Of a stretch of 54,184 nt of DNA, positions 1-54,184 are shown piece by piece (positions within the stretch are counted from its first letter, which is position 1; each line of letters begins with the position of its first letter). The stretch is from Octopus bimaculoides (taxonomy: Eukaryota), in contig NC_068989.1 in NCBI RefSeq assembly GCF_001194135.2, positions 27,947,398-28,001,581 of the forward strand. The letters are read 5' to 3'. The notes beneath the pieces are model-generated. The model was not told the DNA's origin and searched no databases. It saw nothing but the letters and a program-made list of their open reading frames with translations. A program made the translations under genes and the position numbers.

Positions 1-33
1 TATATTTATATACATATATATATATATTTGTAT

Positions 34-710
34 TTGGGGATGGTCATGTTGCCAGTTTAGCCAATAACAACACACGCACTATATATTTGGTGTTAATTTG
101 CTTCAGCTTTATATTACATTAATCGTATTTCAGCCAGAGTTCTTTCGTCATACTTCTGTGACCTCATCAGTGGTCCTTTGCTTTCTTCTTTCGTATTTGT
201 GTGTCCCTCCTTAGAAACGATCAGCCATTTTGTATTTTGTATTCCTATTGTATGTGTCTATATTTGCGTATGTGTCTCTATGTGTGTCTATGTTTGTCTA
301 TGTTTAGTAAGTGCATGTGTGTGCATGGGGAGTGCCTGTATTATCTGTTTCCCCTGTTTATAAATGATCGTTTAATTTAATTCGTTTTTATTTATTTGTT
401 CATGTGTTTATACCTACTCTTTTTGTATTTAACTTAATTTTGTTAACATATGTAATTATTTAATTCCATTTGTTTATCTGTGCATTGTATTATATTTTGT
501 TCATATTGTTATCAGTTTATGGGGATTTTATTGTCATATGTTGTGGTTTGTTGGGGTGTGTGCTAGTGTTCCTTTCCAGTTTCCTATTTAGGCTAGGTTT
601 ATCTTCTATTATGTGTGTAGCTTCTGTAATTTGTCTAAGCGCTGCGTCTGTTCTATGTGTGGACAAGATTTTAATTTCTATGTTGTTGAGTGAGCCTCCG
701 TGTATATATA
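34..710 (-). mobile_element. Penelope-like element 3' fragment (GIY-YIG C-terminus plus 3' terminal repeat region)
   Basis: Minus-strand frame ending at 517 reads IKILSTHRTDAALRQITEATHIIEDKPSLNRKLE, resembling the R(K/Q)IxEAxxI...PxLN C-terminal motif of Penelope endonucleases. A hammerhead motif follows downstream at 134-173. Confidence 0.6.
134..173 (-). ncRNA. Minimal type I hammerhead ribozyme motif
   Basis: Minus strand reads CCA-CUGAUGA-G-GUCA-cagaagua-UGAC-GAAA-G-aa-CUC-UGG. Stem I CCA/UGG, stem II GUCA/UGAC, 2-bp stem III, CUC cleavage triplet. Confidence 0.6.
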
Positions 711-714
711 TATA

Positions 715-881
<167 letters not shown>

Positions 882-1639
882 ATTGATAGATAGGCATTAT
901 ATGTCAATAGACATACATGAATGATACACAATACTCAATGTTGACATAATTGTATTGATGTCACAGAAATTAATGTTGTGTATCTACCTGTAATATCATC
1001 TTTCTTCAATCTTATGCGAACGTTTACAAAGATAATAAATAACTGTACATAAATCGTTGAAATATTTTCTAAACGTATTGGGATTATGTAAAATATTGCC
1101 TGTAGAGGAAATCGGTGAACCTTGTATTGTTATGTATCAAAGAAGATGTAATAGAAGCGCATGACAAACGGAAAATAATGAAAACCTCTATAATGTTTAT
1201 TGACCGGTGAAAATTAAGTGCTAAATCTCACTTAACTTACTACTGTGTCCAAAAAGTAATACTACCTTATATTTAGAAGGCAAAATAGAAAAAATATTCA
1301 ATTCAAATTTTGGCTCTAGGTCAGCTATTTCTGGGGCGGAGATATATTGATTACATCGACCCCAGCGTCCAACTGTATATTAATATTTTTCGACACTAAA
1401 AAGTTGAAGGAAAAAGTCGACGAAATTTGGACTCAGAACGTAAAGACCGACCAATTGCCGCAGGCTAATTTTGCCGTTGCATGAACGACTCTGCTAGCAC
1501 ACCACCTTTGCAAAACTGAAAATATTAACAGTTGAAAAGAGGGCATGCTGGCTGAACGTCATACTTATTGTCATACATGAACGTCATACATGGGGACTAC
1601 TAGCTGAACGACATACTTATTGTCTCTATTCTTTCGTAG

Positions 1640-2318
1640 TAACTGCCATGTATACTCGGTCGGTTGTTGGAAATAAGGTAAAGGAAGACTCGTCCGAGAA
1701 AACATTCTACCACTGCTCTATGGACCAATTCTGTAGGGTTTTACTCCACTCTAAACGCTTGCAACGTTTGTTTTTTGAAAGCAGTGGTTTTTTTTATTAC
1801 AGCCCTTTGTGCCATTCCTGGCGAACAGTTTTTGTGGAAACTGGGTTCTCGAGGTGATGATTAAACTCTGCAGTAATTTTGGAAGCTGTGCTTTTGTGAT
1901 CGTTTCTAACAATTCGCATAAGAGTCCGACTGTCTCTATCTGAAAGTTTTGGATTTCTTCCGGACTTTTGGTTCGACGAAGAGGCTTTTCCCTCTTTATC
2001 AAAGGTTGTCATTACTTTCGAGTCAGTACTTCTTGATACACCAAACATTTTGGCTGTTTTCGTTATGCTAGCGCCTACCATACGAGCACCAACAATTTGA
2101 CCTGTTTGAAAGTCCGATAGATCTGTCATTTTAATGATTTTTAATTACTTTTTTCTGATGATATCTGAAAAGAAACGGCAATTTCAGCAAAACATATTTA
2201 GCAACACTAATAATAAATCAAAAGGCATAATAATAAACAAGCTTTTGACGGTTTTCTAGATATTACAAAATTATGATGCTATGATGCAAGGTGTTTCCAT
2301 TATTTTGTCCAACCACTG
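1640..2318 (-). mobile_element. Tc1-family DNA transposon, 3'-truncated and decayed
   Basis: Minus strand starts TA|CAGTGGTTGGACAAAATAATGGAAAC (Tc1-type TIR, TA at 2319-2320). ORF 1797-2129 encodes the HTH region (DLSDFQTGQIVGARMVGASITKTAK...SGRNPKLSDRD). A shifted frame then gives KRLEWSK...VFSDESSF (first D of DDE). Confidence 0.9.
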
Positions 2319-2648
2319 TATATGTGTGTGTGTGTGTGTATTTATAAACATATAAATGTTTTTATATGTATATACATGTATATATGTAAATATACATATC
2401 AATATATATATATATATATATATATACATATGCATATATATATATATATATTATATAAAAGAGTTCCAAATCTGTCTGTTTTTTTATGTTTTATTTATAT
2501 TCTTATAAAATTAATGTGGGATATAGAATATGGAATATATAATATAAATAGTAAAATGAAATGAAGTATTGAATGTTTTATTGAATATATGAAATATTGA
2601 GTATTAAATATATAAGGGCTAGTATACTTTCATGCCTCATAGCATCCA

Positions 2649-2694
2649 TCAAGGTCCCGTCTGACAGATGTACATCTGTCAGACGGGACCTTGA
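2649..2694. repeat. Perfect 46-bp palindrome
   Basis: TCAAGGTCCCGTCTGACAGATGT|ACATCTGTCAGACGGGACCTTGA equals its own reverse complement. Confidence 0.97.
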
Positions 2695-3653
2695 ATCGAC
2701 TACTCTTTGTCATACCAACACTTGTCCTATATTTTTTCTTCGCGCACTTTGGCTGACTCGGATAGAAGGAAAGCAGAAACAGCACCGTCAACATTGGAAC
2801 ATATAATCGAGCAAACTAAAAATTGTAATCTATTTAGTCCAGTTATGACATCAAACATTTCCCTTTCTATTCATAATTATTTCTAAACTGTTACTCATGC
2901 GGTTAACAATTTGAGAAAGGGTTTATTTGATTACATCAATCATAGTACTTGACTAGTACTTCATGTTATTGGGCTCAAAATTATGAAAATTATGAGTTGA
3001 TTTAGAGGTGATTTGAACTCGTATGCTGTGGTCCCAGAATATATATTGCAATTTATTACGTGCAACGTTCTATCGATTCATCCAATCTCCTCTTCGCTCT
3101 AAAAATGTTTTATAATTGAAGAATAGTGCCGGTAAATTATTAATCTATCGTCACCGAAAGAGTGAAAGACAAGTCGGAAGAAGTATCACAAGGCAATTCC
3201 TAAAACATAAACGATTCTGGTCAGGCAACACCCTTATTCGCCCTAATAATTACATAATGCTTAATGAAGTTTTTTGAAGTTTTCTGAATTATCCAACAGC
3301 GTTTGTACTTCTTGCTGTAACAGCCTCGAAACTTAATTGTTCTGTTTTTCTTTTGTGTATGAAAGTCCATTGTGATTTCTCACTATATAACTAATCTTAC
3401 TTTAGATATAGTAAAATGCAATATGGTTCATATCGGTTACGCTGGCATAGAGAAATTAAAACAACAGAGTGGTAGTGAGTGTCAGACAAAGATGCTCAAT
3501 GCAGGAGAACTGTAGTGAAAGGTTTTACTCAGAAGTCGTTGTGCAAACTTTTATCGCAAGTAAATTTTACTTTAACAATTTCACACACACTCGCGTGCAG
3601 GTACATATTCCATGTAACATATATTGTGTTCAATATGCCGTTCACGTAACATT

Positions 3654-3688
<35 letters not shown>

Positions 3689-3909
3689 NNNNNNNNNNNN
3701 NNNNNNNNNNNNNNNNNNNNNNNNNNNNNNNNNNNNNNNNNNNNNNNNNNNNNNNNNNNNNNNNNNNNNNNNNNNNNNNNNNNNNNNNNNNNNNNNNNNN
3801 NNNNNNNNNNNNNNNNNNNNNNNNNNNNNNNNNNNNNNNNNNNNNNNNNNNNNNNNNNNNNNNNNNNNNNNNNNNNNNNNNNNNNNNNNNNNNNNNNNNN
3901 NNNNNNNNN

Positions 3910-3942
<33 letters not shown>

Positions 3943-3963
3943 CAGAGAGAGGGAAGGTGAGAG

Positions 3964-3998
<35 letters not shown>

Positions 3999-4430
3999 TA
4001 TATATAATGATGCAAATAATGAAATAAAATTGCTTTCGTTACATATACAATTGAGAAAGACATCTCCTGTGCATCAAATCGCAGTCGACCGGCAAACAAG
4101 CAAAGCACAAACATTGTGTATGAGTGTTTGATAATGTTTGTATAAATGTGTGTGTGTGTGCATCGGTATAGATGTGTGTATGTATATGCTTATTTGTAAT
4201 TGTCTCTACTCTATATATTAAGAAGCTCTGTTAACATATTTCCTCCGTTTTGTGTTATTAATCTTTACTTAATCTTGTGTTAATCTTTCCTAATGAGCGA
4301 ATTTTTACTAGGTCAGTTGCGACCTATCTACAACCATCTTTTAATTGCAGCTTGCTATATGCATGTGTGAATTATGTTTCATCTATGACTGCATATGTAA
4401 TTTTGTATAATATAGGCTACATTATAAATA

Positions 4431-5283
4431 CGAGGCAGTATTAAAAAGTTCCCGGACTAGTTCGTAGCGCGCCAACAGATAGCAGCACGCGATTGCGTGC
4501 GCAGTGATTTTCATGAGGCAGTGTGCTGTGTTACATTGCTGTGTTTATTTCGCAAGTTGTGAAATTTGTGTTGTTGTGATCACGTGTATGCTGTAGTCTG
4601 CGGTTTTTGTCATGGACAGGAAGCTGGAGCAAAGAGCTAATGTAAAATTTTGCTTTAAACTTGGGAAATCTTCGACAGAGATATTGAGAATGCTTCGACA
4701 AGCGTGCAGAAACAAGGCAATGAATTGTACGCAATGATTCGAGTGACGCAGGCGCTTCAAAAGCGGAAACACGTCCCTAATCGTTTTTTCAATATACGCG
4801 GTATTGTGCATCAACATTTCGACCCCCATAGCCAAACCGTCAATCGAAAGTTCTACTGCGACATTTTGAAACGTTTCAGCGATCTGTAGAGCGTGAGGAA
4901 TTGGATTCTTCACGATGACAATGAACCCTGCCAACGAACTCTACTCACTCGTGAGTTTCTTGCCAAAACAACATGTTATCGCTCGCGCACCCGCCCTATT
5001 CGCCAGATTTAGCACCTGCAGACTTCCATCTCTTCCTCAAGATGAAAATGCAGCTCAAAGGTAATGTTTTTAACACCGTTGTCGAGGTTCAGAGTAAATC
5101 GCAGGTCTTCGACTCGCTTATGGAAAACGACTGCCAGCCCTGATTACAAAAGTGGCAGGAATGCTAGAACCGGTGTGTTACTGCGCAAGATGACTCTTCC
5201 GAAGATGATGTTAAAACTTAGGGTAACTAAGATATTTTTTTTATTAAACATATCTAGTCCGGGAACTCTTTGATACAACCTCG
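4431..5283 (+). mobile_element. Internally deleted mariner transposon with both TIRs
   Basis: Left end CGAGGCAGTATTAAAAAGTTCCCGGACTAG matches the reverse complement of the right end CTAGTCCGGGAACTCTTTGATACAACCTCG, with TA on both sides. Transposase remnants: MDRKLEQRANVKFCFKLGKS, FFNIRGIVHQ...TVNRKFYCDIL, WILHDDNEP, HPPYSPDLAPADFHLF. Confidence 0.92.
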
Positions 5284-6083
5284 TATATTGAAATTATTCG
5301 TATAATGAAAAATTGATAAACCCTTTTTCTGTTTTCTGTCTCTGAATTCTCATAAATATTATTTGAAACGCATCAAGTTTAGAAAGTTATTCATTCTACT
5401 ATTAGTTCGTATATGAAAAGAAAATGCAACAAATTTTCTTTTAACAGTAAGTTTGTGTGAATTACAAGTGTTTTATATAAAGGGACACATACACAAGTTT
5501 CCATATATAAATGGTAGTAATTTTTTCCATATCGAAGTTCGATAAGCTGAAGAAAGTCATTTCATTGTTCACGGTTTGCAACTGGGTTTGTAATGTTTGC
5601 TAATAAAAATACAGATTTAGGGAATGGAGGAGCTAATATCCAGGCTATATGTTTCCTAGCTAGCAGACCCTCAGAAGTAGTAACTACTCAACGAGAGATA
5701 CTTCACTAGCTACTCATCAAGCCGAAGATACCCTTGTTAAATTAAGGTTACATTGTCGTCAAGGAATCCCAAGTTATAATAACTCGCAGAAGATTTGATC
5801 GAAAAAGAGTGGAAAACACGGGATGAGAGAACACGATAGGCATGAAGAAATAATGAAATAATATATGAGAGTGGACAAATGTTTAAAAAGAATATATATA
5901 TATATNNNNNNNNNNTATATACATATATACATACACGAGTGAGTAGAAAGTTTGATTCCTTGGTAATCTGAGTTTCCGGTGTGTGGCGAGTCTTCGGCCA
6001 TTGGGGTCTGAATGATGAATGAGAGTTCGACTGAAGAGAATCAATGTTTACTACTGGACGTTAGTCTGCGGTTGTTCAAGAAA

Positions 6084-6315
6084 GGTCACGCGGTATAGCA
6101 GTTTGATGTTGGCATTTCAGCGATGCTCCTATACTTTCAAATACATGTACATATATACATATATACCCCCACATCTACTGCCTCTTCCTACTTCTGCCCA
6201 AGCACACAACCGAGTTCTTGTCCACTATGCGGTCGATTTCCTGTTTACCATGCGATATTTTCCAAGTAATTGTTGTCGCTAAAATACCAACATGAAACTG
6301 TTATACCGCGTGACC
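6084..6315. mobile_element. MITE-like element with 40-bp terminal inverted repeats
   Basis: 6084-6123 (GGTCACGCGGTATAGCAGTTTGATGTTGGCATTTCAGCGA) matches the reverse complement of 6276-6315 with about 4 mismatches. The interior is non-coding and no clear TSD is visible. Confidence 0.55.
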
Positions 6316-7831
6316 AAGTGTTAGGGACGCTTTAGCCACAGAAAGTACATATTCTATTGAACTAACAGGGGAGATAACCTCCCCACTGCAATGAGGTGCA
6401 TTTGATTAGCATGCTAATCTCGCATAGAAGTTAATGCTCATCAGTAATGCTTACTCCATTTTGCGTCGTAAAACTGAACTTTCGCCAGTCAGTATTCTTA
6501 GAATTTACCATAGGAATGAGTGGCTGATTGCACAAAATGGTAATGCGAAAGTTTTAAAATAATTAAGGCTAGCTGGCTGAATGCTAAGCTTACCTCACAA
6601 ACCATCGATAACAGAATCGTAGAGCGATCTACGCCATTCCTCAATGTTAATGGGTCAAGGAAGTACATGTTTTGTTTTACTAACAGAACTCAAATCTCAT
6701 TGAAATCTAAGAATTCAACTGATCTACAGAATTCAAGAACTGAAGGCTTCATAAGATGCCATCATCTGGACAAATATCTGCTATCAAACCATAGAACACC
6801 ACCCGCTCCAATTTTGCCATACTGTCTTGCAAACTTTAGCTATTCTGTATCAGACGAATCCCACCCACCATTGTTAATTCCCCTTCTAACGCACCAATGG
6901 GACAGGACTCATATCACTGCCCTCCAAGCTGTCTTTTTCTAGTAATTTCTTGTCCTTTATCATTTTTTTCTCAGAGATCAGCCATCTTTATTTAGAGCCT
7001 GAAAGATTGTTTGTCAAATGATATTTATCTCTCTTTGAATGGGTAGTTTTCGTTGATTCTACCAACAACGAAACAGTACACTGTATATGTATGTGTGTGC
7101 GTGTATTACATCTGTGTGTTATGTAAAGCTCGTCATATACACCCAAACGCATATGTCTGTGAGTATGTGAACGTATATGTGTATGTGTAAACACATAAAC
7201 TTACATATATTTATGTAAAAAGTAAAAGTTTATATAAGAGTGCATTTAAATGAAAACATCTGCTGCTCTCAATATTCATTGTTTTCTAAAGCTTCCCTTA
7301 CATCAAAAACTAACCGTGATAGTTTTCAGGTGACAAATTCAAATTATTCAATAAAATGTGAGAAAAAAGCATCTCGAGGGGATTAATATATGTTGTTTTG
7401 CATTTTTATTCTCGATATTACGCCATTGACTATTGATAACAAGATACACTATATTATTTTGATATCATGAGGAATATATTATAGTAATATCATAATAGTT
7501 TTATCTTTACACGTGTGTTTGTGTTTGTGTATTTGTGTGTATGTGAGTGTGCATGCGTGTGGGGGGGGTGACAGCAAAAAACTGAGTTGTTGTTTGACGA
7601 AAGATTAAGTATGATCAAGAAAATATCACGCTACAATGCTGTAACTTATGGAAGGTGCTAGTAAAACAGAGTTTCTAAATTAAACATCAACCAATATACA
7701 ATGCTGGATCCAGTGAAGTTGATGGTCTAGCCACTGTCAAGAGCGGAGAATTCAACGTTGAGTGTACAACGATACTTAAGTTGTGAACTTATACTTTAGG
7801 AAGCGGAAGACGTCAAGAGGAGAAATAATCA

Positions 7832-7883
<52 letters not shown>

Positions 7884-10243
7884 TCTATGTATGTGAGCAT
7901 CAAAGGCACGTACCCTACTATATAAGGTGATGGATTGGCTAACTCGGGATATGGAGCAAGTTAATCATTTTCATGTTGCTCCAGTCTGCTTAGCAGAAAA
8001 TAGATGAGCTCAATGCCTGTGCAACGATCACCCAATTTATCACATCCTCAACGTTTCTTTGGGTGTGGGAGGAATGACAGAATTTCTATGTCTACTTGTG
8101 TCTGCATAGGTACCTAAGACAGTTAACGAAAGCAGGGTGCAAACTATCATGTCATACTCGATTGTCACATATTTGTAGCGAGTCTGATCGGGTCGAAGAA
8201 AATACAGGAAGAGACACAAAACCACAGAAAAAGAACAATCCACATCCATACAGTGGAGAGGAAAAGACAAAAGCTGCAAAGCTAAAAATACCCAAAACAG
8301 ACGCTAAGTCACCCTCACGTCCACAAACACCTGAAACACTACTTCGACCAACACCACCGCAAACACAACCCGTCCCACATACGCAACAACAAAGCAATAG
8401 CAGCAGAAGCAAATACAAATAAAGGCAGTACCATTATAAACTACACGCATCTCTTCCGTATCTCTCTTGGTGTTCGTCTCTCTTGCAAACTGATCGTACA
8501 TTTTTTCTCTTTCCATGTTGTTTCTTTTTTGTGCTATTTTCTTCTTTAAGTTTTCTTTCTTTAAACTGTTATCAGTTTTGATGACGCTGGACTTCTTCAC
8601 ATGTTCCCACAATGGTTCCACGGTATCTTTTACATACCACCCTAAGCTGTTTTCCTCTGCTTCGATACAGTCCTTCCCTTAGCCTTTCCTCTGGACAAGT
8701 ACAGCCCATCGGTGTCACTCTTAGGGTAGAAGGCGCTGTGCACTGTCAATATTTTTCTTGTCTTCGTATTCATTTTCATCAGTTCTTACTTTTGCCACTT
8801 TATGATTCCAGCTCCATACCGAAGTGATGCTATCGCCCATATATTAACTGCTTGAATTCTTATTATTACTATCATCATTGTCATTACTATCAAGAGTTTT
8901 AAAGGTGTTACTACCGTTGATTTTATTATTATTAATAGTTCTAGTATACTTCCTATTCATCATAATATCATTGGTTCCACTAACAATATGAGTATGAGCA
9001 TTAGCGTTACTACTATTATCATTTATCTCTTAATAGCATATAGGGCCTCCATAGCTCTTACAATTTTCAACATTCCCTTATTAATCATAATTATTTTAAA
9101 TTCCTAGGTATTGCTTTAGCTACTGAAACAGTATGGTTTTGATTGATATTTTTTCTAAATAATATGGTGGCAATTGTGCTTGGGAAACGTTACGAAATCG
9201 TTTTCCGTCTATTTCTCGTGTTTATCGGTTCTGTTTTTCTTTCTAAGTTAAACTCTGGCCTTTCAACTGATATATTCTTTGCAACTAATCAACTTATATC
9301 TACATATTTTGTTGCTCAACCAACATAAATTAAAAGATTTATAAATGTATAACACGGTTCATTATTTACACAAATTATATTATTCTAAGGTACATATTTA
9401 TGTAATTGTCCATGCTAGTGCATGGGCCTCTTTCACTCTACTTGATTTATCTAATTTACCTTTTCCTCTTTATCCTTCTTTACTTTCCCTATCTTCCAGA
9501 ATTTCAGAGAACTTAGCTGATCTGCGGTTTTGCACTAAATTATTATCCCTTGGTGGATTTCCATTCAGTGATGCTAATATTCTATTCATTCAGTAATATA
9601 CTTTCTGAACAAGTTTATCAAGATTAATTAAGTGAATGAATAACTAACGTTCACTTTGAAGTAATGTTAAACAATAATGATTTTAGAGCAGCGTCGGCAG
9701 CTGACTTTGAACGTGTTTTGATAGAGTCAAATGTCATGCTTTGCGCCTATTATCTGCTGTATTCAAATAAGTTCTGACACTACTGGCCTTTGATATTAAT
9801 GCCTTTCTTTGTATATGCGACTTTATTCAACCACCTTAAATTTATTAAATTTAGTAATTCTGATTAGAAATATCACTTGTTGATTAACCAAGAAGTTACA
9901 GCTCAATTGTTTTCTTTGGTAGCCTGCTGAGTTGGGAGTTATATAACATATTACATAATGTATCTAATTGCATTACGCTTGTCACAATAAAGACTCCTAC
10001 TGAAATAATTGTAGCAATACCAGATAACTTATTTGCCTGTTTTTGTTTATGTTATGCTTTTACACCACGCTTCAGTTTCCATTGGATAGTTTTGGATACT
10101 ATTGGAACTGTGGATTACCTAACACGTACCTTCCCTCATCGATGCATTCCGTACTAAAATAATGAATTACTTAGCTGTCTGTTTTGCGTTATTCTGTCAA
10201 GCCAATTTGATATGCCTTGATCGTTTATAGATTCTCATATGTG

Positions 10244-10285
<42 letters not shown>

Positions 10286-10415
10286 ATAAAGAGAGAGAGT
10301 GAGAAAGATCGCCCAAATAACGAAAATGAAGAGAAAAAATATCTTATATATCTGAAATTAGTTTCAAAGAAAGACGTGCCAACCACCAATCTTCTTTCCA
10401 ACACGTAGACAAAAA

Positions 10416-10425
10416 GATAGATAGG

Positions 10426-10503
<78 letters not shown>

Positions 10504-10530
10504 CACAAACAGAAAAGCAGACAGAAAGAC

Positions 10531-10600
<70 letters not shown>
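10416..10600. repeat. (GATA)n microsatellite, interrupted
   Basis: Directly visible. Similar (GATA)n tracts occur near 27183-27294, 35157-35232 and 38837-38902. Confidence 0.97.
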
Positions 10601-10602
<2 letters not shown>

Positions 10603-10712
10603 TGTAGTGGATGCATAAAAACAAAATGTTTGATAGTTCTATATTTAAGAGATGAGGAATTATGTACATTATTTACATTTGACAGATATTTGTCCTCATC
10701 TTGTTTGTTGTT

Positions 10713-10758
10713 AACACAACGTTTCGGCTCATATTCGCTCCGGCCTTCATCAGATGTC
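10713..10758 (-). ncRNA. Minimal type I hammerhead ribozyme motif
   Basis: Minus strand reads GACAU-CUGAUGA-A-GGC-cggagcgaauauga-GCC-GAAACGUU-GUGUU. Stem I GACAU/GUGUU, stem II GGC/GCC, palindromic ACGU helix III, GUU triplet. Confidence 0.6.
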
Positions 10759-10959
10759 TTGGGGAAATTTCGAACCTGGGTTCTCGTTCCTAAGGCATAT
10801 TTCGATGTTGTTCTTGTTGTTGTTGTTGTTGTTGTTGTTATTCTTCTTCTTCTTCTTCTTCTTCTTCTTCTTCTTCTTCTTCTAATTACTATTATTATTA
10901 TAAATATTATTATTATTATTATTATTATTATTNNNNNNNNNNTCGATTCCAGGCAGTGA

Positions 10960-11031
<72 letters not shown>

Positions 11032-11083
11032 TAATAACAACATTGAAAAATACCTTAGGAACCCAGGTTCGAAATTTACCCAA

Positions 11084-11129
11084 GACAGCTGATGAATGCT
11101 TGAGGGTATACCAGCCGAAACTTTGTATT
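11084..11129 (+). ncRNA. Degenerate hammerhead motif (decayed sister copy)
   Basis: GACAG-CUGAUGA-A-UGCUUgaggguauacCAGCC-GAAACUUU-GUAUU. The core boxes are intact, but stems I and III carry mismatches. Confidence 0.35.
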
Positions 11130-11542
11130 AACAACAGACAAGATGAGGACAAATATGCGTCAAATGTAAGTAATGTAAATAATGTAAATAATGTAAATAA
11201 TGAACAAAATATTTCTCTTGTTTTATCAATTAAGAGCTGAATGTTTATTTAATAGCTTAAGAACTGATAAATATTTATACAATAAATTTCATCATTCTGC
11301 AGTTGCATTTACACAAACGCACTACCTTCGATTTGCATCCATGCAAATATATAGCATACACATATGTACAGAGAAACAAATAAAAGGGTGGGGTGGAAAT
11401 AAGGGAGAGTTAAAGAAATCGTATTATGACTTGGCTGGAAAATTGAACATATGGTGTTTCCCAAATATATATATAATTATAGTAAGTCTTTGAAAACACT
11501 ATCGAAAAGATATAACTATTCGATTGAGATATTTCATCCAGA

Positions 11543-11593
<51 letters not shown>

Positions 11594-12628
11594 ACAAAAT
11601 TATAATATATTTAACCATTTATAGACGTATGTTCAAAATACGTCTATGTGCCCGCCTGTTTTGCAGCTAACGATCAGTTCAGTTACTTCCGGAGAACCGG
11701 AAATACATTCTTTCTTTCTTGGTCAATTGAACACATAGCATCTACTAATGAAAAATTTTGATCATAGTTCTTGCTTACCTTTTGTTATGACGTAAGCTAA
11801 ATTGAGAACAACAAAATTGGAAATCTATATTCTTTCTTCGAACTAACAGACCAGACATAATGCAGTCATTCTTACAATAGGTATGTGGCAATAATACCAC
11901 ACGATTTATTGACAAAAGACCAAAAACACTTTTTTAATTATTTCTAAGTCGCGAAATGCCAAAATATCATTATTTCAGTTGAGATTGTGCTCAACTTTTT
12001 TTCTTTTTCTCTTTATTATTTTGTAATCACTGTCATTATCACGAACGATTCGGTTTTAACTTAACATTATGAATCTCATTCAAACATCGTTTACTTTTAT
12101 AATTTTCTTGTGCATGTTCTATTTCTGTTTTTGCTTACTGTTTCAACCGCATTTGTAGCAGGACAAATTGTCTTTAATTTCCTTGACTGGATGTAATATT
12201 TCAGTTTGAATGTAACTTTTTACTAATGGATAAAAATTGCTATATAGTCCTCCTTATTGAATATTCTGCACATTACTCTCTATCAACAAGAAGTAAATTC
12301 AGTTTATTTTGTATTCTTTCCCATATCAGTTACTGAAGGCATCAGATATATTTATTTGTTATCATAAAACCTGCTGCATAATTCTTAATAGTAAGTCTTC
12401 CATGCCTCCTACTTTTGACAGCTGCATAATTGTCAGAAAACAATTATATTTTATAAAACTTGCATTATGCATATTCTCAAATATCAGATAAAATCTGAAG
12501 CTCCAGTGTGGAAAACAGTACCTAATTATTTTTCTGTTCTGCGTTTGTTAAATGATAAAATGTTTTGTGATTAAATATTTTTTAATGAAATATTTATTCT
12601 CATCATCTATAATATAAATCCCGTTCTT

Positions 12629-12662
<34 letters not shown>

Positions 12663-12924
12663 TGTGTGTGTGTGTGTGTGTNNNNNNNNNNGTGTGTATG
12701 TGTGTGTGTGTGTGTATGTGTGTGTGTGTGTGCGTGCGTGCGTGCGTGAGTGTGTGTGTGTATGAGTGTGTGTGTGTGCGCGCGCGCGTTTGTGTGTGTG
12801 TAAAAGTTTACAAAGGCGGAATTTTTCAATACATTTTCTCCAAACTGGGAACATACATTACTTATATTCCAAAATGTTTTCATTGTTTACTATCTTCTGC
12901 ACCCGTGTATTTCTGTACATAACC

Positions 12925-13826
12925 ATGCCTAGAAGGAAAGTGTCAAATTTGTTTATAATGTCAAGATCAGTTTAAAGAATGTCTCTGTCTAGGGAAAGAG
13001 AGGCATCTGCAGAAAGGGGAGCATACCAAGAAACGAATAGATTGTGCACTACAAAAGCCAGAGCATTTCGAAGTAATGAACAGAGTATGCACGGCTGACA
13101 AGGAATAGGATCTTCAATGCAGAACGAAGAAAAGTTGCAACAGCTCAGAGAAGCAACTTCTATGAAGCAGCTTTGAATTATCATCCAGCAGTTCACTATG
13201 GAGATGACACTAGAGTTTCTCTTGGTGGAATGACAACTGAGAGCATAAATTGTAAATCACGGAAGTGGCCTGGGGTGACATCTGCATTGTGCTGCAGTGG
13301 TGGAAAGGTCAACCTCCCCGCAATCCCCCAGCCTCCAGAATCGTTGAAGAAACTGTTGTCATCAACTCACCATTATTCCAAACCAAAACTAGACAATACA
13401 AAGTTGTACTACAAGTGACATCATTTGGAGTCACAAGAAATTTAACTGAGCCAGGTTTCATGTGCAAACTTTCAAGATCCAAGGTTTGATTTATCCTCGG
13501 ATTAGCTCTCTACTACCTCTGTCAAATGAATCACCAAAATCGACCTTTCATTGTTTGTAATTTGTACCTGTTTTTTTGGTTATGAAATAAGCTACACAAA
13601 ACATGTTTTTGAATTACGTGTGTTTACTTCATATACATACATGAGTTGAAAACTTTCTTTTAACATTTTAATTAACGTCTATGTTTCATGCTGTCATGAG
13701 TTGGAGAGTTATTAATGCGGAAAGTTCGTATATCAGCTACTAGCAGTCGAGCCCTGCGTAACCTAAACGGCATTTTTTAATTTCATTATTCTCTTTAACC
13801 CAGGCAACGCCGGGTATATCTTTTAC
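12925..13826 (+). mobile_element. Helitron remnant (RepHel N-terminal region plus 3' hairpin)
   Basis: Frameshifted translation gives FYEAALNYHPAVHYG...SLGGM...CKSRKWPG...CCSGGKVNLPAIPQPPESLKKLL, then VTSFG and TFKIQG..Y..ISSLLP, typical of Helitron RepHel. A GC hairpin ACCCaGGC-AAC-GCCGGGT lies at 13798-13815. Confidence 0.75.
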
Positions 13827-14713
13827 TCTATTATATTTTATTAATTTTTACATTCTTATAAGCATCATGATTAGATTAATATGAGTTTCTGACGATGGAC
13901 AAAGAATTCATGCATTCCACACTTGAATACGTCCTAAGCATCGTATGCTTCAAAATAGATGTGCTTCTATTTCAATAAAATTCACCGAGTTTGAAGAAAC
14001 CGCTGAGGGATTGCACACAATGATTATTTACAACAAATAAAAACAAATATATTTTCTTGGCTATATTGATTCTTTGTTGATATTTTATGCTATTCTACTT
14101 TAGTGGACGAACTTAACGATCGTATACAACTTTATAAAGTTTGTAACATGCATAGCAGACATATTAGGAAAATAAGAATTTTTTTAAGAACTTAAAACCG
14201 TCTGATTCGTATCGCTAAGACTTTGATTTCGCTCGTTTTAGATTCAGAAAACTTATTTCCGGTGATAAAATCAGCTTTCTGCTCGGGAAATATGAAGAAA
14301 TCATTCCAAGTGAGGAAAACATGCCCTTTCAATCCATAGGTATTTAGGGGAAAACAGATTTTAAACTCAAATTTACTTTAATTCTCTCAAATAATCATAA
14401 TATCCCCATCTCTACAGCAAGAACTTCTCTTTTATATTGCATCATTCCAAATGAAATTTTACAGTGAGGGGAAAAAATAAGTAGTTATTTATGTTCTTTA
14501 TTATCGAGAAATGATATTTACATTATAGTGTTGGTGATGTCATCTTTAATGTTATGCTTTATGTTTGCAATGTATAAACTGGCAGTCCAAAGAAATTATT
14601 GTGATGTAGGATGTATTTCTGTTTATAGATATAAGTTCTTAAAATAGAAATGTCCATGTTTATTAAACTGTAACTTTTTATTTTATGTTTTGCAGAATAT
14701 ACATTATTCAGTG

Positions 14714-14755
14714 ATGGCAGTTTGGAGGTATTTCCCATCTACCGAAAGCTACTAA
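14714..14755 (+). promoter_or_regulatory. Short upstream ORF (13 aa) in the putative 5' UTR part of the exon
   Basis: ATG GCA GTT TGG AGG TAT TTC CCA TCT ACC GAA AGC TAC TAA lies just after the polypyrimidine-rich acceptor TTTTGCAG (14695), and out of frame with the main ATG. Confidence 0.35.
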
Positions 14756-14841
14756 GTGTATAGCCATACTCCCACTAAGCTATACAAACTCATCAAAAAA
14801 GAAGTAAGAAAAATATTGATTTGCAAAAGGAAAGCAAAATC

Positions 14842-15565
14842 ATGTACAAACACGGATTGAAACACATTTCCTTAGTGCCCTTAATGTGCACTTATATTTC
14901 ACTTATTTTGATAATTGGAACAACATTTTCTCTGGCTTTTGAAAATTCTGCGACCGAAGCATCAGTCAGAAACACAACGGTAGAGGGCTATTACACATAT
15001 CAATATTTAGATCTGAATGCAACAGATGATGATATAAATGAGTATGGAACATCTGATGGAGGAAAAAGTGAAACGAATGATGTTGCTGGCTCTGTCGATG
15101 ACGATGACGATATTGTTTCTAAATTTCTCAGTCTTGTCGAAGAATATAAGAAGAATAAGAAAAACTGCACAAAAGGTACATCATATAATCTTGGCGCGGG
15201 TGTAGTGCGTCAGTATGGTTTAAACAGGTTCAAAAAGCAAGCAGATGTCGCCTTAAGTAGAGCTAACCTCCTTACAAGACTTTGGAAGAATGACCCATCA
15301 GGTTTGATGGATTCAGAGTTTCTTCTATATTCCAGTGTTAGAAATATGGTCGAAGGTGACCCTGATATGTTTGCAGCTGGAAATTGTTATAACGTCAATG
15401 AATACAAGGATTATTACTTATTCTGTCCTTACGCTTATATCATGCCTGATGGGCGTATCAACGTTAAAGATTTGTCAGTTGAATACGATTACTATACAAA
15501 CGATTGGTTTTACAACTGCAGAGTAAGTGCTAATAAACGAATACAAACAGCAAATTATACAGTTG
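14842..15565 (+). CDS. First coding exon of a GPR158/GPR179-like class C GPCR (signal peptide plus extracellular Cache-like domain)
   Basis: ATG at 14842 begins a hydrophobic signal peptide (LVPLMCTYISLILIIGTTFSLA). Motifs DIVSKFL..VE..NCTKG...RFKKQADVALSRANLLTRLWK, LYSSVRNMVEGDP, FCPYAY...VKDLSVEYDY...WF match my recollection of invertebrate GPR158-like ectodomains. Acceptor at 14695, phase-1 donor G|GTAAGT at 15566. Confidence 0.78.
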
Positions 15566-16459
15566 GTAAGTAGATTTATGTTATTATTTTGTTTACTATT
15601 TATCAGAATCAAATAGATCTGAGACAGGTGTTGTTATTTTTTCGTTTGAAAATTAGATTTTAAGAACTCTACCCTTTACTTCCGTAGAATAATGTTGCAC
15701 ATGTTCCTTAATAATGTGGAAAAGAAACAAAAACTTATCTCATCTAGTTGTGATTTGAATGAATGAGTCAAACACTAAAATGCGTAAATGTCTTTCTGTA
15801 CAAGTTGCATTCTACTTAATGAATGTAATATTTCACCCTGATTCTACATAAAGTTTATATGTTTAATTTATTTTCATACAAATATTCTTTTTTTTATTTT
15901 TCTTTTCGTTTGTTTCTTCTTCAGTTTCAGTCATTGGACTAGATATGCCACGACATCTGCTTATGGAATGATCGATTACACCGATAGTGATTGGTATTTA
16001 TTTAACCAACATAAGGGCACTAAAATAGAAAGTACAGAAGGGCGTTCAGAGTCATTTCAATTAAGGATATTAGGGCAAACAAGTAACACAAAGTGTTTTC
16101 CCATGCTCTAATAATTCTGTTATGTCTATCCGTCCCTTTTGGGTTTCTTACTATTACGACACTTCACTAAAAGTTAAATACGGAAAAGTAGTTGCTAGTA
16201 GGCGGCTAAAGAGAAACGAACAGTGAGCAATTCAGATACCAGCTGAGTGCTCTATACCACTAAACCACATGCTCGCAACATTTTTCCGTCTTCTAGAAGT
16301 ATTTACCCAAATTTCTAGGCTGTTATCATAGCTATCACGGGTTCGAAATTTACTTTATTTTATTCTAATATACCAACCCACTCGACGCCTTTAAGTTTAT
16401 TTATAAACTAATACTCTCTATCTCTCTCTCTCTCTCTCTCGCTCTCAATCACACTCTCT

Positions 16460-16490
<31 letters not shown>

Positions 16491-19400
16491 CAAATAACAA
16501 CATATGGATTGTGGTTCGCTCACTACAACTGTTTCAGATGTGGTTTGGTTGATGAATAGAATTATTACATCATGCGAAAAAAAACTGTTTTCACCAAGTA
16601 AATGCAATAGCNNNNNNNNNNNNNNNNNNNNNNNNNNNNNNNNNNNNNNNNNNNNNNNNNNNNNNNNNNNNNNNNNNNNNNNNNNNNNNNNNNNNNNNNN
16701 NNNNNNNNNNNNNNNNNNNNNNNNNNNNNNNNNNNNNNNNNNNNNNNNNNNNNNNNNNNNNNNNNNNNNNNNNNNNNNNNNNNNNNNNNNNNNNNNNNNN
16801 NNNNNNNNNNNNNNNNNNNNNNNNNNNNNNNNNNNNNNNNNNNNNNNNNNNNNNNNNNNNNNNNNNNNNNNNNNNNNNNNNNNNNNNNNNNNNNNNNNNN
16901 NNNNNNNNNNNNNNNNNNNNNNNNNNNNNNNNNNNNNNNNNNNNNNNNNNNNNNNNNNNNNNNNNNNNNNNNNNNNNNNNNNNNNNNNNNNNNNNNNNNN
17001 NNNNNNNNNNNNNNNNNNNNNNNNNNNNNNNNNNNNNNNNNNNNNNNNNNNNNNNNNNNNNNNNNNNNNNNNNNNNNNNNNNNNNNNNNNNNNNNNNNNN
17101 NNNNNNNNNNNNNNNNNNNNNNNNNNNNNNNNNNNNNNNNNNNNNNNNNNNNNNNNNNNNNNNNNNNNNNNNNNNNNNNNNNNNNNNNNNNNNNNNNNNN
17201 NNNNNNNNNNNNNNNNNNNNNNNNNNNNNNNNNNNNNNNNNNNNNNNNNNNNNNNNNNNNNNNNNNNNNNNNNNNNNNNNNNNNNNNNNNNNNNNNNNNN
17301 NNNNNNNNNNNNNNNNNNNNNNNNNNNNNNNNNNNNNNNNNNNNNNNNNNNNNNNNNNNNNNNNNNNNNNNNNNNNNNNNNNNNNNNNNNNNNNNNNNNN
17401 NNNNNNNNNNNNNNNATACTCATACATACATACGTATATACACACATACACACACAAATTGTTACCTTATATAACAATATTTCGAGTTAGAAAGCTTGTA
17501 TACAGAATATTTTGGAGTCTAATATTAGCTCTTCTCTTTCGAGATATTTAGCGGAAGACAGATGTTCATTGTGCGTGGTTTTGTTGTGTTGAATTATCAA
17601 ATTAACATAGCTTTCATGTGTGACTGAGATATCCTGATTACAGCAAGTCACCTCGTGTTTTCTAATAAAAGAAGCATACATTTTGAATGTATATTTTCGT
17701 AGCATGTGCCGTCTGCGTAATCTTATATTGACGTAGAACCATCCATATTTATTACATGCAACCTAGTGCACTTCATAATGTCAGATTTAGCACGGATTTA
17801 CGTTTTTTATGCTACTTGATATCAATCTGCTTGGGACTGCCTCGAGTTCTATCGTACATACTTCCTATTTTAAAATGATTTAAATTAAAATCTCCTTTCA
17901 AAATTTCATGTTAATTTAAGTTCCAGACATCAAATTAATTTTCGTAATTGATTATAACAGAGATAGAGTGTTTCAACAGTAAATCGGTAAGAAAAGGAAT
18001 ACATTAGCCAAAGCCTGCGCGACACAACAAAGCAGACGTGTGGAACGAAAATGTAGCACACGAAATTTTGTATTATATTCAGTTGTATTATATTCTTAAA
18101 ATCATTTGGTGTCCCAGCATTTACTTCAATACTGCAATCTTTATCAAGTATTTTTAGCATTCATTTGTATGATAACAACTAATATATAACGTTCTAAGTT
18201 TGTTGTGATATGTCAAAAATTATATTTTATGTACTGCCCTTAGTATCAGCATTATTCATGGATACTCATTCATCCATATCTTTTGTTGACATGAATTGTA
18301 TTTTTATTCCATTAATATTTGAAATATCCCCGGAGTTATTTGGAACATCACAAGTCTCCGAATGTCTCTTGATTTATTTTCTAACCCAAATAATAAAATG
18401 TTAATCTCAGTTTAAATCAATTGTTGAATGTATAATTCCCTTTGATTCTGCTAAATCAGAGACGAAAATACAATATCTAGGATTTATGTTGAGCTTCTGT
18501 AAAACTTGGCTCCGATGTAAAACTTGTTGATGTTACTTCGTTTAGTGAAAACCTTCAGCCAATATGCATATGAGTTGGGATTTATCAATCGGTAAATATT
18601 CCGAATACTTTTCTTGGTACTGTTACTAGCAATGCATTGTGGAACACAGACTTGTTTTAAGACAAAATTGCATATATCTCTACATTTGCTGTAGCATCCT
18701 TTGGTTTATCATATCTTATTGATTACATTATCAGTAGATATATTGTTGTCTGGCATCATGTGCATTTAGTATTCATTGTCCACAATAAGAATAATGGAAA
18801 GCTATTTGTTATGAAGTTCTGAAGATCTTTGTCTGGCGAAAAGTCCTCCTTCGCTTAAATCATAAGATGAGAGCATTTATCAAAACAATTCAATTCTTAT
18901 ATCAAACAGGCTGGTATCAAATGTTGTTCATTCGTTTCATTTATTTATTCGCATACATTGCCAATTTATAAAGATGCTATGTGTGTGTGTTTATGTGTAA
19001 ACCTCTCTTTTTCTCATATATATACGAGTATACATATACATATAGAAAACATTATATATAGAAATATACATATATGTATATACTGTATTATATATNNNNN
19101 NNNNNNNNNNNNNNNNNNNNNNNNNNNNNNNNNNNNNNNNNNNNNNNNNNNNNNNNNNNNNNNNNNNNNNNNNNNNNNNNNNNNNNNNNNNNNNNNNNNN
19201 NNNNNNNNNNNNNNNNNNNNNNNNNNNNNNNNNNNNNNNNNNNNNNNNNNNNNNNNNNNNNNNNNNNNNNNNNNNNNNNNNNNNNNNNNNNNNNNNNNNN
19301 NNNNNNNNNNNNNNNNNNNNNNNNNNNNNNNNNNNNNNNNNNNNNNNNNNNNNNNNNNNNNNNNNNNNNNNNNNNNNNNNNNNNNNNNNNNNNNNNNNNN

Positions 19401-19579
19401 NNNNNNNNNNNNNNNNNNNNNNNNNNNNNNNNNNNNNNNNNNNNNNNNNNNNNNNNNNNNNNNNNNNNNNNNNNNNNNNNNNNNNNNNNNNNNNNNNNNN
19501 NNNNNNNNNNNNNNNNNNNNNNNNNNNNNNNNNNNNNNNNNNNNNNNNNNNNNNNNNNNNNNNNNNATATATATAGACA

Positions 19580-19671
19580 TGTATATGTATGCATGCATGC
19601 ATGTATGTATGTACGTACGTACGTATGTATGTTTGCATGTATGTATGTATGCATGTATGCATGTATGTATG

Positions 19672-19705
<34 letters not shown>

Positions 19706-19714
19706 TGTATGTAT
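19580..19714. repeat. (TATG)n/(CATG) tetranucleotide microsatellite
   Basis: Directly visible. Confidence 0.9.
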
Positions 19715-19972
19715 GCGTGTAAGCGTGTCTGTTTCTATAGATAGATGTACATAGACGTGCTATGCCACGGTTCAGACAAATTTCCTGACATAATGGGTCA
19801 GAAGCTGGCTACGTACATACTTTCGTTGTGCAGACTTAATGTTGTCTATATATCGTAGCATATATGAGCATTTACAGAGCACTTTGGGAGATGAGAATAG
19901 CTTGATAAAACTAATTTAATGTGTGATAATGGAGTATGTGAGTGTCTTGTTACTGCTTGTATGTATATGTAT

Positions 19973-20017
<45 letters not shown>

Positions 20018-20950
20018 GAGAGAGGTATTTAAATAGATATGTGCGAGTAAGAAATTAAATGTATACATGTGCCATTTCGTAAACACAATAATTTCAATAT
20101 ATACATTTTTTCATATTGATGTATAACGGTAACGATTGCAAGATACATATCTTAGCGGTCAATTGTCAAACTTTTATCTATGCTTGATTTTAAATATGAC
20201 AATATTGATGTGATCGCTACTCACCTATATTTTTCCTGGACCGTATCTACTTCCAAACCAATAGAAATCATTTATGTTATATATAACCGTTTACTAATAA
20301 TTTTTATGATCTAACTTATCCTTCGTTAATTTTATTATATAGATTTTTCCCTTGCACATTTAAGTATTATTGTTTCCTTTTTATTCAAATTGTATACTAT
20401 ATATATTTTACATACATGTATATTTTTCTTTAATTTCTATTATTGATTTTTCATTTTCATCTTTCTTATCTTCGTTCTTTACCCTTATTTTGTGGGTTAT
20501 TTTTAATTAATATCTTTTTCTTTTGTTTTCTTTCATTTACTTTATTTATTATAATGGCATCTTCACGAACATCTATAACTCACCACCTAGATACATTTAC
20601 ATTATATATAAGATCCAACTTATTAAACGTATTAGTATTTTGTATGCATCTTTTCAAGAAATATGTTAAACTTTGTTCTATAAGCTCATAAAAACTCTGA
20701 CGAAGTTCTGCCCCATATAGTTAAAAATGATGCCATTTTTAGCATATAACGGAATACTTAGAATTACATATCCATTTTCTTTCTTTCAATATTAATAATA
20801 TGTATTGCTACAATAATCGCTAACATGTCGCAGAGACTTTCTCATTATACGATAGTGATTAACCAGTGGAAATTTTTGGATTATGTAAACCCTACTGTGG
20901 ACCTAACATTCTTGAATTTACTGTATATATGTATATATATGTGTTCGTGT

Positions 20951-21028
<78 letters not shown>

Positions 21029-24000
21029 GATTGCTGACTTTAGATCGAAATCAGTAATTTGAAGGAAAACAACTTATTGATCTAGTCGTCGGCTTATATA
21101 TATTTTATTGACATCAGGATGGGAATTCAAAATATGAAATTTACTGTATTGAAGTTAAATATTATATTTACTCAACAAATCATCTTTCTTCACGGTCGTT
21201 ATCACACAAAATACAAATTTCGTTTCATAAGATGCAACGCCCTAATGTGAACTAAGCTTAATTATCTGATATTTATTATCAATTCATTCATAAATTGCCA
21301 ATACTTGTAATATCGATCCCACTGAAGTATATAAATCTATATGATTTTTTCATATAATTTTATATACGTATGAAATAAATATACTATATAACAACAATGA
21401 TTATTCTTATCGCGGTTGTACTATATAAAAAAAATAATGCATTTAGTGATGAATATAAACAGATGTAAGATCTGAGTCTAATCCCTACTTAGACTCAGCT
21501 TAGCAGTGAATCACGATGATCAAAGGAAATCCATTTCTAACTGTCCTGTTTTCTGTTTGTTTTTCTTATTTCTAGGACTACATTATTCAACGTCTCATCC
21601 GTTTTAAAACAGTAGTATATAATTTGTAGGTGCTTTAGCTACTGTGTTTAGCAGGTCGAGCTATTACGTAGAGAGCTACTTTGTGCATTGTTATTGTTTT
21701 GCCATCAGCTAGGAGATATATATTCGTTGACATGCAGTCATAGTTATATTCAGATCAGTTAACAGAGAGGGCTGCGATTTGAGAAAGATTTAGCTACCAT
21801 TTCTTGTAGACAGTGGCACAATGTAGAGACACCCGTCTATTGCACTTTAGAAAAATGAAGTGTGGAAAATTAAATTGAAAAATAGATTTTTGTTTTCAAA
21901 ACCATTGCTGCGACATTTCTTCCACCTTACAACAGAAATAAAGTTTACAACCGAGAGATGTTCCAGATGCAGTTGCATAGTCTACATCTTTATCTACTAA
22001 ATTAACGTGCGACAGTTGTACTTCAAGAAACGATATAGCATGAAATAGTGGAACTACAGAATGGTGAGGTAGTTAGAACAATTAAGAACTAATTAAATGT
22101 GACATAGTATAAAACTGATGAATATATTAGTTACTACTTTTCCTAACCGAAACTGATCAAGCAATTATTGCTTTAATAATTAAAATATTTCCCTTTTAAT
22201 GTCCGCTTGAATGCTGCAATTGCTGTTATTGGTTCTGTTGAAATTGTTATTGTTATTAAAGACAAGGTAAATCACAATCGAGCAGGTCACTGATCAGACT
22301 ATTTCAGCCGTGTTCATTAGAACTATTGACATAAGAGTTCCAAGCATTACTATCCAGTATGCTATTGAATACAGTGTATCCAATATGTGCAGCCATTTTG
22401 AGACGTTAGAGTTTGGTTTATGGTTGAATTAACTATAACTACTAACAAGTATAATAACCAGGCAGAACTTCGTTCGCAAGACACTTTTTTTCGTTCTTCT
22501 TTAGGGCAGCAGGTATTTTCTAATATTCGAAGTTTATGCATTTCATTCTTTTCCTTTCGTTCTTAAAAAGAGTGAGGCAGTGAATCAGTTTATTTTAAAT
22601 GATTATCTCCTGCAACGTTTCGAATCGATATAAATGCTCGTTTTCAGCTTAAAATATAGCCCAGTAGTTTCTCGTGTTTTATCAGAATAGGAAGGGCAGC
22701 AAACATAACTCAGTATTTTTTCAGGGCCTCCAAGTCTGGTAGAGGAAAAGAGGAAGTCAAAACATTATCCTCAAACTAGAGACCTGGCCGAAACGTGAAA
22801 CAGAGTGAAGTCTATTAAAGCTACTCAAAGGCCACATGGTAATGTTAAATCAAGCGGTTGATTAAGTCTGCCACACAAGAACTCAGAAGAAATACTGCAA
22901 GGCATTTGAAGCGATGCTCTAATATTCCACCGATCTGCTGCAAGGACTAGCGCTTGAATTTATCGATCATGAAAGTATGGGATGTAAATGAAACACAGAG
23001 CGCAACCGAAAATGATATCGCAAACTAGTTTCACTCGTGATCTAGCTACACTTATAAGTCGTCTTCAGAAAATCTTGGCTGAATCCTCTTCGTTATCTTC
23101 ACCAAATTTGGAAACGGTTTCATATATATTAAATACTTCTTTTTATATGTAAATGAATAGATATTGTAATTCAACATTAGGTTGCTGGTGAACAAGATTT
23201 ACGAAGAGGTTTCGATTTCCGTATGAAATTCTGATTTTATTATTGTTCAATCATGTCACTTAAATTTCAGACATGTTTAGACGGTTAGTGAGACGAACAT
23301 TATCAACTGGTTTCAAATCCTATTTGAAGTGATTTTCATTTACATATGCCAGCAACAGCTTTTGAGAATGGCATGAATTACGGATTCTCTTTTATTCATC
23401 TTATTCATTTCCATAAATTTATATAAGAAATTATATTCACTATTTTTTATATCAATACTTATTATTAACAATTAAAAAAGAACATATTCATAATTGTTTG
23501 TATCATAAAATATAAATCAAATCTTTTCTCTGAGCTTTCAGTTACCATTAGATTGGATTATGTATGTTTAAAAATAATGATATCTCTTCTCATTGGACGT
23601 TGAAAAAAAAAAGAAAACAATAAAATATTATGAGTTAAAGATTTCATCTGCCTCAACAAATGCTAACTTAGCTTAGAACGTTTGGAATTTTTAAAGAAAA
23701 CAAAACCACATTTCAATAACGAAGAGAATTTGTATTAGGATTCTGGAGATTTAAAGCTGTTCAAAGTAAATTTAACAATTTAAAAGAAATTTCTCCAGGC
23801 TAGTCTGTCAGCAAATTATAGTTCAGAATCCATTAGAAGCAAGTAGCTATTGTGAAAATAACGTCTACATGCCACAGTTTGAAAATAAGCAACTCTTAGA
23901 TGTTGACAATTTTTGTTACCTAAATAAACTACTTGAAGTTATTGTCGTCGAACCGAGTTAAGTGTATTCATGACGAAACAACATTGCTCTTCTTGAATCC

Positions 24001-24409
24001 TCCTTTTAGAAATCTCAATACAGTTAAGATCACTTCTAGAAAGTGTGTAAAGGTCAGAGGGAGACAAAGCAGAATGTAAGAAAAATGTCAAATATTGAAG
24101 TTACAATAAAATAGAAAGATTTTTTTCTTGTTTTCTCTTTGTTGTGGTTATTGATATCGCTTTCTTCTTCATTCTTTTTTATTCATATAATTTATCGTTG
24201 TATATTTTGCTTCATTTTGATGTTTTATTAATATTATTATGGTTACTATTATTGTTGTTGTTGTTGCTGCGGTGGTTTTGTCGTTATATTCTCTTCTTTA
24301 CGCCATATTTTTTTACTTGAAATCAAAGCAAAAAATATAAAACGTGATTGATGTTATTTGATTTATATAACACCAATAATAGAAAATGTACTTTATATAG
24401 ACACACAGG

Positions 24410-24443
<34 letters not shown>

Positions 24444-26907
24444 TGTATGTAGGCACATAACATATTATGTATGAATATATATATATATGCGCGCGCGCGC
24501 ATCTCATGTTATTTAAAAAGGTAAAGCGCTTTATTATTGAAAGCAAATACAGGCGAATGAATACGCAAGTTAATGTACGTAGCGCATGGAAATTCCTCAG
24601 CTGAGCAAATAGCAATAAAATAGTGAATTTTTTGCTGCTCGAAAAATATGTGTAATGATTTCTTTAAGATTAGAGTAGGTTCCAACCTATTTATGCTGTT
24701 GACTATTATGTCTTATTTTTTTCATTATTCTCCTTATCATAACACATATGCTAGTTATTCTTCTTGTGAATATTGTTTAATATACACACAGCTATGAAAA
24801 TATTTTCTTTATACGTATATAAAAATTATGTAAAATAAGAAACCAGGGTGCCAACCAGACTATCGGATGTTGTTATACATCGTTGGTCAATATGCGATTC
24901 ATAATGATTTTGCTTTCGAATATCGCCACATCGCGAGCTAGTTGAGCTATTCCGTCAAAGGGTTAACCATCTGCAGCTGGGTTGACTGTGATAATCTAGT
25001 GACTGTGTGTGCAATATCTTAGCTCACGCCTCCTACATGTAATAAATGCATCTAAGAAATATTTGTATCTAAAAAGCAATATCCGATATGATGTTACAAA
25101 ATAGCAACCGATGATGTTTTTTCTGAGGCCTTCACGAATTTGCATGCATGATTGATTTTTAACATCTTGACAGCCAGACAGTTAAGGAGACTTATGCTCG
25201 GCAGATTTGTCAGTGATTTTTGTATCGTTTCTCCTTAATCATTTTTATTGATCTTGATATTCGTCCCAACCATATATTCTCATAGCTTCATATACTCTGT
25301 TGAGCCATTTGAACGACTGACTATGAACTTGCTGTTATAGCTCTCCCCATTGTCTTTTTCCTGTATGTATTATCCGTTTTCTTGTTCGTTCTTCTACATA
25401 TCCTTCCACCAACTTAACCATCACATTTAATATTAATTCTTTTCCACCCTTACTTTTAAGACTTCTATATACTAACTACAAAATTGACTTCCACCTCTCT
25501 CTTTCTCTCTCCCTCTCTCTGTAGATATAACTTCTTATATATATTGAGCATTTTCGACCAGCAAAATTTATTCCATCTGAAAATGTCGCAGGGGACTATA
25601 ACTTAGATTTCTGTTATTTCGTAAACATTTACTCACATCAATCTAGTACAAATATATGTGCTAGTAATGCATACTACTGCCACTTACTGACCCCCAAACA
25701 GTTACAAGGTCAGCTTCAGAATTATCTTTCTTAACCGTCATATTCGTGTATGATATCCCCCGATATCTACCAATCTATAAACAACTAATACGAAATTTCT
25801 TTTCCATGCATTCTCTTTAATGATATTTATATATACATCTACATAACTTCATTTGAATCCATTCATGTCATATTAACAACATGTCCACCTATCTAATTTT
25901 ATTTCCAATGACTCGACCGGTGCTTTTCTTGTTGCCAACCCTTACTTACCTGGATTACGTCTTTCATCATTTGGTGTCGGACTTTAGTGAAGAGATCTGA
26001 TCTCAGCACTAATTTGTCTATATTTATACGTCTATTGTGGTACACATACCTATTCCACCATTGAACTTCTCTGCTTTATCATCTGAAATGTAAGATCTTT
26101 CCTACCCTGATGACGGAGGCTCGATTTCTCCAATGATGACAGCTTCCATTACGGCTACATATTGTGAAGAACTACATCTACCAATATTATGACGGATCTC
26201 CGAGCCCGCAGAAACAGCTATTGGATTTATAACACCTTTCTTCCATCCCTTTAATTTTCTCAGTCGTTTGTTTTCTGTGTAAGTTGTATCTATTAATATA
26301 AATATCTATATATTTATAATTAAATATTCATCGTCTGAAAGTTTCTACTCTCTGCTTTCTCTCAGTTTTCTTTTACACACAACACAGATACACATACACA
26401 CAAGCACACGCATACATATACATATACATACATATATATANNNNNNNNNNNNNNNNNNNNNNNNNNNNNNNNNNNNNNNNNNNNNNNNNNNNNNNNNNNN
26501 NNNNNNNNNNNNNNNNNNNNNNNNNNNNNNNNNNNNNNNNNNNNNNNNNNNNNNNNNNNNNNNNNNNNNNNNNNNNNNNNNNNNNNNNNNNNNNNNNNNN
26601 NNNNNNNNNNNNNNNNNNNNNNNNNNNNNNNNNNNNNNNNNNNNNNNNNNNNNNNNNNNNNNNNNNNNNNNNNNNNNNNNNNNNNNNNNNNNNNNNNNNN
26701 NNNNNNNNNNNNNNNNNNNNNNNNNNNNNNNNNNNNNNNNNNNNNNNNNNNNNNNNNNNNNNNNNNNNNNNNNNNNNNNNNNNNNNNNNNNNNNNNNNNN
26801 NNNNNNNNNNNNNNNNNNNNNNNNNNNNNNNNNNNNNNNNNNNNNNNNNNNNNNNNNNNNNNNNNNNNNNNNNNNNNNNNNNNNNNNNNNNNNNNTATAT
26901 ATATATA

Positions 26908-27072
26908 CGACGGGCTTCTTTCAGTTTCTGTCTACCAGATCCGCTCGCAGGGCTTTGGTCGGCCCGAGGCTATAGTAGAGGACACATGCCGAAGGTGCTA
27001 CGCAGTAGGACTGTACCCGGAACCGTGTGATTGGTAAGCAAGCTACTTACTACACAACTACTCCTGCGCCTA
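26908..27072 (-). mobile_element. tRNA-derived SINE, 5' portion
   Basis: Minus strand has an A-box-like head and a GGGTACAGTCC B-box-like motif. The sequence is homologous to the copies at 29085 and 33463. Confidence 0.8.
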
Positions 27073-27220
27073 TAGCCACTCCTGCGCTGTATTTTGTATT
27101 TCATACCGACACTTTTATATTTAATATATCTAATTTCTTTATCCGCATAACTGCCTCTATATAATGCGTGCATTGACAGATAAGGTAGTTAGATAGATGG
27201 ACAGACAGACAGACATAGAT

Positions 27221-27295
<75 letters not shown>

Positions 27296-29084
27296 TGAAC
27301 AGTGAGGAACGCATTGCGATATTTCACGTAAAATATGTTTAAAACTTAATACAATATAAAGCCGAAATAAATGAGTGTAGGCGGAAGTTAAGTAGCCTTT
27401 GGTCGAAGAAAAAGATAGTGGAAGTGGCATACGCCGACTAGTATTCCTAACCAATCTTTCTTTTATCCCTTGTTAATTGATAGATCCAATTTATTACTGA
27501 GAATGGTTCTTTGCTCCTAAAATTCTGAATGCTCTGGCATATTATTATAACGATATCAGTTATGTCTTAAGTACAGACAAATAGCCTTCTTCATGCAGCT
27601 GCATAACCCTCCGATCTCCTGAACAACTTCATTAAACTGTAACGTACCTCAACTGATAGTAGTTTGAAGCTATGAAAAATATAAATGCTCTAGTACCAGT
27701 CAAAGTTTAGATTAATATAGCATAACTCTAGACAAATCTCAACCCCACTATATTTGATAACTTGAATATTATGAAAGTTGGAAGCCTGTGAAGTAGATGT
27801 AAAGAAATATTTTTAATGATTCCAATTGCACTCTCACTTTATCATCCTATGAGGAAATATATATATATATATACATACATAACGCACACACACATACACA
27901 TACGCATACACATAGATGCAAATATAAACACGCACACACACATGCACACAAACACGCACGCGCAACCACGCACATGAATGCACACATACCTAACACGCTC
28001 ATACAAGCAAACACAGACACACACATACTTCAAACTACCAGCTCAACACCTTTCTACTGACCATTCTCCTACGCGCATGAGTAGGGCGACACACAACAGA
28101 CACCCACTCCTACCAAAATTCTTACTATAAATACTTCCTACGACCTAGGTCCAACCACACGCATACATAAAGAGCCACAACCACACACACACACACACGC
28201 ACATACACGTACTATCATTACACAGATACACAGACACGCGGGCAACGCACATACCCACACATACCCCCTTCTCTTACNNNNNNNNNNNNNNNNNNNNNNN
28301 NNNNNNNNNNNNNNNNNNNNNNNNNNNNNNNNNNNNNNNNNNNNNNNNNNNNNNNNNNNNNNNNNNNNNNNNNNNNNNNNNNNNNNNNNNNNNNNNNNNN
28401 NNNNNNNNNNNNNNNNNNNNNNNNNNNNNNNNNNNNNNNNNNNNNNNNNNNNNNNNNNNNNNNNNNNNNNNNNNNNNNNNNNNNNNNNNNNNNNNNNNNN
28501 NNNNNNNNNNNNNNNNNNNNNNNNNNNNNNNNNNNNNNNNNNNNNNNNNNNNNNNNNNNNNNNNNNNNNNNNNNNNNNNNNNNNNNNNNNNNNNNNNNNN
28601 NNNNNNNNNNNNNNNNNNNNNNNNNNNNNNNNNNNNNNNNNNNNNNNNNNNNNNNNNNNNNNNNNNNNNNNNNNNNNNNNNNNNNNNNNNNNNNNNNNNN
28701 NNNNNNNNNNNNNNNNNNNNNNNNNNNNNNNNNNNNNNNNNNNNNNNNNNNNNNNNNNNNNNNNNNNNNNNNNNNNNNNNNNNNNNNNNNNNNNNNNNNN
28801 NNNNNNNNNNNNNNNNNNNNNNNNNNNNNNNNNNNNNNNNNNNNNNNNNNNNNNNNNNNNNNNNNNNNNNNNNNNNNNNNNNNNNNNNNNNNNNNNNNNN
28901 NNNNNNNNNNNNNNNNNNNNNNNNNNNNNNNNNNNNNNNNNNNNNNNNNNNATATACATATATATATATATATATAGACACGATTAAATGAAGAAAACAA
29001 AATGGAAAGTAGGAAGTTAACAATAATTTACTATTAATAAATTAGTCATCTTATACGTATATATCCTTTTATTTTTTATTCTTT

Positions 29085-29464
29085 TTGGGAATTTCAGTCA
29101 TTTGACTGCGGCCTTGCTGGAGCACCACCTTTAGTTGAATAAATCGACCCCAGGACTTTTTCTTTGTAAGCCTAATACTTATTCTATCAGCTTCTTTTTC
29201 CGAACCGCTACGTGACGAGGAGGTAACCACACCAACAGTGGTTGTCAAGCGGTTTTGGGGGGGACAAACGCAGACACACACACGTATATATAAATATATA
29301 CGACGGGCATCTTTCAGTTTCCGCCTACCAAATGCATTCAGAAGATTTCGGTTGTCCCGAGGCTATAGTAGAAAATATTTGTCCAACGTGCAACGCAGTT
29401 GGACTGAACCCGGAACCGAGTGGTGGGGAAGCAAGCTTTTTGCCACACAGCCACGCCTGCGCAT
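29085..29464 (-). mobile_element. tRNA-derived SINE, near full length
   Basis: Head TGGCTGTGTGG...GGTTCAGTCC (A/B boxes). Body is shared with the 33463 and 34067 copies. Confidence 0.85.
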
Positions 29465-29822
29465 ATCGGTGAAAACTTTAAAAAAAGGTTTAAGGACGGC
29501 ATAGGGACTACTATGAAGTCACTTGGAATGGATCCAAAGGCCATAGAAACCCTTGCTTCGGATCGGTTTGGATGGCGAACAAACGTGTGGAGTTGAGTGA
29601 AAGTTTTTTGACTGAAAAGAGATTTAAAGAAGAAAGTTGCGATCGAGAAGGTGAATCTCAGTGAACTTTTTGTGTGCACAGTTTATGACAGACATATATT
29701 TTCTTATATATTGATAGAGTTGTTTTATTTTCCTTATATACGTAGTTTAACCCCGCCCTCTTTCCTCTAACTATATATGTTTGAGTGTGAACTGCATTTG
29801 TAAGTTATGAGAGTTTACCTTA

Positions 29823-29853
<31 letters not shown>

Positions 29854-30130
29854 CCATGTGTGTGTACTTAGATAACTTAGATAGGTTTTGGCCAGTAAGA
29901 TGTGTGTATATATGTTTTTGTATATATTCATTTGTATGTGTCTGCATATGTGCATATATGCATTTATGTGTATATGTGTATGCATGTATAGAGATAAATA
30001 TATATGTGTGTGTATGTATGCGTTTATGTATATGTATATATATATATATATAGATATATATGTATGAGAATATGGACCTATATATGTGTATATATTCATT
30101 TGTGTTTCTAGACGTGTGTATATGTGAATA

Positions 30131-30304
30131 CTGGGCTATTACACCAACGAGAGCAAGCGCTGCAAGCTGTGCATAACTGAACGTCGGGCGAGCATATTAA
30201 AGAACTCCTTCGACCCCGGGCACATCTCAAATTCCTGGACGGAAGTCTTTTCACTCTGCTTACACTTCAGGAGATTTCTACTGAAGACAATCCCTTGTCC
30301 TTAA
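30131..30304 (+). mobile_element. Penelope-like GIY-YIG endonuclease C-terminal fragment
   Basis: ATG-less frame absent from the ORF track: LGYYTNESKRCKLCITERRASILKNSFDPGHISNSWTEVFSLCLHFRRFLLKTIPCP*. It matches the KRCxLC..E...N..E...C.H..FLL tail of Penelope endonucleases. Confidence 0.75.
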
Positions 30305-30383
30305 CTCTTCTCCTTTGTCATTGCGTTCAACAACTAACCACGAGGTCTTTTCTACATCTACTTTGAAGAAAAGTTATAGACCA

Positions 30384-30459
30384 CTGGTCATCAGAGTCTG
30401 AAGAGACATCGTAAAGCTAAGCACTTTATGGACGTGAAACCCGGTAAACCATAGACCGG
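30384..30459 (+). ncRNA. Hammerhead-like motif in the Penelope 3' region
   Basis: CUGAAGA at 30398. Long stem II (ACAUCGUAAAG/CUUUAUGGACGU), then GAAACCCGGUA (helix III ACC/GGU, GUA triplet). Distal stem I CUGGUC/GACCGG pairs, but proximal stem I is poorly paired. Confidence 0.45.
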
Positions 30460-30478
30460 CCACAACTATCTGTATCTA

Positions 30479-30590
<112 letters not shown>

Positions 30591-30778
30591 NNNNNNNNNN
30601 NNNNNNNNNNNNNNNNNNNNNNNNNNNNNNNNNNNNNNNNNNNNNNNNNNNNNNNNNNNNNNNNNNNNNNNNNNNNNNNNNNNNNNNNNNNNNNNNNNNN
30701 NNNNNNNNNNNNNNNNNNNNNNNNNNNNNNNNNNNNNNNNNNNNNNNNNNNNNNNNNNNNNNNNNNNNNNNNNNNNNN

Positions 30779-30819
<41 letters not shown>

Positions 30820-30969
30820 GGAGAAATTGTACAAAATGTATAAATGGATGATGAGTAAAGTACCGGGACAGTTTCGATTACCTGTCGCTATCCGTAGATT
30901 TCCTGCAGGAACTTTGTAGTGGCAGTTGGGGTAGTAGTATTAATAAAATAGGACATGGAATGTGTAATA

Positions 30970-31009
30970 GACTTTATTGTTTCGACCCGTTCTGGGTGTC
31001 TTCAGGTAC
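30970..31009 (-). ncRNA. Hammerhead-like motif, possibly decayed
   Basis: Minus strand reads GUAC-CUGAAGA-C-ACCC-agaac-GGGU-C-GAAAC-aauaaa-GUC. Stems II and III pair with a GUC triplet, but stem I is weak. Confidence 0.35.
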
Positions 31010-31601
31010 ATCAATAAAAAGTCTCACTAGAGATTTCTTGAGTCGGCTTACGTACCGCTATGTGTCCATCAAATTCGAGAATGAGTAAAATCAAAAAAAA
31101 AAAAGAATTTATTGAAACGCAAACAATTCAAATATGAACATGGGAAGTATACATTCTAGTTTAGAGAAAATGACGTAATCAGCTTTCGCTGCTGTAACTG
31201 TTAAGAGAAGGAAAGGAAGTAGAAGTTCAAAGGAAGACAATACTTAGACGAAAATGTCTTTTGTGTTCTCCTTAGACGCATATATACATATATATATATA
31301 TATACATATTCATACGCGCTCACACATGCACATCCAAGTATATGGGCATTTCATAGCACTAGATACAAGCGCATACGCACACGTATCGACAAATATATAC
31401 ATATATACGTATAGGAACTCGTATACGCAGGTACACACATGTATATATACATAAATATACGTACAAAGCATAGATGTATGTGCATAGATTGTTACGTAAA
31501 GCAAGGTGCACACGTTCGTGCAAAGCGTCACACACATACGTGTTAATACATTCATATATACACATAAGTAAATATATATATACATATATATATACATATA
31601 C

Positions 31602-31634
<33 letters not shown>

Positions 31635-32299
31635 NNNNNNNNNNNNNNNNNNNNNNNNNNNNNNNNNNNNNNNNNNNNNNNNNNNNNNNNNNNNNNNNNN
31701 NNNNNNNNNNNNNNNNNNNNNNNNNNNNNNNNNNNNNNNNNNNNNNNNNNNNNNNNNNNNNNNNNNNNNNNNNNNNNNNNNNNNNNNNNNNNNNNNNNNN
31801 NNNNNNNNNNNNNNNNNNNNNNNNNNNNNNNNNNNNNNNNNNNNNNNNNNNNNNNNNNNNNNNNNNNNNNNNNNNNNNNNNNNNNNNNNNNNNNNNNNNN
31901 NNNNNNNNNNNNNNNNNNNNNNNNNNNNNNNNNNNNNNNNNNNNNNNNNNNNNNNNNNNNNNNNNNNNNNNNNNNNNNNNNNNNNNNNNNNNNNNNNNNN
32001 NNNNNNNNNNNNNNNNNNNNNNNNNNNNNNNNNNNNNNNNNNNNNNNNNNNNNNNNNNNNNNNNNNNNNNNNNNNTATATATAATATACATACACGTACA
32101 TATAAATGCATATACACACACACCTATATATGTATATATATATAGACATGTATATATATACATATATCTATATATATATATATGGATCTAGATTGCAAGA
32201 TCATATGTCAAATACAAGTTATTCGAATATAGTTCCCCAAGCTCATGTGTATTACGAGTTGTGGGCGCCATGTATACATCAAACTGTGTTTGATCGGGA

Positions 32300-33080
32300 T
32301 TGTAATATGCGAGTGTGTGTGTAGCTTCGTGTAGGTATCTTGGCAATTGTTTAATGAACTTATTTATAATGCGCTCGTTTGTTTATCGAGAGTGACTCCT
32401 TGGAGCATCACTGGTATTTCCAGGATATAGTGTTGTAGGGACTCGGGTGTCTAAATATTGAACATGTAAGGTCGTATTTTGTCTTTACTTCTATAAGCCT
32501 CCAGATAAAATCGGCCGGCGATGTTACATATAGTTTAAGGGTATTTCGAAAGCTGGCGACGTGGTTGCGGTATCGAGTTTTGAAAAAATCGGTCGATGCC
32601 CCGATATATACGCAATGTTTATAGGACACTTGCACTTATATACGTAGTGTTTGAAGTGCACTTGTATACCACGTTCTTGTCAAACATTGGTTATCCAAAG
32701 GACAATTGGATCTATCTCTGCATGAGCATAACTGTTTGATTTTGTTAGCTTGTGCACATCGAGCGCTGGAGGGATTGGTTTTGTTCGGTATGTTTGTTGT
32801 CGATATTATCGTTTTATTATCACTATTTTTAGGTGTTCTCAGTTTATTATTTGAATTGTTGCTGGTGTTATTTGTTGGATCATTATTATGGATAGCGTAA
32901 TAATTGTTCTGTTGGTTGGTACTAGAATTCGAGTTATAAACGTTGTCTTTAGGTTGGTCATATGAGCTATGGTTGATGTCCAGAAGGTTATTTTGAGTGC
33001 TGACTAACTCCGTTATCAGTACATAGACTTGTGCTATGTTTGTGGCTATAAGGGTCTTTGACTCTTATTTCTAGAAATGT
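32300..33080 (-). mobile_element. Penelope-like element 3' fragment (GIY-YIG endonuclease), frameshifted
   Basis: Minus strand reads KQLCSCRDRSNCPLDNQCLT / NVVYKC and VYIGASTDFFKTRYRNHVASFRN...FIWRL...PSPY. This is the CxC..CPL...C / VY..YIG..FKxRYxNH signature of Penelope GIY-YIG domains. Confidence 0.8.
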
Positions 33081-33260
33081 AAGAGCTACAATACTCCCTC
33101 ATTACTATTAGTGACAATTGTGTTTGTGTTAGTGTGTATGCGTGCGTGCGTGCGTGTGTATGTGAGAGTGTGTGTGTGTATGTGTGTGTGTGTATGTGTG
33201 TGCGTGTGCGCGTGTGTGTGTGTGTGCGTGTGTGCTATTTTTTTGTACGAATTTTTCTCA

Positions 33261-33410
33261 TGTGAAACAATTGAGCGAGGAAAAACCAAAAGATTCAAGA
33301 ATGGGAAGGAATTGAGAGTGTATACAAACCTGAATTGCAAAACAGAAAATCTCATCTACTCCATCACATACTCTACTCATAATACAATGGGAATTATATC
33401 GGAGAAACAA
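33261..33410 (+). mobile_element. Penelope-like GIY-YIG N-terminal fragment
   Basis: CETIERGKTKRFKNGKELRVYTNLNCKTENLIYSIT, then after a frameshift GNYIGET (IY...YIGET motif). Confidence 0.55.
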
Positions 33411-33462
33411 AGACAAAGATAACCAGTTGTGTATTCGTGTATAAATAAGAAATTAAATTTGC

Positions 33463-33950
33463 TCTTTTACCTGTTTCAGTCTTTTGACAGTGGCCATCCT
33501 GGAGCACCGCCTTTAGTCGAGCGAATCGACCCCAGGACTTATTCTTTGTAAGCCTAGTACTTATTCTATCGTCTCTTTTGCCGAACCGCTAAGTTACGGG
33601 GACGTAAATACACCAGCATCAGTTGTCATGCGATGTTGGGGGGACAAACAGACACACAAACATATACACACAAATATATACACACACACATACATATATA
33701 TATATATACATATATACGATGGGCTTCTTTCAGGTTCCGCCTACCAAATCCACTCACAAGGCTTTGGTCGGCCCGAGGCTNNNNNNNNNNGGGCTTCTTT
33801 CAGGTTCCGCCTACCAAATCCACTCACAAGGCTTTGGTCGGCCCGAGGCTATAGTAGAAGACACTTGCCCAAGGTGCCACGCAGTGGGACTTCACCCGGA
33901 ACCATGTGGTTGGTAAGCTAGTTATTTACCACACAGCCACTCCTACGCCT
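33463..33950 (-). mobile_element. tRNA-derived SINE, full length
   Basis: Minus strand reads AGGCGTAGGAGTGGCTGTGTGG...CCGGGTGAAGTCCCACTGCGTGGCACCTTGGGCAAGTGTCTT, with A/B-box-like motifs and a simple-repeat tail. It contains a 60-bp assembly duplication around a 10-N gap. Confidence 0.88.
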
Positions 33951-34066
33951 GGTATATAAAATATTCATCTTTTTAAAATGTTCGATATCATAAATATCTA
34001 GACATCTGTACAAATGGAAAATTTTGAAATATACGCCTTGTACAAAATAACAAATGAAAATGATCA

Positions 34067-34437
34067 ACTGCGTGGCACCTTGGACAAGTGTCTTCTACTA
34101 TAGCCTTGGGCCGACCAAACCCTTGTGAGTGGATTTGGTAGACGGAAACTGATAAAAACCCGTCGTATATATGTATATATATATATGTATATGTATGTCT
34201 GTGTATATGTTTGTGTCTTTGTTTGCCACCCACCCACCCCACATCACTTGACAACCAATGCTGGTGTGTTTATGTCCCCGTAACTTAGCGGTTCGGCAAA
34301 AGAAATCGATAGAATAAATACTAGGCTTCCAAAGAATAAGTCCTGGGGTCGATTTGTTCGACTAAAGGCGGTGCTCCAGCATGGCCACAGTCAAATGACT
34401 AAAACAAGTAAAAGACTAAAAGACTAAAAGAGTAAAA
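34067..34437 (+). mobile_element. Same SINE family, 5'-truncated, opposite orientation
   Basis: Starts ACTGCGTGGCACCTTGGACAAGTG and ends with an (AAAAGACT)n/AAAAGAGT tail. It is homologous to the reverse complement of 33463-33890. Confidence 0.88.
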
Positions 34438-35155
34438 TAGTAATGAGGAACTAAGGAAGGAAAAGAATTTTATAAGTATTCGAAATCTGAAACTAAGCCG
34501 GAATTAAGGAACTATTTAAAATATTCCCCTTTTACTGATCACTGGGTGAAAATGAGCAACTACGAAAGACGAAGAAAGAAGAATTTATAAACTTTCTAAA
34601 NNNNNNNNNNNNNNNNNNNNNNNNNNNNNNNNNNNNNNNNNNNNNNNNNNNNNNNNNNNNNNNNNNNNNNNNNNNNNNNNNNNNNNNNNNNNNNNNNNNN
34701 NNNNNNNNNNNNNNNNNNNNNNNNNNNNNNNNNNNNNNNNNNNNNNNNNNNNNNNNNNNNNNNNNNNNNNNNNNNNNNNNNNNNNNNNNNNNNNNNNNNN
34801 NNNNNNNNNNNNNNNNNNNNNNNNNNNNNNNNNNNNNNNNNNNNNNNNNNNNNNNNNNNNNNNNNNNNNNNNNNNNNNNNNNNNNNNNNNNNNNNNNNNN
34901 NNNNNNNNNNNNNNNNNNNNNNNNNNNNNNNNNNNNNNNNNNNNNNNNNNNNNNNNNNNNNNNNNNNNNNNNNNNNNNNNNNNNNNNNNNNNNNNNNNNN
35001 NNNNNTATATATATATATATATATATCAGAATGTATGCATATGCTTGTATTGACATACGTATATATACACACATGTAGACATATATAAAAACACACATAT
35101 ACACGCATATACGCACAACATACACACACACGCACGGGCACACAAACATGTATAG

Positions 35156-35232
<77 letters not shown>

Positions 35233-35289
35233 CAGAAGGGTATATAATAATACATCTCATATATATAATATATATAATATATATAATAT

Positions 35290-38200
35290 ATGGTGGCGTT
35301 GGAATGTGGAGGAGGCGAAAGTGGGGAAAGCAACCGGGGTAGGGTGACGGTGGGGTAAATGTGGAGTATGTGGGAGTGGGTGTAAGGGATAGGGTGGGGA
35401 TGGGATGAGATGGATAGGGAAGGTGGGGTTGGATTGGGTAGAGGTTGGGTTACGAGGGAGGAGAGACGATGAAGGGCGAGGGGAGGGAGAAGTTGGGTAG
35501 GAGTGAAGAGAATAGAGAAGGAGAGTAGGAGTGAAGAGAAAAAGTAGGAGTCGGAGCAAAAGAGTAGAGGTGGGTGGGAGGAAGTAGGTGTGAGAGGGAG
35601 AGAGGAGAGGGGAGGAAGTTTAGATGAAGAGGGGAGGAGGGTTAGATGAAGAGGGGAGGAGGTTGAGCCTAGGTGGTGCAAAGGAGCGAAGAGAGAAGAT
35701 TAATCCCTGTTCACGGCAAAGACGGGAGTCCGGATGGCCCCTGTGCACGGACAATGCGAACACAGACAGGTGTTGCAAAGAGTGACCGGTAGACTGGAAA
35801 TGGCGCGAGACCGGAGTGTCATTGCCGAGTCGGATGTCTCGGATGTGTTCCGCGAACCGGTCAGCCAAGCGGCGTCCCGTTTGCCCNNNNNNNNNNNNNN
35901 NNNNNNNNNNNNNNNNNNNNNNNNNNNNNNNNNNNNNNNNNNNNNNNNNNNNNNNNNNNNNNNNNNNNNNNNNNNNNNNNNNNNNNNNNNNNNNNNNNNN
36001 NNNNNNNNNNNNNNNNNNNNNNNNNNNNNNNNNNNNNNNNNNNNNNNNNNNNNNNNNNNNNNNNNNNNNNNNNNNNNNNNNNNNNNNNNNNNNNNNNNNN
36101 NNNNNNNNNNNNNNNNNNNNNNNNNNNNNNNNNNNNNNNNNNNNNNNNNNNNNNNNNNNNNNNNNNNNNNNNNNNNNNNNNNNNNNNNNNNNNNNNNNNN
36201 NNNNNNNNNNNNNNNNNNNNNNNNNNNNNNNNNNNNNNNNNNNNNNNNNNNNNNNNNNNNNNNNNNNNNNNNNNNNNNNNNNNNNNNNNNNNNNNNNNNN
36301 NNNNNNNNNNNNNNNNNNNNNNNNNNNNNNNNNNNNNNNNNNNNNNNNNNNNNNNNNNNNNNNNNGGGGCGGGGGCGGGGGCGGGAGGGGGAGAAAGCAG
36401 ATGCACGGTCCACGGAACGTGCTCTGGCAAGGGCGGTGTGTATAGTGGTGTGGGGGTATTCACATAGGATGAAGTGGCGAGCCATGAGTTGAGACTGAGT
36501 CTCAGTCATGGTCGTCACTGTAGAGCCTGCGTAAACGGAGGAATTGGGAATAGGTGATGGAAAGCTTGGTGTGCTTAGGGTGGGAGGAGAAGTTGTTGTA
36601 TGAGCGTGAGTCTGTATGTTTGTAGTGGATGGAGGTGGTGAGAGTGGAGTGATGAATGCTGACCAAAATGTCAAGAAAGGAGACAGATGTGTCAGAGATA
36701 GTGCAGAAGATAGTGCAGGATAGAAAAATTTGACCAAAGAGAGGAAAGAGTCTAGTTGTTCGCGGGAGAGTGAGGTCACACCAATACAGTCGTGAATATA
36801 GCGACCGTACAGTTCGAGAGTGGGACAAGTGAAACTTGAGAATATTTGGGCCTCAACGTAGCCAACGAACAGGTTCGCATATTTGGGGCCCATTCTCGTT
36901 CCCATGACTACTCCCCAATTGCTGGTAAAAATTACCAGCGAACGAGAAGACGTTGAGTGAGAGGACAAGTTCGGCCAGATGAACGGGTGTGGATGTGTCA
37001 GGTTGGGGGTTGAGGGTTGGGTCGAAGGTCAAGGAACTGTTGAAGTGCACGCAGCCTCTCGTGGTGAGGGATCACCGTGTTAAGGCTCTGGATATCGAGA
37101 GTGAAAAGAAGTTTAGAGGGGCCAGGAAGGAAGGAGAAAGAGTTGAACAAACGAAGTGCATGGTTGGTGTCATGGATGTGAGAGGGGAGAGAAGTCACTA
37201 GGGGGCAAAGACACGGTCAAGATATCTGGCGATGAGTTCGGTGGAGCAGTTGCAGGCGGAGACGTTGGGATGGCCAGGGTTGTTGGGTATGTGCATTTTG
37301 AGGAGGAAGTAAATTGTGAGGGTGCGAGGGGTGCGAACAATGAGGTTGGAGGCGGTGGGGGAGACGGGAGGAGGAGATGAGGTCATGGATAGTGGAGGAC
37401 ACAGTTTGTTGGTTGCTGGGAGTGGGGTCAGAAAGTACAAGGCAGTAGAAGGAGGTGTTTTGAAGTTGGCGAAGTGCTTCCGCCTTGTAGNNNNNNNNNN
37501 NNNNNNNNNNNNNNNNNNNNNNNNNNNNNNNNNNNNNNNNNNNNNNNNNNNNNNNNNNNNNNNNNNNNNNNNNNNNNNNNNNNNNNNNNNNNNNNNNNNN
37601 NNNNNNNNNNNNNNNNNNNNNNNNNNNNNNNNNNNNNNNNNNNNNNNNNNNNNNNNNNNNNNNNNNNNNNNNNNNNNNNNNNNNNNNNNNNNNNNNNNNN
37701 NNNNNNNNNNNNNNNNNNNNNNNNNNNNNNNNNNNNNNNNNNNNNNNNNNNNNNNNNNNNNNNNNNNNNNNNNNNNNNNNNNNNNNNNNNNNNNNNNNNN
37801 NNNNNNNNATCGAAGGGCCGAGAGTTCGGTTGGGGAGATGTTCAGATGACGGGTCGTCTAGAAAAGCTAAACCGGTCTACAGCGCGCTGGCAGGCGCGCT
37901 GCAAAAAGATCGACTGCTTGGAACTGGCCAGGAGCTGGCGTCCACTGGGATGGTTGGCGGCCAAGGTCGGTAAAGCAGTCCTCCTCATTAGATGCAGGTG
38001 GAGTGTCGCAGAAAAGCGCACACAGCCTAAAACGGCGCACAAAGCTGTGGATATCGGCACGAGGCCGAAATTCGTTGCTGGATGGAGTGAGGGAGATGAA
38101 GTGCACACTCCTACTGAGGAAGGATCACTCAGCCTCAGAGAGGGGAACATCTAGAGGAATGGTAACAACAGACTGAAGTGGAGAAGAGGTGAATGGAATA

Positions 38201-38790
38201 GAAGTAGAAGGGGTGGTGGGGATGGTGGAAGGCTGGGAAGGAGAGGATAGGTGTATGTGTGGGGGTTGGAGGGACAGGGGTTAGGTGAGGGTGGGGAGCG
38301 TATCAGGGAGGGAGTTGGGGTGGTGGCATCGGGTGTGATGGAATGGAGGTGGGAATGGAGTTTGCGTTGTTTGGTGTGAGCAAGAAATTGATGAAGGAGA
38401 TGATTTAAATGAATTGTGTAACGTAACGTAGTGTTTGCATGGGAGGGCAACTGAGTGGAGAAGACGGGAAAAGCAAGAGGGAGAAGACGGTCGATTGTGT
38501 GTATTTTGGAGAGATTAGAACGAATGGTGGCAGGATTTAGTATGGGTAGAAGTGTGGGTAGGATAGTTGTAGTAGAGTGGAGAGTGGGGTGGAAATTGAG
38601 GCGGAAACCTTTACGGATGAAGCAATGATGCAAGCAGCGACTGAGAAACGAAATGGGACTACAGAAACGAGTTTTTGTTTGAAAATTAGTAGGGAAAGGT
38701 TACTAGAAGGATGAAAGCAACGGAAAGGAAGTGTGGAAAGGTGATATTTTAGACGGTGGTGAAGTTGGAGGAGGAAAGATATATAAATAT
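35290..38790 (-). mobile_element. Penelope-like retroelement (RT plus GIY-YIG), decayed and gapped
   Basis: RT motifs LAELVLSLNVFSFAGNFY, VVMGTRMGPKYANLFVGYVE and LYGRYIHD. Endonuclease tail DRFAEHIRDIR...PVSRHF...GHS...REQGLIFSL..FAPPRLN. Multiple frameshifts and two N gaps. Confidence 0.88.
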
Positions 38791-38836
38791 ATAGATATAT
38801 ATATATATATAAATGTAAATGTATGTATATGGTTGT

Positions 38837-38903
<67 letters not shown>

Positions 38904-38932
38904 CAGTGGAGTATAAAATAATTCATCTTTAA

Positions 38933-38965
<33 letters not shown>

Positions 38966-39247
38966 NNNNNNNNNNNNNNNNNNNNNNNNNNNNNNNNNNN
39001 NNNNNNNNNNNNNNNNNNNNNNNNNNNNNNNNNNNNNNNNNNNNNNNNNNNNNNNNNNNNNNNNNNNNNNNNNNNNNNNNNNNNNNNNNNNNNNNNNNNN
39101 NNNNNNNNNNNNNNNNNNNNNTAAAATGCAGAGATACCTATAATAAGACATCTAACCCGCTAGAAATAGCAGCAAAAGACTACATACCACAAAAATTAGG
39201 GATAATTTCGAAAGGGAATGAAACATAAAAACATTTACCAATCTATA

Positions 39248-39325
39248 TTCTGTACCATGGTTTCAAGTCAATTTTAGTAAGATAAAAATTATATATCTTA
39301 CAAGGTCGGACTATCATCAGCAGAA
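39248..39325 (-). ncRNA. Type I hammerhead ribozyme motif (inverted unit)
   Basis: Minus strand reads UUCUG-CUGAUGA-U-AGUC...GACU-U-GAAACCAUGGUA-CAGAA. Confidence 0.65.
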
Positions 39326-39766
39326 ATGACCAGACAACATATGAAGCACGAGTCAATAAGCAGCATGGTTCGTGTTCCTATGTCTAATTTTTCAAAATAT
39401 ACCGCTTATTTGCGGTTTACCTAATGGGCAGCAAATACAAAAATGTCGATTTTCGTTCAGAAAATTAGCCAAGAGTAAGGCATCTCTGCATTTTAAATGA
39501 ATAATACATAGTCTATTGACTGTTTTTTTTTACTCTCGCTAGACCACTGGTGGTAAATAAAATTTCTAAAACAATTTTTTTTGCTACCCTATAATTTATT
39601 AATAATGATAAAATTCTATTTGGCTAATTTTCTGAAAGAAAATCGACATTTTTGTATTTGCTGCCGATTAGATAAACCGCAAATAAGCGGTATATTTTGA
39701 AAAATTAGACATAGGAACACGAACCATGGTGCTTATTGACTCGTGCTTCATATGTTGTCTGGTCAT

Positions 39767-39844
39767 TTCTGCTGATGATAGTCCGACCTTGTAAGATATA
39801 TAATATTTATATTACTAAAATTGACTTGAAACCATGGTACAGGA
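39767..39844 (+). ncRNA. Type I hammerhead ribozyme motif (unit 2)
   Basis: UUCUG-CUGAUGA(39772)-U-AGUC...GACU-U-GAAA(39828)CCAUGGUA-CAGGA. Palindromic helix III ACCAUGGU, predicted cleavage after A39839. Confidence 0.65.
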
Positions 39845-40239
39845 TATAGATTGGTAAATGTTTTTATTTTTCATTCCCTTTCGAAATTATCCCTAATTTT
39901 TGTGGTATGTAGTCTTTTGCTGCTATTTCTAGCGGGTTAGATGTCCTATTATAGGCATCTCTGCATTTTAAATGAATAATACATAGTCTATTGACTGTTT
40001 TTTTACTCTCGCTAGACCACTGGTGGTAAATAAAATTTCTAAAAAAATTTTTTTTGCTACCCTATAATTTATTAATAATGATAAAATTCTTTTTGGCTAA
40101 TTTTCTGAACGAAAATCGACATTTTTGTATTTGCTACCCATTAGGTAAACCGCAAATAAGCGGTATATTTTGAAAAATTAGACATAGGAACACGAACCAT
40201 GCTGCTTATTGACTCGTGCTTCATATGTTGTCTGGTCAT

Positions 40240-40317
40240 TTCTGCTGATGATAGTCCGACCTTGTAAGATATATAATTTTTATATTACTAAAATTGACTT
40301 GAAACCATGGTACAGAA
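40240..40317 (+). ncRNA. Type I hammerhead ribozyme motif (unit 3)
   Basis: UUCUG-CUGAUGA(40245)-U-AGUC...GACU-U-GAAA(40301)CCAUGGUA-CAGAA. Perfect 5-bp stem I, predicted cleavage after A40312. Confidence 0.68.
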
Positions 40318-40984
40318 TATAGATTGGTAAATGTTTTTATTTTTCATTCCCTTTCTAAATTATCCCTAATTTTTGTGGTATGTAGTCTTTTGCTGCTATT
40401 TCTAGCGGGTTAGATGTCCTATTATAGGCATCTCTGCATTTAAATGAATAATACATAGTCTATTGACTGTTTTTTTNNNNNNNNNNNNNNNNNNNNNNNN
40501 NNNNNNNNNNNNNNNNNNNNNNNNNNNNNNNNNNNNNNNNNNNNNNNNNNNNNNNNNNNNNNNNNNNNNNNNNNNNNNNNNNNNNNNNNNNNNNNNNNNN
40601 NNNNNNNNNNNNNNNNNNNNNNNNNNNNNNNNNNNNNNNNNNNNNNNNNNNNNNNNNNNNNNNNNNNNNNNNNNNNNNNNNNNNNNNNNNNNNNNNNNNN
40701 NNNNNNNNNNNNNNNNNNNNNNNNNNNNNNNNNNNNNNNNNNNNNNNNNNNNNNNNNNNNNNNNNNNNNNNNNNNNNNNNNNNNNNNNNNNNNNNNNNNN
40801 NNNNNNNNNNNNNNNNNNNNNNNNNNNNNNNNNNNNNNNNNNNNNNNNNNNNNNNNNNNNNNNNNNNNNNNNNNNNNNNNNNNNNNNNNNNNNNNNNNNN
40901 NNNNNNNNNNNNNNNNNNNNNNNNNNNNNNNNNNNNNNNNNNNNNNNNNNNNNNNNNNNNNNTATATATATATATATATATATA

Positions 40985-41155
40985 ATGTATGTTATTTTGT
41001 GTTTGTGTTTGACAACCCACTACCATCGCTTGACAACTGTTGGCAGTGTGTTTATGTCCCCGTAACATAGCAGTTCGGCAAAAGAAACCGATAGGTACTG
41101 GGTTTACAAAGAATAAGTCCTGGGTTAGATTTGTTCTATTAAAGGCGGTACTCCT
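40985..41155 (+). mobile_element. SINE 3' fragment (same family as 33463 and 34067)
   Basis: CGCTTGACAAC...GTGTTTATGTCCCCGTAAC...GGTTCGGCAAAAGA-like segment and AAGAATAAGTCCTGGG are shared with the other copies. Confidence 0.75.
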
Positions 41156-42538
41156 TTAATAGTAAAATAACTGCAACAAGTAAAATAATAAAAGGGAAAA
41201 TAAAAGTATGTATATTTGTGACAGATGTTTTGAATTTTCAGCCTTCAAGACTTTATCGAACTTTGCTACATCTGATTATATCGTGTCGTTATGCGGCCTC
41301 TTGTAAGTGTGCTTTCCATGGATAGATGGAGCTATACTGAATGATAATATTTTGAAGTTTGAATTCTGATGGAAAGATATTATATAAGATTTTATTTTTG
41401 ATATCTGTAGTTGTGTGATTATACTGAGTTTAATTAGGCATATAAAACTTTTTAATCGGATGTATCTATTTTGTCGGCTTCAGGTCATGTGGTTGTTTGG
41501 GGGTGAAATGAAGAGTGTAAGGTTAAAAGTTTAGTTGATCAGCAGATCTCTAACTTGCATTTAATTGTTGTTGCTGTTATATACAATATAAAATATTTAA
41601 CCTTCTGGTTTTGGAATGATAGAGGTCATTGTTCAGAATTCTGTCTAGCATGTAAATCTTAGTTACCATGTTTGTCTATTTCGGTTTCTCAATTTCTTAT
41701 CGGCGCGTTGGTAGTCTATGAATTTGATATTCAGTGCTATATTTATAACAAATGCAATGACCGCCGGAGAAAGTATCACTATTATTTGAAAGATAAAACG
41801 TAACATTCTGATCAACTGCATTAGCAATATATTTACTCTTTGTTAGACAAATCTCGCAGCTTCTCTTATTTCATTCTACAATCGCAATAACCCCTTGAAA
41901 AAATCCGTTACTACCTGTACGATACATTAGGGTCCTATCGACAAAACAAGAATACATTTTTAAAAGTCTCTTTGAAGTTTAAAAGGCAGCATGCAAGTAG
42001 ATAACAGTAGGATAAAATTTTCAAATTAAGTAGGACACAAGTAAAAGAAACACAATTTAGAATGAAAGGTTGATATCCATGCCAAAGATTTTCTGAGACA
42101 AGCGGCGGTTGTTGCAATGCAATCATTTCTATTTCTTTGCCTAATCCCCTAGAAATTCAGCTTAATCTCCAAAGTCATTGCATCAAGTATATTAAATTTG
42201 AAAAAGATATCGATTTATAATTTTGTGTGTGAAAGTTTATGTGTGTGCATGTACGTATGTATATGGATATATCTGCATAATGGGAGCGTGTGTGTGTGTG
42301 TGTGTGTGTGAGTGTGTGATGTGTGTGTGTGTGTATGTGAGTGTGTTTCTGCATTCCTATGAATAAAATATATTCTTATGTTTATACATGCATACTAACG
42401 CAATACCTATACGATGAATGTATATGTGTGTGTGTAGGCGTTTCTCTGTGTGTTAGTGCTTGTTTGTATCTATGTATTTGTAAGTATATATATACATATA
42501 TATGTATGTATAAATAAATATATATTTATTTACACACA

Positions 42539-42587
<49 letters not shown>

Positions 42588-42597
42588 NNNNNNNNNN

Positions 42598-42652
<55 letters not shown>

Positions 42653-42653
<1 letters not shown>

Positions 42654-43645
42654 GAGGGTCGGTAGAAAAGTATATATGCTGACCAAGATATTCTCATGGA
42701 ACGTGACCAAACGAGGTTTATTTTGAACATAGTCCCCACCCTTTTTGTCCACATAATTCTTCCATCGGTGGTCCAGTGCTTGGAGACCATTGGTGAAGAA
42801 GCTGTAATCGTGTGGGTAAAAAAACGTCAACAGCAGATATGACGTCATCATTACTGCGATAATGGTTCCCAACCAAGTGTTTTTCAGATGGAGATACATC
42901 AGGAGTTTAGGGATGGTGATCAATCAGTTCAAAGCTACAGTCACGCACAACAGCCATTTCCAACGAGTTGTGTACTGGAGCATTGATCTCAAGAAACAAA
43001 ACGCTTACGTTAGTTTTCCAGGGCGTTTGGTCTTGAAAGCCTTTCGTTAGTATATCAGTAAGTCAGTATTGTACTCCCCATTTATGGTGTGATCCTTTTG
43101 AAAGTAGTCAATAAATAAAATGCCTTTCGCATCCCAAAGAGCTGCGGCTGTCAGCTTCCCTGCAGATGAAACGACCTTGGCCTTATTTGATACAGGTGAG
43201 GAGTGTTCCAGGAGTGTTTCTATCGCATGTATTGTTCCTTTCTCTCAGGCTCAAAGTGATGAAGCCAAAACTCAACCTGAGTTACGAAACATTCAGTGTA
43301 ACCACATGGATCTGACTCAAACAGTGTTAGATTTTCCTGTGATGTTATCAGCTTGGTGTGCTTTTACCCACCAAGCAGAAGCCTCCGTCAGACGAAGTTT
43401 ATTGTGAAAAATATTCTCAACTCTCTCACAGGATATGCTAATAGAATTGATTATTGGATTTATAATAAATTGCCTGTCATTTACCACGATCAAATGTTTT
43501 CTTCGGTTGGGGTAGTTGCGGGATGTCCAGCCCTTGGGTTATCTTCAAAATTCTCGCTTCCCGTCCTAAATGCAGCTGCCGACGTTTGCACTGTTGATAA
43601 AGCTGGAGTGTCATCCCCTAATGTATATGACGGAGTTTATCATGC
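42653..43645 (-). mobile_element. Mariner transposon, decayed, 5' TIR not seen
   Basis: Minus-strand remnants: GDDTPALSTV...EDNPRAGHPATT, KAKVVSSAGK..LWDAKGILFIDYFQKDHTINGEY, KRPGKL, NGLQALDHRWKNYVDKKGGDYV. TIR-like CGAGGGTCGGTAGAAAAGT at 42653. Confidence 0.85.
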
Positions 43646-43814
43646 ACTGCTGTTGCTGCAGGCATGCTTCAGAGTCTCCACAGTTACAACAGGGAGTGAC
43701 TCTTGGTGACTTTTACGAGTTATAATGTTATTTATATTGGACAGCAGTTGTGTGGTATTTTAGTTGATCGTCTGTTAAAAATCTTCTTGAGAGGTGAACC
43801 AAAAATTTCAATTT

Positions 43815-44630
43815 CACAGAGATGTTGAAGATAAGACAGACAGAGAGGAAAGATGGCTATGGATGACTAAAAGGGATTTAAAACCGGAAACGGAGGCCCT
43901 AATCTGTGCTGCATAAGAGCAAGCACTAAGAACAAATTACATAAAATACAGAATAGACAACACATCAGAAAGTGATAAGTGCAGAATTTGTGGACAAAAC
44001 GGTGAAACGGTATGGCATATTACCAGCCAATGTATGTCACTAGCCCAGAAGGAATATAATAGACGCCATGACAATATAGCCAAGCTTGTCCATTGGAAAC
44101 TTTGCAACAAGTTTGAACTTGACAGCAAAAAATTGGTACGACCACAAACCTGAAGGCATATTCGAAGATAGAAATGCAAAGATCCTATGGGATTTTATGA
44201 TTCAGTGCGACCATGAGATTGAGAATAGGAAGCCGGATATAGTCTTAATTGAGAAAGAAAACAAACTATGCTGGATCATAGATATAGCAACAAGGTATGC
44301 GATAAGGAAGAAAGAAACGTGGAGAGATATGACAGGCTAGCTTGGAAGGTTAAGCAGTTGTGGTCGATGAAAAAGGTAGCAGTAGTACCAATAATTGTCG
44401 GAGCCCTGAGAACAGTGAGCAAAAATCTCGAGAAGTACGTGGAACAAATATGAGCTGCAATAAAGGTGGAACACTTGCAGAAAACAGCACTGCTTGGGAC
44501 CGGTCAAATACTCAGAAAGGTGCTTGAAAAATAAGAGGTGTTACCTTAGTTCACTGGTAGTGAACAGCTGATACAATAGTACATTTCCAGCGTTAGAAAC
44601 TGTGCAAAAGTAACAATAGTAATAATAATG
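43815..44630 (+). mobile_element. R4/Dong-like non-LTR retrotransposon, 3' fragment (copy A)
   Basis: DLKPETEALICAA*EQALRTNY...KCRIC...ETVWHITSQC (CCHC), RRHDNIAKLVHW, ILWDFMIQCD...RKPDIV (restriction-like endonuclease), LRKVLEK*. A short 3' UTR and a TAA-rich tail follow. Confidence 0.88.
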
Positions 44631-44837
44631 ATGATGTAGTTAGCACCTATCAATATATACAAACAGCACAATTTAAAAACCGTAAACCACAGCAAAACCT
44701 ATAAAAAGAAAAGAAAAATTTCAAAGACAAAAATCAGAAATCCAAAAATTCAACAAAATGAACAATCAGTATACATATATNNNNNNNNNNNNNNNNNNNN
44801 NNNNNNNNNNNNNNNNNNNNNNNNNNNNNNNNNNNNN

Positions 44838-44891
<54 letters not shown>

Positions 44892-45399
44892 ATACTTATT
44901 TTTTCTCTCAGTACTTAAAAATAGAACAAGGTGAATTGGTTCTTTTCAAGACCAAGTTCAGCCTTCTCGTTGATCACTAGTAGTAGTAAACATATTTGAC
45001 CTCTGCTGACCCTAAGGGTGTGAGGCCGCTTTTGTCTCCTTATCGCACAGGAATGTTCTTTGATGATCTCATCACCATCTTCCCAATCTATTTACAGACC
45101 TGTTGAATTTAATCTGTTCAAAATTTGAAACTAAGCAACATTTAATAAAACCGCTTAATAATGAATGGAAATGATAATAAAGATGGTAATAATAGTGATA
45201 ATGATGATAATGATAATAATAATGATAATAATGATAATAATAATGATAATAATAATGATAATAATAATTTAGCCAAAACTCACGTCGGATCAGAGGAAAT
45301 ATTAACAATGATAAATAGTAAAAAAAATGAAAATAATAATATCAGTGATGATAATAATAATGAAAGGAAGCGGTTGGATTCTTCGTATGCTCTGATTGA

Positions 45400-47959
45400 T
45401 GATACACCTAGTGATGGTGGAAGAAGTTAGAAAGAAGTATGGTGTAGATACAAAAGGCCTGAATGTTGTAATTGAAGAAATGAAGCAGCGCATACTTGCA
45501 AAAAAAGCAAAGCTAACTAGGTTTGAACAACGGATTAAGCAATACTGGCAAAACAAATTGCTCAGAACCGACCAAAAAGATTTTATTAAGAGATTAATGA
45601 TGATAAAATTCATGAAAGATTAGTTCGTAATGCTGATGAAAATCGACTTTTCTAGGGTAAGATATGGCGTAGCTAACAACAACGTGTTACTACATCTGAA
45701 TGGTTCTGCAGCCTGAAGCAAACAGCTTCTTATCCCCAACAAGACAGTATCAGAAATATGAGTTAAAAGAAAAGCAACTGGAAAGCATCAGGACCTGATG
45801 GTGTACAGGGATTTGGGATAAAGAAGTTCAGTAGTTGCCATAAATTGATCGCAGAGCAATTTTATGCATTGATCAATGGAAATGAAGAAAGCCTCGGCTG
45901 GTTGACAAAAGGACGAACGGTGTTGTGACTGAAGGATCCATCAATGAGAAATGCTACTGACAATTACAAACCAATTTCCTGCCTCTCATTAATGTGGAAG
46001 TTACTGTTAGGAGGAATTTCAGACGAACTGTATAAATTTCTTGATGAGAATGATATATTACCGACGGAATGAAAACGCTGTAGAAGGAGATGCAGAGGTA
46101 CCAACGATTAACTATTTATAGACAAAATGGTAATGCAAGATTGTAAGCGGAGGAGAAACATCTGGGAATGGCCTGGATTGGCTATCGTAAAGTTTATATG
46201 ATTCCACATTCGTGGCTCATTGAGTGCTTAGATCTGTTGGGAATTGCGAGGAACGCAATGTGTTTCCTGAAGAGAAGTATGGTGGGATGGAAAACTGAAC
46301 TGACATCTTATGGAAAAAGTTCCGTTGCTTTTTGTTCTCTGCATGATGCCCCTGACCTTGGTACTTTGGAAAATGAACCTGGGGTACCAACTAAAGGCAA
46401 ACTCCTAAACAATCAACTACTTCCTCTTCATGGATGATTTGAAACTGTATGGCAAAGATGAGACACAAGTGAGTTCTTTGGTGAACACGGTCCACTGTTT
46501 TAGTACTGATATTAGAATGGAATTTGGACTCAAGAAGTGCGGGACAATGTCCCTAAAATGAAGCAATGTAGAGTCCCTAACAGGGATAGAATTACCGAAT
46601 AGAGACTTGATTTATCAAAATGAAATGGAAAGACACAAATACCTTGGTGTACTGGTGTTCAACGAGATAGTGGAAAACGAAATGAAAGAGTAACAGAAAA
46701 TAGAGTATTTTCGAAGACTGATGGTGGTGTTGCGCTCGAAATTAACTGGATGGAATTAAATTCAAGCAGTTAAAACGTATACGATTGCATCACTTCGGTA
46801 TGGAGCGGGAATTATAAAATGGCAAAAGAAAGAAGTGAAGAAAATGGATACCAAACCCAGAAAAATGTTGACAGTATACGGTTCCTTCCACCATAAGAGT
46901 GACACCGATAAGCTGTACTTGTCCAGACGAAAGCTGTACTTGTCCAGAGTGGTTTGATCAATTGTCAAGACTGTATCGAAGCAGAGTAAAGCAGCTTTAG
47001 GTAGTATATAAAAAAAATAAAACGCCGTGGAACCAGGTTTGAAACTCACGCAGAAGGCCGAATTCATCAAAACTGAAAATTCTGTAACTAAAGAAAAATT
47101 TAAACAAAACTTGAACAAAAAAGACAAAAAGAATGAAAGGAAAAGAAAATGTACGGTCAGTTTGCAAGATATGTGAAAGAGATGTGAAGAAACAGATACA
47201 GAGGACCGGTGGTTATGGATGAAGAGGAGTGACCTGTGGATAGAGATAGAAACATTCATGTGCACAGCTCAAGAACAAGCGTTAAGGACCAACTATATGA
47301 AGTGCAGAATAGACAACACTACCGATAGCGAGAAATGTGGAATGTGTGGCGAGAAGGGTGAATCGGTATGACATAACGTTAGCGAATGCCCGAAATTGTC
47401 ACATCACGAATGCAAAAGACACCCTGACAATGTAGCAAGAATGATCGATTGGCAGGTCTGTGGAAATCACGGCCTACAAAGAGCAAACACGTGGTATGAG
47501 AAAACTCCAGAAAGAGTCACTCAAAATTAGAATTGTAAAATCCTGTGGGATGCAATGATCCAGTGCGATCACCCGACCAAATATCGGAAGCCGGACATTG
47601 TTGTGGTGAATAAAAAAGAAACATGTATAATAATCGACTTAGCATGCTCCGCTGAGAAAAGGATTAATGTGAAAGAAGAAGAAAAAATAAACAGCTATGA
47701 CGATTTGAAGTCGTCAATGAAGTGGGAAATACGAAGGTTTTACATTTGGAAATATTAGTACTCAACTACCAACATGGCTGAAAAAGATTGGTGCAAGTGT
47801 GAAAGTAAAACACCGGCATTGCTTGGAACTGCAGGAATTCTTTGCAAGGTTCTTGAAGCATGACCAGTAAACAAGTGTCACCTTAGTCTGCTGGTGGTGG
47901 ACAGCTGACACTTTCCATCATAAGCAGCAAAATAAGCTGTGTGTTTTCATATTATAATG

Positions 47960-48017
<58 letters not shown>

Positions 48018-48020
48018 TAA
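45400..48020 (+). mobile_element. R4/Dong-like non-LTR retrotransposon, 5'-truncated, decayed (copy B) with (TAA)n tail
   Basis: KKYGVDTKGLNVVIEEMKQRI, WKASGPDGVQG, NY.PISCL, AWIGYRK, LLFMDDLKLYG-like RT segment, EQALRTNY..KC..C, KPDIVV, LCKVLEA*. The tail is (TAA)n at 47954-48020. Confidence 0.9.
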
Positions 48021-48744
48021 GGCGTTGAAGGAAGCGATCTTTTTTCGAAAATAATTACAAAAACGAAATTTTACTGCCATACAAAGCACAATTTCTCTTA
48101 TGCACGATGTCTCAGTGAAACATGCGAAACACACATGAAAACAGCACCGGAAAGTTTACAAATTATACAATATAATTGGAACAAAGCAATAAGTACATAA
48201 ACTGAGTATAATTATGCATACACTCGAATGTCTACACAATCATATATACATATTAATTCCCATAGGACTACACACACATCCAAATGTTTACACAACTACG
48301 TGAAATTTACAGGACGAACATACACGCATATGAAAACACGTGTCACAAATGAAGCAAAAACAAAAAAGTAAAACAAAGCAATTTTTATTTTTTGAACTAA
48401 TACAGAGTGAACAATTCATAAGTTTAAAAACACCACAAAAACTACGCCCGGAGATAAATCTATCAAAAAAGAATACAGACAAATACAGTTCGTGTAGTCT
48501 TAAGAAGTTACGTTACAAACAATGTTTACATCCAGAGAACTTGGAGGAGGTGTTGTCTCAAAAAATTAACCCTAAACAGGCAGATCCATCCCCCAATGTC
48601 GACGTCCAAGCTCGTCATGTCTCAATGACAACAAAACAAAGTACAACCAAATCGGTCGTCACCCGGAATACCAAGGATCACGTAGTCGAATTATGAACCA
48701 GATTCTAGACGAAAAATCAGTTACTGGTTCATATCATCCCGAAA

Positions 48745-49111
48745 CACTGCAACTGGAAGTACCCCATAACCGGAATATTCGAACAGATGGCCATCCATGC
48801 TCATCATCAATTATTTGATGATGAGCATGGTGTACGGGAGATAATAAAAATGTTCTTACGGCCTTCTATCATGCCATATATTTCTCCACAAATAAATCTT
48901 ATACTGTACAAACCTACTTAAACTGGAGATAGAAGCACCTTGAAGTAAGACACCCCATAGACAGTAACAAACTTGCCAACGTCAGAAGAAATATGGAAAA
49001 GAAATTACTAACTAAATTAGAGTTTGACCAAATTAAACAATCAGTAAGTATAAAAGGGACGAAGTTGCAGCTAAAGAAGATATTACAGAGGAAATAATTA
49101 TAGACCAGCCC

Positions 49112-49181
<70 letters not shown>

Positions 49182-50060
49182 TGAAAATGCAATAATGATT
49201 GAAAGAGTTAAAGTAACTGATAAGCTAAGTGAAATACTCTCTGAACCAACCACAAACACAAAGGCAGATGAAAATTAAAATAGATGAAGAAAGTTGCACA
49301 GAAATTTACCCAACAAAACAATATGATCTAAAAAATCAAATCATGCTAGAATGGCTGAAGATTAAAGAAACCAGCATGAGTGAATCCGACACTCTCCCAG
49401 AAATTCGCAATTCTAACCATGCTTGAAAAGGATTGGTAAAATCTACCTTGCACTTAAGAATATAATTTCAGCTAATGATGTTGATATTAGAGAGCTCAAC
49501 CACCCGTACTGTGCATCCGCGAAAATTTCAACGATTCTATGAGGTGAAAAGATAAGAAAATGACAACATTCCCATTCCCACAAGAAACCTACTTCACAAG
49601 AGCGTATTTAACACCATATTCAGCTACTTAGTTCTGGCATAGAAGTTTTAAAATACCTTAAGTTTGACAAAACTATCAAACCAACAAAAATCCGAAAATT
49701 GAAGAAAATATATGATATGAAAACCATATATGACATCGGTACCACCATAGAAAACATCAAGCCAAAGCATAGCAAGGTATGAAAAGCGTGTTAGATTCTT
49801 CAAGGACATGTTCAAAAAGAGCCCTAAAAGTTTTTACAGGAAGATAGGGAAAATACCAGTTGCAGCAAAGTTTGTCCCATCAAAAGAAGTGCAGGAATTT
49901 TGAAATAAAATTTAGGCTGAAGAAAAAACACAATGAAAAAGCCCCGTGGATTGATAGAATATCTAGAAACTTAGAGTCCCTAGAAGAACAAAAGTGGGAT
50001 GGTAACAAGGTAGAGGGTGTAAGATCTGCTCCCAGGAAGTCAAGCAGATGGTGCAACAAT
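48745..50060 (+). mobile_element. R4/Dong-like element, 5' fragment (copy C), with internal (AAT)n
   Basis: IDSNKLANVRRNMEKKLLTKLE N-terminal segment and later KHNEKAPWI...LEEQKW. It stops near the start of RT, with many stops and frameshifts. Confidence 0.55.
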
Positions 50061-50109
50061 TGATGCCATAAAAATTTGCTTGAAACTTTCAGATGTCGAG
50101 AAATAATAG

Positions 50110-51850
50110 TGGCGATGACGATGGGGACGAACGTTACCTTACCTCAGTGATAGGAGTTTCCGAAAAACTTTGGTTGTAACGGCGAAAATGAAACTGGACC
50201 TTTAAGGGAAGGTCTCTCGTTCAGTAAAATCAGAGATTGACCATAGTTGTCATCGTAATACAGTATTAGCAGATAATAGAGCTAGGAGGGGGAAGTGGAC
50301 CAGCGAATAAAGCAAGATAGTGATACCGTGCTACTTAGAAAGTGAAACTAAAAGAAGGGAGTATTAAAAACGGATGTTAACACTTTGGGTAGAGAAGGGT
50401 ATGTTTAAAGTGACTGAGCAGAGATTAGTTGATCAAGGTAATGCTATTAGTAGAAAAAAGTGGATTACAGAATTGGAGGTAGAAGAGATAACAAGAGAAC
50501 TGGAAAAGAAAGACCAGGCAGTGGGAAAGGCAAACAACAACATAAGAGATACACTCCAAACCAAAGAAGAACCTAAAGGAAAAAAATTATTATAGCGCTA
50601 CTAATAAGGAAGGGACAACTGGCACAAATTACTTAAGTAATGTTTTTTGAGGAAGATCAGAAGATTTTAGATAAGTTACAGGAAGTAATGAGTAAAGAAG
50701 TAAGAAAACGATTGCCAGCATTAAAAGACACATCAACAAAAGGAAGCTACAAGAAATGACTTAGAAAGTAGATTCTGTTATCAGTAAGAGGGAGACTAAA
50801 ATATAGATGACACTAAATTATTCATCTATGCAGGAGGAGCAGTAGTCACCAGAAGATTAGATATCTCACAGGGAACGAGAGACTACAAAATTAAGTGCAG
50901 ACTTTAAGACAAAATCTGAGTAGAATAGAAGCCTGAAAAACAAATAAGTTAGGAAACAAAAGATGCTTAGTAAAAGAGAAAGGATTTGGGACAATAATAG
51001 AAGAGTTAAAACAGCGTATCATAGCCGTAGCAGGCAAGCTCTCCAGATATCAGAAAATAATAGATCAATATCAACGGAAAAGATTATTTGAGACAGACCA
51101 GAAGTGGTTTTATAGGCAAATAAATAGTGAGTGGATAACGAAGTACTGAAGATGAGAAATCTAATTCAGAGGAAGCTAGAAAGGTCTGGAGTAATATTTG
51201 GGATAAACCAGTCATTCATAATGGAGCCATTCGTATGGGTAAAAAGGTGAGAGAAGAAGTAGTGAGTGAGAAGCAGCCAGATCTAAAATTGACTAATGCA
51301 TTAATGAGTAAAGTGTTAGGAAAAATGCCGAATTGGAAGGGCCTAGGACCAGATTTAGTTCAAGGGTACTGGCTAAAGAAATTCCGTACTTTATATGGGA
51401 GGGTGAGGGCACAACTTCAGGATTGCCTTAATGGAGGAATAACACCAGATTGGATGACTAGATGGAGGACAATATTCATAATGAAGGATAAGAGCAAGGG
51501 TAATATAGCTAGCAACTATAGACCAATCACTTGCTTACCATTAGTGTGGAAGCTGTTAGAAGGAATGCTTTCAGAAAGCTTTTACGAGCAACCTGACAAC
51601 CAAAAGTTACTACCAGAAGAAGAAAAAGATTGTAGTAAGAAGGCTAGAGGAACGCATGATCTATTATGTATAGACAAAACAGTTCTAAATGAAGTAAAAG
51701 CTAGAAAGAAAAATCTAACAATAGCATGGATAGATTATAAGAAAGCCTGTAACATGATCGCACGCACATGGATAAGTGAATGTTTGAGTATATTCAGTGT
51801 AGTAGACAACATAACAGAAGTATTTAGCTTTGGCATGAAGTAATGGAAAG
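50110..51850 (+). mobile_element. R4/Dong-like element, 5' half, truncated within RT (copy D)
   Basis: RRKWT-like start, MLTLWVEKGMFKVTEQRLVDQ, IIEELKQRI, then ORF 51235-51843 with KMPNWKGLGPDLVQGYWLKKF, NYRPITCLP and AWIDYKKA. Confidence 0.88.
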
Positions 51851-51859
51851 TAGATCTAT

Positions 51860-53470
51860 ATTCATGGATTGAGCTGCATATGGAACTGGTCTGCGAGACC
51901 TACATACACGATTTAAATCGGACTTGCTTTGTTTAACTTGCTTTCTATAACTTGCAACGCCCCAACGGCTCTCTGAAAGCGGGCGGTTATTTGTCCTTCT
52001 GTAAATGGGTAAAAGCGTCAGATGATACATCTTGAAAGGAACGATTGATAGGACCACTCGTTTACTGCATAAGTCCACTTCAGTAATCCAGTCTAAACCA
52101 TGTCAATTTGCCAAATAATAAGTTCCATTAAAAGGATTTGAATCACACTGTTACTTATTCTTAATCCAACCAATAAGGTTTAAATTATCACCTAATGCAT
52201 CCTTCGCAATGTGTTCCGTCCCAGCTATCTGTGGGCAACCAAGTTGCTTCCATGTTTTGCGAGAAATCAACGTGATATCAGATGCTGTGTCTGTCATTTA
52301 ACTGGAATACCATCTATTGAAGCAATTGAATACTTGCGCATTTTGTTTGAGAGTCCACTTTAAAACTGACATAAATAGTATTGTGTTGCTTGTAAGGGCA
52401 ACACTTCCCATTTCTTGCATCGCAAAACCAGCGTAGCTGGAGCGGACGGGATTTCTCTTTCTGGCAATAGGTAATGGCTTAGGATTAGTTTTCGCTTGAT
52501 TTACTGACTCTAAACTTGTTAACTTGTAATTCGTTTCAAACATTTTCATATTGTATTTCAAGTTTATTAATTTTGGCACTCTTCACTGTAGTCTTAATTG
52601 TTATAACGGTTTTGTACGAAAGTCTGCATCCGACGGTGATTGTAGAACAACAACGGAGAGTAATCACTTAAATTGATTATGAGTTACAGAATTCAAATTG
52701 AAATGTTCACATTCGCGCTTTACTCTACTTGCAAATGACAAAATCTTCCTACTCGGACTTGACAGTTTGAAAACAATTGTATCTAAATTTGAACAAAAAT
52801 GGGTTCGCATAAAAAATCTGAAGTATTTCAACTGCCTCATTGAAATCGATGTCTCGAGGATTTTCGGTAGTTTATAGTTGATGTATTTAGCGTTCCAAAC
52901 TTGGCTAATAACAAATCTAACTTTTGTCTGATTGTCAAAATTCAGCCAAAAACATCTTCAAAACGTATAAACCATGAATCAAAAGTAATATTGGAAAATT
53001 GGGTAAAAAAATTAATTCTGTAATTGGAATTTGAAGCTGCCAGAGATTTGTCAATTTTTGAGTTGATAGATAAGCATTGGGTTAGTAATTCAATACGGGT
53101 AAACTCTGTTGCCTCAAAATGTTTCAGTTGGCATTCGGGAACCGTTTCTATTTGCTCATAAGAAATAACAATTTTAACCCATCCTCGTCACCTTCGTTGT
53201 AACTATAATTGTGTTTGCAATTTGAGCTTTGAGTACTAAACTAATACAATATAACCCACTAGATTCCAACGTAGAACTCGTAACTCGTTTACTTGGATAG
53301 AAGTTATATTATAACAATTGACAAAAGTAAAACTGTCTGTCAGGCAAACAACCCGAACGAGAACGCACACAGAAGGGCTACTTCCAAGGACGCGATAGCT
53401 TGAACGTCACGTTCACGTGCAGAAAAACTATTGGTTGTCTTATTCCAAACAAATGTTATACACTAAGACA
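51860..53470 (-). mobile_element. Ty3/Gypsy LTR retrotransposon, 5' half (LTR, PBS, gag, protease, start of RT), decayed
   Basis: Minus strand: LTR-like end ACA at 53198-53200 and a PBS-like AGGTGACGAGG at 53183-53193. Gag remnants NPRDIDF and FASRVKRECEHF...QFK...LQSPSDADFRTK. Protease TDTASDITLISRKTWKQLGCP, GLDWI, then RRPVPYA. Confidence 0.8.
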
Positions 53471-54184
53471 AGGAAAAATATGCTTAAGGGGCGAGTTATA
53501 GTTGAGTGTATCTACCACAGCACACAACTGGTATTTTATCGATTTCCCAAGAGAATGGCGGCGAAATTTGATTCTCACAATAATTAAACACAAAATGTAG
53601 AGGAAATACTGTACATTTTCTGTCATTCTAACACAGCTTTACTAGTTATAAAATACTATATTGATTTTGTAATTTTAGTAGCATTTAATTTGCTTTAAGT
53701 AGATTTTATTTGCAATCTACGTGCACGATTCACACTGAAATAGATTGAGGAAAAAGCTAAAATTGTGTATCCGTAAAACGAATTAATTATCCCCGTTGTA
53801 TTTTTGCTTTTTAAAACGAAATTCGACATGCAGTCAACGTAGGCGTTCTTTAACAACCCAGTTTCATTACCTTGCAATAATGAGATGAAAATACATGCGT
53901 TTTTCTTCCATTTTGTTTATTCTCAATTTATGAAGACATTTCACATTTTTACTCGAATAATCTATTAAAGTATGTCGCTATATGAACAAGTGGTTACATA
54001 TTTTAGTGAATATGAATAAATTTTCTTGATAACTACGGTAGCCAGTATTTGTTTCTGATTCGGTGACAGCATTTTTCTATCAACATTGAAAGAAAGTATC
54101 CTTGTCGTGTTATTTTAATGACCATTTAACATTATTTGTAGCATATATATCCTGTGCCGATATATATATATATATATATATATA

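What the first reader, a model, noticed from the sequence alone, without database searches (positions are those of the whole stretch)
39122..40476. ORF-less ~473-bp tandem array with one type I hammerhead ribozyme per unit: candidate retrozyme / circular-RNA-producing locus
Seen in sequence: three copies of UUCUG-CUGAUGA-U-AGUC..(long loop)..GACU-U-GAAACCAUGGUA-CAG(A/G)A, two of them tandem on + and exactly 473 nt apart. Both core boxes, stem I, stem II and a GUA triplet are present. Helix III is an 8-nt palindrome (ACCAUGGU) with only a 2-nt loop. Established knowledge: minimal type I hammerheads with palindromic helix III occur in Penelope terminal repeats and in tandem non-coding repeats (newt satellite 2, Schistosoma Sm-alpha, metazoan non-LTR retrozymes). 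They cleave as dimers from tandem transcripts and release monomers that can circularise. Inference: transcription through units 2-3 would release a 473-nt monomer (39840-40312). The + strand has many T-runs, so read-through Pol II transcription (e.g. the host GPCR intron) is a likelier source than Pol III. Caveat: positions 10.1/11.1 read U/U rather than the usual G-C, so activity is unproven. Both ends run into gaps, so the array may be longer.
Basis: partly seen in the sequence, partly recalled or inferred. Interest (0 to 1): 0.85.

Follow-up and report, generated by a model that had tools for sequence, protein, structure and literature searches.

The report
Hammerhead-ribozyme repeat in an octopus intron
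A short non-coding repeat in an intron of an Octopus bimaculoides receptor gene carries one hammerhead-ribozyme-like motif per 473-bp unit, so it looks like an ordinary retrozyme (a parasitic repeat copied by Penelope-like retrotransposons) in a species where none has been reported; whether it cuts itself is untested.

Summary
Positions 39122-40476 form one gap-bounded contig. It holds 2.1 tandem copies of a 473-bp, ORF-less unit (31% GC) plus an inverted, 5'-truncated third copy. Each copy has a complete type I hammerhead-like motif: CUGAUGA, GAAA, GUA, a 5-bp helix I, a 4-bp helix II and the palindrome ACCAUGGU as helix III. Simulated sequence gives about 0.007 such motifs per window.

The window is Octopus bimaculoides. 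The array lies on the sense strand in a very long intron of a GPR158-like receptor gene. A decayed Penelope-like element (PLE) lies about 1 kb away.

Unit size, GC content, lack of ORFs, a helix III that only works in dimers, and the "partial tandem plus inverted truncated copy" layout all match metazoan non-LTR retrozymes and PLE-type insertions. I rate it a new member of a known kind.

Caveats:
- No Rfam hammerhead model matches.
- Positions 10.1/11.1 are U·U. The axolotl HHR_Amex2 ribozyme has the same mismatch and is active.
- Only three near-identical copies were available, so covariation cannot be tested.
- The inverted arm forms a 351-bp hairpin that buries the first + strand ribozyme in any read-through transcript.

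The parts
39122..39472 (-). Inverted, 5'-truncated copy of the unit (unit positions 254-473 then 1-131). Its 3' side runs into the gap at 38966-39121.
   Evidence: Inverted repeat with 349-351-nt arms, 97-98% complementary; blastn of the unit; three-copy alignment.
39248..39325 (-). Hammerhead-like motif, copy 1. Helix I 5' strand is at 39325-39321 and CUGAUGA at 39320-39314. GUA ends at 39253. Helix I 3' strand is at 39252-39248.
39473..39477 (.). 5-nt head-to-head junction (GAGTA) between the inverted copy and the tandem copies.
   Evidence: Sequence; repeat coordinates.
39478..39839 (+). First tandem unit, 5'-truncated (unit positions 114-473). It ends at the predicted cleavage site after GUA.
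   Evidence: TRF; blastn.
39767..39844 (+). Hammerhead-like motif A. Position 1.4 is G, giving a U·G pair in helix I.
39840..40312 (+). Complete 473-nt unit between the two predicted cleavage sites. GC is 31%. No ORF exceeds 39 aa.
40240..40317 (+). Hammerhead-like motif B. Position 1.4 is A, giving a U-A pair.
40313..40476 (+). Partial third tandem unit (about the first 165 positions of the unit). It runs into the gap at 40477-40962.
38966..39121 (.). Assembly gap on the left. (TA)n lies beyond it.
40477..40962 (.). Assembly gap on the right, 486 N. That is long enough to hide the rest of this unit, including a further hammerhead. (TA)n lies beyond it.
   Evidence: the hidden ribozyme is inference.
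35662..38106 (-). [quoted passage not shown] It has several frameshifts and stops, three gaps, and 54% GC. It represents the kind of element that could mobilise the array, but it shows no similarity to the unit.
14842..15564 (+). Host exon encoding residues 1-241 of the O. bimaculoides GPR158-like receptor ('probable GPCR CG31760'). The array lies in the intron that follows it.

Best explanation
The block is one insertion of a non-autonomous, non-coding retroelement of the metazoan non-LTR retrozyme type, meaning a repeat derived from or parasitic on Penelope-like elements. It sits in an intron of an Octopus bimaculoides GPR158-like gene.

Shown here:
- The unit is 473 bp, AT-rich and ORF-less.
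- Each unit carries one type I hammerhead-like motif.
- The helix III palindrome ACCAUGGU cannot close as a stable hairpin in one copy. It forms an 8-bp helix between two copies.
- The layout is partial tandem copies with an inverted 5'-truncated copy abutting their 5' end.

Inferred mechanism:
1. A multimeric + strand transcript folds neighbouring ribozymes into a double hammerhead.
2. It cleaves after GUA and releases 473-nt monomers with 5'-OH and 2',3'-cyclic phosphate ends.
3. A host tRNA ligase of the RtcB type circularises the monomers.
4. A PLE reverse transcriptase and endonuclease copies the circle into multimeric cDNA. The cDNA integrates as a tandem with an inverted truncated copy.

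In the assembled locus the inverted arm forms a 351-bp hairpin with unit 2. Productive processing would therefore need transcription that starts inside the array, or further units in the right-hand gap. The locus may equally be a young but non-productive copy.
For: - Motif and repeat anatomy.
- Chance expectation is about 0.007 per window for a loose descriptor, and 0 in 300 simulations at the observed strength. Helices I and II accompanied the boxes in only 1 of the 138 loci fetched by the box-pattern scans.
- In a two-unit transcript the inter-copy helix III has pair probability 0.92-1.0. The dimer is favoured at -32.6 kcal/mol against 2 x -9.0 kcal/mol.
- Of the three variable columns in the ribozyme domain, two lie in the distal loop 2 hairpin. 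The third changes U-A to U·G in helix I.
- No ORF within the array exceeds 42 aa and there are no protein relatives. There is no tRNA-like part. GC is 31%.
- A PLE remnant lies about 1 kb away.
- Published definitions match. Retrozymes are tandem repeats of 150-450 bp (51-972 bp in the 2026 survey) with low GC, no LTR, PBS or PPT, and type I hammerheads that in some lineages act as dimers (PMC7229834; bioRxiv 10.64898/2026.07.22.740005).
- PLE hammerheads have a 4-5-bp helix I, a palindromic helix III, an unpaired nucleotide after A9, and pairs of motifs on opposite strands 100-700 bp apart (PMC4209133).
- PLE insertions are partial tandems with an adjacent inverted 5'-truncated copy, and they disturb short-read assemblies (PMC8557442).
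- A U·U at the base of helix II occurs in about 60,000 axolotl HHR_Amex2 motifs that cleave in vitro.
Against: - No Rfam hammerhead covariance model matches at gathering score, at E<=10 on 1.4 kb, or at E<=10 on 111 nt.
- G10.1-C11.1 is highly conserved in PLE and canonical hammerheads. Here it is replaced by U·U.
- Nearest-neighbour folding gives helix I a probability of about 0. It prefers a 6-bp hairpin (GUCAUU/GAUGAU) that covers most of the CUGAUGA box.
- The three copies are 97-99% identical. Substitutions are not depleted in the ribozyme domain (3 of 12 variable columns fall in 25% of the alignment length), so there is no evidence of selection.
- No other genomic copies, transcripts or circular junctions could be examined.
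- The unit has no similarity to the neighbouring PLE or to PLE proteins.
- The foldback blocks ribozyme A in read-through transcripts.
Confidence: 0.7

Rival explanations
1. It is a relic. The repeat descends from a hammerhead-bearing element, but the ribozyme is catalytically dead because of the U·U at 10.1/11.1 and the competing hairpin over the CUGAUGA box. The locus then makes no monomers or circles and is inert intronic repeat DNA. At most it is a source of long double-stranded RNA from the foldback.
For: No Rfam match. Non-canonical 10.1/11.1, while G10.1-C11.1 is highly conserved in PLE hammerheads. Predicted helix I probability is about 0. The foldback sequesters ribozyme A. Metazoan PLE min-hammerheads have very low activity in vitro in any case.
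Against: All core nucleotides are intact in all three copies, and the one helix change is pair-preserving. The same U·U occurs in the active axolotl ribozyme. Copies differ by only 1-3%, while non-coding divergence from O. vulgaris is about 11%. This suggests recent amplification and therefore a recently functional source element.
Confidence: 0.2
2. It is the pseudo-LTR region of the neighbouring Penelope-like element rather than a separate non-autonomous element. On this view the - strand copy (39472 to 39122) is the upstream pLTR of the - strand PLE, and the + strand copies are the usual inverted truncated copy.
For: The order along the - strand is inverted copies, then a direct copy with a hammerhead, then the PLE ORF. 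This mirrors the canonical PLE arrangement (PMC8557442).
Against: A pLTR must recur at the 3' end of the element, but nothing similar to the unit lies downstream of the endonuclease domain or anywhere else in the window. No hammerhead motif is found there. Microsatellites and a gap separate the two. GC is 31% against 54%. The PLE is heavily decayed while the units are 97-99% alike. The + strand part is a 2.1-copy tandem without any ORF.
Confidence: 0.06
3. It is an ordinary satellite or foldback repeat in which a hammerhead-like string arose by chance, or an assembly artefact that created the inverted and tandem layout.
For: The assembly is a gap-rich short-read one and the contig is only 1355 bp. 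No Rfam match.
Against: The chance expectation of the motif is about 0.007 per 49 kb for a loose descriptor, which is about 7e-5 for a 473-bp unit. The palindromic helix III and short helix I are family-specific traits that my descriptor did not require. The three copies differ from one another at 12 substituted columns, so they are distinct genomic copies and not one sequence reused by the assembler.
Confidence: 0.04

Closest known systems
Metazoan non-LTR retrozymes (Cervera & de la Peña 2020, PMC7229834; Li, Clavereau & Pollet 2026 preprint)
   Same: [quoted passage not shown] Neither has an LTR, PBS, PPT or tRNA-like part. PLEs are present in the same genome. Retrozymes are already known in molluscs (mussel, 350-390 bp).
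   Different: The 473-bp unit is longer than the 170-400 nt first described, though it is within the 51-972 bp of the 2026 survey. Loop 2 is about 39 nt. Positions 10.1/11.1 are U·U. Only 2.1 tandem copies plus an inverted copy are seen. Expression and circularity are untested. I found no report for cephalopods in the searchable library.
Minimal hammerheads in pseudo-LTRs of Penelope-like elements (Cervera & de la Peña 2014, PMC4209133)
   Same: Both have a short helix I (4-5 bp), a palindromic helix III that requires a dimer, and an unpaired or mismatched nucleotide right after A9. Motifs occur on opposite strands a few hundred bp apart. Insertions have the tandem/inverted architecture.
   Different: No RT-EN ORF lies between the motifs. 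The conserved G10.1-C11.1 pair is absent. The basal helix II is 4 bp rather than 7-8 bp. The unit has no similarity to the adjacent PLE.
Axolotl HHR_Amex2 and newt satellite 2 hammerheads
   Same: Both are tandem repeats of 330-350 bp. Helix III is 2 bp plus a tetraloop. HHR_Amex2 has a U·U mismatch at the base of helix II. The monomers are weak and the dimers much more active.
   Different: They come from a different phylum and I detected no sequence relationship. The amphibian motifs keep recognisable loop 1-loop 2 contacts. Such contacts cannot be identified here.

Membership tests
Hammerhead ribozyme, type I | Core boxes C3-U4-G5-A6-N7-G8-A9 and G12-A13-A14, with an NUH cleavage triplet | tested here: met
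   CUGAUGA, GAAA and GUA are present in all three copies.
Hammerhead ribozyme, type I | Three helices around the core, with helix I open (type I topology) | tested here: met
   Helix I is 5 bp. Helix II is 4 bp plus a distal hairpin. Helix III is 2 bp plus a tetraloop in cis, or 8 bp between copies.
Hammerhead ribozyme, type I | G10.1-C11.1 pair closing helix II | tested here: not met
   It is U·U in all copies. The axolotl HHR_Amex2 is a precedent for an active U·U variant.
Hammerhead ribozyme, type I | Match to the curated covariance models (Rfam hammerhead families) | tested here: not met
   No match at gathering score, at E<=10 on 1381 nt, or at E<=10 on 111 nt. The long loop 2, the U·U and the minimal helix III probably all cost score. 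I had no positive control with a known PLE-type motif.
Hammerhead ribozyme, type I | Site-specific self-cleavage | not testable with these tools
   Needs in vitro transcription of monomer and dimer constructs.
Hammerhead ribozyme, type I | Covariation that preserves the helices across copies | tested here: inconclusive
   Only three copies at 97-99% identity were available. One pair-preserving change was seen (U-A to U·G) and no compensatory change.
Non-LTR retrozyme | At least two consecutive tandem units, each with a complete hammerhead motif | tested here: met
   TRF gives period 473 and 2.1 copies. Motifs lie at 39767-39844 and 40240-40317. The domain MFE of -9.0 kcal/mol is below the -5 kcal/mol cut-off used by Li et al..
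Non-LTR retrozyme | Short, AT-rich, non-coding unit without LTR, PBS or PPT | tested here: met
   473 bp and 31% GC. ORFs are at most 42 aa and have no homologues. No tRNA-like sequence.
Non-LTR retrozyme | Multiple dispersed genomic copies (a mobile family) | not testable with these tools
   No other copy exists in the 54-kb window or in 21 kb of O. vulgaris. No eukaryotic genome collection could be searched by DNA.
Non-LTR retrozyme | Expression as linear and circular monomer RNA | not testable with these tools
   No transcriptome data were available.
Non-LTR retrozyme | Autonomous PLEs in the same genome | tested here: met
   A PLE remnant lies at 35662-38106. PLE families are reported in octopus repeat annotations.
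PLE pseudo-LTR | The repeat flanks an RT-EN ORF and recurs at the element's 3' end | tested here: not met
   There is no ORF between the motifs, and no copy of the unit lies beside the 3' end of the adjacent PLE.
PLE-type insertion | Partial tandem with an adjacent inverted 5'-truncated copy | tested here: met
   Head-to-head junction at 39472/39478, with a tandem to the right. The description is in PMC8557442.
PLE-type insertion | Insertion into a microsatellite, often (TA)n | tested here: inconclusive
   (TA)n lies beyond both gaps. However, most gaps in this window abut (TA)n.

The most novel reading that the evidence does not exclude
The array may be more than a passive parasite. It sits on the sense strand of a 423-kb neuronal GPR158-like gene. 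Its ribozymes could cut the nascent host pre-mRNA. Its 351-bp perfect-arm foldback could feed the very active octopus ADAR or small-RNA pathways. The insertion might then modulate host gene output or silence its own family. A milder version is that octopuses have an active retrozyme family with an unusually large 473-nt circular RNA and a U·U core variant.
Probability: 0.07. Interest if true: 0.7.

Novelty: new member of a known kind. Interest (0 to 1): 0.35.

Why it matters
If confirmed genome-wide, this would extend ribozyme-bearing retrozymes to cephalopods.

It would also add an independent invertebrate example of two things. One is the U·U core variant so far described in axolotl. The other is a retrozyme inserted with the tandem-plus-inverted signature of Penelope-like elements. 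That signature bears on the current proposal that animal retrozymes are non-autonomous PLE derivatives.

On its own, one locus with three near-identical copies is an annotation-level result.

Tried and rejected
- **Rfam:** three searches (whole window at gathering score; 1.4 kb and 111 nt at E<=10) gave no hammerhead match. The only notable hit, MIR2646 at 67 bits against a 245-bit gathering score, is the foldback itself.
- **More octopus copies via proteins:** I searched the concatenated short ORFs of the unit against the protein collection. Nothing was found.
- **Pattern scans:** the metagenome and viral scans with the box pattern returned only chance matches, with no similarity to the unit and 1 of 138 loci showing helices. 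A 20-mer scan of bacterial genomes and viral contigs gave two chance Psychrobacter hits and nothing else.
- **Relatives of the neighbouring PLE:** loci L001 and L002 showed no hammerhead motif and no similarity to the unit.
- **Orthologous intron:** it could not be fetched in O. sinensis or O. bimaculoides v2 because the gene range is too long. The O. vulgaris locus L003 ends about 14 kb short of the site.
- **Exact look-ups of window TE ORFs:** nothing found.
- **Paper supplements:** no sequences to compare.
- **Rejected ideas:** a SINE or Pol III element, because there is no tRNA-like part and there are T7-T9 runs; a coding element; and (TA)n flanks as proof of target preference, because the base rate at gaps is high.
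Full report
**What is there**

Positions 39122-40476 are a single 1355-bp contig between two runs of N, at 38966-39121 and 40477-40962. Tandem Repeats Finder reports one long-period array in the whole window: 39478-40476, period 473, 2.1 copies, 97% matches.

The left part, 39122-39472, is the reverse complement of 39620-39970 (351 nt, 97%) and of 40093-40441 (349 nt, 98%). In unit coordinates, with position 1 at 39840, the layout is:
- an inverted copy covering positions 254-473 and 1-131;
- a 5-nt junction (GAGTA);
- + strand copies starting at position 114 and running through two full ribozyme sites to position 165.

Nothing else in the window resembles the unit. The unit is 31% GC. The longest ORF wholly within the array is 42 aa. 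It has no protein relatives and no tRNA-like part.

**The motif**

CTGATGA-N(20-50)-GAAACCATGGTA occurs three times: 39253-39320 on the - strand, and 39772-39839 and 40245-40312 on the + strand. Shuffled sequence gives none.

Read as a type I hammerhead, each copy has:
- helix I UUCUG/CAG(A|G)A, 5 bp;
- the CUGAUGA box;
- a U·U at 10.1/11.1;
- helix II AGUC/GACU, 4 bp, followed by an internal loop and a distal AU-rich hairpin (about 39 nt in all);
- GAAA;
- ACCAUGGU;
- A17, with cleavage predicted after GUA.

A descriptor with these elements gives 0.007 hits per simulated window at loose settings. At the observed strength it gives none in 300 simulations. Among the 138 loci fetched by the box-pattern scans, only one also had helices I and II. 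The motif is therefore not a chance string.

A single copy can form only 2 bp plus a CAUG tetraloop. The 8-bp helix forms between two copies.

In a two-unit transcript (39740-40340) the inter-copy helix III has pair probability 0.92-1.0. Two isolated domains prefer the dimer, at -32.6 kcal/mol against 2 x -9.0 kcal/mol.

**Weak points of the ribozyme reading**

- No Rfam hammerhead model matches at gathering score, at E<=10 on 1.4 kb, or at E<=10 on a 111-nt slice.
- G10.1-C11.1 is described as highly conserved even in minimal PLE hammerheads (PMC4209133). Here it is U·U.
- The nearest-neighbour model gives helix I a probability near 0. It prefers a 6-bp hairpin over part of the CUGAUGA box. 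Such models do not score the hammerhead's tertiary fold.
- The three copies are 97-99% identical, with 12 substituted columns in 351. Three lie in the ribozyme domain: two in the distal loop 2 hairpin and one changing U-A to U·G in helix I. That is compatible with function but is not evidence of selection.
- One published fact eases the U·U problem. The axolotl HHR_Amex2 family has about 60,000 motifs. It has a U·U mismatch at the base of helix II and a 2-bp helix III with a tetraloop. It cleaves 22% in one hour as a monomer and much better as a dimer (PMC7229834).

**Context**

The exon at 14842-15564 (+) is 100% identical to residues 1-241 of the 810-aa O. bimaculoides protein "probable G-protein coupled receptor CG31760". 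It is 97% identical to the O. vulgaris and O. sinensis proteins. The protein belongs to the GPR158/179 family and has a 7tm_3 domain.

The gene spans about 423 kb in O. bimaculoides. No later exon lies in the window. The array is therefore intronic and on the sense strand.

Non-coding identity to the orthologous O. vulgaris region is about 88.5% over 13 kb. The units differ by only 1-3%. From this I infer that the array, or its last homogenisation, is younger than the species split.

A Penelope-like element lies on the - strand at 35662-38106. [quoted passage not shown] It is broken by several frameshifts, stops and three gaps. It is 54% GC and shows no similarity to the unit. Microsatellites and a gap separate it from the array. 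I treat it as an older, independent insertion. It shows that this kind of retroelement has been active in this genome, as the octopus repeat literature also says.

**What it is**

The features fit the published definition of metazoan non-LTR retrozymes. These are tandem, AT-rich, non-coding units of a few hundred bp, each with a type I hammerhead, in genomes that also hold PLEs. In some lineages the ribozymes work only as dimers. The 2026 survey extends unit lengths to 51-972 bp. [quoted passage not shown] This locus meets both criteria.

The ribozyme itself looks more like the PLE "minimal" class than the canonical invertebrate class. It has a 5-bp helix I with no clear loop 1, a palindromic helix III, an irregular nucleotide right after A9, and motifs on opposite strands a few hundred bp apart.

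The insertion layout is a partial tandem with an inverted 5'-truncated copy abutting its 5' end. This is the layout described for PLE integrations, which are also noted to break short-read assemblies (PMC8557442). It is sequence-level support for mobilisation by PLE machinery.

(TA)n lies beyond both gaps. However, most gaps in this window abut (TA)n, so that point carries little weight.

**How it probably works, and one correction**

The likely cycle, inferred from the families named above, is:
1. a multimeric + strand transcript is made;
2. neighbouring units form a double hammerhead;
3. cleavage occurs after GUA;
4. 473-nt monomers are ligated by a tRNA ligase;
5. a PLE enzyme reverse-transcribes the circle.

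The monomer folds somewhat better than shuffles (-99.9 kcal/mol, z = -2.3).

Modelling argues against this for the locus as assembled. A transcript that begins upstream contains the inverted arm, which pairs with 39620-39970 over 351 bp (-600 kcal/mol, z = -50). In the 39122-40340 transcript every nucleotide of ribozyme A is paired with the antisense arm. The inter-copy helix III probability is then 0.

Processing would need a start site inside the array, or further units in the 486-N right-hand gap. That gap is long enough to hold the rest of the unit with a third + strand ribozyme (inference). The foldback is also a plausible substrate for RNA editing or small-RNA pathways, which is untested.

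**Verdict**

This is most likely a young copy of an octopus retrozyme-type element. That makes it a new member of a known kind, not reported for cephalopods in the literature I could search. Its catalytic activity, copy number and expression remain to be shown.

I could not obtain other octopus copies with the available collections. The decisive conservation test is therefore still open.

Noticed in passing
window 35662-38106 (- strand): [quoted passage not shown] It has several frameshifts and stops and three N gaps, and is 54% GC. Its nearest intact relatives are 50-56% identical over most of the query; one 291-aa fragment reaches 72% over half of it.
   Followed up: yes
window 39122-39970: A 351-bp near-perfect foldback with a 147-nt loop (RNA MFE -600 kcal/mol, z = -50). 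The sub-threshold Rfam MIR2646 match at 39375-39717 is this hairpin, not a microRNA gene. On the sense strand of an intron it would give long dsRNA, a possible editing or small-RNA substrate.
   Followed up: partly
window 39721, 40194 (+) and 39371 (-): A second box, GAACCATG(G/C)T, lies 107 nt upstream of each GAAACCATGGT. In unit 2 it carries the full ACCATGGT palindrome. It could compete for the inter-copy helix III, or it may be an old internal duplication.
   Followed up: no
window 14842-15564 (+): Exon encoding residues 1-241 of the O. bimaculoides GPR158/179-family receptor ('probable GPCR CG31760'). The gene range is about 423 kb, or about 374 kb in O. sinensis. No further exon lies in the remaining 38 kb of the window.
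   Followed up: yes
window 26897-27021 and 33493-34385; L003 15908-16275: A short interspersed repeat (starts GGGCTTCTTTCAG...) abuts (TA)n and gaps twice in the window. It is also present in the O. vulgaris locus at 81-87% identity. It is probably one of the abundant octopus SINEs.
   Followed up: no
window 1797-2129 (-) and 51235-51843 (+): A Tc1/mariner-type transposase N-terminal fragment (weak HTH_Tnp_Tc3_2 match, below Pfam's cut-off) and a LINE-type reverse transcriptase fragment (weak RVT_1 match, also below cut-off).
   Followed up: partly
all 18 N gaps of the window: Most gaps are bordered by (TA)n or other microsatellites. The assembly breaks at simple repeats, so a microsatellite next to a gap says little about a transposon's target preference.
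   Followed up: yes
L002 (ENA contig, tandem PLE copies, period about 3158 bp) and L001: Intact relatives of the window's PLE from other animals showed no hammerhead motif with my descriptor, in the intervals between tandem ORFs or in the flanks. Either this PLE lineage has divergent cores or the descriptor is too strict.
   Followed up: partly
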